From assembly GCA_010405405.1 (NCBI GenBank), contig MU004243.1:801340-865339 (forward strand): a stretch of DNA of 64,000 bases, read 5' to 3'. The notes under the pieces are model-generated. The model was given only the letters and a program-made list of their open reading frames with translations, was not told the DNA's origin and made no database searches. Origin of the DNA: Microthyrium microscopicum (taxonomy: Eukaryota). Position 1 is the stretch's first letter; every line of letters starts with the position of its first letter. This document shows, piece by piece, positions 1 to 64,000 of the stretch. The translations under genes and the position numbers were made by a program.

Positions 1-1231
1 TACTCGAGAGCCTGATGAGACTGATGAGCCAGCCACTAAAAAGACGAAGGCGATCCAACCAGTCATATTGACTCCAGAGGAGACTGCAGCCCTTTGCGCT
101 CAACTTCCTCTGGAGCAGCCAGTCACCATGCGCCATGAAGACCAAGAGGCTGTCATCCAAGCCTTCAAACTCAAAGCTTCAAGACCCCATGATGACATCA
201 GAAAACCTCGTCTTGATAGCCTTGACATCGACTATTCTCATGTCGAGGCAACCGAATTTACACATTACTACCAGCATGCACGGGTTGCCGACAAGCTACA
301 AGAAACGGGAGCTGGCCCTCGCTACCATCCGAACCAACTGCGTCTCCCAAGAAACTTCAATCGGGTCAAGGCTGAGTCTTCAGCTCAATACAGACCTCCG
401 TACAACAAACCTGCTCCGAAAGGAGACTACCATTCAAAGCTTGTTAAGTGCCCCCGCAACTTAGTCGAATGGGCAATCAAGCGAAATCTTCGGGACGCTG
501 AAAATGCGGGCATGGATGTCTATGGTCAGAACTTGACAACATGCCTACAGCAAATTGGTGAAGACTACCTTGAGTCAGCCAAGCTGGACCGACCTGTCTT
601 TGGCTGTAATCCCAAGGAGGTCTGGCGCTGGTTGAAGTTCAACAAAATCAATAGTGACAACGACTCGGAAGACGACGATGATGAGGCAGTCCTTGGATGG
701 GACGAAATGTCAAACTCAAAGAAGTGGGCTGCGATTGGGCAAGACTACTTCGCTCAAGCCTCGGGATATGTCGACTTCCGGGCGAGTTATGACCCAGTGG
801 AAATTGAGCAGCTTGAGATGCTGGCTGAGAAGGATGAGGATTTCGTGATCTGCGATTCAAGCGATTCTGATGATTCCACAGATGCTGAGAGCGATGAGGA
901 CAGCGTCGAAGAAGTTGCACCCCCCAAGCCTAAGAAGGTTTCGGTCCGAGAGTCGCTCTGGAAGTATCGCCCAGCCGAGCGAAGAGAACTGGTTAAAGTC
1001 AATAGGGCAAAACAACTGTCCAATAGCCTTGCTCGTTCTCGTGCAATAGATGCATTTTTAACTGCTCAGCGTCGGGTCGCGAGAGGCGGGCAGCAGTCGG
1101 ATTCAGAATCAGAATATTCTGATGACCATTTCATTGATTGCTCTGAAGATTCTTGCAATGAGGACTCTCATACTTCCGATAGCAACCCTCATCTTGTCGA
1201 CAACGACTCCGAGCACGAATCGGACCTCTGA
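1..1231 (+). CDS. Unknown-function protein, paralog 1 of a tandem triplet (5'-truncated by the window)
   Basis: The frame is open from position 2 (TREPDETDEPATKKTK...) into ORF 68..1231. It shares YHPNxLR, LxxWxIxxNLxxA, CxxxIxEDY/F and DYxAQASGYxxFR motifs with the two downstream ORFs and has an acidic C-terminal tail. Confidence 0.8.
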   Translation, partial: TREPDETDEPATKKTKAIQPVILTPEETAALCAQLPLEQPVTMRHEDQEAVIQAFKLKASRPHDDIRKPRLDSLDIDYSHVEATEFTHYYQHARVADKLQETGAGPRYHPNQLRLPRNFNRVKAESSAQYRPPYNKPAPKGDYHSKLVKCPRNLVEWAIKRNLRDAENAGMDVYGQNLTTCLQQIGEDYLESAKLDRPVFGCNPKEVWRWLKFNKINSDNDSEDDDDEAVLGWDEMSNSKKWAAIGQDYFAQASGYVDFRASYDPVEIEQLEMLAEKDEDFVICDSSDSDDSTDAESDEDSVEEVAPPKPKKVSVRESLWKYRPAERRELVKVNRAKQLSNSLARSRAIDAFLTAQRRVARGGQQSDSESEYSDDHFIDCSEDSCNEDSHTSDSNPHLVDNDSEHESDL

Positions 1232-2555
1232 ACAATGACATGCATCACTCAGGAGTCAGATGCATTAATTTTCTACGAGGCTGTTTAGTTGAACCTTTTC
1301 AAGGAGACTGCTCCATACGTTGGCATGCCAGGTCATACTCTTACGTTACCCGAGGAGATGCCCCCCATTTTCAAATCTCTCTGGCTTCATAACATATTTT
1401 GCGATGCTGCAAGCTCGAAGTGTTGGAAACGGATAACGTTGGTCGTCGAGTCTTGTAAGGGGTGCAGGGACCTCTTAGCGCTCCATGCGCCACCTGTTTG
1501 GAGCAGGGGCTGATTTACTCTAACTTCCTCTTTTCTTTGTGCAGGCTTTCTTGCTCTTTCCCCCTGTTTTGTCCGCTTTTTAATGTTAGGATAATGAATA
1601 CACGCTATTGTCCCATACAACATCCTTTGTTTCCTGATATCAAGGTGTAAATTTGATCAAGATGTACCGCCCCCAGTTGGGCTTCCTGATGCCTGGGCGA
1701 AAAATATCTACAGCAGCGCTCAATACATACAGGCTTGAAGCATGTCTCCAATGGATGTCTCCAATGGATGTGAGCCCTGGGTCTTTGACCTTTCGAAGTT
1801 GGGATCATCATTATGATCATAGGACCATTGGTGTCTTGCTTGCCATTGAGCTCTTTCGAATAAACAGTCCCTATCTTAAAACCCATTTTCCATAACGTTT
1901 CTGTCTTTTTGATTACTTTCCACAAACGGCTTATTTCAGCACATTCCAGAGCGACTGATATTTGTGTAGATTCTCATCTACATTATTGAAGTATGGTTAG
2001 TTAAGCAAAAGAAGTAGCAAAACCCCTTTTGTCGATCGCCTCCACGAACTCTTCATAACCAAATTTTGGAGCCTTACAGCATGAGTGTGCCACCAAATGC
2101 CACCTGGATTGCGTACTCAAAAAGCCAACAGAAACAGGAAATTCAGTACCTTATCGACATTTAGGAGAATATCTGGTACGGGGTCTTGCCGGTAAAAGAA
2201 GCTGACAAATGGAATGGACGGCTCCCATTCTGTACCCGAGTCACGATGTAACGTCAGCCAGGAGTCAGATGGTCCAATTGTGATATTCGAAGAAAAGCGG
2301 TAAGGATAGTCAGGAGAAATATGCGCTCTGAGAGAAAAAGTGGTGATGGCTAAGATTCCATGAATGTGAATGCGCGCATGGCGGACAGGCGATATTTCCT
2401 TTACGACACTGCGCGATTGAGCACTGATTCCCTTCTACGACTATCTTGAATCGATCGCTCGTGGCAACGAGGACACACAAAACGCCATCAATTCATTGCT
2501 GCAGCTCTCAAATGACTCCAAAATTACTAGCAGGCCTCAACGTACGTTGACATGG

Positions 2556-2720
2556 CGTGCAAAAACGCGTCTATCGCCAACCGTGAGTTGAAGCTCCAGC
2601 GGTCACTACTACCTCTCCGCATAGCAACGACACTTTTCACGCGGAACTCACGTGCGAAAAAGCGTCTATCATCAACAACGTGTTGCGGCTCAAGCGATTA
2701 ACTTCCACTTTTCGACATAG
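2556..2720 (+). promoter_or_regulatory. Duplicated ~65-bp upstream element (two copies here, a third at ~5047-5100)
   Basis: cgtgcaaaaacgcgtctatcgccaaccgtgagttgaagctccagcggtcact vs cgtgcgaaaaagcgtctatcatcaacaacgtgttgcggctcaagcg vs agaaagtcgcgtcgaccgtcaacaacgcgttgaagccacgcgggtcact. Each lies upstream of paralog 2 or 3. Confidence 0.5.
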
Positions 2721-2905
2721 GCACCTGATTTGACCTTAGTCGGATACACATAACTTTGAGAGATCAGGTCTCTTGCTTTCTCCCTCTACCCATACCACAT
2801 TTCCAAAATCCAATCCGGCTTCAATCGACGAAAGAGCCTTCTCACTTTTTCGTCAACGCCATCACAGCCCAACTGCATTTCGCATCACACTATTCCCACA
2901 CCCTC

Positions 2906-4536
2906 ATGGTTTCTGAAGAGGTTCGTCCCTGTTCATATGTCTTTCGCCATGGATCACTGATTATGAGCAGAGCCAACGTCAAGCCAAAGCCAGCGGCTTC
3001 TTCTTGGCAGCTGACCAAAAGACTCCGATCAGCAAGTCCATATCGAAATCAGAAGATGTTGGCGCAATGGCCATTACCGCTACCTCTCGAAAGCGCTCGC
3101 GGCCAGTGGACACGTCGAACGAAGAGCCAAATTCGAAGCGAGCAAAGTCCGCACCCGCTGTCATCGATCGCTCGCGTTCGGTGGAAGCAACATTCGATGC
3201 GCCAGTTTCGAAAGGTACAAAGCGCACCAAAGCTCCACCGACCACTTTGAATTTGACAGCACCCGGAAATCTGACATTAGCGCAATCTAAAGACCTTCCG
3301 GCTAGCCAGTCCACACTCGCCGTCGTCTATGATGATGTTACTCCTTCTCAAGATATCAAGAAGGGTAAGCTTGACGACAAGATCCTCCAAAATAACTCAG
3401 GCGAATTTGTGGCGCCAATTCCGAAGAGTTCTGTCGCATCGCAGCGCCGTCGTGTTAGAGTTAGACAGGCATATTATAAGCACCCTAGATTGTCCCAGCA
3501 AACTGACACAACCAACAACGCGATCTATAATGCGCACGATGACACGCCTAACGGCACTCCTCATGACACAAGCAATAATGCGACCAAAGGCTCGACCAGT
3601 TTGAGCCAGACACCATCCACCGATCGACCACAAAAAAGACCACCTCAATCATGGGTGTCTAGCAGTGGTATTCCTGCGATTGTTAGATCCGCCGAAACTT
3701 CGCTAGAAGACCACTCGTTGGAGTCTATCGAGCCGAGTAGGGCTGAAAGCTATCATCCAAACAAACTGCGATCTTCACGCCATGTCGCTGAAGCAAAGCC
3801 GAGTCTGATACGTAAAATGCGATCTCGTTACGATGCACGAGCACCAAAGAACCAGTCGGGAATGGTCAAATACCCAGATAGTCTCATCCAATGGTCTATC
3901 ACTGACAATCTACAAATGGCCAAAGACATGGGCCAAGCTGATAAATGCATGAAGGCTGAGGACTGTTTTATCAGCATTATCGAAGATTTCTGCGCAACAT
4001 ATCGTGTGGATTATGAGCTCACTGGCAAAAGCTTTCCAGAACTGTGGGCGGAGGTCAAAGGATTTGCGGGTAGGGTCTATATACACGATGAACGAGACTT
4101 CTTCCGCATTGCTGCTATACCTAAATTTGACCCAAGCGGAGAACGAAAGGCGACCTTGTCACCTGTATTAGCCGACTATCTTGCCCAGGCGTCGGGCTAC
4201 ACCAAATTCCGAAATGACTGTCCTGATATAGAGGAAGTGCTCCAGATGGAACGCGAGGTAGCCGTGGGTGATACTGAGATCGATTGGCTGGCAGATGAGG
4301 ACTCGGAGCGTACTTCAATAACCTCCGGAGCGACCCAAGATATCGAGTCGTCCAAGTCAGAATGGTCGTCAGATTCGGATTCGGATTCAGATGATGAAAT
4401 ACTCGCCGGGAATCAACCATACTATGGCGCATACAATGAAGGTCTCTGGGGGAAGATGAACATTCTCCGCAAAGATCCTTCGAAGGATTCCAACGGGATA
4501 CTACTGAAGAAGGCCGATTGCGTTCGGTTCGCTTGA
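2906..4536 (+). CDS. Unknown-function protein, paralog 2; join(2906..2920,2971..4536)
   Basis: ATG GTT TCT GAA GAG|GTTCGT donor, CTGAT branch and CAG acceptor at 2970 join in frame to ORF 3004..4536. Same conserved motifs as paralogs 1 and 3; basic NLS-like RKRSRP near the N-terminus and an acidic tail. Confidence 0.8.
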
Positions 4537-5509
4537 TACAGCTGGTTCTGAAAATATGAATCCGCTCCCTATTGACGGTCTGAGAGATTATCCATTTCCC
4601 GTTTGGCCATGCCCATCTCCCCATGCCCATCTCCTCGTGCCAATTCCCTTGTTTCATTGCTTCTTTCCAATATGAGCTATAGAAACATAGATCTTATGGT
4701 GGATTGATGCCAATGCCGACTGATTGTCTCGAAATTGCCCCCTTTACACTGCTCTGATATCAATACCGCTGGTTGAGATAGTCGTTATATCGTTATATAG
4801 AGCCCTTATCCAAGGTTTATTTTGCTGTCTTTAAAGCATTTGAGCGAGTGAAGCGAACTCAAGTAATGTAAAGTAACAACGCCTGTAATACATCCGCATC
4901 TGTTTTCAAGCATCACCATTTGGTATACGCTGTCTATCAGAGCGATTTCTAAGTATCAATCTCCCCTACGCCGGTCACGAGTCGTCACTATTCGCATCAA
5001 GTTTGCGATCAGAATTGCGGCAAGAGTTGACAGTCACCTTAGATTTGCGTAGAAAGTCGCGTCGACCGTCAACAACGCGTTGAAGCCACGCGGGTCACTG
5101 AAGTCACTGCCACCACCTATAACCATCACACAGAGCAACGCTGGATGACCCTAACCTTGCGTGGTCTTGCACCCAAGGCATGACCAGAGCACTCTTCTGC
5201 CACCATCTTTTACCCTCTTCAAACCTCTCACACCAACCTTTTTCCCACCATAAACGCAACGTTTACCATCAACGCTATAGCAACACCATCATCCTCCTTA
5301 CAACACTATCATTCTCATAATAACATCATCCTCTTCTCTATATCATAAACAGATTCACATTAACGGCTTGTCTAAAGGTTAGTCTTTTCCAGCCATGCTT
5401 CTAAACGATCACTGACCATTAGTAGACGCCCGCGCCAAAAGCGACCACTCCTATCCAGACTCAAGTCATTAAGAAGAACCCATCAACAACACCTGCCTCC
5501 AAGACCAAC

Positions 5510-7144
5510 ATGGGTAAGCTCATTCGCCGCGCCAATGGCCCTCTCAACTTTTCTGGTAGAGCGGCCAAACCACAACCAACACGCCGCCGCGTTGCTTCGG
5601 CTACCACCTCAACTGGCGCTGCGGTATCAATTGTCACCCCAGAGAGCTCACGAGCCTCCCCGGATGTCAAGCTTGAGAGCGAGGAGAGCGGTGGTGATGA
5701 ACTCGATGCCGCTCGGTCCTCTGCGCCGCAAGAGAAAATCATCATCTCATTCAAGCGCAAGCGCGTCGATGAGAGAATCAATACCTCTCAAGAAGTCAAT
5801 GCCATTGAGCTAGCTCCAAAGCAAAAAAGTCTCACAACTTCATCCAAGCGCAAGCGCGTGGCTGAGCAGGGCGATCCCGAAGACGTCGTCGCATCTGGGC
5901 CAGTCCCTAAGCGCATCAAGATTGTCGACGGCGATAAATTGCTTCTCGGCATTGTGCTTGCACCCGAACATGCCTTGCCCACCCCACAAGAGTCGGCTAC
6001 CGACTCAAACAACTCGCATAAGCGCCAGCGAAATGAAAGCGAAGAGGTCGATGATGAGCGACCGGCCAAGAAAGTTCGCGTGGAAAGCACACTCACCTCA
6101 TCCACCTCAGCAGAGTCTTCGCCCATGTCGGTGCCTCTGGTGTATTTTAGACACCCACGGTTGCCACCAGCAGATGAAATCGAGGACGCTTCGGCAGATG
6201 AGAGCGAGGAAGATCCTTCAGATGAGGCCAAGGAAGGTTCACCAGAGGAAGTTGAAGAAGGTCCATCAGGTCAGGCCAAGGAGGGTTCTTCAGATGGAGT
6301 TGCACCAGAAGAGCCAAAGTTGAGTGAAGAGCAGGGTAGTCAATTCTCCTACCATCCCAACTTCCTGCGTCACCCTGAGAATGTTGCTCTTGCGAAACCA
6401 CCCAAGACCTGTAACTTTAGAGGTTCTGGCGATCGCAAACCTACGGTCTATGACCCAGCAGCATTGATAACCTGGACCAAGCCATTTAGAGGATTAATGG
6501 AGTGGGCGATAACCGATAATCTTCGAATCGCAAAAGAGAACCGCGAGGCTCCTGAGGATCTGACTCCGCCAGAATGTTTCGCCATGATCCTCGAGGACTT
6601 CTGCCAGTCTTGGCACATTACAAAGAAGCTAGGTAAAAAGGGAAAAACTTTCGAAGCCCTCTGGGAGGATGTCGAAAGCTTTGGGGGTCGAGACCCATCC
6701 AAAAAGAAACAGAAGGACAAGAAAGGAAAGAAGATCCTAACTTGGCCTCCACTACTTGCGGACTACATAGCCCAGGCTTCGGGCTACATGCAATTCCGCG
6801 AGAACTGTGAGGACGTCTGGGGAGTTGCGCGAGTGGAAGAGCAGACCTCGAAAAACACAACTGAGGTCGATTATTCCAAGGAGATCATTGTTCCGGATGC
6901 TCCAATTCCTCCGAATCACACTCTCCTCCATGGTGGTGTCATTGTTCCCAACGGCACTATCCTGCGCAATGATGACGAGGAGTCTTCAGACTCTGATGCG
7001 GGTTCTGGTTTCGAAGACGACTGGGATGACGATTGGCTAAAGCCGACTGTTCGAGCTGGAACCGTTCCTATCGACATGGATGACAACGATGACAAGTCGT
7101 CCCGCTCTAATTCTAATTCCGAGGACGATTCTGATGGCAACTAG
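5510..7144 (+). CDS. Unknown-function protein, paralog 3 (544 aa)
   Basis: Long ATG-initiated ORF with the same conserved motifs, several KRKR/PAKKVR basic clusters and an acidic tail. Probable 5'-UTR intron at ~5378-5425 (GTTAGT...CTGAC...TAG). Confidence 0.85.
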   Translation: MGKLIRRANGPLNFSGRAAKPQPTRRRVASATTSTGAAVSIVTPESSRASPDVKLESEESGGDELDAARSSAPQEKIIISFKRKRVDERINTSQEVNAIELAPKQKSLTTSSKRKRVAEQGDPEDVVASGPVPKRIKIVDGDKLLLGIVLAPEHALPTPQESATDSNNSHKRQRNESEEVDDERPAKKVRVESTLTSSTSAESSPMSVPLVYFRHPRLPPADEIEDASADESEEDPSDEAKEGSPEEVEEGPSGQAKEGSSDGVAPEEPKLSEEQGSQFSYHPNFLRHPENVALAKPPKTCNFRGSGDRKPTVYDPAALITWTKPFRGLMEWAITDNLRIAKENREAPEDLTPPECFAMILEDFCQSWHITKKLGKKGKTFEALWEDVESFGGRDPSKKKQKDKKGKKILTWPPLLADYIAQASGYMQFRENCEDVWGVARVEEQTSKNTTEVDYSKEIIVPDAPIPPNHTLLHGGVIVPNGTILRNDDEESSDSDAGSGFEDDWDDDWLKPTVRAGTVPIDMDDNDDKSSRSNSNSEDDSDGN

Positions 7145-7848
7145 GCGGAAATGATTTGTCGCTGCTTATCAACAAAGGGCCAATTTGGCTGTTTTTTCCT
7201 CGATACCCCAATTCTCCTTCAAATCATTTGTCCCTCAAACTTACCTTTTCCCGTAAGAGTCGTCTCCTCCCATCGCATTCTTCTCTTCTCCTCAAAGCTC
7301 CGGTCCTCAAAGCCTTTCTCGACTCTTCACTCGGCAACAAAGTTCTCCATCTATAATCCCCCTTCATTTTTTCGATTAGGACATTTCAATGCACCACCCC
7401 TTCGGTCATGATTGCAATCCATTTTTCCCCCACCACATCATCCAGACGACAGAGGAACATCGACCAGAGGACTCAAGCTACGAGCCAGAGACACTCTTGG
7501 TATGCTGAAACTTCGGTCTGGAATATATGCTGGAGCTGCATCGCACAAGCTTCTGAATTTTTGCGAAAAGACGACGTCTAAATCATGAATTACATAGCGG
7601 GATTGGTGTTACTTGCATGGCGTGCGGGTCTGTGATTTATATTGTGGTTTCCGCCAAGGACCTGATTTATTATTAGTGGCATTCTTTGTTTTGATGATAC
7701 CCCTGGCCCCTGAAATAGAGTAGAATTTAGCAATACCATACCTTCAATGACAATTCTCATGTTGAAGTTCCCATAGTAAACTGCAATTCCATGCTCTTGA
7801 CCATGAGAAAACTCGATTTTATTGATGAATCGGTGGACACGGCGAATA

Positions 7849-8027
7849 CCCATCAGCTCTTCTGTCTCCCATCGCATTCGATGGCAGCCATCAGATGCGA
7901 TGGGAATCTCATTCCCAGCTCTTTGAACCCCTCTGAAGACCTGAAAAGCGCATCAGCAGCCAAAACCATAGACTCCCATCAACTCATCTGGCTCCCATCG
8001 CACTTGATAACCCCCATCAGATGCGAT
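7849..8027. repeat. Two ~55-bp imperfect direct repeats with internal hairpins (CCATC-rich)
   Basis: cccatcagctcttctgtctcccatcgcattcgatggcagccatcagatgcgatggg and cccatcaactcatctggctcccatcgcacttgataacccccatcagatgcgat. Stem cccatcgcat (7868-7877) pairs with atgcgatggg (7895-7904). Confidence 0.65.
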
Positions 8028-8443
8028 ATGTTCTTATTAATAATGATGATATTGAATGATATTATTCGAACCATGAAAATAACTAGATTGGGATATCAGT
8101 AGACAGAAGCGCTTGCAAATGACAGAAACAATTTTTACCACGAGGCAAGATAGAAACAGCTAAAATTACAAGCCCGTTCCTTCTGATAATAGCAGAGCGT
8201 GGCCTAAACCACGCTCGCTCCACTAACACGGCGCATCGCGACCGCCACGGCGACGCTCGCCACCGCCTCCTCCTCTTCATCATCCTCATCCTCCTCCACC
8301 ACCTCCTCTGGAACGGGGACCCCACCAACAGGGGCATCACCCGCCAGTTCCTCTTCCTCACGAGGAACTGCGACCACCGTAATGACGGTGTCGTCCACCT
8401 CCTCTTCCTCCTCCTCCAGCTGCAGGCGCTCGATGGAGGAAAT

Positions 8444-10687
8444 CTATCCCTCCACCATCTTACCCTTGTTGCCCTTGATGAGCTCCACGCAACGCACGGC
8501 AAGGGCGACCGCTTCGGACTCACTGTCCTCTTCTTGCGGGCCGTGGTTGGTGTCCTCGTCAGACTGGATGTCGCGTTCGGCCAAGTCGGTAATCATCTGT
8601 ACTATTTCTGTAGACTGGCGGATGCAAGCTAGGAGAGGCTCATCGTCTGATTCGAGCAATTGCAGAAGAGTCCAGGACGCGATATGCTGGAAAGTGATAT
8701 CGCCACTCTCCAAGAATCGGTGGAGATAGCCGTGGAATCCGCCGTGAGGGTCAGCCCATTTGCGGACAAATGGGGAGTAGTCTGGTACTATATCGTATAA
8801 TCATTAGCAAGTATTTCTATGGACAGATATGTTGACAAACCTTTGGATGCGAGATTGCCTAGAGCAGCGGCCGAGTTTCCTTGGACCTCGACGTTGTCGG
8901 ACTCGGTCAATGGGATGAGAACATCAAAGACACCCAAATCTATCAAGTTTTGCTTCAGGTCTTCGCTCAAAGCAAGTACGGCAATAGCAGCTGTCATTTC
9001 AGCTTGTACACCGATAGAGGCCTTCAAGATCATTTCGACGCATTTGTTAACAGCGCCAGCTTGAAGTACCAACTTCTTGTTCTTATCAGAGCTGGCAGCA
9101 AGATTGCGCAATGTTGAAATTGCATGGCATTGGATCTCCTCGCTTTCTGCAAAGCCAAGAAGATCGGTGAGTGGAGCAAGGAAGCCGGCTTCAATGATTG
9201 GAGACTCATTGGAGGGATGGATACTGATATTTCGAATGCAGGCCACTGCTGAAAGGATAAGGGGGGCATAACCGGACTTGAGTAATTTGAGTAGAGGGGG
9301 TAGACCACGAGCGCGAACAATTTCGAGCTGATATTTCTCGTCTGATGCGAGATTTCGAAGTGCAAGGGCTCCTTGGCATTGCACTTTGGGAGATGGTGAG
9401 TCCATGAGATGCACTAGAGATTGGACTAGTCGTGGCTCGCTGCTAACAAGCTTTTTGCGATTATTGGCGTCCACAGCGATATTGCTAAGGGCTGTAGTGC
9501 AATAATACTGGACATCGGGGTCGCTTGATCCCAGGAGTTTGACTAGGACGGGAATCGCTCCGGCATTAACGAGAGCTTGTCGATTTTCGTCTATAAAATT
9601 AGCTTGAGCAATGACAACAAGAAATAGGGGTAGGAACCTGAGTGGGTCATGTTGAGAAGAGCGCCAGTAGCATTGCGTTGCACGCGCATATCTTTTGAAC
9701 ACGCAAGTTTGGTCAATGGAATGAGGGCTCCTGATTTCGCAATCTTTGCTTTGTTGTCTTCATGAGTGGCGAGGTTGGTGATGCAGCCGACAGCATTACA
9801 TTGAACTTCCACGTTAGGGGAGTTCATTTGTTTGATCAAGGCTGTAAGACCACCCATTTCGACAATGGTGATTTTGTTTTCGGCTATGAATTGTCAGCGC
9901 AATTCATGAAATATATAGAGTATAACGTACTATTGACGGCGAGGTTACCGAGGGCTGCACTAGCCGCTCGCTGGACTTCGACATCGTTGCTACGAAGAAG
10001 GAATAGAATTGGGTCGAGGGTATGTTTGTCGACTTCGTGCACATCTAGAATTGTAAGCTTTATGGTCAAGAGTGATCTGCCATTGATGTACTCACCTCGT
10101 TCGGTAATTTCGGCGAAAGTTAAGCTAGCACTACGTTGCAAATCGATATTGTCGGAATAGACGAGAGTGCTCAGGGCCTCTAAAGCAGGGCCACTGAAGA
10201 AGTCGGTTTCGGCGCGCTGTTGAAGAGATTAGCAACAGCATGAAGCTCTTCCAGGAGTGTAACATACATTCTCGAGATAACCTATGAAAAAATGATTAGC
10301 TAGCTTGATTGATGGATGCAGGGTCAAGCTTACCAAGGAGCTCGGCGACGGCATCTCTCTCAGAGTCTTGAAGCACTTGTACCAGTTAGAGGGACATATC
10401 TCAAAGTTATGAAGTATACGTACGTGGTTCGTAGAGATTGTCCTTGGTGTTGACTATGGTAAAAGAGTAAGCAAGGGTTCAAAGACGGATAGCAGCCTGG
10501 TGGGGTTCAAAGCACATGGGAAGCGCGAGGAAGTATGCACTGTGATGGCATCATGACAGAGCTTCCATGCAGAAAGTGCTGTGGATGAAGCAATACCTAG
10601 GTACGTGTATGGATCCATTCTGGCTGAAGAGTGGAACTTACTACGAATTCCGAGACAGGTGAGCAGCGCGTCCCAGCATCCAGGCAT
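8444..10687 (-). CDS. VAC8: Vacuolar protein 8 (armadillo-repeat protein), multi-exon
   Basis: Exons encode [92 protein letters not shown] and [16 protein letters not shown], the diagnostic Vac8 ARM repeats. The first exon and its splice phase are uncertain. Confidence 0.95.
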
Positions 10688-13600
10688 GGCGACGCCTTGT
10701 TGGCCCTTGGGCCCAGAAGCTCACGAGGTTGGTCAAATCGGTAGCCGAGGGTGGTTGCAGGAGCGGAAGATAGTGCTGTATGGAGGCGAGAAGAGACAGA
10801 AAGCGCAAGAACAGACTCAAGGCGATGCGAGGCTGGGTGCAAGAAGAGATGTGAGGTGAAGAGAGGAGTAGGTGGTGATGGAGTTGGAGATGGAAAGCTG
10901 CGAATGAGTTTTGGAGGGCCGCCTTTTTTGTTTTGGTCCGTGCGCGTTTCTCGAGATGGACTGATATCGACTCGGTATCCGCTAAGGTCTGTTGAGCCGC
11001 TGTTTGATGGTTTTACCCTTTGGCTGCACTTTGTGGATGGGTAGAAGGGTGCTGATGAGTAGTCCTTTGTCTCAACTGGTCTTGTTTCACTTCTTTGGAA
11101 GTGTCCTATCTTCAGACGTTCCCCCGGAGCAGTCACGATGTACTTCCGGTACTACAGCAAGCACCAGCAAACCACCAGGCAGGCGCCAATCCACTGCAAC
11201 TACCTCCTCTACATGGACATGACCAGGAAAACCTCCTTTTGATGAATGATCAATCCAGTAACCAGTTCTTCACGCTCACTGTGCTGGCAAAGACACCCAG
11301 ATTGCTGGCACCAGTCGATTGTTCAAGCTCGCGCCGATGTCTTGACATGCATCATTAGCGTCTGGATGGCATTTGACAGCTTGCACGCCGTGGGGGCATC
11401 ATAATTCTCCGATACAAAACCCTATCTTCTCCCGGTCTTACACTGAACAATCTCTGAGCAGCGGGACTTTTGATTTTGAGCGTGCCCTGCTACCTTCGAC
11501 TCGAGATTTCCATCACAAATCCACCTATCCTACTGGGGTTGGCAAAGAATGACTCTTCTGGCTGCTCGCCTCAGTATTACACGCCGCGCTGCAGATGGAG
11601 CAGAGGTAATTTGATACCATTAGCTCTGGCAGACGGGCTCGATGTACCCCAGCCGCTGACACCACTCATCACTAACACCCTAGCTTTCATCTCTTATCGA
11701 TCCTCGAAGGCAATGAAGATCACAGTGACCAGTACGCACGACGTTGACATCGACGTCGGTGGACTCAAGAAGCGCGATAGCGTCCAACGACGGCGACGAC
11801 AGCATCACAGTCGAGAAGCATGCCACTCACTAAGAGCGGGATTTGTTACTTCTCAAAGCCGAAGAATTACTAGAATATGGACGAGACTCGAGAAGAAAGA
11901 GAAAATGCAAGCAAAGAGCCGGGACTTGTCACCAAGCGCAGGTGTTATGGAGAACCGGCGCTTCTGCTCAGTAGATACTTCAACAACTCGCAAATTGCAT
12001 CGAAAATACCAATTACTTGGCAAGAAGAGCAGCATCGGCTGCCCCATTGTCAAAGAAACTGAAGTCAAACTGGCTATTCCTCTGATTCAACGTCGGGCCG
12101 TTGCTATTATTCCTGCGCAGACCACGACACCAGCGCCCAGCTTTCACGATCCTCAGAATATGTCCAGCTGCTTTATCTTGATCAAAAGACAGGTCTTTAT
12201 ACTCCCAGAAGTTAGAACTAGTGTAAACCGCGGCGCATACGTTTGTCCATTTCAGCCTTGTCCTTCTACCCCTATTCGCCCTGCACTCGCGTGGCTGTCT
12301 ATTTGTCCGGATGCGCTTGCTCTTCTCTATACTTCATAGCCTCAGTGCGCTTTTACCAGCTTGCCCACACGTGTCAGTGAAACAAAAAACCGATAGCTTG
12401 TAGAGCAATGGCTCGGTAGCAAACTCAGTCCTTGTCTTGGCGTTTGCTCCCCCTTTTTCGTTGCGCCATACGTTTGCTTTCTCAGCAACATCAAGCAATT
12501 GTAACAAGCACGCGGGACCTAGTCAAGCATGGAGACTGTGACTGAAAGCTATGGACGCCAGTGACGCTGGATGAACGCATGGAGCGAAGACAGTGTTGGC
12601 GAGCTGGGCTTTCCAACAAATCAGGGGTAAACTAGATATGTTTCGCCGATTGCTCCCCGTGCTATTGCGTCTTGACTACCGTAACCATTGTGCCCGTATT
12701 ACCAACACTTAACCATTGTATACCATTATACGAATCGTAAGGAGCGCTTGCGGGATTCGACTCATGCGGCGGAGAAGTAAGGAAAGGGAGGGTAGAGCTC
12801 GATCGCTACGCGATTTTCCTGAGCTCAGTTAGCAATCTTTCTGCGCAACAGCAAACTAGGCACTTGCGGCGTATGATGAGCTTCAAAGCTTGCTTTCGTT
12901 CGCATCTAACACGCAATACAAAGCCAAAGCGCTGCGGCAAGCGCTTGTACCGTCGTCAACCGCGTCGGCCATTCCCCCTTGCATCACTGAAGCATTGTGT
13001 AAGATAAGGGATACTCTTGCAGTTTTCTATGTATCGAGGTGAATCTCTGATAGTAACAAGATGTAGCAACATGGTCTTGGCCAGAGCAATCTGTCTTCAT
13101 TATCTTGTAACGGTCAACCGATTCAAGCATACGCGGTTTCCTGCTCGTTCTAGCGTCTGCTTGAATTGTTAACCTTCTCTCTCTTTTCCGAAGCTCTTGG
13201 AGCTTCTTATAAATTGCAGCTCGCTATAGCTTGACTTCTAATAGCAGTAGTATTTTGAGATCGTGCTTTGAGCTTTAGAGTGGTAGTATGCGGGTCGCGG
13301 GTCGGTGGACGGGGCCGCGTCCAGTACTGTTTTTCTTCGCTCCTTTTGCTGCACTTCTGTCCGTCAGTGCGCTGGGGAGGCTAGTTTCAAGCTGTAACAG
13401 AGACTTGACAGTAATCCATGTGTCTTCCGAAGGCAGTCCTGCGCAGAAGGAGGTTCAACCAGACTCCGACGTTCATCCGGTCTGTGAAAAGACCAGGGCG
13501 GAGTGCCGCGCGTCGTGAACCTCGAAGTAACGTACGAAATGGGGGATTGAATCGCGCACTAGATTGTTTGCCCGTGACTTGGAGAGCCGCGCATGGTCGT

Positions 13601-16600
13601 ATGAACGTCGGCGGAGCTTCAATGAAGAGGTCGACGGAGTGCCCCTTCGCGCTTGCAGCGATGAAAGCCAGTCCTGATTCCTCAAATCTAAGAAGCAATT
13701 AGGGTGTTATCCGAGGTTCTGACTGGGCAATTCGCGGTGCTTTGTGACTTGATAGTGTTCTTCGATCATGCGCGCACCGCTTCATCTGTTTCTAGCTCAT
13801 TGGTTATCGTGCGGTGGGTTTGTCTCGCTTTGCGATATGCTCTTCGGGCACTGGAAGAAGAATTCTAGTTGTCGCGAGATGGGAATGATGATGGTCCAGA
13901 CGCTCCGATGAGGCCTGGGCGGGATTGTATTGCTGTTTTTTGTAGTTATTTGCTATCGGCGACGGCTTTCTGAAGGGCTCTGTCGCTTCTAAATCCAATG
14001 ATAAGATCAAAGTCTAGGTTGACCAGTCCGAGGGGTGGCTGGCGCGGAAAGAAAGGCTTGTTATGAGGCAAAAGTAGTGCCAGCTCAATGAGTTGACAAA
14101 ATACCTAAGCCGATGCACCAAGTAAGTCTACTGGCTGCCGTGGCCGCGCCTTGGAAGAACAAGGTCCGTATGTTTCTCAAGTCCAGTGGCAGCCATTGTC
14201 GGTGATGGGAGGGCGCGTTTCGTTGCATCCAGTGGCGGAGGATTCCAATTCTCAGCTTCGCCGTACGGCGCAACCTTCTTTTCAGCTGTTTTGCCTTATC
14301 CAGAGGCTCCGTCATCAAAAGGGGGAGAGTTTTGCCATTGTGCGATCGTAGTTTCGAGGTTTGTGGGTATGTTTAGCCTTCGCGCAATATCTTTCTAGGC
14401 GTCTTGGATTGTCGAAGACGGTTCTTTGTGATGCGCTGCTATGTCTGAATGGTCCGTCAACAAAGGAGAGGAGGCCCGGTGGTTATTCGGTTGGTGTCTG
14501 GATGGTCGGAGGTAGTTTTTGCTGCCGTGATGGACTCAACACCATGGTTTTGCCATCCAGGGCAGTCTGCAATGGGTCTCCGATGGGTTCTAAGATGCTT
14601 GAAGGCATTTCAAAAGGAACAGGGGCTTGATGATTGGTAGCTGAGACTTGTTTGAAAGATCGAGTTCGTGCTCTCAATCAATGTGAGCACTTTTTAAAAC
14701 TTCCGGGCCAGGTTGTTATGATATTTCGATGCTCACGGGCTTCTGTTGAGGCTGCATGAGGACAGGGGTGGTGATGGATGGGTCATAGTAGAATGGAAGT
14801 GGCGATTGATGAGGAAATTTTATGAGCTTGGGAAGGCACTTTACAACCACCACTAAGTTATATCTTCAAAACTGAACGTATGCTAGAACAAGAACCTCAC
14901 TTGATTGTCTCGAAGGCTTATTGGGCCAAAATGGTAGAGGCTCGGTCCTTCCCTGTGGACTGGTGTGGCGTTTTCGTAAGGTCGCTATGAGGCTGGGCAT
15001 GCTCACCACCGAACATATCCTCCACACCGGGTATTTGGACTATCTAAGAGAACTCTGGGAACGACTAAAGCTCCGGTATGACTGAATGACAGTTGTTCAG
15101 TGTTCGATGCACGGGCCTACTTCGAGGTGATATGGTCTCCATCAGTGGCGCCTCACTGATCTATCATCAAGAATACAATCATCACAAAGCAAATCCAATT
15201 AGATAATAACATAAGATATCCTGTCCCGAGACTCCTACCGTGATTCCATAGCTTCCAATGGCTCAAAGTGCGTGATACAGGTCCGGGAAGGACCAAATCC
15301 AAAGCTCTCCAAAGCCTCAATCTACTATATGTACACAATCAGTAGCAATTTTCTCTGCGCCTAAATTCGACACATCATTGCACACAAAGTAGTCGAACTA
15401 TAAGGCTTCTGTGTCCGGATCCGATGTCTCGTTACCTGCTATGGCCTTAAATTTTTGTTTTATTACGGCTTAACTTTTGCTCTGTTTGGCATCGCTCTGG
15501 TTCGATTCCGGGCGGCAAAGCTATCTTTTTGTGCTCTGAAAGCTCCAATAAAATCAGAGCAGATGGAGAGTAGGTTATCTTCTTAGCTCATGCTTTTTTA
15601 AATGTGAATTTATTGCTGTACTGGTGGTGGTGACTTCAGGGGGTTGAAGTTGAAGTTGAAAATGTCACGAAATGGTGGCCGACTCTTTGAACTCTACGAA
15701 CTCCTAGCGAAGGTGGTAGGTACTACCACCAATTCTGAGTAAAACTCTATTATTCGCAGCGTAATCAATGGCACAATGAATAGAGAACTGCACGTGTGGT
15801 AAATACAGTATTTGAAGATAGAGAGCGGTAAATAGTAGTCACGATAGTCGTGGAAGTACGCCAATTTTCTCGCTGACTTGGTGTGGGCATATCATTATGT
15901 TTTAACGGAATGACTTAACTTTGGCCCAATTCTGCAGAAAGCTATCATTTTCCATGGCAGAGTATACTGCACGCATCTTGTGGTAAGAAAAGCCATCTGG
16001 CAAAGAAGCACCCCAAGTTCATGGTTGACATGGTGCTGGACCAGTCGTTTCGCGATGTGTTGCGGACAACAGTCAAATTCCCCTGAACTAACTGATGGAT
16101 ATTGGCTGAAATCCATGAATATTGTTCTTTGCACTCGTCGCAGAGTTTCTATCGAGTAACTATGAAGTAACAGCTTGAAAAGTCTGATGAACTAGAACAC
16201 AAAGACCTTTTCACAGCGTACCGGAGTCGTCGGGATCCTCCGAAAACCAGCACAGTCAAAAAGATGTACTACAGTTTTTCAACACTAGAAAGTAAGTCTA
16301 AACTAAAACATTGACCACCATGGAACTAAATTTAACAAAAGAGAAATTTTTCACGATCCAGGAACAGGTGGTATTTACGCAATAGAAATCAAAGTCCGGT
16401 AGGCTTCTAGAAGCCGCATGTCCATATAATTGGTTGATCAGCTCAGGGAACCGACGGCCGCATAGGCTTTGACGATGGCGTGAGGTTAGTGCTATGATGG
16501 CGACAGAGTTTTCATGAACGGTGTGCTCTTGAATTCCGGGGTAAGTAGTGAAGAATCTGCAGGAGACATCGTGATGCCGCAGATGCCGACGGCGGATTTT

Positions 16601-17898
16601 GGGACTTGGCCTTGTTGTGATGAGCACCAGACATGAATCACAGGATACAAGCTTTATGGCGGAGTCCAGACAGTCGGTGCATGAGCTCAAGGAGAGTTTT
16701 CTCATCATTCCGCTTCGCTTGGAGCATACCTGTAGGTAGTGTATGCTTTGGATTGTTTACGCAGCTAATGAACGACTAATCTGCCTTTGGGGTCCTTTTA
16801 CTTCGGACAATTGGTTACTAATGATGTCTGGTGATCTTGTTGGTCGTCGAAAGTGCGCATGGCAAGTACTTCCCTAATTGAGTTACGGCCCGCGGAAAAC
16901 GCGATATCGTGGCGTAAAAGCTCCCCCTGGATGTTTTGGAAAATCGCGGGGAAAGAGCATGCACTTTCATCGCCTCGCCATGTTGATCCCGAAGGAGGTT
17001 TCGTTCTCTTCTCTTTTTGATCGTCGACAAGATTTACATGCACATTCTATGCATTTCGGTCTTCACCTACACTCCAAAGATAATGTAAAGACACAATAGT
17101 CTATTGTAACCGAATCTGATAGGGCTGGAAGCCTACAACGTGTTTCCTTATCGCCCTAGCGTCTAGAATTCCGATTTCAGCTGAGTTTAACCGCCAACCG
17201 GCTTGCAATCTGGGAAATCGGATGTTTAATTGGCGACAATTCGATGTTATTGTACCTTGATTCTCAGCCGCGATTTGAGGCGTAGCTGAAGTAATCCCAA
17301 TTAAGCCAGACGTGTGTGGTTATCTTATACACCGCTACGGATTGAGCCTGCAGACTCAGTTGCGAAGCGTACACGATGCATTTGTTGGCGTCAAACAAAT
17401 GGTCATTTACCGTTTGGATGGATAAAACAACCAATTCGAGAGACTGATGACAAGAGGCCAGTGCAGGATGCAGTTGATATGGCAGAGACTTCAGCCAGCC
17501 CATTCACTTACATAACAGGAACCAATAGCATGGCTGCTTGACACACCAAAACTGCTTCATTGGATTCCCAATGCTTCACCAGCCTTGTCAGTCGTTGCGC
17601 AATTGATGAAGTGGTTTAATCATAAGAATATCTCTTGTCCTGCTTTATATTATTTGAACTTATTCCAACCTACAAAATCCTCAAAATCTCACTTCATACA
17701 TACCATTACCTACTCTACACAACAACCCGAAACTTACCCCACAAAACCCATCGCCGAACGGTTGGCTAGTACGAAACAGATCAAGCTTTTTGGCAACACT
17801 TACCGGCTGCACTTGCCCAAATTGGACTTGGCTACCCATTTTCCTGCGCAGTGACGACTGACGTATCAGAATTTGCCTGTGGCTCAGTACTAGCAAAT

Positions 17899-19533
17899 AT
17901 GCCTGCGGCACGACTACTTCTCCCCAATGCCCTCCATAAGATCCAGCAAAAGGCCAGCGAATTGCGGGTCAACGCCGCCTCAATATCATCCAGTCTCTCT
18001 TCCTCTTTATCCCAAGCATCATCTAGCACATCATCACTCGGTTCATTTGCCTCAAGCGATCGGCCCGATCGCGAAACAATGGATATGCTCAAAAGACACA
18101 GCATCTCATTAAATTCTGGCAAGAGCCAACGCAAGGACTCATCCAGCTCGTCGTCGTTATTCACAATAGAACTGGTCACCGAGTCACCACCCTTGATCTC
18201 TTACAATGAGAGCTCTGAATCGACGGGGGCTATTTATAGCGGCGAAATCAAGATCCGAATTCTCTCCACCTCACCACAAATATTTGAAAAGATAGAAGTT
18301 CGCCTACTACGCACCAACACTATTCGCAAACCTGTATCTTCAAGTTGTCCAGATTGTTCTTCTATCTCCAAGACTTTGAAAACATGGCAGTTCGTACCAG
18401 AGGAATCTTTGTCCCTATCGCCTGGAGACCATAAGTTCCCTATAAGTTACCTTTTTCCGGGAGAATACCCGACGACTACACATTCACATCTTGCTCAAGT
18501 GGATTATGCCTTCAAAGGTATTGCGCAGATTAAGAACTCCGAGAAACTCACATTTGCGCAAACTGTTGAGCTCAAGAGAGCCATCCGTCCCGGACTGGAG
18601 CGCCAATCCATAAGAGTATTCCCTCCAACCAACATGGCTGCCAATGTCAAACTCACCCCAGTATGTTTCACTAATAGCGAAATACCTGTCACACTCAAAC
18701 TTTCCGGCATAACGACTATCGGCGAAAAGCAAATCACAAGGTGGAGATTACGCCGCCTTCTATGGCGAGTTGAAGAGTACCAACGTATCTGGTCGCCCGC
18801 ATGCGCTAAACATCAATCAAAACTCGCAGCAGGCCAACAGGGCATCAAGCATGAAGAAATCAAAACTATTGGTGATGGCGAGGTCAGCTTCAGCAAAAAC
18901 CCCTGGAAAACCGATTTATCTACTGGAGAGATCAATTCCGAGTTTGTCGCAATTCTCAACCCGAAACACAAGGTTCAAGTTGGTTCTGCCGTTCCTGACA
19001 TCAATCTCATGATTTGGCACCATCTTGTCGTCGAGATGATCGTGGTCGAAGAATGGGCTACCAAAAAGACACCTACCCGCTCAACTCCAACTGGCGCCGC
19101 CAGAATCCTTCGATCTCAGTTCCCACTCAAGATCACCAACCGGGCTGGACAGGGTGTCGCTTGGGACGAGGAAATCCCTCCAATGTATCAAGATGTTCCT
19201 TCCAGTCCACCGATCTACCAACCTGGCGAAATCGCCCCTATGACTCCTGGTCTTGCCCATATTTTGGAGATTGACATTGCTCATGCTGGCGAGGCTATTG
19301 AAGATTTTCATCTTGGCGAACCACATGCCATGGCTCGACAGACTGCTGTTGCTAGTTCATCGAGGGTGACCAGACGGGGTTCCAGTGCTTCGAGAGAACG
19401 GCCACAACGCGCACCACTTCGGCTTTCGGTAGATGACTTTATGCAAGAACCTCCCGAATATCGAAGAAATGATGAAGATGAAGAGCCAGAAGTAGATCTT
19501 CAAGTGGTTGATGGAAGTGCTCCAGCACGATAA
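17899..19533 (+). CDS. LDB19: Alpha-arrestin-related trafficking adaptor, LDB19/ART1-like
   Basis: Intronless ORF with an arrestin-like fold region (HKFPISYLFPG, SIRVFPPTN, WRLRRLLWRVEE, PTGAARILR), a CPDC motif and C-terminal PPxY motifs (PPMY, PPIY, PPEY). First ATG at 17899. Confidence 0.8.
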   Translation: MPAARLLLPNALHKIQQKASELRVNAASISSSLSSSLSQASSSTSSLGSFASSDRPDRETMDMLKRHSISLNSGKSQRKDSSSSSSLFTIELVTESPPLISYNESSESTGAIYSGEIKIRILSTSPQIFEKIEVRLLRTNTIRKPVSSSCPDCSSISKTLKTWQFVPEESLSLSPGDHKFPISYLFPGEYPTTTHSHLAQVDYAFKGIAQIKNSEKLTFAQTVELKRAIRPGLERQSIRVFPPTNMAANVKLTPVCFTNSEIPVTLKLSGITTIGEKQITRWRLRRLLWRVEEYQRIWSPACAKHQSKLAAGQQGIKHEEIKTIGDGEVSFSKNPWKTDLSTGEINSEFVAILNPKHKVQVGSAVPDINLMIWHHLVVEMIVVEEWATKKTPTRSTPTGAARILRSQFPLKITNRAGQGVAWDEEIPPMYQDVPSSPPIYQPGEIAPMTPGLAHILEIDIAHAGEAIEDFHLGEPHAMARQTAVASSSRVTRRGSSASRERPQRAPLRLSVDDFMQEPPEYRRNDEDEEPEVDLQVVDGSAPAR

Positions 19534-20391
19534 TGCACAACTTTTCTTTTCTGTATAGCATTGCATTGGGCGGCAAAGTTATTTCTTCGACTTATTTTTG
19601 AACAATCACGATACCCTCGGTTAGCATTTATCAAGATACGGGGACTGGTTGTGGCGTTGAGCGGGTTCTAAAGGAACAGCATGGCGTTGGTCTGAGAAAA
19701 AAAGCTGGAAGCAAACATCGTTGAGCTTGCTGCTGAATGCATATCCTAGTTATCATCAAATGAATCTAATTTTTTCCATCCCTAACAACTTTTGTCAACT
19801 GACCTATCTACATTCCTAATCTCCTATCTTGATACGTCCAGCCAACTTCTCCACACTTGCTTCTACGTCACTGAGCACTTGACATGCTATCATTTATAGC
19901 GATAGCTCGATTTCCCGGTATTGCAGTATAAGGTCTATAAAAGCTCTCTGAAACAAGTATATGATCGGCGTACTCCTTCAACAACCCCGGTCCTTCCGTC
20001 CAATAAGATCAGCCTCCTAAACCTATAGTGTCAATCTAAACAGACCTCCACCGATCTCAATATCAAGGCACCTCCAACCCTCGAAAGTATTCCTGCTTAG
20101 AGCTCACACATTTTTCCAAACTTTTGGTTGATGCCCTGCTGTAGTCCATAGATGCCCTGTATTAAGTCTCAAATTATACGTCATTGTCCTTTCATGTCCC
20201 GCTTCTATAGTTGCTGTTATAATTTCTTGATAAGATTGATATTAACGGGAGATCGACTTTGATCTGCTTTAGTTCGGTCTGTTAAATTGCCTTTTGAAAT
20301 GATGTAACGGCGCTTAAACTATGTTGCTATATACAGACATCGTGCAGTTCTAGTAATTTGTTGGACTCAACGTTCGTTCAACTCTGCTAAT

Positions 20392-22079
20392 ATGCATATC
20401 TCAGCAACAACGACTCTTGCCCTTGCTGGCGCTGCTACAGCGCAAAAATGCTCGCCTCTTGAACTCATCTACGGTATCACTTCCATCCCCATAACCACTT
20501 CATCTTACTGACCTCCCTTTCCAGCGCGCGCAACAACCGAAGCACCAAAAGATATAACCGCAACAGCCACTCCCGAACAATTCGATGTCGCAGCAGCACA
20601 ATTCTGGTCCAAAGGCTACGGCGCCGCCGGCTACAGTCTCTTCACCAATATCACCGCTCTCATCCCCTCTGCCACCGGCTACCCAGTCCACTACCCAGCC
20701 AACTGGGACTCGGCGACATCCGCACCCACCGGCGTCAAAGATATGCTCGCGAGACTGGAGAGTCAGGCGAAAGCATGTCCGCAACAAAAGTTTGTGCTGG
20801 GTGGCCATTCGCAGGGAAGTGGTGTAACGGTTGCTGCAATCCCAAAGATCAGTCCCGAGTTGTTAGCACGCGTGGTCGCAGTGACTATGTTTGGGGGGCG
20901 TGAATGTCCTGAGGCTGTGACGGGGAGGTGTAGGAGTTTTTGTAATGCTGGCGATGTAAGCACAACCATCCCTCTCTCCGCCTTGGTCACAAAGCTGACT
21001 TTCATATCCAGATGTGTATGCCTGGCGCCAAACGACCCGCTCCCAACTCAAGCGGTGCCAGTCCACCACCGCCAAAAGATAGTTCCTCCGCTCCCCCAGC
21101 ACCAAACGGCGTGCCGAAAACATCACCCGTCGAAGGAGCTCAAATGGGCACTCCACCACCAAAAGGCACCCAACCACCACCCCAACCCGCCGCACCGTTG
21201 AAAACACCGCCAAAAGTCCCCGTCGCACCCGCCTCAGGAGCAGAAATACCACCACCATCACCACATACTAGCCCAAGACCCTTCCGGCGCCAAGTACATC
21301 CACCGCCGTTCCCAGCGAAGGAGGAAGCAAGAGCAAAAGGCACACTAGCACCCCTCTCCACACCACCATTCGTCCCCATCTCACCAGCCTCAGGCGCAGA
21401 AATCCCTCCCAAGAATCTACTCATGAAACGACAAACCGTACCAGCGCCAAAGCCAATGTCAGTATCACCAGTCGAAGGCGGCGAAATCAACAAAACACCA
21501 CCAAAAGGCACCCAACCACCCCCTCAACCTGCGCCGAAAGCACCCCTCCCAGCATCGCCAATGTCAGTCTCGCCAGTGGAGGGCGGTGAAGTTAATAAGA
21601 TTCCCCCACCAAAAGGCTCAACTGAACATGCAGTTCCAAGGGTGCCCATCGAGTCTGCGAAGGGTGCGGCGATTCCGGCGACGAAGAGTATACCGGCCGG
21701 CCCACCAAGTAGTCCACGCATGAAACGGCAGTCTATGCCGAAGAGCCCCGTTGAAGGTGGAGAGGTGAATCCAGTGCCAGCGAAGGGATCGCAGGCACCG
21801 CCTCAGCCTGCGCCGTCGCCGAAGATGCCTGTTTCGCCGGCGGAGGGGGCGGAGGTATCGCCGAAGAATGTGTCGAAGGGTGTGACGAAGGGTAAGGCTG
21901 CGATGATGAAGAGACTGACGACGGGGATGGATCGTTCAAGGGAGGTGGAGGAGCAGGGACATCAGCCTGTGAGTGTGGCGGGTGATAGTGCGCATACGAT
22001 ATATAATAAGGATGGGTATTATGTTTATGCGGCGGCGTGTTTTGTGCAGAGGATGTATGTTGCTGCTGGGGGGAAATAG
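20392..22079 (+). CDS. Secreted cutinase (CE5) with a large Pro-rich repeat insertion; join(20392..20473,20525..20955,21012..22079)
   Basis: Signal peptide MHISATTTLALAGAATA, then C..ELIYARATTE, VHYPA, ACPQQKFVLGGHSQG (nucleophile Ser), VVAVTMFG, RSFCNAGDMC (catalytic Asp) and C-terminal AHTIY...AAACFV (catalytic His). Both introns are canonical and keep frame. Confidence 0.9.
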
Positions 22080-23006
22080 GGGGTATTTGTATGATATGAC
22101 GTTTTTTTGAATGAAGCATTTAAATTACTCACGTTGATTCCTCAGGATTATTTGAGGATGTTGTAGAGTTTTTCATTTATGATTAGTAAAATCAGAAGTG
22201 TTGTAAACGATCAAAAAAAAAACGGGCTAGCAATGGTGGGACGTTGATGCCCCTGTTACCCCTTCTTCTATTTACAGTTAAAGAAATAGACTTGATCTTT
22301 AGTCCCTAAGGGTAAATTCCAATCCCCTATTCCAAGGCCAAGCTGTGTGGCTAAGCAAAATAATGTGGCAAGTGGCCTCGAACATCACAAGTCCCGACCA
22401 TCAACAGATCCCAACACTCCAGCAAGCCGGACACCAGAGAGATATACTATCTTTGCACGAACTTGACCCTCTATCCTTAGGAAAATGCAATCAAACGAAT
22501 CCATAAGTCTGTGAACTTTCGAGTGCTCTTTCCAACAAAAATCTTCTCACCTCAAAATCTCCACGGCGCGCGTAATCGACATCTCAGCCTTGCCCTCAGC
22601 CTTATGGCAACTTTCCAGCCTTGCGCGTAACAGTTTCTCGATCTCTCGAATTTCATTTCGGACTCCTGAAACCGGCACGACAAAGAATGGTTATATAGCA
22701 GCGTATACTCGTTTGATCGAAGTTATGGATGGATGTTGAGCCGAGCAATGGAGGTGTTGGATGGGATTGATTCATTGAAAAGCAGGTCAGGTTGAGTGGA
22801 GAGTGGCTAACATGTTATGACGGTTTCGATCATTAAAGAGCTAAGTTTGGCAAGGTTAGAGACCATTTTACTTAATACTCCACTCCTCCCTGGCGCCAAT
22901 ATGGGCTCGGCCGATTGTATTTTCTATGACCTTTGAAGTCATTCGCTCACTTCAATCCAAATTGTCATGATCTGCTCAACAGCAACTTGATCACTGTACA
23001 CGTATT

Positions 23007-23605
23007 TCAACCGCTCTTCAAATCATTGATGGTCTTGTGGATTTCGGGCATGAGCGCCACCATTCTTCTAGCCGACTCCTCAGGATAGTAATCCATCGAC
23101 TCCGGAAATGTCTGCCAAGTTTTGACGTCTTCGGGGATAACAACAAATGGCAGCTTTGACCTAACGAAAAGGTGGGAGATTGGGCGGATCCAGCTTGGTA
23201 TTTCATCCAAAGTTCCAACTTTTACGAAAGAGCCAGCAGGTCCCATAATTGGATTTTGGTGATAGATGCAAATATAGCATGTTGCACATCGTGCCCTGTT
23301 TTAGTCTCAGTAACAACTCTTTGAAGCTAAGCTTGAGATATATAGATGAAATACATCGGTAGTCCTTCCCCTGTCTCACTTGGTTTCATCACAACTATCA
23401 GATTTTCCTTTGGCGTGGTGAATGTGATGTTGGCAGTCTCGATACCATAATTTAGTTGATAGGCCGAGCCGCTCTCTTTTTGGCAATGCCTACAATGACA
23501 TGCATGAACTGCAAATGGTTCAACTTCAAGTCGATATCGTACTTTTCCGCAGGCACATCCTCCTTCGAGGGGAGTGAAAGGGCTTGGCGGTGTAGAGGAG
23601 GTCAT
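23007..23605 (-). CDS. GFA (glutathione-dependent formaldehyde-activating enzyme)/Mss4-like zinc protein, one intron
   Basis: EGGCACGKVRY, ACHCRHCQKESGSAY, (intron) ARCATC, VKVGTLD and HLFVRSKLPFV motifs. Confidence 0.9.
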
Positions 23606-23889
23606 GGAGCGTAAATATCTGTAATAATCATATGAGGATAGCAGAACCTGTAAAGAGGCCAAGTATAAGAAGAATTGTTTCTTTCTCAATGCTAAAGCTG
23701 GAAATTTGCAGCATAAGCTTACGTGATCCGTTGCTTCGTAGTGCTTACATTGGGTTTCAGATTGCGGTCGGTTCAGATACCGTGCACGTTGGTATGATTG
23801 CAAAATGCTCGACAAACTCAGCCATTCTTGATATATTAGTCAGGCCGTACCTGGCAAGATAGGTTGGCGTCTTCGAGCAGGGTCCGGTG

Positions 23890-23953
23890 CAGTCAACGGC
23901 ATGGCAAAATAAATGGCGTTATACCATCAACTCTGATGGCTGCCACCACCGCT
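23890..23953 (+). repeat. Dispersed ~65-bp element with CCATCA-N4-TGATGG hairpin, copy 1
   Basis: cagtcaacggcatggcaaaataaatggcgttataccatcaactctgatggctgccaccaccg, closely similar to 46202-46262. Confidence 0.75.
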
Positions 23954-24382
23954 GTTAAGCAAATGGTGCTATATTTCCCATTGTATTCGATAAATCATTC
24001 GAACCCGAACATCCTTCATGGCAAATAAAGCACTCAATAAACGAGCGTAGCGTCTAAGAGCCAACGAGGTTAATGGGAGCGCGCCGTTTATTTTGCCGAT
24101 TCGTTGTGCAGTCTACCTGTATAATCTTGGAACGATCCATCACTAAGGTTTTGAACATAGCGACCTCTCTTGAAACTACAATAATGATGGTTTTTTATAA
24201 GATATTGTGTTATTGTGAATTGAATCTTGATGACTCAATCCTTTTGACGACCTGCAATCAAACAGAAATACCTGTTAGCTGGAAAACCCCCATACATGAT
24301 CTACTGAATGATTTATCTCTTGAAGATTCTAAATTTTGGAGCTGCGTCTCAGATCTAAAAGTTGTCCATGAGTTTTCTCCCT

Positions 24383-24994
24383 TCAAACACGAATTGGACG
24401 GGCTAAGGCCCACTGATTGGGAGCTCCTTTAGCACCATCTTCATTCGTAGAGATTGTGAACGGAAGCTCTCCGTTTGACGTTTTAAACCATATGGGAGGA
24501 GGGTAGGCAGTAGTGTTCCGATATCCAGTGTAGCGCACTACTCCGTTCTCTGCAGGTGATTCGAACCAGAATGGAAGTTGTGTTTCGTCGTCGGTTGTCG
24601 GGCAGTCGTCTAATATAAAATCCAAGGTTGCATCGCGATGGCGCAAACATTTGCCCGAATCTGCATGCCGAACATGTCCAAAGAACTCAGCGGCGAAGCC
24701 TTCAGTTATAGGCTCTCCCTGAATATAGCCAGTAGATGGAGCGTCGCACTTTTCGAACTGGAAGAGAGCTTGAGTATCGCGCGTAGCGATTGCGGTCAAT
24801 AGTCCAGTTTCCGATTCTATTTGAACGCCATAAAGTGGGCTGCTGTGCCCACTGAGTTTAAAGTAAAATTCGTCAGGAGGACCGAAGGTTGTGCAAGATG
24901 CAGTTGGAGTATCGCGCGTCAGAAGCGGAGATGTACTTGCGATGTTACCACAGGCCACGAACAATGACAAGGACAGGGTTTAGATAAGGACCAT
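24383..24994 (-). pseudogene. Small secreted Cys-containing protein with a premature stop at codon 5
   Basis: ATG GTC CTT ATC TAA ACC CTG TCC TTG TCA TTG...: the in-frame ATG at 24994 begins a signal-peptide-like stretch interrupted by TAA at 24980-24982. The downstream 195 codons are open. Confidence 0.6.
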
Positions 24995-25743
24995 TTCTGT
25001 AGTAGTGATTGAAATTAAAATAAACGAACGTGAGGTGGAACTCAAGGTCTGAGCAAAGGGAAAGAATACTGCGAATGGTGGTTTTTCGGCCAAACTTTGT
25101 CAATGCCGATGCTCATTGACATTTAAAACCAAAAAGGCAGTCTATTTGTAGCATACTGCTCTCGTATACTTCCCTCAGGAGAATAGGATTTTGATGCAAC
25201 GTTACCGTTGACAGCCTCAACTGTGGCCAATCAAAGGAATCAAAGAGCCTTACATCACTTAATCGTAGCTTACAAGTCAGGTTATACACGAGAACTGGCG
25301 CAGTTAATTTGGTATGAGATCTACAAATATCGAATCCTGGCGTGCTTGGCTGGCCGATCTGTAGCTGGGGTATCGTACCTACTTCTCTCATGGATGCAGC
25401 AGTTCATGGAAGTGCGAGAGCGAAAGAGACACAAACTCCATAAATATCGAAATACTGAAGAATGTAGGAGCTCAAATGGTTGCCAATTAGCCCAACTCTT
25501 GAAAGGACCACCAGCCAGCCATACGTGATCAGAGCAACAATGGCGAGATTCAACTATCGTAAATGTGCCGAACTACCTCGACCTAGAAGCAATAAAGATT
25601 ACTCCGGAGAACAAAAAAATCGACAGTAACATCCGAGAGAATGATTTTTTCTCGAAGAGGAGAGTATGAACGATATATAGCCTTCAAGTTTCTATGTGAA
25701 TTGGCGTGGCCTCTTATTACTTCAGAACGGTGTAGTTGGCAGA

Positions 25744-27514
25744 CTATTCGCCGTCATAAGAGACCACTATGACACCATCTTCTTGAAAACTAGACGTATC
25801 CCAACCATTGCCAATATCATATTCATCTGCCGTCGTTGTGCCGTGAAGCGTTTCATAATGCTCCATTTCTCCACAAGCTCCATCTCCCGGCCCTTCATTT
25901 GTGCACTCTGCACCAAGAAGGCCAGCTAAGCGACCACCAATATCGCGTCCCTCAAACCACGCACCCTGCATGTACCCGAAATATGATGAGCTTGTATGCT
26001 CACCCGCAAACCACAGTCGATCAACATTGGCGCGTAGATTCTGGTGCATCTCTAAAGTAGTGCCAGGCGGCCAGTTGGAGAAGGAGCCATATGCCCAAGG
26101 TGTCTGTGTCCAGCGTGGATATTGAATGTAGTCTGGAGTGGGAACTTCAATATCAGGGAACATGGAGCGTAAGACTTCCATGACTTCTGCTAGTGTATCC
26201 TCATTTGATTGTCGTTCCACTCGATAAGACTCACGGTTGACCACCGTCACAAAGAGAATGCCGGAGCCAGGAAAGAAGCCTTCTGTATCAAGTGACTGCC
26301 AGATGGGGTACCAGCCACGTTGAATAGGATCGGCATAGAGGAAAAATTGTATGTCTGCAAGCGCCGAGTCATTTCCCCAAAACTTGTAAGGAAATTGCAA
26401 AAATATCTTGGTGTATGTGCCCATCTGAAACATTTCAATCGCCGTGTGCTTCCAATCTGGCAGAGCTGGCTCGAATGTCACAACGTCGTGTTGGAGGACG
26501 CCAATAGAGAAGGTGCACACTGCGTAGTCGGCTTCAATACAGCTTCCGTCCTCGTTCACCACAATGACCCCTTGATCCGAGTAGCTAATGTTTGTGACTA
26601 TCGTGTTGAGCATAAGTCGCGGGTCATCTTCACTGAGATATAAAGATGCTTCTCCTTTGATCCATGTGTTGTGTCCTCTCTGGTCAATAATGAAATTGTT
26701 CTCGTCACTGTACTGCTTGAATGTAAAGTTGGAAACTGCTGCTCCAAATACCAAAGAACTTTCAGCAGGTGTGTAGGATTGTTCTCCGTCTTGATACTAT
26801 TAGCGAGACGTTGGAAAAGAAGTGATAGTCATGCCTACCCCAGACGAACCACTCCACCGCATCTGCCGCCCTTGGGTTTGGTCTTTGCTCAGGTTTCCAT
26901 CCCACCAGACTCAGCCCTTCCCTGACAGTTCTGTCTTGAAGGTTGTTTAGAAGAATCTCCCCTGCTTCTGCGTCCAACTTATCCATGATAGCTTCGAAAG
27001 CTGCGAGCTCGTCGAGAAAATCGAAGGCGCCACTCTCATTGTATGTCAAGAACTTGTCGAAATCAGAAGGTGTGTTACTGATATTCCACTTCTTCTCGAA
27101 AGTCCAGATTGGATTCTCAGGCCCTCCCGGCGAACCAAGTCCTTGTGCCCAATTGGCACCATATTCCACTATAAAAGGCGCTTCATCTGGACCTTTGCCA
27201 AAGTCTGCGTTGTGAACACGACCGCCAATTGTGTCTTGATATTCGACAATCACAAAATCTGAGATTGACTGATTATGCAGAGCTTGCTGGACAGGAATTA
27301 GCTTGAATCTTTCAGAACTTATGTCAGAATAACTTACAGCAGTAGTAATACCTGCAATTCCCGCTCCCAAGATTGCGACCTTTGTTCGCGTGCATGTATG
27401 CCCATTGTAACTTTGTCTTTTCACTGGCAAAGGTGGAATGGCGACTGCAGATACAGTATGCGCCGTTGCCAACAGTATCGCCGCCGTAGTCAAGCGAGAA
27501 GACAAATATCGCAT
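25744..27514 (-). CDS. Secreted flavin-containing polyamine oxidase (amine oxidase family), 2 introns
   Basis: Signal peptide and KR propeptide, GAGIAG FAD-binding motif, IGGRV, VEYGANW, YTKIFLQFP, YGSFSNWP, WFAGEHT...GYMQGAWFEG. Confidence 0.93.
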
Positions 27515-29515
27515 TTTATTGGGGCTGAGACGGGATAGCTCAGATGTAACAGTGACGACCAAAGTTGGATGTAGATGATAATTGAGCACATGAGTGAATT
27601 TCACCCCTCAAGTATATATACCAAGAAGTTCAGAATGGGCCAGGCCATCGCGAGTAACGAAGCTTGTCCAGACCTAACTGTGTAATCCAATCGAAAGCAC
27701 AATTTACTAGCGAAATTCGTAGAACATGGCAATTGAGGGACAGTGTGACCTTGCGCGTGCTCTTTGAGACCAATCGGTATCCAGCCAGTCCTCGGCTGAG
27801 GACAGCTTTCGCGACGTCTCTGACTAGCCATTTCGGATACGGTATGTGCTTTTCTTGCAGAGCTCGCGTAGTGATACTGCGAACTTTGGCATGTTGATGT
27901 AGATGTAGATGGGAGGAAGTCGGACTCAAGATGCTGCACTAGGCTGAAAGTAGAGTAGCCTTGAAATAGTGGAGACAAGCCGCTTCTATACATAGCCCCT
28001 AAAAACTTAACCTCAACGCCCCACTCAAGATCAGAACCAAATTGATTTAGACAGCCACAAATCTTCATTCTCTCTAGGATATATCGACTCTTTAAGACCT
28101 AAAGCCTGCCGGCATTCTGTAGACGCAAGGCCTGGCCCAAACTTAGTGCGCATCGTCGTCGTTTTGAATGCACAATGCAGATGTCTCTACCCACAGCCAC
28201 ATAACCAACACATCGCCAAAAACAAGAAGGCTCTCCAGAACAAAATCTTCGGTACCAGGGCCCTTAATAGTTAGTATAAGTAGGCAAGCACAAGTACTTT
28301 TTAGCAGCTCACGTCCAGGCGAATCTTTCGTACGATCTACATTGAAGGTACCTACCTAACCTAGTATTCATAGGGTAACAGTCCTTTTGGGTTAATAAAT
28401 TAACCCACTGGCTTCAATGAACATATCACAAAGTGCATTTGGGTAACGTACTGGTCGACGTTCGATTTTGCGGCCCAAAAATTCAACAACAACCGCGACT
28501 TCTTACTTCCCCAGGCCAAACTAGGCACGATCGGATACGGAAGAAAGTATTACAGCTTCACCGCTTTAGACTGCAGCTCTAGTGCGGAGACTCGATGCCG
28601 CAAATAATGAACCCACTACTTTGGATAACCGGACCAAAGTAATGTTTGCCAAGAGGAAACACATTCGCAATCTGACAGCTGAGCGGTCACCCCTCATCTA
28701 CATGGGCATTACTGGTAAATGTATTGTATAGTCTGAAAGCTTTTCGGAACTATCAAAAGAGTTGTCGCCATCATTGCTTGATATCGAGAGATCATACTAT
28801 ATATTACGCCTATCATGAACAGTTCTATCCAATGCCACAGATTATCCGCCCTAGTTTATGCCAGGCGACAGCTTGGTACAAGCGATGCTTAATCTTGAGC
28901 TAAGCAACAACTAATGCAAGATCTTGATGCAGCCAAGAGAATCTATGGTCGCGTGGGTGCGATCTCTACTTTGGGGTAGCTTCCACGATCTTTGTCAACG
29001 TCCAGTTACACCTCCGATTCTGGCCGCGGTAATCACTCTGTCTGGCCTTATTTGGGCTTACTGGAGACTTTGTTTTTTGTGAGATAGTTGGTTTCTGCAC
29101 AGCACACCTTCAAAGCTGAATTCAATTGACATAGGGAGTACACACGAGCCGACTAAGATGCAAATCATTTGGGCCGTTTTGAATCTCTCTTCAAAGTCAA
29201 AGAGCTGGATTGGCTTGGTATTCCAGTGCTTGTCCAGGTAAAGCAGCCAGAAGTTGGAGTCAAGCTTAGTTGCGTCCTTATTGAGCACCCGGATATGCTC
29301 AGTTGTCCAAATCATTGATCACTTCTTAATAACAAACATTATAGTATCAAGACAGGAAAATGGTGGCAGCTGCGCTGAAATAATACTTGGTCTAGAAAGC
29401 GTCAAAGTCGTGTGGTCCAAAAATTTGGAGATTTCGGTAACTTCACTTAACGCCTTGCTGAGACATTCCTGCTGAGATGGATAGCTCGCGGACCGAGTTA
29501 TTTTTTAAGCGAGCA

Positions 29516-32500
29516 TCATCGCCTGTCATGAATCTTTTCATGCCTCTTTCGGTCATTGTCTCGTGTGAATGCTCGTCCACATTCTGTGCAGGCAAAGGGC
29601 TTCTCGCCATTGTGGCTCCTCATGTGAGCATCCTAGAAGTTGTCAGGAACCAAAGGTATATATTTACCTTCGATCTTAATCGTGACAGAATTTTGCTAGG
29701 GTGAGATTTTACCTTGTGCAACTTGCGACTGAAGCTTTTAGCACAGAGAGGACAGATGTGTCTGGACTGTGGTGTTTCTGGCTTCGGCTTGAGCTTGAAA
29801 ACTTCTGACAGGTCCATTTGATCTGGATGATAATCTCTCACATGCTTCTCCAGTTCTTTATTCGAGGTAAATCCAAAATCCGAAAAAGTACAATCCGGAA
29901 CTTCACAGTTCCATGGTCTTCGATGTTTGTCGACATGCTGATCTCGTGCTTTCGCATTGTTGAATCCTTCGTAGAAGTTGAGGCAGTTGATGAACGAGCA
30001 TTTGAATCGTTTGAGACCATAATACTGCCTTAACGCTTTCCCTTCGTCAGTGTATCTTGTAAAACTGTCTGATAGCTTCTCTACGAGCTTTCGGTTCCGC
30101 TGCAAAGCTTTGTTGAGCGATTCAAAACACACTTCATTTCGGGGTATTTGGCCCTTCTCCATGTGTCTCGAAACATGGCTCATGATCAATGTCAAGTCAG
30201 GGTAAACCTCCTCATCTGCGAGATGTGCAAAATCTCTTTTCACACCATGGTGTAAGGTCTGGTCTGGGATATCATCTTGGTAACGCAGCACGAAAGGTGA
30301 CAGTGAGTCGCAAAGTGCCTCCAGGGCCGTCAGGTTGCCTTGGACTTTAAATCCTTCCTTTGAAAGGACTGATGCCAAGGCACTCAGATGCTGAAACCAT
30401 TTCGATACCGCATATTCTTGCATAGCCAACCATCCGGTCATGACGGATACTTGGACCTTGTCATCATCGTGCTTCGAGTCGAAAAAGTCCATGCAGAGAT
30501 ACCTTAGGCAGAGAGTTGCCAGTTGACATTCTACGTCCAGTTCCATAATGTATCGTGTCTGGACAAGATAACTTCTAGTATGTCAGCAAAGTCTATGAGC
30601 AAGGGCAGGAGTGCAGCGTGCAACCGGGCCGTATTGTGCACAAGTTCCAATCTTTCTCCTGGAAGCTCCCGAATCAAGATTCCACATTTTTTTGCTAGCT
30701 GTCCTATGGACCCTATTGCTTCGCTGCAATGGAGGTTCTCATGCTCATCAGTCAAATCTAATCCAAAAGCACACTGAAGTTCATATCTCTTCAGTGGGCG
30801 TTTGGCACAGATCATCCATCCAAGAAGTCTTGTGATTTGGCTCCAGACTCTGGAAGTATGCTTCCACTGTCGCTCAAGACGACTCAAGATTCTCTCATAC
30901 CTGGAATGAACTCAGTGACTTTATGACAGTAATAACCAATGGGGATCAATTTGCAGGGGACGTACGCATCTGCAAGTTTAGAGGGAAACTTATCATCGTC
31001 TAGCTCTGCTACCACGTTGATTTTGCAATCTTGTGCATCAAGATTTTCTAGGACTAACGTCGCGTAGAGAAACATACCTGCAACATGTCAGCCCATATAT
31101 TCCAGAGCCATTTTCAAATGTAGATGTATACCATTCGCTCTTGTAGACACGAGTTTTTTGATACACTCTGATTGCTGGATTTCGAGATCGAATTTAGCCT
31201 CAATTCGACCCACGCGCTCGTTGACGAAAGATTCAATCTCCTCTTTGTTATCTTTCTGCTGGATGGCAAGATTTTGGATGGAGAAGCTAGGCCGTTTTTG
31301 AGAACTCTTATGTAGTGCCTCAGCAATATCTGGTTCACACTGGCTGGCAATGAGCAAACGAAAACTTCCAGGCTGCTCTTCCATGTGCTCTACAACTTCA
31401 GCCAGAAATGATAGCAAAAGCTTTCGTTCCTTCGAGGGGGACTCATCCAGGCCATCTATCATAACAAAATGCTTTGAGATTCTTTCGCAAGAGATTCTAA
31501 ACAGACCTTCGGCAAGCTGATGAGATTTTAAAGTTTCTTGGCCACTCGAGTTGATCTTGCTGAAGAAAAAAGGTACTAGGCTTCGTTCCTGGCTTACCAT
31601 ATGAACCAATAGGCCAGTAAGAATTGAAAGGTAGCTCGTTCTGTTGGGGTCAGATGCATTGCAGTAAAAGAACGAGGTTTTAAACTCCACTCTCTTCTGG
31701 CACTCTTCAACGATCCGAGATACTAATATTGTTTTGCCTAGAAGCAACAGATTAGCGCCACTTTCGAGGACTATTGATATAAGTACTTGATCAGCTCACC
31801 TGCTCCTGGTATTCCATGCAACCACACTACGGGATTGGATGGTGTATCGTCTTCCATCCAGCTAAGGATTCTTTGATCACGCATTATCCAGTCGCCGCTG
31901 CCAGGATTGTTCTTCCTGACGCCACAGAAATATTCGTGGTCCGAAATCTGGACGTAGGTCTGCTTCTGCATACCTTTATCATCCGCGGGCCGCGGAATAG
32001 TCAACCATTCCAACACCCGCCGGTACTTTTTATACATCTGATCTTCCTCATCCTTGTGTAGTGTCATGAGTACCGTCTCTCTTTCCAACTCATAAGTGTT
32101 GAGTTTCTCCAAAAGCTGCAAGCTGATATCTGATCTACTATCGGCGTCTACCAGTCGGGAGAGTAACTCGGTCGAGTTATTGTGACGTTGTAGGTTTCCT
32201 AGAATTCCTTGAAACCTACAGTCTCTGAATTGCTTCCAATTTGCTTTGAAGAGCTGCTTCCAACCGCGGTAAGAAAATAGACGCTGGGCCTTGATGTGAA
32301 ATTCGAGTATGTCCGCGTAGAGCCAGCATGTTACTCGATGCATGATAGGGTAATTGTTGAAAAGATCCTCTTTTCCCGGTAAGAATGACAGCTTTTCACC
32401 AATGTCCTCATATGCGCTCAGCAGCGCATCAAAAATTTCTGAGATGTGACTAGCTTTCTGTCTTTCTTTTCAGTTCTTTTATTACCCACCATCATAATGC

Positions 32501-33569
32501 TACAAGGTGGAGTTGTACTCACCACAATCATGTCCTTCATGGTACCCCATATACATGTTGCGAGGTCCTCAAAGCCAGATAGACTCGTGGTTATCTTCAT
32601 AAAGACGTCCATGCCTTTAAAAAAGTTCTCCAGACGGGCAAGCCTCATTAGTGTCTTCTTGCCTTCTTGTTCTCGCTGCAATTGAAGAATTGTTTGCTTG
32701 ACATTCTTATATGTGATTTTACGAAATGCTGTGTGCTCTTGATATGAGACCATACTCATTAGATTGCTGTTTATCTTTTGTATCGCGGTCATGACCTGGC
32801 TTAGATCGATTTGGATTTTTCGATGATGTGCAGGGTAGTTTTGTTTGATTTCCCTGAGCAAACGTTCATTGGCATGCTCTCTGCCTTCGCCGTAGTTCAT
32901 AGGCAATGAGACTCCCATGATGCCCATTAGCGAGTAAGCCATGTCTTCTCCACGTCTAGTTCGTCTGGTTCCTACCCACTGGAATTTATGTATAGGGTCA
33001 TAGTCTGATAAGGATCCGCCTTTTAAGATACCGACAGGAAGACCAGTTGCCTCACATATCAAGTCACTCAAAGAATGTCTGTCGCCAAGGAGTATGCCTT
33101 CGACCGAAAAGAACTGCACGGTACTGGGAGCAATAAGTTCTTGAAGTGTCCAGCCTCTGGTGAACCATCTGCTTCGTAGAAATGCCTTCTCCCATGGTTG
33201 ACCACGTTTCGCGTGGCCTTTATCGCTGCCATATTCCACGTCTGTTAGAGATACATAGCATACTTTGGCTTCCTGATACCATCGAAACATTGAAGTGATA
33301 GCCTCGCTTAATTCGACCAAGTTCTCTTTCTGAATACAACAAGTGTCTATCCAAAAGAATTCAAGATTATCAATTGAAGCTTGTTGGGCGCAGAAGCTGA
33401 TCTTGTCGTACCCGGGCTTTTTCTTTCCTGTGCCGTCCTTAACATCTCTGTATGTAACTTCATCGTCATCGTCGCCCCAAGTGTGTGAAAGGATAGCATA
33501 AGGCGGTCTATCTTTCTCTTCGTACGTACACAAATTTGCTCTGCCGTGGTGGTAGTCAAGAAGATGCAT
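29516..33569 (-). CDS. NLR-like STAND protein: HET domain + helical N-terminal domain + NACHT + winged helix + four C2H2 zinc fingers (multi-exon)
   Basis: HET motifs [29 protein letters not shown] and [13 protein letters not shown]. Helical domain [21 protein letters not shown]. Walker [12 protein letters not shown] (split by an intron at ~31738-31799), Walker [30 protein letters not shown]. Zinc fingers CSFINC..H..H, CEVPDC..H..H, CPLC..(intron 29633-29712)..HMRSH, linker [27 protein letters not shown]. Stop at 29516-29518. Confidence 0.88.
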
Positions 33570-33928
33570 AGCTTGGATGCTTTGTCTCCATCAAGGTTCC
33601 AATCTGAGCAAGGTGATGTGAAGGAAGAGAAGCAGTCATGTAGACCTCTGATGATGTCTGACCATGCTACGAGCTGCAATGAAAAGTACCATAGCGCGCG
33701 ACGGGGGGTAATGGAAATGGTGTTATGAGGATGTTTTCATAATTTCCAATAATGTTTAGCAAAAACATAGCACTTCTCGGGAGAGGGAGAGAAATTATAG
33801 ATTAGTTTAGAGTTATTATTTTCCTAATAAGGCCTATTTTTAGGCTAAAAATAATGTATCTTAGAAAAACGCTCTTTATACCCTCTAAAAAAAGTGGTAA
33901 TGTAGGTCAAAACCGGCATCACTTTATC

Positions 33929-34232
33929 TTTTTTTTTTTTTTTTTTTTTTTTTACATTTCTTACATTCGAACTGCGAATTAGGCTAGCACGGTATTATAT
34001 TACGACGAGAGTTACGGGTCTATAATTCTACTACGATCGTGATTTACTAAGGAGAATTGCCTGTTTGTTGTATATATGGCAGGTACGGTAAGGTCTTAGC
34101 AGTCCTTATGTTTACTCCTTCCAAAATGCCTTTCGTAGCTTCTTCCTTTTATGCTAAAGATGCTTAAAGTAGAAGAAGATAGACTTTAGCTAAACATAGG
34201 TAAAAATAACGCTAGATAAACAAATAGATCTC
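33929..34232 (-). mobile_element. Probable 3' remnant of a non-LTR retroelement (poly-A tailed), RIP-degraded
   Basis: T25 run at 33929-33953 (poly-A on the minus strand) adjoins AT/TpA-rich sequence with stop-riddled frames. No TSD was identified and the boundary is approximate. Confidence 0.4.
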
Positions 34233-35138
34233 GTCACGAAGTCTTCATAATAACTTCATAGCCTGTAGAAACATCGCTGGCAATGATTTCTATTACCCCC
34301 CCTACCACGCTAAGGTAGGTAGTCTCAAAGTCCAAGATGGTAGGTAGGCCGATACTAGAATCGGAGCGAGAACAAGGAACTAGTACCATTCGCGGTGTTC
34401 AATCCGGGAGCTCACCGTGTTCAGCTTATTACGTTACTATGTAGCGTCCTCAGCCTCAATCAGCATTCAACACCCCGGTATGTTTGTCCTTGGCCTCCGC
34501 AAGGCATAACCCTGAGACTGCAGCGCAAGCCTGCCCGTGCGACCTACTGGCAAGAGAGTCATTTCCGGTCAAACCAAGCCACACGGCTGCAAGAATACTT
34601 GGTAGGTGGATCAAAGTAAGGCAGCAAATGATTGTTGCGCGCACATGCACAAGCGGGGCATGGTACGTTACCGTATTCCTTGACATCGGCTAGAAAAAGC
34701 AAAGCACATGAAGCTGAAATGAATCTTTTCGAATCCTCTCAGAGAGCGCATAGCGTCTTCGACTACCTTCAGCAAGGCTGCTGGTCAAGCCATGTTCTTT
34801 CATGAATTCCAGTCAGTGCATGCTCACCTGATATACCGGATTGCCAACTGGGATATGCTCAGCCTCCGTCTCCACGCCCCTTGAAACTACCTAGCTAAAA
34901 GATACATGGGCAGGACTTCCGGGCTCTGAGATGAGTAGCGACTCGACAAAACACCCTTACGTCAGTAGAACTTCTTGGGTTTCGATTTCAGACTTGAGTT
35001 GTTAGTTACTCCTCATGAAGCTCCAGGTTAGACCCTCACCCATGTTAGTCTATTATGAGCCGTCATAGTCAGCCCAGTCTTGGAAGAGTGCTAGTAGATT
35101 CAAATTTCTAGCGCCAATATCAATTGTTGATAGCAGAT

Positions 35139-38100
35139 ATGACTTCGCTAAAGAGAATTCTGAATGATGAGGATGATGAGCCAAGGGCAGACGCGGAACG
35201 ATACGAGCACAGCTCCAAGGTCCATCGGTTCACGGATGCAGACATGTACAATCAATCTCCATCTCTGGAGCCATACACAAGGTGAGTAGCGCTTGAGACA
35301 TACTTCTAGTGACCAAACTGACTGAAAGACAGCATAGAAAGCCTTTGGCATGCCCCAGTAGACCATGAAACCTACTATCTCCCCGACACTTGGAACAGTC
35401 AATCAACCGGGCAGTATGATAACAATGGCACCTTGAAAGACATGTCCTTTGGAGCTTTACCGCTCCTGGAAGAATATGTCTTTTCACCAGAGCCAATGCC
35501 GGTTCAGTTTGTCCAGGATTCAACTCCGCACCACGAACAACAGATAAATAATGATTTTGCACCAACGTTTCCAGATAATCATGACCTTGCGCTGTTGGAG
35601 CTGAAGCAATCGCTGCCGGTGGGAGAGTCACCGACATTCACGAATAACTTCAGTGCCAGCGCCTCCACCGTAAACGGCACGCCCGAGGTCCAGAATAACA
35701 AGGATATCTGCTTTGGCATGGTATCGCAAACCACTGTACGTCTGATAGGGGACATGCAACAGCTAGACCATAAGCTTCAGAACACAAAAGGCGCATATGG
35801 ACATGGCTTTACAGGTTTTGGTCTCCAGCAGGCAGATGACGGGATTGCTCTACATTTTTTTGATGACGGCACCTTGTTTGGTTCCACTAATGCGCATTTT
35901 TCACAAGGCTTCGCGAGAGTTCTCAAGGTTTATCCAATCCGACTGGAAGCGATTACTCACATACCCAGCGTAAGGGAACGTATTGGCCGAGCTCAAAAGG
36001 CGACCGATGCAACCGTACGCGTTGATGTCTTCGTGTTCGGTCTAAAGAGTGATGCCTCTATGGTTGGCAAACAGCTCTCTGACGGAAAGATCTGGCTACA
36101 GAAGCCGGACTTCTTGCCTCGTGACAAGGAGTATTTCAATCCTCAAGTCCTAAAGCTCGAGGGGTTTGAAAACATAGAAACAGATCAGCCTGACACGCTC
36201 GATGTCCCATCAGGTCAGAGTGGTCTGGAACGAGATGATGAAGGATTTCAGGATGCAGTCAAAGACGTCTTCGACAAACTTACGCGAATTGAGCAATTGG
36301 AGCGAGTGGACCAAGATCAGCGCGTTAGAACAGAACTTCTCCAGTAGGGCATAGTGACTTAACATGGATTTTTCAAGCTCACTTACATTGTTCTAGGCAT
36401 CAAGAAGAAGGTTTAGGCTTTATGATCCAACGGGAAACAGGACAAATTCCAGACAAATATTTACTGTGGGAAGAGATAAAAGATGGCGACAACATACGGT
36501 GTGTCTTGTTCCCTGGTTTTGAGGAAGGAATCCACTAATATCATCCAGATATCGACATGCTGTCACAGGTGCTGTCTCGCACATCAGGCATCCCGAATCA
36601 GGCGGTGGCGTACTTGCTGATGATATGGGAATGGGCAAGTCCTTGTCGATTCTATCGCTCATAGCAAAAACATCACATTTGGCAGACGAGTGGCTTTACA
36701 ACAGCCAGGAAGGAGCAAGCACAATGAAATGCCATAGCAGGGCGACGTTGATCATTGTCTCATCGGCTCGTAAGATTCACTGGGCATCAGAAATTATACC
36801 ACAATTTTCAAAACTAACTCTAGTAGTGCTGATAAACGAATGGATACATGAAGTCGACAAGTATGTATAGAGTCCCAATATTGGCATTATAGAAGCTTAT
36901 TATGACAAGACATCTTGATGGATCCATCAGTTTCGTTAAATACCACGGCACAAAACGTAGAACGCTGAAAAACAGACTACAGACGGCTGATATTGTCCTC
37001 ACAACATATAATACCTTGGTCCAAGATTTCCATCAAAATGGTCGACGAACACCCCACAGCGTTCTCCACGAAATCAACTTTTTCCGTGTTGTTCTTGATG
37101 AAGGTATGGTTCGATTGAAATGATCATTCAGTTCCCTGACTTCTTATAGCACACATCATTCGTCGCAAAGGTACACTATTCAATAAAGCTGTATCTGAAC
37201 TTTCTGCAAAGTCTCGCTGGTGTCTTACTGGTACACCAATTCAAAATAAATTCGAGGATATAGGTGCTCTTTTTGCATTCATCCGGGCTCGGCCTTTCCA
37301 CAACATTGGCATGTTTCGTCAGTTCATTTCAAATCCTTTTGATGACAGTAAAGAGCGAAGAACCGAAGCCATCAGGCGGCTGGCCACGCTCATCGACGCG
37401 CTTTGCATTCGCCGCACTAAAGATCGCCTTAAATTACCTGAGGCACAAGATTCGCGCGTAGAACTGATCTTCTCGGATGCTGAACAGAGGCAATATACAA
37501 AAGCTGTGGGTGATATGAATAGAAATCTCCGGCAACAAGTCGGCAGCTCAAAAAGCATGCATGACTTTGGACTATTTCAAATCCAACTACAGCTCAGGAT
37601 TTTATGCAATCACGGCACCCATCAAGACCCTTTTGCTTGGAAGCAAAACGCATGGATGGACATGCGCCAGTACGCGTTGACATCGCTGCTAGCCACCAGT
37701 GAGGTCGTCTGCTCTATTTGTAATGAAATCATTCCCGTCACTTCTGCGCAGAACATATATCGTATGCATGGTGATGAATGCAGGCATGCCATTTGCGATG
37801 GATGCTCAGACTTGAAAACTGGTCATCAGCAAAACTTATTTTCATGTCCGATTTGCATGCAAGTCAAGTTACTCAAAGATGTAGAGGAGCGCCCAGCAGC
37901 AAAGAAAATTCTCAACGCCCAATATTTTCGTGAGAATGGATACTCTACCAAAATCACTCAGCTTGTCAAGGATCTTACAAAGAATTTGAATGAGAAGAAA
38001 AGGTAATTCTCATGCAATCAATGAGCAATAAGAATATATGCTGACAGTGGCTAGCATTGTCTTCTCCTGCTGGACAAGGTCTCTCGAATTGATCGGTCGA

Positions 38101-38567
38101 TATCTGACAGACGCAAGCATAACTTTCGAGCGTATCGACGGCGGGATCTCACTGCAGGAACGTGAGCGCATTCTCAATAAATTCGCAACTCACAGAGACC
38201 TGCATGTCCTCATCATGACAACCGGGACAGGCGCATATGGATTAAACTTGACTGCTGCAAATCGGATTTTTATCATTGAGCCGCAGTGGAACCCTGCGGT
38301 TGAAAATCAGGCTATTGCGCGTGCCGTTCGTTTGGGCCAAGAAGAGAGTGTGCAAGTAGTACGATACGTGATGAATGGAACTGTTGAACAGGTTGGTATC
38401 AGTGAAACTTCATTCAGGTGTAGATAACTGACTTGAGGCAGGCAATGAGGTCGCAGCAAAACAAGAAGCTAATGATTGCGGGGATTCTGGATCAAAGTGC
38501 GAATGCGGCTGCTGACGAGCAGGAATCGATAGCGGAAAGCTCACATATCATTGTGGAAAATGATTGA
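35139..38567 (+). CDS. SNF2-family helicase of Rad5/Rad16/HLTF type with embedded C3HC4 RING (multi-exon)
   Basis: MTSLKRILND start, with intron 35282-35332 restoring the frame. GGVLADDMGMGKS (Walker A), IVLTTY, VVLDE|AH, RWCLTGTPIQN, RING CSIC...CRHAICDGC...CPIC, HELICc GLNLTAANRIFIIEPQWNPAVENQAIARAVRLGQ. Last exon 38442-38567. Confidence 0.92.
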
Positions 38568-41500
38568 AAAGATGTTGGCTTCATGTAAGTTCCAGTCGGC
38601 TAGTCCGATGGGATCTGTTCACACAGGCTTATGATACAAACCTAGAAGATGAGAGATTTGGAGTTGAGGTAATAGTTCGACAGTGATGAATCATGATTGG
38701 TTTTGTTCACTCGGTCCTACAATACAATACGATGACCAAGGCTAGCGGTCTACAACTCCCCCATGCTTCTGATGAAGGTTTTGTCTTTCTCAGCAGCTAC
38801 ACCAGCTCATCGACGCAGACTATCAGCAGCAAGCCAACTGGCTGGTGGGCGCTAAAACCTGCAATGAAAACATCGTGTCGCCGCAGTTTCGCTTCATTGT
38901 CTCAGGTTTTCTAACTTCCTTCCGATACATAACAGGACAACCATAGTCTGATCGTGAATGAATTCGGACAGCGAATAACCACTCGAGTCTGGACCCATGC
39001 TTATGGTCTGTCGGCCAGGTGAACGCTAAAATTGCAGTGCTTCGTTGTAGATCCCAGTACCCAAAGTGACGATCACTTCCTTTGCATAGCCAGCAGCAAT
39101 CCTGGGTGAAAACGAGGCAACGAATACCCATGCCTTCATCGAAAGGATCTCCTACGGGGATGTCGATAAATACCAGTATCATACACCATACCTTAAGTAC
39201 TTGGTGCTATCAATGAATACTTGCATATTACGCTAGGCGGTTGATCTCCGAACGCCATACCTTCGAAGACTGAAGCGTATAGTTTCTAATTGAACATGTT
39301 AAGATCTTTATTAGAAGTAGGGGTAAGAATACTAATTATATCTTTCTTAGAGTTTTATCAATCGTAGTTAAGTCTCTATGAACTAGGAAAGACCGATCGG
39401 GCTCTGAAAAATGCTGGGTATGGGGAGTACTTCACAGTAATACTCTGCGAGATTGAGATAATGCTCCAGAACAGCCAGCCGCAAAGAATTCCTTTCTTCT
39501 ACCGAGGTCGCTTAATGACTAGAAAAGCGCCCTTTCGATCACAGTTCGATAAAGCGATTTGCTATGGAGCTTAGAATTGCAGGTACTGATAATGAAATTT
39601 CTGCTACGCTATTTGCGACATTCGTGAGATTGATTGCCTAGAGAGAGATGTGATCGGTGAGGCGGATTCATGAAGACAGCGAATCTGCGGCGGTATAGTT
39701 GATATTAATCTCACCACGATCTGTGAAATAGACTCTATCTGGTCGACAGATGTACTTAACTCTGCGTTCCGACACCAGAAAGCCTTTCGAGTCGATATTT
39801 GTCCTATTTAAACCTTCTTGGGGTGGTAAAGGAGAATAACTTCGTCATATATTCCAGATTGTCCGTCGACTTCTTCTTTATCAAAATCCAAGAACACTCT
39901 TTTAACTACAACAGATTCTTTCTTTTCGTAAAATGATACTGCGTTGAGAGTACTTTCTAGGTAACCTAGTACCATTTCTTTCGAACACTGTTCAAGGCCC
40001 TAGCGAACCATTAAAGTTCTCGCTCCGTACTTTTCATAAGCAGGATCTGTTGCGACAAAATTAAGTCCTTTATTTTGTCAGTTCTCTTTACTAAAAACTA
40101 ACAAGCCTCAAGATAACTCACGATAGCATAGAGTTGATGACAGTGTTGACTCCTAAACCTTCTCAATTATACCGTGCCACCGGGTTAGGACCGCCAAGTT
40201 GACTCCCTTGGACCATGTTTACTCTGGCTCACTGTACTCTTCCTCTGGTAGTACTGGTGAAACCAATTTTGCAAATCCAATGACCTCGCTGTGACCTGTG
40301 TTATCATTTTTGGATGTGATAGCACGGACGACGAGAACCGTGATCTTCGGATCTTCGATATCTGCCCGCGTTTCCTATATTAGGCTCGGTTTCAACCCTT
40401 CAAGAGCCTCTGCTGTTGGAAATTGCGCCTTAAACAGTACCTATGTTAGAGCCAAATGCAGTCATGTGAATTTCAGCAATGCGAGCTGCATCGTCTGCCG
40501 TCGCCTCGGAGAGTTTGAGCTGCATTGTGAATGTAAGAGCTGAAGACTATACTTTTCACTAGCAGGACAAGAGCAGAATGAAGAAGATAACTGATGTCGT
40601 GAGTGCTCAAAACTGGAAAGGCGCGAGCGCAGTGGACACTTCGAAGGAACACAGGTCATAGGGCAGCTGCGCCTCAGACTGGTCGTATACTGACATATGA
40701 GGTAGGTATGTACCTTCGCGACCAGCATGCAACTTCTACAATCATATGGGGCTAATCGCAGATGTCTTGCTCTAGTCGTTGGATCAGCCTGTAATATATA
40801 CTTGTAATAGTATCGTAGGAGTACAATGGAGATCTAAACCATAAAGATGAAGTCAATGTTGGGCAGACGTCTCCACACAGTTCAGTGTCAATAGACTAAA
40901 AGGAGTGGGCTGATGCCTTTCGACAATCTGAGCAGCTTGAGGACACAAAAAAGTCGATATTTTGGAAGACCAAAAGTCAACGTTGGTCTGTGAGCCCACA
41001 TGGCAAATCGCAGCTATAAGTACACGGACTGTATGTTGAGCTATTCGTGATATTGAAAATGGTTTGATGTTTTTGGTGTACCGTAGCATTTTCGCTACCA
41101 GACTGCCACACCTAATTCACAAAATTACCATCATACTCTTTCCAAGATGGATAGTGTCATTGTCAACTGCACGACGATATTGAACTTCCATTTGTCTATT
41201 TTCCCGAGCAAAAGTACCCCTGAATGATGCGGCTAATCCATAATTGTGCCGAGTCTAGTCCAGAATGAGACGACCCAGGAATACGGACAAGCTTATCAGT
41301 CGCCCAACATTGGTCCAAAGGTTAGTCGCGTCAAAATGGGAAAACGTGTTGTCCCACGCTATTTCCCCTAGTGTTTGGGTTAAGCGTGTTTTAGCTCTGG
41401 CTTTGGTGTCACTTTTTGCGCAATCTTTTTGCCCACACTTTTCTGATCGTGACTTTTTTCAGCAGGATTGCTTGATATTCTGATAGAGGTTGTCCTGATA

Positions 41501-42510
41501 TCAGCTATCGACCTGAAAACCAGACTCAACGATTCCAAAGTCTTCCGTAATCCATATCTTGTCAATGATAAGTAACACAAGCAAGATCAAGTCAGCCACC
41601 TGCGCCGACCTTGTGCAGCCAACAGCTTCATGTGCAGCTTTCTCCACTCCGATGCAGTGATTGGATGCTCCAACGTCTTTCCCCTGTTCGAGTCTCGATC
41701 ACTTGCAATTGAAGATGGTCTGACTTCACCAAGTAGCCTAACGGAACTATTGTATCGGATCATGACCCTGTAGCCGTCCCCGATCACAGACAAGATTCAA
41801 AACAGTTGTACAGGGAATAAATATACACTTCCTGAAGGGCGGGGTTTGAAGTCTGGAGAACTGCTTTTACTTCGCGTGTTGTAACTTTCCAACTATCTTC
41901 TTCTTTCATATCTGCAAATCACTTTTCTTCTGATTATTGAGTTTGAATACGACCAGTGGGGTCACTGAACTCATCTCAGTTCTTTTTCGTATCTGCTTTC
42001 GCTTGCAGGTCCTCGTTATTACGACTGTTGGGTATGCTGCTACGAAGTGCTATCAATAGTTTGAGCAACCAACAACAGATTGAGAAGGTTTCCATGATCA
42101 CTGCTGTACTTCGCCAATCGTGACAGGTCGCTAATGCTGTGGGATTCTTAACCGTAACCCAGCCTCGTCTCGACTTTTCAGTTCGCAGCATTTGAGCTCA
42201 GGGGTACTGATAGTAGGGAAGCCCAGTCCACGCATCCTCAAGCTCTTGAACACATGAAGCCAGCCTAACAAGCCTGATATATCAAAAAGGCAGAATACGA
42301 GCTGTCAACCGAACAAAAGACGACGGTTGAATTTACTTTTCTCCGTCTACGTTACCGAACAACCGGGAAAGTGTCCAAATTCCAAGCGATCCAGCTTGCA
42401 GCAAAGGGAAAAAAAAGGTACTGGTACGCTAAATTGCTTCTTTGGTGGGCCGTCTTCCCCACTGGGCCGTTCACTATCTCCAGCGACGCAGCAACCCAAA
42501 GCAGAGACTC

Positions 42511-45500
42511 ATGCAGCCACGCAGCCGGCGGGCTAGATACCCTCCTCCTACCCAAAGACACTTGTCTCCTGCTGCAAAAAGCCCGGGCCTGGACAAACGC
42601 ATCACTCTGGTCACTGAGGTTAGTTTAACATCAGAACCACGTCCAGTGTCCCCTGCGCCAGAGCAGCTCCTACAACAACAATCGCTTCTCCGCCGTTCAG
42701 CCTCTGTGCTTTCTGGCGATACCCTCTTCTCCTACCCATCCTCCACCACTACATCCGCAATGGCCGCTCGCGGCGCGCGCAGTCGCAAAGTCGTCGAAAA
42801 AGTTATCAATAAGGAAGCAGACAAACGCCAAACCGAGCGCTTCAGCTCCATCGCGTCTCCCGGCCCTGATGCATCGCGCGTCACGTCTCCAGTCGCCGGC
42901 TGGCGGCGCAAGAATTCTGTTACCAACAGCGGAGCCTCAATCCGTTCAGGCGAAAGTGATTCGTCCACTAGTACGGGCGCTCGCATTGCCAAAACGCTGG
43001 CGGCAACCATACAACCAGCTCCGGAGGAGAAGTTTGTTGCGAAGAATAATAAAACTACCGCGGCTCCAAGGGGGCGCGGAGGAGGGGTTCCAGCGAAATT
43101 GTCAGAGGCCAAGAATGATCGTGCGCGAGTGCGATCAGTGAAAGCTGGAAGGTCAACACAATCATCGTTGGGTTTCAGACCATTGAGCCGATCGACAACA
43201 AGCTCGGAACGTGCACCCCACGCTCGATCGTGGGAGAACACCAGGGTCTGGTCTGGAGGTGTTGGGCTTCCAAAACAATATCGCGGCTTTGAGCATGTAA
43301 GATATCACTATCGAAACTGTGACTGAGGTTGGAATTATGCTAATTGCTGCTTGTTAGGATGATGACATGTGGATGTCGGATGGCAACTGCCTCATTTTCT
43401 TTGCGGAAGAAACCAACGAAGATGATCCTCGTCCCATGTGCCGTATGCACAGCCAAACTCTCGAACAAGCCCGATCAGTGTTTATGATCAATCTTCTACG
43501 ATATGGGGAGATTGTTGCAGAAGAAGACGAGCATGACTTTGCTCCACCATCATTCTCGTCCGGTCAATCGTCTCATGGTTATCAAAATACCTGGCCATTG
43601 ACCGAGGGATCTTTAGGAAATCTGGATGAAATGCTCGATGATCCTGGCTTTGATGATATACATGGTGCAGGCTTGTCGCCTCGTTTCAGCAGCAGAGATA
43701 CATGGTCTAGTGGACCAACTGTTGCTGGCTCGCCCGAACAAGTCACCCGTATACCATCACTTCCATTAAACAAGCACGTCGCTGAGAGTGATGGAAGTGC
43801 TAGTGCTTCAGCATCAAGAGCTTCTGATATCACTCATGAAATCTGGTTCCGGGCTCCATCTCATATCACCCGACCGGACATTCAACGGCGTCACCATATG
43901 GCTACTCGGAATTACCTGGCTCTTCTTTATGGTCTCCCTATCATTGGAAATGATTATTACGAGATGCTATCGGATCTTCAAAATGTAATGGACACCTACT
44001 ACGAACTCAATGATCAATCTGAAAGGTGGGATTCAGCTCAGGTCATCATCCAATATCTTCAACAGCGTCAGCTTGATGATGTCCGAGGCAACTTGTCAGC
44101 AGCTCTTGGACTTATGGCTTGGTCAGAACAAACATCCGTAAGGTGGGAAGCAGGTTATATTGAGGGCTTCGTTCATGCTGTAGGTATGATGAGCCAGAAG
44201 ACAGTAGATATGCGCGAGTTTAAGCTTCTGTCGCCTGTCAGTAAACACAAACTCCACAATGCATACGACTCTCAACAGCTTCGGTTCCTCGAAGCCGAAG
44301 AACGTCTCGCCAACTTCAACTTCCCAGAGCTGTGGTATGCAGAAGGCGTCGAAACCGGCCATACAGCTCAACGAGCGTTTGACGAATTCCGCGCATTCTT
44401 AAGCTGCTTCTATGCCACAGTCTGGAGTAGCTGGCCACCCAAAGAAAAGGACCATCAAGACCGATGGCTTAGCCGAACAGTCGTCAATCGACTCCAAGCA
44501 GATCTCGGCGCTCTATACGACTACATCGTCGATCGCGATATCAAATGGGATGTCAGTGAATCAAGGCATACACGCAAATGGGAAATGATATCACAGAGCA
44601 ACTACCGCTCTACCACATTCAATCCTGACATCCCCGGCCTGCCTGTCACCAACATGCTCGTCGGTTTCGACTCGTCCATGCGATTCGATCACATCCCCCA
44701 CCCCTTTCCTCTCGTCCCTGCGTCAAACGCACCCGCGAAAGAAAAGTCTGGCAAAAAGAGCTTCTTTGGCCGCCTTTCCAAAAAGGAGACGCCCGTCGTA
44801 GCAGGTCCTAAGGAGCAATATCAAATGGCTCTGGCCTTCAATGCCGCCACGAACGTCGACCGTCTAGGTACAGCTTTCAAAGGTAAACATCCACCCTTTT
44901 CAGTCCCTAGTTCTGCCTCTCTAACAAGATCATAGACAACAAACTCCTCGACACATTCCAGACCCACGAAAAGTCTTTCCCGCCAGCCACCCTCCCGCCA
45001 TCTGACGCCCGTCTCGGTCGCTGGATCCTACTCTACGCCGTCCTCCAAGTCCTCTCAACCCTCTCCACAGACGTTCTCGGCCTTCGATACGCCGCCAAAA
45101 TTCGCTACTTTGCCAACCCATCCATCGACGGCCTTCCTCCATGGCGCCACTCGTCTCCCAATGCGCTCACTCAGTCCACTTCTAACACCTCTCTCTCCTC
45201 ACCAAGCTCCTCAGGCCAACCAGTGCCACTAGTCCGCGCAGCCTCGCAAACCCTTTCATACTGCTGGCTCGCACCCGCCCGCTGGGCACGTGGACCGGAT
45301 AGTTCTGGCGCAATGACGCCGACGCCGCCGGCCTATGAGATGCCTGGCCCTTTACATGTTACGCCATTGCAACTTAACTCCTCACCACTATCACCACTAA
45401 ATCCTTCACAGCCAATGGGACCACAGCTAAGTACAGCAAGTCTAAACAGCATCCCACCAGGACTGAACCTTGACCGTGCAACCCTCTCACGAACAAGTCT

Positions 45501-45897
45501 GTCCGAGCTAGACGGCCACGCACTCGCCGCCCGCGACCGCGCATTAAAAGCCAATCCACTGGCCGCACCTCAAGCATTGAATCATCAATCCCCATATCCT
45601 CATGGCCATGCATTCCACCGGACACCACAGCCGTTAGGTCAAAGTCCGAACTTGGCACATGCCCCAGTGTACAGGACGAGTCCAACAATCTCACCCACGA
45701 TACCAAGCGGTTTCGCAGGTGCAGGAAATGGAGGACCAAACTACATGCCCGGCTCACCACTCTTAGCCTCACGCATCATGCAGCCGCCGCAGTTGGACGC
45801 GGGCATGTTAAATTCGAGACCTGATGTGCCAGCGCGGAGTCCACAGAGGGAAAAGGGCGATCCTATGGCATTGATGGGAAGACACGGGATTGCCTAG
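42511..45897 (+). CDS. Conserved fungal protein of unknown function with disordered termini; ~3 exons (42511..43296, 43359..44883, 44936..45897)
   Basis: Long ORFs joined by canonical introns. The core (GNCLIFF, RRHHMATRNYLALLY, EGFVHAVGM, ARLGRWILLYAVLQVL, GLPPW) resembles a widespread Pezizomycotina hypothetical family. The start codon is uncertain. Confidence 0.8.
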
Positions 45898-46201
45898 ATC
45901 ACTCTGCAATGTCTCTACGAGGAGAGGACCGATCAAAGCTACGGTTCGGGCGGACATAAAATTTCCTTTGTCATGTATGTTTCCGATTTGGAAAGTGCTG
46001 GATACCCTTATGTTTATTTTGTATCTATGTATGATGAGTTTATGTTGGTGGCAGATATACCTCCTATCGTGGCAGGACAGGTCATGTTATAGGAAAATGT
46101 AATTATGTCGGGAAAGGATATGTATCTTGCAGTTTATAGTATGTCAAGCTACAGCACGCTTGATGCGTGACTGTTAAAATCAGAATACTTCAGATGAATA
46201 C

Positions 46202-46262
46202 CAGTCAAGTGCATGGCAAAATAAATGGCGCTCTCCCATCAACGCTGATGGCTCCCACCGCC
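46202..46262 (+). repeat. Dispersed ~65-bp element with CCATCA-N4-TGATGG hairpin, copy 2
   Basis: cagtcaagtgcatggcaaaataaatggcgctctcccatcaacgctgatggctcccaccgcc, matching 23890-23953. Confidence 0.75.
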
Positions 46263-46526
46263 TCTTGTCTTTGTTAGCCACTGCATTGATAAAAAGTCAG
46301 AATGTGAACGTCTTCTATGGGAAACAAAACATTCGAGATTTCAGCGTGACGCCTAGTAGCTATCGCAGTGAATGCAGCACGCCTTTTACTTTGCCATGTG
46401 GTTGACAGTACCTTTTTCTGCTCTGCGAATTCAGCCTTGTGACAAGCCTTGCTCGAAAATCTGCCTCGTTTGTTTGTGTTGAACCAGCTTCTCATCTTTA
46501 CGGTTTGCGCCCAGCAGTTTCTCGTA

Positions 46527-47470
46527 GCACTGCAATTGTAGCGTACGCCAGTGCCTTCATATGTCTCAAAGTAGGCTATGTCGCGAGTACTGTGAAGTAA
46601 ATTCCTTCAGTCCGTAGAATCCTCGCTGAAGATGCTTGAATGTCAACTCTATCACGACAATCTTTTCTAGACTATTATATCTGCCCTCTACGAGGTAAAG
46701 CGTTTGATTGTTCTATATATTGACCTGAAGAACAGGAAACACTTTGTGGCTATACAGAGCGCAACGGTGATTTTCACGGCGAGGTCGGCTTTAGATCAAG
46801 ATTTCTGCTACTGTACAGTAGTCGTGAGCTAAAATTGCAGTGCAATAATGGTTATAGGAGCACGATTGTTCACCTGGATGATACCAGGGATGCTACTACA
46901 CGTCTATTCTCAGTATTGCACTGCAATTTTAGCGTCCGCCAGAGCCTTCTCTCATATTTGCGAAGGACCTGGAAGTACTGTATATCATAATTGCCAGTGA
47001 AGTGCTATCGTGCGCATTCCAATCCGATCGTCCTGACACTACGAATATTACTTGATGTACAGGCTACCCTACTTGTATCTTATGCTCTGCTAGCATGTTC
47101 TCAAGAGTACAGTGATCTACAATATCACATAACTACCTAAGTATATTATCATCTCATCTCAAAGATGTGATGTGGGTAGAAACTATCGTATCGTTGGGCG
47201 TCGCACAAAGTTGAAAGCGTTGACATCCGGCTGCTCTCGAGCTAAAACTGCAGTGCAAAGCATCACTCTAATCCTGGAGACTTAGCCGTGCACAGAAAAA
47301 TTACTCTTACGAACTATGCAGTCAACCGACGCGGAAGTACAGTACGCTTGACTTCCAAGGTTGGTTGTCTCAAGCCAATCAGAGAGCCTAAGCCTCAGTT
47401 TGACCCTACCAGTTGACTATTACTATGTAGATACGTACAGCACTGCAATTTTAGCGTCCGCCCAAGCCTG
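46527..47470. repeat. Cluster of five alternating-orientation copies of the GCACTGCAATTTTAGC(GTCC) motif
   Basis: Forward copies at 46527, 46914 and 47440; reverse copies at 46826 and 47239. 46828-46847 and 46914-46933 form a perfect 20-bp inverted repeat. Confidence 0.8.
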
Positions 47471-48022
47471 CCATCAGTCTAATGAGAGCCTGATACCATC
47501 AATCTACGGAAACGGTGGTGTGAGGCTTGTCTGGAATACAATTGTCATGATCACACCAGCACAAGAGCAAGATCGCAGTTCTCGTTGTGCTCGATATCAC
47601 GATACTGACCATGGCCCAATTTAGTTTCGCCAGCGACATCACTATCAAGAACGCCTAAGCAGATCGCTGAATATCAGCCAGCGCGGTACGTATCATTGAC
47701 ACTCTCCATACGGCAGCGAAGTCTGATCTGTAGCTTCAAAAGCGGGATTATACAGCCCCATAGCCGCCGCTTTACTAAGGTAATCTCAATAGCTGCATAG
47801 AACTACCTACACTAAACTACATTCCCACCAGCTACTTATTCTCGAACCAAAAAGCCTCGTCAAGAGGCTGGGCCTGCCAGTGATATTATACTACAACGCC
47901 AATATTTTACCTCCCGCGCCAATCTCATGGCTAATAAATACGTATCGATATCCGTAACTCCGTGCATTCCACTACAAAAGAAAGGAAACATGTATCGCTA
48001 ATGACAAGACAGGAAGTTAGAT

Positions 48023-50512
48023 CTACTCGGGCTTGGAAAGTAAGGTTGGTTCCACCCTCCGGCGCTTCATAGGCCGTGAGTCAGGTGCGCCATCCTGGTC
48101 GGGACGTTTTTCGGTGGACGATTCGGCAGCAGTTTCGCTTACTGCGTCGAGCTCGACTGTTGGTCGAATCTCGGTGTCTCCACGAAAGTTGCCGATGCCA
48201 CTGACACTACTACTCGCGCTATGAGTGCGGCCGCCTGGCATAGGGATGGGAGTTTCGGGCGGTGTCATCCAGCTGGGTACATTAGCAGGTACTGGGCCGG
48301 ACTGGGCGGCGGAGAGGCTGGGGACTGCTTGCATCGATGGTGTTTGATGCAGAAGAGTTGAATTTTGCGTAGTTGGGGCTTCACGCGGTGTGCTGGCATT
48401 GGATTGCGAGGCTCCAGGAGCGGTGACATTTGGAGCTGAAAAGGAGTTGTCTGCAGTGGTGCTGGGTACTGCGAATGATGCGGTGTTGGACGATGTGCTT
48501 ATGCTGCGTGCTGGGCTGGCAGGTCGTGGTCCCGAAAACGCCGATGTTATAGACTGTTGTCGTGGAAGTGGTGCTGGCAGCGCTGGAGCTAGCGGTGTGA
48601 CTGGTGTAACATTTGGAGTTGTGTTACCAGATTGATGGTTGGTGTTTATGGGAGTTCCTCGGTTGATTGGCTTTCCTTCGTAGACTTGGCCGAGTTCGCC
48701 TGGTGAGAACGATAGGCAGGAACAAAAGCCGTCTGATGAAGTCATCATGAGTGTCAGACCGTCATTCGACCTGCAAAGATTAGTAAAAGACAACACTTGA
48801 AATGTGGTATGGAAGACTTACCAGGCGAGATCAGTGAACGATGTCAAGTGCAGGTTGCTCACTACGCATAATGGCTTGGTCTGTTGAGTATCGTAGATGT
48901 AGACGGCATCTTGAGTTGCAACTCCATACACGATCCGGTATGGCAATGAGAATGCCATTGGCGGTCCAGGTGGAATAGAAGATGTAGGCGTACCGTCAGA
49001 TTCATAAGCCTTGTCGCCAGATTTCGGTGAAGGTGCTGTCATGCTCGGAGAAGGAGATGGAGCACTGGTAAAAGGAGGAGGGTCCATAGTAGAGCTCGAT
49101 ACAGACATCCGGTGCGATAGAGCAGGTTCTGGCAGAGCAGGAATTTCTTCACCAGCCGAGGAGGAATCGAGAGTAATATTCTTGGTTGCAACAGCAGTTG
49201 CACGCATTTGATAAAGGATAGGTGAACATCGCACTGCTATCGATGGCTTTTTATGGCCAGGTAGAAAGGCCACGGGAGGTTTGTTGAGGCCAGCTCGAGT
49301 GTAAATATACACGGTATTAACGATATCGTCTCCAGGTTGATTGACTCGGTATTGACCAGCTGGCGTAAAGAGAAGACTGCCATCGGGAGAGAAAGTAAGT
49401 CTTCGGAAGAAACTTGCGAGTGTTTCTCCAGCGTAGATAGGAGCTGCTCGAACTCCTGAACCCACTCCTAGGCCAATTGACATGCCCGACATTCCTCCCA
49501 TACCAGGACGAGGAGAATTGCTTGGCATAACGGCAGGTAATGGTAGTGATGGTGCAGGGGATGCTGAACGGCGTATGGACGGTGATGAGCCAAACGAGGA
49601 CCGTCTGCTATGTGATGTTGGTGGTGGGTTCATTGGCATCAAGCTTTGAGGAGTACCAGGCGCAGAGGGACCAGGCGAAGCAGCCAGATATTGTGTATGA
49701 TCAGACATGGAAGTTCTAGGAGCTAGATCCGGGGGAGCAGGACTACTAGAGGATATCCTCCGTCTCGCTGGCAGATCCATTTTGCTAATCTTGTGGTGAG
49801 GATCCAGTGAGAATTCGCCAGACTTTGTTTTGAGCGTATAGATGTGAACGGAGCGATCTGATGATTGCGTTGCAATGTACTCGTTGAGAGGATCCCAGGC
49901 AACACCTTGAACATAATGGCTGTGTTCGGCAATCTGACGAACGATACCACCGGTTGAAGCATTGTAGATACGGGCAACGTTGTCCATGCTGCCAGTGATG
50001 AAGAATTGGCCATCCGGAGACCAAGCAAGATCGTAGATCTCTGTGCCCATGCCTGCACACATCTTTTTAACACGCCATGATTCTTTCTCGTCGAGTCGTT
50101 CTTCGCCAAAAGGTACGGCAACTGGGGTATCAGAGAGCATCCATAGAATCACATTTCCATCATCTCCACCGCTGGCCAATGTATCTCCTATTTCATGTCA
50201 GACTTGCTCAATGAGCTCAGAAAGAAGTTTCCTCACCTTTTGGGGACCATCGAACAACATTGACGGCTTCTGTATGCTTTTTGAGGGTGGATAGATAGGA
50301 TACTTTTCGGTCTTCATTGTGGCTGTCGACTCGCCATAACTAAACAAAGATGAGTGATTGGTGGCAATATACTGGTTAGAAGGCCGTATACTCACACGAA
50401 CAACCTTATCTCCACCGGCTGTAGCTAGACGGTCTTGTACAGGATCAAAATGGGCTGAGTATATGGGAGCAGATTCCTCATGCCATTGCACAAGAAGAGG
50501 AGAAGCCTTCAT
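48023..50512 (-). CDS. CAC2: Chromatin assembly factor 1 subunit B (p60/Cac2), WD40, multi-exon
   Basis: MKASPLLVQWH..PIYSAHF, RLATAGGD, LASGGDDG, EIYDLAWSPDG, EHSHYVQGVAWDPLNEYIATQSSDR, FFRRLTFSPDGSLL, LPYRIVYGVAT, FTDLAW and a C-terminal KRRRVEP B-domain-like motif. Confidence 0.95.
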
Positions 50513-51891
50513 GGCGAGTGTCAATAATTGAGTATTATGAAGGTATCGTCGTTGATAGTTGATGAAAGGAAGGAGCGAAGGGCTATCGAGGGAGGTGTGT
50601 TGGAGATGTATGGGTGGTAGATGCCAGTTGGAGTTGCCGAGCTCAAGGTAAAGAGAGTGGTGGTGGTTGAAGGCTGAAGCGGAGGTTGAGGAGGAATCCG
50701 CCTAGCTACGTAGGCCACCAACAAGAAGCGCTCGAAATGGAGAAAGCTGCAATAAAAGGAGAAACTAAGCTGACGGGACTTGTAAAGGATGGTGGAGAAG
50801 ATAGAATGAGTGGAGGGGAGAATTAAGAGGTTGGCTGTTGGTTGCAGCTTTTGGTGCTAGGCCACTGAATAGTAGCTGGTGCTGGAGCATGTGGTGGGAG
50901 AGATGGCATCGGCAGGGGTTATCGGGTGTAAGAAGTAAGACGGCCCGGAATTTCGGGGTGCATTCATCAATGAAAGGCCATAAAACACATCAAACACTTG
51001 AAAAATGCAGGCGGTACTGGTTACAACAGGCCAATTGACAGTGTTGAGACCTTGAGGCCAGAGCTCGAACGCGTTTCTAACATCTCCAGAATTCAATTAC
51101 AACCTAATCAAGTCTAGCGAGGTTCACCACGCTAGCCTCCATCTGGCCTGGCTTCTCTTCAACTACCAACAGATCTTGTTGTCTTGTTTACTTTTCTTCC
51201 TTTCGTCCATTTTATCCATCAGCATTGGTGTGTACCGAGCTTTGTACCACCAAGGTCAGTTGTTGGTGGCTTCCTGCACTTTCATGTCTCTGGTCTCAAC
51301 TCATGCTGCGTTCAAGCAGCAAATACATCCCGATCTCCGTGTTTCAACCATTGCAGTCCTCAACTCATACCAGCATGGATACCTAGCAACCAATCATTTT
51401 AGACTTATTAAAGGTTCAGAGAAGAGTCAGAACGCAGTATATGTCTTGCTACGTGACAATACACATCAGTTTAGCTCCACAACGACTCTGACATACATTA
51501 TGACATGCTATGCGGCGAGGCAAGTACAAAGGACACCTTACCCATACACCACCTAGAAATCTTCGATTTAGACACCTGGTATTTGGTGAGCTCACTATGG
51601 TGCTTATATCGGTCCTCGTATCACTGGCTTCACATCGTCCTCTTCGGCCCCTTCATACCTCCCTTAGTGCACCTAAACACTAAGGCGTACTGCGAGATGA
51701 TGGAAGTAGCAAATTCGCTGGTTTACTCTCACTATATACCATATCTACTCCTTCGTTTTGATACAAAGACGAATCTGTAGAGGCACACAATGCACTTGGT
51801 AGTTACATGCGCAATTCTTTCATTGTTATGATCTCGAGAGGACCAGATATTACAACACTTCTGCCAACGCCGTATACCTACTCGACTACCT

Positions 51892-52497
51892 GTGAACTAT
51901 CAGCTGTCATTTGATGCACTGCCCAGCTTGACACATATACAATTACACTTATTTATAGGCGACACGATCAATCTTACAGAATCACATCTTAACTGTAGAG
52001 AACTCGAAGTAGCATTGTCAACCTATGCATCAACGTTGATCAGTCTGGATATCAAGATTGATTTCTTGGCTTTGGGGACTATTGGCAATGATGACTGGGA
52101 ACAGCAGATTGGTGATGGAGACAAGCAGCGAGGATTGAGAAGAACGCTTAATTTGAAGCATTATACGGCTCTTAAGCACGTGAAAGTCGATCCGGAACTC
52201 TTGCTCGGCTTCAGTGAGACTCCATCGCCAGAGCTGTCGGACTGTTTGCCAGAATGTCTAGAATCTCTGCACTTTCCGTCTGAGGGAGACCAGTGGTGGG
52301 CGCATAGCTCGCCTTGGAAGACGACTGCTTTACCCCAGAAACTTGAGCGTTATATCGTACAACATGGGTCCTTGAAGGTTATCAAGTATGAACATTTTTA
52401 TGCGGCGAGTGATGAGTCGTGGAAACACTTGACTCCACTCAGAGAGTTGTGCCAGGAGATAGGGATCAGTCTTGAAGAGTCTGATCGCAAGTCCTGA
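51892..52497 (+). other. Possible C-terminal fragment of an F-box/LRR-like protein (5' part missing or degraded)
   Basis: 201 open codons with LxxLxL-type spacing (LPSLTHIQL, LISLDI, LKHYTALKHV, LPECLESLHF). No convincing in-frame ATG. Confidence 0.4.
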
Positions 52498-52864
52498 CAT
52501 TCTTTTGAACATGTGCAACATCTATCGCCGAAACGTAAATATATCGTATACTGTTTCTATCCATAGTTGAAGTCATTGTTCTGCTTTTGGTGGTAGATGA
52601 AACAATCGGCGAACTGAAGCACGGAGAGTGATATTGTTACTGTAAACGCAGAGACTATTCATAATACACTTAGATCTTCGTGTAATAATATTGTAGAGCT
52701 TTCAATATCTTTGCATGACATACTCTCCAACAAACCCAACATCTCATTATGAATTCTGCTTAATAGTGCCGCGAACTACTAAGCAATTGATCTCTGCCTC
52801 AATTCTCCTCCAGTAGCAGTCAGCCCTTTATTTCCGATTGAAGGAAATGATAATGCTTACAATA

Positions 52865-53110
52865 TCAACTTCCCGCATTCTTCTTCTGCTGCTCAAACTC
52901 CCACCTCGCCTTCTCAAGCCTCAGCGCCGCTTCCTTGTTGCGTAGTTCCTTATCTTCGTTATCAAGTCTCTCTGCTCGAGCGGCCTGTTCTTGACGCAAG
53001 TTTGCAGCTTTACGGCTTTCTTCGGCATTGCGCTGTTCTTCGGCTTTCTGCGCGCAGTATGAACAGTTTCTGGCCTCGCCGATTCCGCATCTTGAACATC
53101 CGGAGCTCAT
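52865..53110 (-). CDS. Small protein with two CxxC motifs followed by a coiled coil (81 aa)
   Basis: CACC-ATG Kozak context, upstream TATAAA-like element at ~53232-53238 on the minus strand, CSRC..CSYC motifs and E/K/R/A-rich helical composition. Confidence 0.65.
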   Translation of the reverse strand: MSSGCSRCGIGEARNCSYCAQKAEEQRNAEESRKAANLRQEQAARAERLDNEDKELRNKEAALRLEKARWEFEQQKKNAGS

Positions 53111-54019
53111 GGTGAGTGATGGTAATTGAAAGTGTTGGGAGATGGGGGTGTATGAAAGGTTTAAGTGGTTTGTGAACTCTGTGATAAGCAGGCGAATGGG
53201 ATGAAATTTATGTAGAGAATTTTTGGAGATTTTATAGCGTATGGATCACATGAAATGAGATTGACGTGGTCAAGGTTTACTGGCAGGACGATCGATGCGT
53301 ACAAATTTGGTTTCGCGACCGGTCATATCACTATCGGGTAGAATTCAGCCTGATGCTTGACAGCACTAAGCAATGACACTATCCTTGACCTACAGCACGC
53401 ACAGCCCGCAGCTAGGTCAAGTAAGTCATATGATTCGGTATATCGATAGCAGAAGCTGTTGATTGAAGGCTGCTTGACGTGGATGAAAGCATTTAGCTTT
53501 GAGAAAGGGCCTAGTTTGCGAACGTCATGGCAAATCACACTTGCAGGCTGAACCTGGGCTGTGTAATGATGCATGTGGTCATCAAGTATGGGGCGCGGAT
53601 ACGAGAAAGTCTGGGACCACACAGTAAAGTGCGTGTTTATTGCGCGGCAGGCTGAAAGATCTACTCTTTGAAGCAGGATATTCGATTAAGCCGGGCGGAA
53701 AAGATAAAGCTGAAATCACATCAGGCTGAATTGGCCAAGAGGAGACATAGTCGCAGAAAAATGAGTGGAAATGTCCTCAGCCTGATGATGTCAGGTCGCT
53801 TTCATTTCAACACCAGGCCACTGAGTTCTATACGCCAGTCCGGTCGATGTGGTTGGAGCAATAAAGACCATGATGATGCTAGATAATCATGCCTGGGAGT
53901 TGCGACGTTGCGGAGTTTGCTGTCCAGCATGATTGATCTGGGACTCAATCAGATCGTCAGTCTTAGCCGTGAAATCTGCTCTTATCGTTCATTCCGTTCA
54001 GTGGTTCGACAATAGTCCT

Positions 54020-54507
54020 TCACCTTCCACCCTTCTTCTTTTTCTTCTTTTTCCCACCTTCTTCTGGAGCCTTCTCCTCTATCGCTGGCGCTACCGCAGC
54101 CTGTGGTGCCTCCAGTGCTGTCTCGACATCAACCTCCTGTCCAGCCATACCCATACCCAGCACTCCCAAACATCTTATCAACCGATTTACTTCTGCTGCT
54201 TGGTCGGTTCGGTACTTCAGACACACGCCTGAATTTGGATCGTACGTCTTAATTGTGAGAGTCGCTTGCGGGGCTGTAGATGCGGGGTCATCACTGGTAG
54301 TCTCGGCTGTTCGCTTTCGCTTTTTCGATACTGGTGGGGCGATTGTGTATTTCGATGTTATGCGCGTCTACAAGAATCAGTATGTAAATTGAGAGGGGTA
54401 TAGGTGTATATCCTGACTGTGGTGGGGTATGCGCGGAGGAGAAGGTTGGATTGGGTGAGCCAGTCGGATATGCTCGCGAGATATGGTGGTTTCACTGTTT
54501 GTGCCAT
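54020..54507 (-). CDS. SRP21: Signal recognition particle SRP9/21 subunit; join(54418..54507,54020..54367)
   Basis: PYLASISDWLTQSNLLLRAYPT|TRITSKY...LTIKTYDPNSGVCLKYRTDQAAEVNRLI...GGKKKKKKGGR, with a canonical phase-0 intron. Confidence 0.88.
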
Positions 54508-54669
54508 GCTATCTGGAGTCCTATGGGCGAATATTGTGCAGTTGAACTTGGAGAGTTGTTCAATTCTTGACTGTGGTTGTTGTCAGTTGAGTTGTTGAAA
54601 TGCAATCACGGTCTCGATTTTGATAAGATTTTGTGGCGTCGCACTCTTACGCCACAGTCCCCAGCCACA

Positions 54670-55199
54670 ATTTGCCGTATGCAGAATTATTTTCGGAGGC
54701 GCTTGGACCAGCGAATTCCCGCGCAGCACCCTCGAATTCGACTTCATCAAGAAGAGGGTAAAATAAATAAAAGTAGGCTTGTTAGAATCTACGTTTAGAC
54801 ACCTCTAGACGTATTTGCTATCTTCTTCTTATTTACGTTAGTGAGGGTGTAGTTCTGGTTTGAAAGGAGCCAAAATGGCAAAACTAAAGACTTAAAGATG
54901 CGATTATTATGCCAAGATTTCGCCAAGAGGCCGCCAAGACTTGATATTGAAACTCAAGTTTTCAACACTTTTTGGCAAAAACTAAGACACCTCTCTTAAC
55001 ATAATAGATAACAAATTGAGCCTTAGATATACCTATAGCTAAGAGGGTAGAATCTAAGGTTTAAAAGAGTACACCTTAAATAAATAAGTGCTCGTACCGT
55101 AGTTCTAATCCGCGTCAAAAATATCAGAAAAACTGGCGAGGGTGCTGCGCGTGAATTTGGGTCCAAGCGCCTCCGAAAATGATTCTGCATACGGCAAAT
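54670..55199. mobile_element. MITE-like non-autonomous element (~530 bp) with ~65-bp terminal inverted repeats
   Basis: atttgccgtatgcagaattattttcggaggcgcttggacc...gcgcagcaccctcg (54670-54734) is the near reverse complement of cgagggtgctgcgc...ggtccaagcgcctccgaaaatgattctgcatacggcaaat (55137-55199). The interior is AT-rich and noncoding. Confidence 0.8.
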
Positions 55200-55542
55200 G
55201 ATCAACTTCATACGATAAAGTTGTTTCCAAATGCACGCGAATTCTCACACTCTACAGCATGCTGCTATACTTGAGCACTTCAATGTTCTCTGGCGACATG
55301 AAAGGGTGAAAGCCGAAGACTACGCGGTGGCCTGGCAGCTACACACGCCTCATTGGGTAGTCCATTATGCGATTGTGGTTGACGGAAGGGGCAGGACGTA
55401 GTTTCCGATTGCAAAGTATCGTCATTGCTTCACCGCTGAACAAAGCAGTCGCTCCAAAGCGAGTGAGTAGTTTAAACATTCTGAGGGGGCGGAGGTGAGA
55501 AGTCTTTTCTCTACTCCACTCCACTGCTCGGTACCATGCACT

Positions 55543-56860
55543 ATGTCGAATGCTGAGACCTCCCTCTGGGTCTTAACCGAAACAACCAACATAAGCTCCC
55601 GCTACAGGCTACTAATTCGATCATACATGGCTTTGCAATCAGAGATCAATAGCTGGAGCATCGAGCTCCAAGACCAATTACTACCCCACCAAACAGAGAG
55701 ATTAAGTTTACTTCCTGCAAATGCCCTTGACCCTACGCAAGTTAACCATCACGGCGCTGAACCGGTCCAGTCTACTTCGACAGTCTCGCTTGACAGCTCT
55801 TCAGGCAGAGGTCCTCCTTCCGACCTCAATGAAGTTTCTTCCCCAGCTGCCATCAACCAAGCCTCGGCGATACAAGTCCACAATCCTTCTGACAGCCAAA
55901 CACTGCTGTTCCACATGTCAAGAACTTGGAAGGAGGAGCTTCGCGAATGGATTCACGAGTCACTTGCATGCATTGGCTGTATCTGTCTCGTTGCGGGACT
56001 CACGATTACGCTGCAGTATATCGCTGACAAGCCGCTGCCTGGCTGGTCTGTCAACAGCGTCCTATCCTTCGATAGGGTGGGCTTTAAAGCGGTAATTGGT
56101 TACGTCCTCAGCTCAGTTATCAGCCAGACCCAATGGAGCTGGTTTCGCATGGAACGCGCACTTCGCGACCTCCAGAAATATGACAAAGCTGGACGAGGTA
56201 TTTCGGTGCTGCAAAATGGCTAGCTAGTAAAGGCTTCAGCGAGCCACTGACTGCCTCAGCAACGTTGGCCTTGATCACAGCCATGTTTATTGGTCCTTTT
56301 ATCCAGCAAATGGTTCAGTATACAGACTGTAGCATCGATACTATGCATCTGGCAACCCTCTCACGCACGAACCTTTACAGTCCGTCTATATTAGCTGGCC
56401 AACTTCATGAGACTCTTCTTGATACTAGTAGCACTTGAAATGGCGATTTTTCTTTTATAAGAACAAGGCTTGACACGCATTGCATATCTGCGGGTGAGAA
56501 GAAAGAGCTACAGAATTCAGAGTACGTGATTGAGACTGGAACCCGTTGGTTTGGGATCAATGTGACCGACGGTCAGAAACAGTGATGATCCGTTTCCAAA
56601 AAATGATACGCTTCGACGAATACTACTTGCCAAACAGTGCATATATGTCTTGAACTAGCTATTTGCATATGACTTCAAAAACTACTTTCTTAAATCATTG
56701 TTTCAGGTAACGTCACAGCTTTCATGCGCGGAGCTGATGTCTCTCAATAAGTCGGCCCGCGGGTTTTACTACGGCTCTACAACTTTGGCAATGGTAGCTT
56801 CGAGCGGGTGGAGAGCATGATGGAAAACGCAACTCTGGCAATGACGAACCACATTCGCCA
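55543..56860 (+). pseudogene. DUF3176-like membrane protein pseudogene
   Basis: WKEE...KPLPGWSVNSVLS...SQTQWSWF...LRDLQKYDKAGRG, then a frameshift near 56200 (continuing GAAKWL...GPFIQQMV in another frame), further stops, and MENATLAMTNHIR cut off by AT-rich DNA. Confidence 0.7.
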
Positions 56861-56861
56861 G

Positions 56862-57055
56862 ATACATATATGTATCTTACTTGATTTTATAAAAGCAGTT
56901 TTATTTGTATTTTCGTATATAACTCTAATATATATAAGTATTTTAAGGTACCCATTAGGGATTAGAAAAAAAATTCTTACTTTATTACTTTTTTTAGTAG
57001 TTTTAGTATATAATCTACCAGCGTTGATAGATATACCTGATTATATAGAAATACC
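56862..57055. mobile_element. AT-rich, TpA-rich segment, probable RIP-degraded transposon fragment
   Basis: Abrupt shift to very AT-rich sequence (tatataagtattttaagg...) immediately after the truncated DUF3176-like frame. Confidence 0.45.
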
Positions 57056-57346
57056 CGTTATCCATCGCTGAGGCGCGTGCTCAGCATGCACCAATCTGGA
57101 AGTCTTCCTTTCGTCAGCATTCCGTACATGACCGGAAAGACGAGGTTTAAGTATTGTTTCCTACGAGTTTAACTTCTTGCACAATTTTTATATTGATAGT
57201 TGGTGAGTGGAAGGCCATAGGTCTGTTTCCCGAAAGCGCAGCGTTCCTACATCTGGACAAGAATCTCGCAATCTTTAAGCCTTTCGACTATCTGCATCTG
57301 AGGGTGATACTTGAGCAACAAGAACACGTTTATATTTGCCAATTTT

Positions 57347-59225
57347 TCAAGGGCTGTCTGTAATAGTGATCTTCTGGAGACCTGGAATACTCCCCTTCTG
57401 CTGCGTTACTGTCGCATTGGTTGTTGGTTTGCCCAGTGCTGCCTTCAGGGCCTGTTCATACCTGTCTGGCAAGTGTCCTTCATGGCCTAAAGCGCTTCCC
57501 TTGTTCAAAGTACTGAAAGCACAATGCGTACCAATTGCCCGAAAAGAGCTCTGACCAGGTGTTATTTTGAGAACTGGACTGCCAGAGTTGCCTAGAAACG
57601 TTAGCTGGGCTAGTTTATACATATATGGTTGAGTATCTAACTAACCGCCAACAGTGTCAAGGTCATATCTTAGTTCGTACTTTTCTTTCTGTAAGTGCAT
57701 TGTCTGTACAAGGCCTTCGCTGGAGAACATGACTTCCCCCTCAAGATTCTTGTGCCCAGATGGGGAGTCTCCCGGGTATCCCACAATACGAAGAGTAACA
57801 TTGCTTTCTTTCAGCGGCGCAAACTCTCCAATGATTTGGATCACATCTTTGAAAGGCTTCTCAAGCCTTACGAAAGCCATATCATATCTAGTTTGTCCGG
57901 TTGCATGATATTCTTCATGGATAACTGCTGAGATGCCGTGTATCGCCTCAGGTTTTGTGATTGCATAGTCTGCTTTGCCAGAATATCCAATGTGGGCTGT
58001 GATACTCTGAGCATAGCGACCATAAACAGAGTCATAAAGACAGTGCGCGGCCGTGACAACTGTATCCTTTCCAATACACCAGCCGCTGCCAATGCTAATG
58101 GTTCCAGGCTTCTGGTTCTGGAATTTTATGAACAACTTGCAAACTCCTTGTAACTCGTCAGGTGTCCGAGATTGAAAATGGGGGCATATGTCTCTACCTC
58201 TATATTGCCCTCCTGGTGCAAAATCCGTGTCCGCAACTTCGACTCTAGGGCGTTTGCCAAACAAAGCTTCGTTTAGGGTGTTTTCCAGAGCCGAATTCAG
58301 TACGGGTACTTGTTTTAGGTCGGCGGATTCGGTAACGGTCAACACCTTTGATTTGCGTGGCGTTGACCTGAATGGCCACGACATGAAAATTGTTGACTTC
58401 TGGAAGTCTGGCACTTTCCTCTTACGTTGCTGAACGACCTCACATGCATACTGAAGTGACTCGATCGCAGCTTTAGTACTCGAGATAAGCTCTTCGACAT
58501 CACAGCTACCTGGCTCCCAACTCATGATTCCATTAAGATCGGAAAATGGGTTCCAATTTCCGTACTCAAGCTCACTGAGTGTACGTGCGACTTCTAGATC
58601 CCCAGTTTCAATTATTATGGCTTTCTGTATAGCGCGAGAGAGTGCTGTGTTGTCATCAATCACAGCTTTGCCTATGCCTTGTCAGGTAAGATACTTGCAG
58701 ACTCTATACCCGGTGAAAAGTACAAGAACGTGTTTATAAGTGCGGTACCGAGTTAATGAAAGTACTCTTACCGTTGATCGGATGGTTTGCGTCAAATAAC
58801 ATCTTCAACTGCTCCAGAACTTGTTTGCATAATTGATAATAGGGGCGTTGAGACATGTCATCGGCGATTCGAATGCCATTGACAAACTGGGCTATCTTCT
58901 TTTCGATCAGGAGAACCTGAGTCTTCACCTGAGTATAATCACGCTCTCCTAGGAAGTTAGGCAGATCCATGTTCTTCGCCAACTGTGCAGCGCTGTCATC
59001 CGTCAAAGGACCACTCTCATGCCTTAGCTCTGCTGATGACAATGAAAGCAGAGATTTTATGGTTTTCTGGTAAGATACATACACACCGAACGCTTCGTTT
59101 GCTATGTCCTGAATGGGTTCCCTTGCTTCCCTAATCTTTGCCCGCCGCCTGGCCCTCAACCAGGAGCCAGTATATCCCAAAGACCAAGCAATGAAGCTCA
59201 CAACAACGTTTGGAAGGTATTGCAT
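57347..59225 (-). CDS. Trypsin-fold (V8/glutamyl-endopeptidase-like) serine protease with long N-terminal extension; 3 exons
   Basis: GSGW, VVTAAHC (His), RYDMA (Asp), IVGYPGD, YDLDTVG|GNSGSP (Ser, across intron 57592-57645) and AIGTH. ORF 58734..59225 splices in frame (AAC G|GTAAG...ATAG|GC AAA GCT GTG). Confidence 0.85.
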
Positions 59226-60420
59226 AATGATGTCTTCGGTCAGAGTCGTTGTTCAGGACTTTCTTGAATTAGTGTTTGTTTGAAAGAAGTGTTGACGACA
59301 CGGAAATGAGTACGGGAATAGAAAGTCGGAAGGACAGCGGACACTCTTTCAAGCAATTGATAAGAGCATAAATATGCCAAGTTTACTAAAGACTTTGGAC
59401 CATATGATTTCTTCGCCCTGCAGGTGGCTTGCATTCCGCAGGAACGAGTGAGTGAATAATTGAATTAGGACTTGATCAGGCTGAGAGCCGCAATTTTTGG
59501 GGGTTTCGGGATGCCCCCCGATCTTTCTAAAGCAGCTGCAAGCTTTCTCTAGAACTTTGGTTCAAAAGAGCTTACACTGAATGTGATCCCCGAGATCCAT
59601 GATTGTTTAACCTCATTACCTCACAGGTCCAAGAAATGCTTGCCAGGTATCTATTGTACTCGCCTGCCTACTAGACAACGCAGAGCCTTTCGTGATATAA
59701 TATGCTCGGTGATCATTGTTAGACTCGGTGTCTAACTAGCTGCATCGCTCTACTCCATGCAGACGCCCCAGAGCTGCAAGTATACTTGAAAAGTAACTTG
59801 CTAACCTCAATTTATCATGTGGGACTCATCAGTCAGTTTGCCTTCCATTAAGTCCACAGACTAGAACCTCAATGACCCAAGGACTAACGCAAGATCAAAT
59901 CTAGCATCGCGCCGTAAAGAGATTATTAGCGAGCTCAGTTCTAAAAGCGACCGAGGTCTCGAGTGCTGCAGGTCGAAGAGAGCAACTGTGGCCACAAAGA
60001 GATTGAAGAAGTATTGATGAAGGCGTACCACGTATCAAGGATACACAGGGCTGGAAAAACCTGATTATGCTGCAACTTTGCCAGCATGAGGTGCGGGACG
60101 GATGATTGCGCAAGCGACGAAATTTTGAATCTGCCGCTGTATCCAAGATGAAACTTGAACGGAAGGTTGCGAGCAATATATTGAATGAACCCGCAATATA
60201 CAATCGTTCACAACCTTGGTAAAGGAACGAGCGAATTTGGGGCGGGTCACGCTCGATCATTAGATATTTGGATTCGGTCACGAATAATCGCAAGCTGATT
60301 GAAAGAAGAATCATTAACATTTAACATCCGGGGGTACTAGTATAATAATACAAAAGCCCAACGCCAAGCTCGTGCACAATAATCAAGCTAAACCAGTCAT
60401 CAACACGTTACTACCGAGAT

Positions 60421-60734
60421 CTAGTAGTATGTGCGGTGGGAGCCACGTCCATCAGTACCATGCATGCGGCGAGTGCCAGCAGCCTATGGACTTGATTAGC
60501 ATGCAATTATTATGAGCTTGGAAAAGACTAGGAACATACCTTGAGACCTGGGCGGCGTGTGAGTGTTCCTCGGAGCTTCATGAGAGCGCCTGAGACCTTG
60601 TCGCCAATGGAAGCGCGACGATGTTGGTGGTGTGCTGGGACAGTCTCGACCACAACAGTTTGGTGGGAGTGTGCTGGTGCGCGACGGCGGCGGGAGAAGA
60701 GGCCTCCTGATGAGCGTTGAGTGCGGCGAACCAT
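60421..60734 (-). CDS. Small basic conserved fungal protein; join(60540..60734,60421..60483)
   Basis: MVRRTQR...HHQHRRASIGDKVSGALMKLRGTLTRRPGLK|AAGTRRMHGTDGRGSHRTYY*, with a canonical intron and AAAATG context. Confidence 0.8.
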
Positions 60735-61863
60735 TTTGATGTTTTGGTTTGGTTGGTTTGAAGTTTGTTGGGAAAGTTGTTTGAATTTGAGTTTGAGCAA
60801 GTGAGGATTGAATTTGTTGTTTGATGGTTTGATGGAGAATGTAAAAATGTTGGAGAGTAGGGGTTGTTATATAGACAGTTGTAGAGTGTTGCGAATCTTG
60901 CAAGATTGATATCAATGGAGCTACATCATCGGAATTTGAACCGTGTGTTGCAGGTGCCAACAACTGGCTACATCAGCGGCGTCACTGTTTGATGTCAATG
61001 CAGTAACCAATACAGCGATCAGGCTGAAACGATTGGTGGAGACGGAGTGGGCAAGGCTGAGTGATGTCATTGCCAAGACACAGCCACGGCAGCCACAGGT
61101 ACTTGCAGGGGTCTTTCCAACCTCATCTTTTCCAACTATCACCGCGATATTACAGCGGCTGCATTGTTTACCGACAAAATGACGAGTGTTTTGGTGTTGT
61201 TGGCATTCGTTTGATCTCCTGTCGGAGAGACTCCGACAGGCTTGATAATACGAACCAGATGTGGCGTTCTCTCCAGCCTTGCTAGATCTGAGAATCTACT
61301 ATCGGCATCTCTTGCTTTTGGAGCTGTTCGTCAGGCACGCATTGCATCAACGACCTTGGAAGTAATTCCTATCTACCTCCTTGCTAGCAGGTAATCTACT
61401 TGTACAGCTCACTCGACTCATACCCGAAAACATATCGCGCATTTACGTCAGTCCCAAGAACTCTCTCTGGACAGTGGAAAGCCCTCTCGGATCATCAACC
61501 GTTGGAAAGTGTTCTTGTTTCTAGAACTGCCAGATCCCTGCAGACACGGCACGAACACGTCCCAAAACTGACATCAACTTCCAACTTTTTGTTCCAAAAC
61601 CAAGGCAGGGTCTGGTCACAATATCAGGACCCTGGTTTATGCACACGTTCATTGGCTCTTGAGGTAGGAGTTACTTCCGATGCTGGGCCGCTTTTGGAAA
61701 TAGCCTGCATGATCGTCGCCTTGATCTGGTAAGCCCTTGTGGCGTGGAGCATGTTTCGATCTGGGGTGCTGTGGCGGGCTGGTGGAGATCGAGATTTAGA
61801 GTTGGGGCGCGGCCAAGGATTTATTGACGTGGACGGTGGCAGTGTGGGCAAGGAGGCATTCGT

Positions 61864-62191
61864 TGACACTGCAATTTTAGCGTCCACGCAGTCAACAAAT
61901 CTTTTGCACCGGCCTCAAGTTGAAGTAGTGAGATGACACTGCAATTTTAGCGTCCACGCAGTCAACAAATCTTTTGCACCGGCCTCAAGTTGAAGTAGTG
62001 AGATGACACTGCAATTTTAGCGTCCACGCAGTCAACAAATCTTTTGCACCGGCCTCAAGTTGAAGTAGTGAGATGACACTGCAATTTTAGCGTCCACGCA
62101 GTCAACAAATCTTTTGCACCGGCCTCAAGTTGAAGTAGTGAGATGACACTGCAATTTTAGCGTCCACGCAGTCAACAAATCTTTTGCACCG
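61864..62191 (+). repeat. Perfect tandem repeat, 70-bp unit x ~4.7
   Basis: Unit tgacactgcaattttagcgtccacgcagtcaacaaatcttttgcaccggcctcaagttgaagtagtgaga starts at 61864, 61934, 62004, 62074 and 62144 (last copy partial). Confidence 0.97.

Positions 62192-64000: not shown

Follow-up and report, generated by a model that had tools for sequence, protein, structure and literature searches.

Cutinases are the textbook case of a minimal alpha/beta hydrolase and serve as workhorses in polyester degradation, including that of PET. In the cutinase of Fusarium solani, one wall of the substrate cleft is formed by the loop that connects the catalytic Asp and His. Internal peptides are excised at dibasic sites late in the secretory pathway when the yeast killer preprotoxins K1 and K28 and the two-chain aspergilloglutamic peptidase mature. 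To our knowledge, no cutinase matures by internal excision into two chains, and a literature search found no report of a cutinase with an insert between Asp and His or with Kex2 processing.

The Kex2-type repeat precursors, or KEPs, include alpha-factor precursors, Ustilago maydis Rep1, and proteins of the ustiloxin type. KEPs, as defined by Le Marquer 2019 and Umemura 2020, have an ER signal peptide, and their repeats make up at least 15% of the protein (PMC6339444). Le Marquer et al. give motif sizes of 3–352 aa, and neither "cutinase" nor "Microthyrium" occurs in their supplements (PMC6339444). In Table S2 of an automated survey, a Venturia inaequalis protein that matches a Cutinase profile (Venturia candidate RDI86499.1) is entered as a stand-alone KEP candidate (PMC7329392).

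The cutinase gene of Microthyrium microscopicum occupies positions 20392–22079 on the forward strand of the window, which is the whole 64-kb stretch of DNA that was analysed. Three exons encode a product of 526 residues and end in a stop codon at 22077–22079 in exon 3 (Table 1). The product is 100% identical to a hypothetical protein annotated for M. microscopicum at NCBI, called P0001 here. Residues 55–173 of P0001 match the Pfam Cutinase profile PF01083 with an E value of 6.4e-18 and a score of 65.7 bits (cutoff 25.9), and exon 2 alone matches profile positions 12–142 of 173 (E 1.9e-16). The predicted catalytic residues are Ser123 (20809–20811) in the GHSQG motif of exon 2, Asp171 (20953–20955) in CNAGD, encoded by the last codon of exon 2, and His499 (21993–21995) in the SAHTIY motif of exon 3. 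The three motifs align with the G-x-S-x-G, C-x-x-G-D, and H-x-x-Y columns of the cutinase family, and the Gln following the nucleophile and the ARATTE motif are intact as well. Secretion of P0001 would follow from its signal-like N-terminus, MHISATTTLALAGAATA/QKC, an unscored sequence that resembles the N-termini of homologs in alignments. Asp171 and His499 are 328 residues apart, with 327 codons between them (21012..21992, forward strand), as the first-pass annotation of this DNA had reported.

Table 1. Positions of the features of the M. microscopicum cutinase gene in the window
Feature	Position	Strand	Evidence or remark
Exon 1	20392..20473	+	Start codon, probable signal peptide (MHISATTTLALAGAATA/Q; sequence only), first conserved Cys20
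Intron 1, 51 nt, GT..AG	20474..20524	+	Skipped by RNA contig
Exon 2, cutinase core	20525..20955	+	ARATTE, GHSQG, CNAGD; Pfam match; AF2 pLDDT 94–98
Intron 2, 56 nt, GT..AG	20956..21011	+	Spliced and retained forms both present in RNA contigs
Exon 3: insert, His-bearing C-terminal segment, stop	21012..22079	+	Open frame; 956-nt RNA contig over 21012–21967
Pro-rich, Lys-rich repeat region, residues 178–472, predicted disordered	21030..21914	+	AF2, composition, repeat spacings
Dibasic KR178-179, followed by Pro	21030..21035	+	Pattern scan; absent from the first-pass list
Motif copy SPVEGAQM, degenerate	21123..21146	+	Pattern scan
Motif copy APASGAEI, module M1 (ends in RR263-264)	21225..21248	+	Pattern scan
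Dibasic RR263-264, PFRR/Q	21285..21290	+	Pattern scan
Motif copy SPASGAEI, module M2 (ends in KR310-311)	21381..21404	+	Pattern scan
Dibasic KR310-311, LMKR/Q	21426..21431	+	Pattern scan; fits LxKR-type extended motif (PMC8528282)
Motif copy SPVEGGEI	21465..21488	+	Pattern scan, repeat comparison
Motif copy SPVEGGEV	21570..21593	+	Pattern scan, repeat comparison
Dibasic KR409-410, RMKR/Q	21723..21728	+	Pattern scan
Motif copy SPVEGGEV	21744..21767	+	Pattern scan, repeat comparison
Motif copy SPAEGAEV, module M4 (ends in KR471-472)	21834..21857	+	Pattern scan
Dibasic KR471-472, MMKR/L, border of conserved C-terminal segment	21909..21914	+	Pattern scan; positional counterpart in relatives
Arg479 (CGT)	21933..21935	+	Near-invariant Cys in relatives (alignment); no other letter in RNA contig
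Conserved ordered C-terminal segment, residues 480–526, with His499 and Cys514	21936..22076	+	Homology, pLDDT 90–97, structural alignment

Transcription of the locus is documented by contigs from one run (X1), labelled 'RNA?'. One contig begins at 20289 and joins 20472 to 20524 across intron 1, and a 60-nt contig with a depth of 6.1 joins 20955 to 21012 across intron 2. Because both introns are spliced precisely at GT..AG in the same run, run X1 holds RNA. A 116-nt contig over 20926–21041 retains intron 2, and its depth of 10.7 exceeds that of the spliced joint in this one run; in the retaining form the frame is shifted and reaches a stop at 21199–21201. The insert is covered by the single 956-nt contig, and none of the contigs of the run has a joint across it; in these contigs the insert is exonic, as the first-pass annotation had presumed. 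Positions 21968–22202, which include the His codon, the stop codon, and the 3′ end, are uncovered, and this gap speaks neither for nor against the gene model.

Two kinds of additional intron were considered and set aside. An 81-nt GTGAGT...CAG intron at 21969–22049 would remove the conserved His segment; this stretch does not contain the CT dinucleotide of a branch-site-like motif, and no contig joint supports it. Nor does any joint in the RNA contigs match a long intron from 20956 or 21016 to about 21965.

The insert has a composition of 24% Pro, 8.4% Lys, and 15% Ser and Thr combined, and a net charge of +18. Over 966 nt, the coding frame contains no stop codons, whereas the other two forward frames contain 10 and 11; dinucleotide shuffles of the insert have on average 7.1 stops, and none of 2000 shuffles is stop-free. 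The spacings of the repeat families D1–D9 are multiples of three in all 13 cases. Repeat pairs identified in the DNA without regard to frame have 11, 11, and 32 mismatches at codon positions 1, 2, and 3 (P = 1.2e-4), and three disjoint pairs defined at the protein level have 16, 7, and 39. The absence of stops, in-frame repeat spacings, third-position mismatch bias, and unbroken RNA contig establish that the insert is coding sequence, and that the peptides of its repeats are under constraint. The motif [SA]P..G[AG]E[IV] is present in six exact copies starting at residues 243, 295, 323, 358, 416, and 446, and in degenerate form at residue 209 and near residue 386, the latter recognized by eye. 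Shuffled sequences contain on average 0.0024 copies, and none of 5000 reaches six. The first-pass description of a stop-free insert with about eight such repeats is therefore accurate, if the degenerate copies are counted. The core repeat copies (R1, R2, R2b, R3, and R1core) differ with pS of 0.40–1.1 against pN of 0.05–0.29, and the two copies of SPVEGGEVN are separated by eight synonymous and no non-synonymous codon differences. The repeats are old: their synonymous sites are saturated, with pS up to about 1, while the peptides are conserved. Tandem Repeats Finder detects no recent tandem array in the insert, only a 12-nt unit in 2.1 copies.

An annotation artefact, with the insert being intronic or the gene a decaying pseudogene or non-catalytic relative, is very improbable. 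Such an explanation could draw on the labelling of the single RNA run, the abundance of the intron-2-retaining form, the conserved Cys missing from P0001, and the two relatives that have lost a triad residue (P0024, with GGHGEGG, and P0010, with Lys at the His position). However, the run that splices introns 1 and 2 exactly at GT..AG has no joint over the insert, the open frame with its in-frame repeats and third-position bias favours coding, and past the insert the stop-free frame leads on to the C-terminal segment, which shares 61% identity with the closest homolog. The preserved Ser, Asp, His, and Gln residues and ARATTE motif also disagree with decay.

The AF2 model of P0001 has pLDDT values of 94–98 for residues 21–170 and 90–97 for residues 481–526, and means of 33–51 in ten-residue blocks for residues 181–460. 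VIA-align superimposes the model onto Fusarium solani cutinase with Z scores of 20.8–21.4 and rmsd of 2.2–2.4 Å over 165–171 aligned residues, and the alignment extends over model residues 16..526 and F. solani cutinase chain residues 27..213. Foldseek matches the model to solved CE5 cutinases with an E value of 1.5e-9. According to the model, residues 481–526 pack back onto the cutinase fold and complete it, and the His-bearing segment thus rejoins the fold as the first-pass annotation had envisaged. Over 46 residues, this segment has 61% identity to that of P0002, the closest homolog (E 4e-20). The solved CE5 cutinases (that of Fusarium solani pisi and others, such as 1CUS, 1CUH, 8JCT, and 5AJH) have the same alpha/beta fold as the model (Z about 21), and share with P0001 the G-x-S-Q-G nucleophile, C-x-x-G-D Asp, and H-x-x-Y His motifs, and the N-terminal Cys with its partner before the nucleophile. 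However, sequence matches of solved structures to P0001 end at profile positions 176–181, just past GDxxC, and P0001 carries additional Cys residues and, ahead of the His, an ordered stretch (EEQGHQP…) that the solved cutinases lack.

P0001 differs from ordinary cutinases in the spacing of Asp and His, which is 12–15 residues in 24 ordinary cutinases, in line with the 13 residues that the first-pass annotation had quoted for F. solani. A short loop here is typical of the family and not a formal requirement for membership. However, a long spacing is not peculiar to P0001. Both Asp and His could be placed in 18 related cutinase-like proteins; in every one of these the two residues are 52–146 positions apart, and the insert of P0001 is, as judged from these sequences, the extreme of a subfamily-wide loop rather than unique in kind. 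The first-pass annotation had missed this relationship. The unnamed subfamily is mostly from Dothideomycetes and includes proteins of Trichodelitschia bisporula, Venturia spp., Tothia fuscella, Eremomyces bilateralis, and one species of Onygenales, as well as the M. microscopicum paralog P0012. Its members are 55–72% identical to P0001 over exon 2, share the motifs ARATTE, GGHSQG, and YN.DGYY..AAAC, and have a low-complexity loop at the same site, often with a basic site near the C-terminal end of the loop. In the AF2 model of P0002, a homolog of 260 aa, the loop is likewise of low confidence. In contrast to P0001, the loops of the relatives are 51–145 residues long, contain no internal repeat modules of the P0001 kind, and are followed by a Cys where P0001 has Arg479.

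The sequence of the insert has no recognizable counterpart in the collections searched. Smith–Waterman comparison with the loops of 18 relatives gives z scores of at most 3.0, with no alignable homology beyond composition. A search of a 5.8-billion-protein collection with exon 3 returned only the self match among 8000 candidates scored, and none of 407 phmmer matches among 1.84 billion representatives falls on the insert. Exon 3 alone has no Pfam match at E up to 1, none of 292 pattern matches in metagenome contigs was confirmed, and the ESM Atlas contains no usable feature match and only structural matches with TM ≤0.29 to other disordered proteins. This singularity, together with the hypervariable length and sequence of the loop in the subfamily, would suit a neutral insert: replication slippage or unequal crossing-over would have added low-complexity sequence to a permissive surface loop, and the enzyme would function regardless. 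However, the conservation of old repeat peptides, above all of the SPVEGGEVN pair, and the lack of a recent tandem array make a neutral origin improbable.

The insert of P0001 contains five [KR]R sites, whereas 1.4 are expected (P = 0.008). The RR-Q, KR-Q, KR-Q, and KR-L sites listed in the first-pass annotation were found at residues 263–265, 310–312, 409–411, and 471–473, and an additional KR-P is located at 178–180. All four sites not followed by Pro are positioned 8–18 residues past a copy of one common module. Kexin motifs are defined as KR, RR, and LxxR, with Leu or an aliphatic residue at P4 (PMC8528282). The loops of 19 subfamily members contain 22 [KR]R sites against 7.0 expected, and the 19 folded cores only one against 7.0; within the 25 residues that precede the conserved Cys position, [KR]R is present in 9 of 20 members (2.4 expected), and [KR]R or LxxR in 11 of 20 (3.2 expected), although the members are related to one another and the P values of these comparisons overstate their independence. 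The loops are enriched in dibasic sites and the cores depleted of them, and the sites cluster just before the His-bearing segment; cleavage by kexin (Kex2) into a two-chain enzyme is therefore plausible. Cleavage is not essential to the subfamily, because 7 of 19 loops, including that of P0002, contain no [KR]R.

It is possible, though less likely, that the loop remains uncut, and that a long, disordered, positively charged, Pro-rich loop serves a single-chain cutinase as a surface-binding or spacing element, which might adsorb to polymers of the cuticle or cell wall, or might gate the active site beside which the loop emerges. The predicted disorder and the composition of the insert are consistent with this explanation, as are the members without dibasic sites, and short conserved motifs under purifying selection could equally be repeated binding motifs. 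[quoted passage not shown] However, the distribution of dibasic sites, including their gathering at the C-terminal end of the loops, is hard to explain if the loops are never cut. A classical O-glycosylated linker, which could shield such sites, is expected to be richer in Ser and Thr than 15%. The O-glycosylated tether that the first-pass annotation had offered as an alternative is for this reason, and for the Lys-rich composition and net charge of the insert, a poor fit.

The best overall explanation, to which we assign a probability of roughly 0.55, is that the gene is real and transcribed, and encodes a secreted cutinase-like esterase of the CE5 fold with the predicted triad Ser123-Asp171-His499, whose loop was expanded by old duplications and is cut by kexin into a two-chain enzyme. 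In the subfamily, a hypervariable disordered loop separates the catalytic Asp from the His, and in M. microscopicum this loop would have grown to 327 residues through old internal duplications of Pro-rich peptide modules, with selection maintaining their amino-acid sequence. Four modules (…P-x-x-G-A-E-I/V-x-P…, with RR or KR 8–18 residues on) each terminate in a kexin-type site, and the last candidate site, MMKR/L473, is located where the conserved His-bearing segment begins, a place at which many relatives have such a site as well. Kexin (Kex2/KexB) may cut the exposed loop in the Golgi, producing an N-chain with Ser, Asp, and a Pro-rich tail, and a 54-residue C-chain with the His, which would be held non-covalently. 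In M. microscopicum, the cuts would also free three Pro-rich peptides, which would be about 45, 97, and 60 residues long once the basic pair is trimmed off. An influence of cleavage on activity is conceivable, and the pyroglutamyl ends and zymogen activation proposed in the first-pass annotation are purely conjectural.

The proposed precursor would resemble the K1 and K28 preprotoxins and aspergilloglutamic peptidase in that an internal segment is excised from one precursor and the two chains stay together; however, those proteins belong to different folds and families. P0001 shares with KEPs a signal-like N-terminus and repeat modules ending in KR or RR. However, KEPs are free-standing precursors, whereas the repeats of P0001 are nested in a catalytic domain between two triad residues, and its cleavage is predicted from sequence. 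The resemblance to Kex2-processed repeat precursors noted in the first-pass annotation holds for the module ends, but not for the segments between the dibasic sites, which are long and unequal (85, 47, 99, and 62 residues) instead of short and regular. The repeat share of P0001 depends on the unit counted: seven eight-residue motifs make up 56 of 526 residues (11%), and the four module ends 27 + 22 + 31 + 32 = 112 residues (21%). RR or KR closes each of the four modules, but other repeats (SPVEGGE…) are not individually flanked by dibasic sites. Ustiloxin-type RiPP precursors have a DUF3328/UstYa gene in their vicinity. The window contains 87 open frames with 110 or more codons, and Pfam scans of 79 of them (8 proteins including P0001, and 71 others) detected no such gene; the other eight frames overlap the cutinase gene, and short or intron-split genes could be missed by these scans.

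The tolerance of a lineage for 50–330 disordered residues in the Asp–His loop is of interest because this loop walls the substrate cleft. Together with the depletion of dibasic sites in cores and their enrichment in loops, it suggests an undescribed maturation or regulation step in cuticle-degrading enzymes of leaf-associated fungi, which would take in the apple-scab genus Venturia. The Asp–His loop may be a permissive insertion site that could be used for enzyme engineering. P0001 may also be an enzyme that harbours a peptide precursor inside its own chain. A broader proposal, which we consider speculative and unlikely, is that the whole subfamily is made as single-chain precursors converted by kexin, and that the Microthyrium loop is a nested precursor of three functional peptides of 45–97 residues. 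If so, one gene would deliver a cuticle-degrading enzyme and three Pro-rich peptides acting on the leaf or hyphal surface.

P0001 contains seven Cys residues in total. One of them is thus unpaired; this, and the presence of Arg479 in place of the Cys of the relatives, weigh against the preferred explanation, as does the greater depth of the intron-2-retaining form.

The 526-residue product of the gene (P0001) is identical at every letter to the NCBI entry 'hypothetical protein BT63DRAFT_444063 [Microthyrium microscopicum]', from a Dothideomycete of the order Microthyriales. The Pfam Cutinase profile matches exon 2 with an E of 1.9e-16 over profile positions 12-142 of 173, and the complete protein with an E of 6.4e-18. 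Re-reading of the sequence gives the same coordinates, dibasic sites, and 328-residue spacing between Asp171 and His499 as the first-pass annotation. P0001 has the sequence and fold of the cutinase family and departs from it in the Asp-His spacing. The 5' leader, covered by an RNA contig beginning at 20289, includes an upstream open reading frame of 10 codons (ATG…TAG, 20321-20353).

Features of the cutinase-like gene and of the repeat loop in its product
Feature	Position	Strand	Remark
Three-exon gene	20392-22079	+	526-residue product
Exon 1	20392-20473	+	
Intron 1	20474-20524	+	GT..AG, spliced in RNA contig
Exon 2	20525-20955	+	Pfam Cutinase match; Asp171 is last codon
Intron 2	20956-21011	+	GT..AG; spliced and retained contigs
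Exon 3	21012-22079	+	
Nucleophile motif GHSQG, Ser123	20809-20811	+	
CNAGD, Asp171	20953-20955	+	closes exon 2
SAHTIY, His499 codon	21993-21995	+	
Unit 1, SPVEGGE(I/V)N..PPKG(T/S)QPPPQPAP	residues 209, 323, 358, 416		
Unit 2, P-x-(V/M)-P-x-x-P-A-x-G-A-E-(I/V)-x-P	residues 238, 290, 441		degenerate copy at 380
PFRR-Q	residues 263-264		dibasic pair after unit 2 copy
LMKR-Q	residues 310-311		dibasic pair after unit 2 copy
RMKR-Q	residues 409-410		dibasic pair after unit 2 copy
MMKR-L	residues 471-472		dibasic pair after unit 2 copy

Contigs from one public sequencing run labelled 'RNA?' (X1), in which 84% of sampled words were present, were aligned to the window. One contig lacks intron 1, joining 20472 to 20524, and a 60-nt contig lacks intron 2, joining 20955 to 21012 at a depth of 6.1; both removed segments are bounded by GT..AG. 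A 956-nt contig of depth 8.3 extends exactly from 21012 to 21967 with no joint, other letters, or indels, and none of the aligned X1 contigs joins across the Pro-rich insert that separates Asp171 from His499. Since the contigs are spliced at GT..AG and the 956-nt contig is unbroken, X1 contains spliced RNA in which the insert is continuous, which supports an exonic insert, the point that the first-pass annotation had referred to RNA data. Intron 2 is kept in a 116-nt contig (20926-21041), the depth of which, 10.7, exceeds that of the spliced joint. Retention shifts the frame to a stop at 21199-21201 and results in a protein without the His, and therefore a sizeable fraction of the transcripts may be unproductive.

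The frame of the insert contains no stops over 966 nt, whereas the other two forward frames contain 10 and 11, and dinucleotide-preserving shuffles contain 7.1 on average (stop-free in 0 of 2000). Together, the RNA and frame evidence make it very improbable that the insert reflects an artefact or a pseudogene. Nine repeat families (D1-D9) were identified within the insert by a frame-blind DNA repeat search, and each of the 13 spacings between copies is a multiple of three. A tenth family, pairing exon 2 with exon 3, looks like chance.

Mismatches in the DNA-defined repeat pairs are distributed 11/11/32 over codon positions 1/2/3 (P = 1.2e-4); three disjoint protein-defined pairs give 16/7/39, a count biased by the choice of pairs on peptide identity. 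Nei-Gojobori estimates for the core repeat copies (rows R1, R2, R2b, R3, and R1core) are pS 0.40-1.1 versus pN 0.05-0.29, and constraint is weaker in the rows for residues directly before dibasic sites (pN 0.22-0.52). The SPVEGGEVN copies at residues 358 and 416 differ by eight synonymous and no non-synonymous codon changes. The pS and pN values and these synonymous differences indicate that the repeats are old and that their peptide sequence is held by selection. Neutral expansion of the loop is unlikely, because the repeats are under constraint. Codon usage differs along the repeats: early copies have codons ending in C or A, late ones codons ending in G or T. GC skew is -0.3 to -0.46 (C-rich) at 20375-20750 and 20975-21575, and +0.1 to +0.58 (G-rich) at 20750-20975 and 21575-22100; the strand composition switches twice in the gene.

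The last 46 residues of P0001, in frame with the insert, are 61% identical to those of the closest homolog, P0002 (E 4e-20). The structure of P0001 was predicted with AlphaFold2 from a 59-row alignment comprising P0001, 15 of the 16 other matches of the exon 2 search (P0009 was excluded because its C-terminal half is not alignable), and 43 of the 150 representatives-library rows, with lengths of at least 198 aa. The pLDDT is 94-98 for residues 21-170 and 90-97 for residues 481-526, and the block means within residues 181-460 are 33-51. VIA-align superimposes residues 16..526 of the model on residues 27..213 of Fusarium solani cutinase (Z 20.8-21.1, rmsd 2.2-2.4 Å, 167-171 of 197 residues aligned); its top row is 8JCT (Z 21.4), and the top Foldseek match is 1CUZ (E 1.5e-9). 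With this confidence and these matches, the His-bearing segment is predicted to be back at its normal cutinase place, and the C-terminal segment folds onto the cutinase core in the model, as the first-pass annotation had considered. In the AlphaFold2 model of P0002 (260 aa), confidence is likewise low (48-60) over approximately residues 171-210 and reaches 90 or more from about residue 211. Arg479 (CGT, 21933-21935, also CGT in the RNA contig) occupies a position at which relatives have a near-invariant Cys. The codon is one transition away from TGT, and P0001 has seven Cys, an odd count for a secreted protein.

A search with exon 2 among longer proteins gave 17 matches, all with PF01083 and, except for P0001, all 255-352 aa long. 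They originate from Trichodelitschia, Venturia, Tothia, Eremomyces, an Onygenales species, metagenomes, and M. microscopicum itself (paralog P0012). Every aligned match contains low-complexity sequence after GDxxC, beyond which come a conserved Cys, the stretch E-(E/K)-K-G-H, and then AH..YN.DGYY..AAAC. Asp and His are 52-146 residues apart in 18 members of the subfamily, whereas in the ordinary cutinases aligned with them the distance is 12-15 for 24 sequences, 18 for one, and 30 for one. Another 13 rows have no H..Y after the Asp; they are mostly truncated or mis-called models, P0152 has AHTY with the spaced Tyr absent, and P0010 (Tothia fuscella) has Lys at the expected His position. In P0024, GGHGEGG replaces GGHSQG, so that the triad Ser is lost. 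As P0010 and P0024 each lack one triad residue, some subfamily members may be non-catalytic. Many metagenome relatives, including P0025, P0030, P0080, P0082, P0125, and P0156, end a few residues past GD in unrelated tails (GDFV…, GDTV…, GDPV…), which would be expected if the gene caller read through a conserved intron at or just past GD.

Among representatives-library matches better than E 1e-30 that reach beyond the Asp, the long loop is present in all but P0026, the short tail of which looks mis-called; ordinary cutinases enter the list near E 1e-14. No solved structure matches past profile positions 176-181, directly after GDxxC. No homolog of the P0001 insert was detected among the 8000 scored candidates of the protein collection, in the representatives library, in metagenome contigs, or in the ESM Atlas, and the insert is alignable with none of the 18 other loops beyond composition (z at most 3.0). 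By these sequence comparisons, which cover the loop-length variation raised in the first-pass annotation, the P0001 insert is the extreme of a subfamily-wide trait.

The insert is composed of 24% P, 11% A, 10% S, 8% K, 8% G, and 7.5% V, with a net charge of +18. It is possible, if doubtful, that the loop stays uncleaved and acts as a positively charged, surface-binding element, which is the main alternative to proteolytic processing. A dibasic pair follows each unit 2 copy by 8-18 residues, and the four sites are therefore part of a repeated module rather than scattered; the residue after a fifth pair, KR178-179, is Pro. The kexin motif has Arg at P1, preferably Lys at P2, and Leu or another aliphatic residue at P4, with KR/RR as canonical and LxxR as extended sites (PMC8528282). 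P0001 contains five [KR]R sites versus 1.4 expected by shuffling (P = 0.008), and 19 subfamily loops contain 22 versus 7.0 expected, with at least one site in 12 of them; the proteins are related to one another, so that such probabilities are overstated. P0017, the model of which lacks C..GD, was left out of the loop count. In these 19 proteins, the folded cores together contain one site versus 7.0 expected. No dibasic pair is present in 7 of the 19 loops, including that of P0002. Within the 25-residue stretch that precedes the conserved Cys (Arg479 in P0001), [KR]R occurs in 9 of 20 members (2.4 expected) and [KR]R or LxxR in 11 (3.2 expected); four more members, outside that count, have MKIR, MDMR (twice), or PFMR there. 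The site statistics fit a protein of which only the loop is exposed to a dibasic-specific protease.

The gene is transcribed and encodes an intact triad and a disordered, selected repeat loop, and we favor, with a probability of about 0.55, its product being a kexin-processed two-chain enzyme. P0001, the N-terminus of which resembles the signal peptides of its homologs, would be secreted and cleaved by kexin at the module ends. The N-chain (about residues 18-262) would carry Ser and Asp, and the 54-residue C-chain (473-526) the His; peptides 265-309, 312-408, and 411-470 would be released. Because the Cys of relatives at position 479 is Arg in M. microscopicum, the C-chain would be held there non-covalently. 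The observation in the first-pass annotation is thus confirmed as a whole, and its interpretation is supported in part: the insert is exonic and the C-terminal segment completes the predicted fold, but the insert is a subfamily trait and not singular. Interest is moderate to high, since the maturation hypothesis extends to the whole subfamily and is directly testable.

P0001 resembles Kex2-processed repeat proteins (KEPs) by virtue of modules ending with KR or RR. KEPs are defined by at least three repeats interspaced by KR/RR/KK, covering at least 15% of the length, and a signal peptide (PMC6339444); the fit of the P0001 sequence to this definition is only ambiguous. Pfam scans of 79 open frames of at least 110 codons in the window revealed no DUF3328-type neighbor. 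Full-text literature outside subscription journals yielded no description of an Asp-His insert in a cutinase or of a Kex2-matured cutinase. Row 5065 of Table S2 in the automated survey by Umemura lists RDI86499.1 of Venturia inaequalis, with a Cutinase Pfam profile, as a stand-alone KEP candidate; the main text, where 'cutinase' has 0 occurrences, passes over it (PMC7329392).

Upstream of the cutinase-like gene, an LDB19/arrestin-N-like gene (17770-20205, +; Pfam E 2e-39) is apparently very abundant in X1. Its contig (3167 nt, depth 2534) ends at 20205, which implies a 3' UTR about 670 nt long. No Pfam profile matches the forward open frames 2917-4533, 5426-7141, and 43358-44932 (539, 572, and 525 codons) at E <=1e-4. 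Adjacent open frames at 30534-33590 (-) match HET domain, NPHP3_N (NACHT-associated), and GPI-inositol-deacylase winged-helix profiles, and probably belong to a single intron-split fungal NLR-type incompatibility gene.

Follow-up and report, generated by a model that had tools for sequence, protein, structure and literature searches.

HET-domain or NLR genes that are paired with a linked partner are known from Neurospora and Podospora. Plants provide a head-to-head NLR pair, RRS1-WRKY/RPS4, with an integrated DNA-binding domain. STAND proteins also regulate transcription, as do MalT and AfsR in bacteria and CIITA in mammals, and the anti-phage system DISARM contains an SNF2 protein. According to PMC3321046, NWD2/HET-S-type pairs consist of a STAND/NACHT gene that adjoins a conserved partner gene; this pairing is kept across species, and one partner forms part of the NLR in some genomes but has a gene of its own next door in others. 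A Sordariales survey (PMC12258605) counts 57 NLRs with zinc fingers (52 C-terminal, 34 C2H2), considers that these may be integrated decoys or may bind nucleic acids, and mentions head-to-head sensor/helper pairs in the introduction. In its main text, neither "SNF2" nor "helicase" occurs.

Here we describe a pair of a different composition. In a 64-kb window of Microthyrium microscopicum (the window being the whole stretch of DNA that was analysed), an NLR-like gene and a Rad5/HLTF-like helicase gene diverge from a common spacer (Table 1). We found no published description of this pair in the literature. The locus resembles the NWD2/HET-S-type pairs in that a STAND/NACHT gene has a conserved neighbour across species, but this neighbour encodes a 1006-aa enzyme with a HIRAN-like fold, SNF2 and RING instead of a small pore-forming or lipase-type effector, the NLR carries a helical domain and C2H2 fingers in place of WD, ANK or TPR repeats, and both partners evolve slowly. 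As in RRS1-WRKY/RPS4, one member of a divergent pair with a common promoter region is an NLR whose C-terminus carries a zinc-type DNA-binding domain (predicted here); unlike in that system, this NLR is not paired with another NLR, the families involved are unrelated, and a decoy logic is putative. A STAND switch joined to a predicted DNA-binding output is reminiscent of MalT and AfsR, and an SNF2 translocase is reminiscent of DISARM, which uses one in DNA-directed defence. These likenesses hold at the superfamily level, the present locus being a eukaryotic two-gene arrangement with a RING. The alternation between fused and neighbouring partners reported in PMC3321046 also has a parallel: HET is fused to the NLR in the window and encoded by a neighbouring gene in two related metagenome loci (L008 and L049). 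Finally, non-canonical C-terminal zinc fingers place this NLR beside the minority described in PMC12258605, where clusters and head-to-head pairs join NLR with NLR, whereas here an NLR is joined with a helicase.

The sequence-only reading of this DNA, which had two multi-exon genes diverging from ATGs at 33569 (minus strand) and 35139 (plus strand), was accurate to the base: both genes are real and lie at the coordinates given beforehand. Translation of the helicase gene with the RNA-supported intron 4 (36770-36826) reproduces the deposited 1006-aa protein P0001 letter for letter. The six introns of the NLR-like gene are all GT..AG and measure 50-80 nt. Residues 388-1225 of its translation give a gap-free 99.9% match to the deposited model P0002, and from about residue 270 the protein is colinear with the orthologues P0003 and P0004.

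Expression, a point raised by the same reading, was confirmed for both genes by spliced RNA contigs from a single public run (X1). Thirteen of the 14 introns were seen spliced: all eight of the helicase gene (contig record 2) and five of the six in the NLR-like gene (introns 1-4 and 6; contig record 1), including the junction that joins the HET exon to exon 2. At the remaining position, intron 5 of the NLR-like gene, the contig piece is unbroken over 29712-30897 with no splice joint listed. By computation, retention of this intron leads to a stop at 930 aa, after the winged helix, and hence to a product without the helical and zinc-finger module; the orthologues are colinear across the junction. 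The description of both genes as intact must be qualified: the full NLR frame needs the splicing of an intron that the RNA contig retains. The spacer is largely transcribed as 5' leaders. The NLR contig extends to 33716, and RNA depth is 4.8 at 34010-34443, then 176, and then 835 approaching the helicase ATG. A supposed AT-rich setting with TE-like remnants did not survive inspection: GC content falls to 0.376 in one 500-bp bin, which holds the T25 run, and is 0.41-0.50 elsewhere; window ORFs of at least 100 aa encode no transposon domains; and flanking repeats amount to chance matches of 20-25 nt.

Table 1. Features of the NLR/helicase locus (positions in the window).
Feature	Position	Strand	Remarks
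NLR-like gene	29516..33569	-	7 exons, 1225 aa; hand and script model; stop codon 29516-29518
NLR-like gene, CDS exons	33569-32523, 32457-31800, 31737-31132, 31077-30966, 30900-30625, 30574-29713, 29632-29516	-	
HET domain (aa 22-262)	32784..33506	-	Pfam PF06985, E 5.4e-12, 46.7 bits vs cut-off 22.5
DUF7708-type N-terminal helical domain (aa 273-530)	31915..32753	-	spans intron 1; Pfam PF24809, E 1.1e-3, under cut-off
NACHT/NPHP3_N NTPase (aa 537-705)	31328..31896	-	Pfam
Walker A GIPGAGKT	31733-31818	-	spans intron 2; read from translation
Walker B hhhhDGLDE	31439-31480	-	read from translation
Winged helix, GPIID_WHD type (aa 845-905)	30559..30791	-	Pfam PF22939, E 3.7e-8
NLR intron 5	30575-30624	-	50 nt, weak donor GTTGCA; retained in RNA contig
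C-terminal all-helical domain (aa 906-1085)	30019..30558	-	AF2 pLDDT 70, helical
Four C2H2 zinc fingers (aa 1086-1225)	29519..30018	-	intron 6 inside
Divergent spacer	33570..35138	.	1569 bp between ATGs; T25 run at 33929-33953
Rad5/HLTF-like helicase gene	35139..38567	+	9 exons, 8 introns, 1006 aa; stop codon 38565-38567
Helicase, CDS exons	35139-35281, 35333-36343, 36397-36498, 36549-36769, 36827-36860, 36910-37103, 37150-38002, 38055-38391, 38442-38567	+	
HIRAN-like fold (aa 172-330)	35703..36179	+	AF2 pLDDT 84 from 61-sequence alignment
SNF2 ATPase N-lobe (aa 386-724)	36398..37616	+	Pfam SNF2-rel_dom 7e-59
SNF2 motif I DDMGMGKS	36619-36642	+	
SNF2 DEAH	37097-37154	+	
C3HC4 RING (aa 756-804)	37710..37856	+	between two helicase lobes
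Helicase_C lobe (aa 839-947)	37959..38337	+	Pfam 3e-18

The NLR-like protein consists, in order, of HET, DUF7708, NACHT, a winged helix, a helical domain and four C2H2 fingers. Pfam searches on exon pieces and on the annotated protein P0002 matched HET, NPHP3_N/NACHT and the fingers, in agreement with the earlier designation as a HET-NACHT-C2H2 gene. The PF06985 match covers profile positions 1-89 of 146. This N-terminally fused domain shares an exon with the start of the DUF7708 region, and the translation, read by eye, contains ILSHTWG, WIDTCCI and RGWTLQE, which we take to be the three conserved HET blocks. The DUF7708 profile PF24809 scores above its cut-off in P0003 and P0004 and reaches E 2.2e-11 in the metagenome locus L001. 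NPHP3_N matched with E 2.6e-18 on the exon and 4.8e-31 on P0002; on the latter protein, NACHT (E 2.6e-7), GPIID_WHD (E 2e-8), zf-C2H2, zf-H2C2_2 and zf-C2H2_jaz were also detected. The helical domain (aa 906-1085) gave no Pfam match and no PDB match at E <= 1e-3. Since no WD40, ANK, TPR or LRR family appeared in the Pfam searches, we regard this as an NLR-like protein with a non-canonical C-terminus. On its domain content, the conserved form of this NLR is a STAND/NACHT switch ATPase made of DUF7708, NACHT, winged helix, helical domain and four C2H2 fingers.

The helicase comprises a HIRAN-like fold, SNF2, RING and Helicase_C. Pfam recovers SNF2 and Helicase_C, and the eight RING ligands (C756, C759, C779, H781, C784, C787, C801 and C804) are invariant in 55/55 family members, so that its identification as an SNF2-RING helicase is upheld; the Pfam RING models themselves stay below their cut-offs (E 0.79 in the window helicase, 1e-4 to 1e-2 in relatives). 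G446, G448, K449 and H570 are likewise invariant in all 55, and D567, E568 and A569 are kept in at least 90%. No Pfam HIRAN match was obtained at E <= 1. In a Foldseek search of the PDB, the predicted fold nevertheless has HLTF HIRAN structures as its twelve leading matches (prob 1.00, E 1.5e-4 to 1.1e-3, 12-15% identity, TM by target 0.63-0.72), with K. lactis Rad5 further among the matches listed. By sequence, Rad5 is the closest protein with a solved structure (E 1.5e-54). As judged from these motifs and folds, the partner is a Rad5/HLTF-type protein that combines a HIRAN-like domain with a RING and with an SNF2 translocase whose ATPase motifs are intact. Its domain order, a predicted HIRAN-like fold followed by SNF2 with a RING inserted ahead of Helicase_C, agrees with that of Rad5 and HLTF (PDB 6l8n for K. 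lactis Rad5; 4xzg and 4s0n for HLTF HIRAN), but it differs in the absence of a Pfam HIRAN match, in a K. lactis Rad5 score of 188 bits (240-251 bits for two longer relatives), in forming a separate family, and in its pairing with an NLR. The members of this family measure about 850-1060 aa and carry automatic names such as rad5c, RAD5B and HLTF; a long, fully supported branch separates them from relatives of 1100-1240 aa. Within the tree, the window helicase falls into a four-member clade (SH-aLRT 100), presumably a mix of three fungal classes, which stands apart from the clades with a broadly taxonomic pattern. This placement does not look like that of a single-copy orthologue tracking the species tree, the outcome that the sequence-only reading had named as refuting.

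The two genes are neighbours in other fungi too. In Chaetothyriales sp. CBS 132003, one 1704-aa "partial" model (P0005) fuses orthologues of both: helicase parts come first (HIRAN-like, SNF2 and Helicase_C with 54%, 68% and 70% identity to the window helicase), followed by NLR parts (DUF7708 with 51% and the C-terminal part with 55% identity). The rest of P0005 (Longin, synaptobrevin and 500 further residues) has no match within the 64-kb window, and thus only the pair is common to both. In Aulographum hederae, the records of both orthologues (NLR, P0004; helicase, P0157) give a contig of the same length, 439021 bp. A metagenome scan was seeded with the helicase alone, and is therefore unbiased towards the NLR. 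NLR tblastn against the 80 loci kept gave matches in four. Ten loci were of family level (E <= 1e-40), and five of these had at least 3 kb upstream (L001, L008, L049, L053 and L071). A homologous zinc-finger NLR lies directly upstream on the opposite strand in four of the five, with ATG-to-ATG distances of 488, ~606 and ~614 bp; L071 has no NLR within 10 kb upstream. Since L049 and L053 look like one taxon, the pair occurs in three of four taxa, and since L008 and L049 are close relatives (68% identity in both genes), the independent lineages with the pair number about three. The metagenome NLRs contain DUF7708, NPHP3_N and winged helix plus the helical and zinc-finger module, and the genes that flank the pair differ among these loci and from those in the window.

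These observations bear out the recurrent adjacency that the sequence-only reading had proposed to test for. The divergent layout is found in the window and four metagenome loci, but the Chaetothyriales copy is tandem. Joint presence holds for three of four species, in that three of the four with close NLR orthologues also have the rare helicase subclade, but Eremomyces bilateralis, with NLR orthologue P0003, has no close helicase among the 120 matches listed. Coleophoma cylindrospora has a helicase (P0156), and a word-based search of its 504-2000-aa proteins returned no NLR.

The adjacency could arise by chance between two large, expanded families, given 64873 SNF2 matches at E <= 1e-3 and the large NLR repertoires described in PMC12258605. 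This explanation is next to negligible in our estimate: in the window, in P0005 and in four of the five metagenome loci with enough upstream DNA, the helicase family has one and the same NLR family as its neighbour, each time with the rare C-terminal module. Alternatively, the genes may be linked without cooperating, held together by a compact bidirectional promoter or an ancestral arrangement alone. According to PMC2871058, no gene pairs in fungi are more conserved than divergent ones with short spacers; the spacers here measure 0.5-1.6 kb, and L071 shows that a family member can exist without the partner. We consider this improbable. The genes remain adjacent in Chaetothyriales although their relative orientation has changed there, which means that retention of a shared promoter is not strict. 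The pair also persists where protein identity has dropped to about 30-37% and none of the flanking genes is the same. PMC2871058 further reports a tendency towards related functions in fungal divergent pairs that have short spacers and are conserved. The linkage has probably been kept by selection.

Both genes have diverged in parallel, in keeping with the congruence that the earlier reading had proposed to test. A descriptive comparison of pairwise identities over six taxa yields the same groups for both, with 54-68% (NLR) and 63-71% (helicase) identity within groups and 29-35% (NLR) and 34-45% (helicase) between groups. The identities correlate with r = 0.94 over 15 pairs, which are non-independent.

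The zinc fingers are the best-conserved part of the NLR, with 65-75% identity compared to 44-58% for DUF7708 and NACHT. Fingers 3-4 form a classical C2H2 tandem joined by an HNGEKPF linker, and the Cys and His residues of fingers 1-2 are invariant in 7/7 aligned homologues. From these features we infer that the fingers may bind DNA. As the slowest-changing part of the protein, they are unlike a fast-evolving receptor. They would also suit a STAND-type transcription regulator, analogous to MalT, AfsR and CIITA, that controls the helicase gene or a DNA-damage regulon with no role in immunity or death. The divergent short spacers in four loci and the lack of HET in orthologues other than the window copy point the same way, as do stand-alone 240-370-aa ascomycete C2H2 proteins with the helical and finger module in the Atlas (leads only, scores 0.91-0.99). 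However, no 8-mer is common to all four spacers, and sharing among three of four is within the range of shuffled sequences. The Chaetothyriales copy is tandem, DUF7708 occupies the N-terminal place of fungal NLR effector domains, and the gain of HET in Microthyrium is easier to reconcile with a death output than with a transcriptional one. We rate a purely regulatory pair as unlikely.

The HET domain was found in one of the seven family members examined, the window copy, and is absent from the models or ORFs of the six others. The suggestion that HET belongs to a conserved module must be dropped; on the sequences compared, it is an addition specific to Microthyrium microscopicum that lies outside that module. 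An intact HET fused to an NLR does call to mind an allorecognition (het) locus, whose polymorphic, co-adapted partners, here the HET-NLR and the helicase linked to it, would cause death in mismatched heterokaryons. HET-domain genes also adjoin the pair in L008 and L049, and two Colletotrichum family members are called "heterokaryon incompatibility protein" by their source, a match in name only. Conservation of both genes extends across classes, and it is the putative sensor part that changes least, which is the opposite of known het genes; HET is also missing in six of seven family members. Such a locus is highly improbable.

Because NLR and helicase are neighbours in several distantly related fungi, they probably work together. 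On balance we favour, by a modest degree of confidence, an old co-inherited functional pair of filamentous ascomycetes that acts at the same DNA. Both proteins would meet at one DNA substrate, where the zinc-finger NACHT protein could serve as a nucleotide-driven sensor or switch that monitors or recruits the translocase/E3 ligase. The N-terminal DUF7708 domain would be the exit of the signal, and in Microthyrium microscopicum the HET domain added in front may link the switch to cell death. In this scheme, DNA binding, contact between the two proteins and a surveillance or death output are putative. A point against it is that the dominant RNA form in Microthyrium microscopicum retains intron 5 and would encode a product that lacks the zinc-finger module. 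A surveillance or cell-death role for the pair is possible, but we rate this reading as less likely than not.

A more specific proposal, which we regard as rather doubtful, is that the pair forms an undescribed, widespread ascomycete module for DNA-directed surveillance. The zinc-finger NACHT switch would read a DNA structure, for example replication intermediates that are stalled or foreign, or the DNA of invading mobile elements or viruses, that the dedicated HIRAN-SNF2-RING partner exposes or processes. The switch would then oligomerise and fire an N-terminal death or signalling domain; in general this would be DUF7708, to which Microthyrium has added HET, while other lineages would have recruited HET genes next to the pair. 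If this were true, the pair would be a fungal counterpart of nucleic-acid-sensing NLR/STAND immunity in which a chromatin motor acts as co-sensor or guardee.

The deposited proteins that match the window identify its source as Microthyrium microscopicum. Models of both genes were built by script from the raw sequence (see the table), and since they recover the start codons, the stops and an ATG-to-ATG distance of 1569 bp, the positions that the sequence-only reading had proposed for the two genes are exact. RNA evidence came from one public run, labelled 'RNA?' as a guess, the contigs of which were placed on positions 27500-40500. Of the 14 predicted introns, 13 are spliced out of these contigs at GT..AG boundaries, which shows that the contigs derive from RNA. 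In the helicase gene every one of the eight introns is spliced; intron 4 measures 57 nt, and the translation that uses this intron is identical to the deposited 1006-aa helicase P0001. Five of the six introns of the NLR-like gene (NLR) are spliced exactly as modelled. In the same RNA contig, which extends 147 nt upstream of the NLR ATG, the HET exon is spliced to exon 2. The deposited NLR model P0002 (838 aa) begins at residue 388 of this RNA-supported ORF and thus lacks the HET domain and part of DUF7708.

Coordinates of the two genes and of associated features, in the window or, where a metagenome locus is named, in that locus
Feature	Position	Strand	Description
NLR-like gene	ATG 33569, stop 29516-29518	-	7 exons, 6 GT..AG introns of 50-80 nt, 1225 aa
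Helicase gene	ATG 35139, stop 38565-38567	+	9 exons, 8 introns of 46-57 nt, 1006 aa
NLR intron 5	30575-30624	-	weak donor GTTGCA
Part of the NLR-carrying RNA contig	28044-29631		reaches 1.5 kb past the NLR stop
Intron in this part	28280-28373	+	GT..AG
Transcribed segment after the helicase	38585-39582
Intron directly after the helicase stop	38585-38645	+
Helicase N-terminal motif	35139-35174	+	residues 1-12, consensus M-x-S-L-K-R-L-L-N
HET-domain ORF beside the pair, L008	678-3542	+	955 aa, HET 2.4e-31
HET-domain ORF beside the pair, L049	9753-12446	+	898 aa, HET 5.5e-28
Second NLR-like gene, L049	14949-17206	+
Helicase-family member, L071	10001-12684		multi-exon

The remaining NLR intron, intron 5, is retained in the only RNA contig that runs across it. 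The retained form ends after the winged helix, giving a protein of 930 aa that comprises HET, DUF7708, NACHT and WHD without the helical and zinc-finger module. The orthologues are colinear across the junction, so that splicing of intron 5 is needed for the full NLR protein. Because contigs reveal presence and not absence, a minority form with intron 5 spliced may exist; retention could be regulated. The extension of the NLR-carrying contig contains a plus-strand intron and therefore represents a plus-strand transcript that converges on the NLR gene, has no long ORF and overlaps the NLR 3' end. At the other end of the pair, transcription continues past the intron that follows the helicase stop. 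We found no Pfam domain in this segment; the two readings are a small gene downstream of the helicase and a 3' UTR that is spliced.

The helicase contains SNF2-rel_dom and Helicase_C domains (Pfam). An alignment of 55 family members shows no variation at G446, G448, K449 and H570 of the ATPase motifs and hardly any at the remaining DEAH residues. All 55 also keep every C3HC4 RING ligand, although the Pfam RING models remain below threshold. The conserved N-terminal domain (residues 172-330) has no Pfam match. Its AlphaFold model (pLDDT 84, from a 61-sequence alignment) retrieved HLTF HIRAN domains as all of the top 12 Foldseek PDB rows (E 1.5e-4 to 1.1e-3, TM by target 0.63-0.72), followed by K. 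lactis Rad5. By sequence, Rad5 is also the best solved relative of the helicase (E 1.5e-54). These two results show that the initial description as a Rad5/16-type SNF2-RING protein was right, and that the architecture is more precisely Rad5/HLTF-like. Pfam detected HIRAN in only 1 of 12 longer relatives, and no fusion to HET or NACHT in these 12, in three homologues with long extensions or in two proteins called 'heterokaryon incompatibility protein'. For the Colletotrichum family members P0214 and P0246, which bear this source name, Pfam detected SNF2, Helicase_C, a weak RING and nothing else; HET neighbours or fused models elsewhere may explain the naming. The extreme N-terminus carries a motif that is kept in most aligned members (alignments A2 and A4) and is followed by about 150 poorly conserved residues. 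This short motif, which is absent from the start regions of the metagenome loci L001 and L008, may serve for targeting or binding.

Pfam searches with the NLR exon pieces and with P0002 found a HET domain (46.7 bits against a cut-off of 22.5), an NPHP3_N/NACHT domain with the Walker A motif GIPGAGKT and the Walker B motif DGLDE, a GPIID_WHD winged helix, and classical C2H2 fingers at the extreme C-terminus. The DUF7708 match is weak in the window protein and above the cut-off in its orthologues. Approximately 180 residues between the winged helix and the fingers belong to no known family and are predicted to be all-helical; a moderate model of this domain (pLDDT 70, 7 sequences) matched nothing in the PDB at E ≤ 1e-3. 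Two non-classical fingers precede the classical pair, with Cys and His invariant in 7 of 7 aligned homologues. The fingers are the best-conserved part of the protein, fingers 3-4 being 73-75% identical compared with 44-48% for DUF7708. This conservation is unlike that of a diversifying receptor. The helical and C2H2 module (residues 900-1225) also appears to occur in stand-alone ascomycete proteins of 240-370 aa, for which the Atlas gave leads in clusters of 92, 52, 76 and 71 members (feature scores 0.91-0.99, without alignment or E-value). Two NACHT clusters, with 111 and 132 members, are further Atlas leads to this module. As leads only, the Atlas points to a few hundred members of the NACHT and zinc-finger architecture.

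We then turn to the question of whether the two genes travel together. A metagenome scan seeded with the NLR alignment returned 373 pattern matches and no relative. The scan seeded with the helicase only matched 592 stretches and found 111 relatives, from which 80 loci were kept; a tblastn search of all 80 with the NLR matched four. Ten loci are family-level (E ≤ 1e-40), the other 70 being weaker matches to the helicase core only. Half of these ten are short contigs with less than 700 nt upstream, leaving five that could be judged. In four of the five (L001, L008, L049 and L053, the last of which looks like the same taxon as L049) a homologous NLR lies directly upstream on the opposite strand, at ATG-to-ATG distances of 488, about 606 and about 614 bp. 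These NLRs start with DUF7708, followed by NPHP3_N, the winged helix and the shared helical and zinc-finger module, and none of them contains HET. The flanks of the pair loci are unrelated to one another and to the window. The best matches of L001 fall in one helicase subfamily and those of L008 and L049 in another; with the subfamily of the window, the pair is therefore present in three deeply split lineages. The helicase-family member in L071 has no NLR within 10 kb upstream; it is a paralogue, or else its lineage has lost the partner. Its neighbours encode an O-methyltransferase, a GRDP-like protein and a 2OG-Fe(II) oxygenase.

Among named genomes, comparison of the NLR C-terminal exon with 844 longer candidate proteins produced four matches, namely the window's own protein, P0003 from Eremomyces bilateralis, P0004 from Aulographum hederae and P0005 from Chaetothyriales sp. 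CBS 132003. P0005 is a 1704-aa 'partial' model with precomputed SNF2 and Helicase_C domains. In pairwise comparison it begins with parts of the window helicase (HIRAN-like 54% identity, SNF2 68%, Helicase_C 70%), continues with parts of the window NLR (DUF7708 51%, C-terminal 55%) and ends with a Longin/synaptobrevin SNARE gene unrelated to the pair. Both orthologues are thus adjacent, and co-directional, in this fungus, which belongs to a different class from the window species. The rest of P0005 has no other match in the 64-kb window. The model wrongly merges at least three genes (helicase, NLR and SNARE) and lacks helicase residues ~330-503, the RING and the NLR NACHT-WHD region; mis-splicing or degeneration in that genome may account for the absent parts. 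A helicase search gave 388 matches at E ≤ 1e-60. Among the best 120 of these, the closest helicases are from Coleophoma cylindrospora (63%) and A. hederae (61%), the local matches of P0005 are comparable, and the next are at 48% or less. In a tree of 53 rows chosen from 267 proteins the four close helicases form one clade (SH-aLRT 100, stem 0.65), apart from clades that broadly follow taxonomy. The contig recorded for the helicase of A. hederae and the one recorded for its NLR are both 439021 bp long, a match that suggests a shared scaffold.

The recurrent divergent adjacency expected by the sequence-only reading is thus seen in the window and in four of five judgeable metagenome loci, but the orientation differs in P0005 and no NLR lies within 10 kb upstream at L071. 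The two genes also diverge in parallel: identities of the NLR C-terminus and of the helicase core recover the same groups over six taxa (r = 0.94 over 15 non-independent pairs, as a descriptive value). This sequence evidence supports an old, co-inherited gene pair that would have been kept adjacent by selection.

The genes around the pair in the window are all ordinary, encoding an Arm-repeat protein, an LDB19 arrestin, a cutinase, a GFA protein, an amine oxidase, a HIR1/CAF1B-type WD40 protein, SRP9 and a trypsin-like peptidase. The AT-rich, TE-like remnants described earlier were not recovered: we found no transposon domains around the pair, no flanking repeats beyond chance matches of 20-25 nt, and a single strongly AT-rich 500-bp bin (0.376 GC) that contains a T25 run. 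Mobile-element boundaries were rejected on the same grounds. Amine-oxidase genes occur near the NLR both in the window and in L008, but the two are not similar, so that they do not indicate wider synteny.

The HET domain is a later addition in M. microscopicum. HET-domain ORFs stand beside the pair in L008 and L049, the latter of which also carries a second NLR-like gene; L001 has no HET-domain gene within 10 kb of the pair. A particular kinship of these neighbours with the fused HET of the window was rejected, since the generic HET core is all they have in common. For genomes of about 40-60 Mb with 135-324 HET genes, we roughly estimate a 5-13% chance of finding a HET gene in a 20-kb window, and HET neighbours in two of three loci are for this reason suggestive and no more. 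The range of 135 to 324 HET genes per genome is that given in bioRxiv 10.1101/721753. Other NLR effector domains are described either as fused partners or as neighbouring partner genes (PMC3321046). Fungal NLRs that have a dedicated partner gene next to them are a known kind of arrangement, to which the window pair belongs.

How might these two proteins work together? The HIRAN domain of HLTF and Rad5 binds DNA 3' ends. The predicted chemistry of the parts, with tandem C2H2 fingers, a HIRAN-like fold, an SNF2 motor and a RING, points to DNA, and given these parts we favor a module in which both proteins would act on one DNA substrate. In such a module the NACHT switch and the translocase/E3 ligase would engage the same DNA, and the output would be the N-terminal DUF7708. 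The module may serve for surveillance or death, act as a STAND-type transcription switch, or have some other role. In fungi, divergent gene pairs that are conserved and separated by short spacers tend to have related functions (PMC2871058). The four divergent spacers share no 7- to 10-mer, and sharing among three of the four is within the shuffle range. A complex prediction for the NLR C-terminal 326 aa and the helicase N-terminal 385 aa, run without alignments or controls, scored 0.01, which weighs neither for nor against contact.

In the usual description, NLR-like genes of fungi evolve fast, are lineage-specific and have ligands that are not known. In contrast, the window NLR has conserved orthologues, a conserved C-terminus of predicted DNA-binding type, and a fixed genomic partner. 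This partner belongs to the Rad5/HLTF class of fork remodellers and E3 ligases, which is well understood. Sordariales NLRs with C-terminal C2H2 fingers have already been counted (PMC12258605); neither 'SNF2' nor 'helicase' appears in the main text of that study. Full-text literature searches found no published link between an NLR or NACHT gene and an SNF2 or Rad5-like gene in fungi, and no mention of DUF7708 in the literature they returned. The pairing can guide annotation, as the deposited NLR model lacks the HET exon and the Chaetothyriales model fuses three genes. It links STAND switch machinery to DNA metabolism and offers a concrete, testable way to learn what the NLRs of one fungal family sense or control. 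If regulatory, the pair would be a eukaryotic STAND-type transcription switch. If it is a surveillance or death module, it would be fungal innate immunity of a new, nucleic-acid-directed kind, and should the DNA-surveillance reading be true, the pair would be categorically new.
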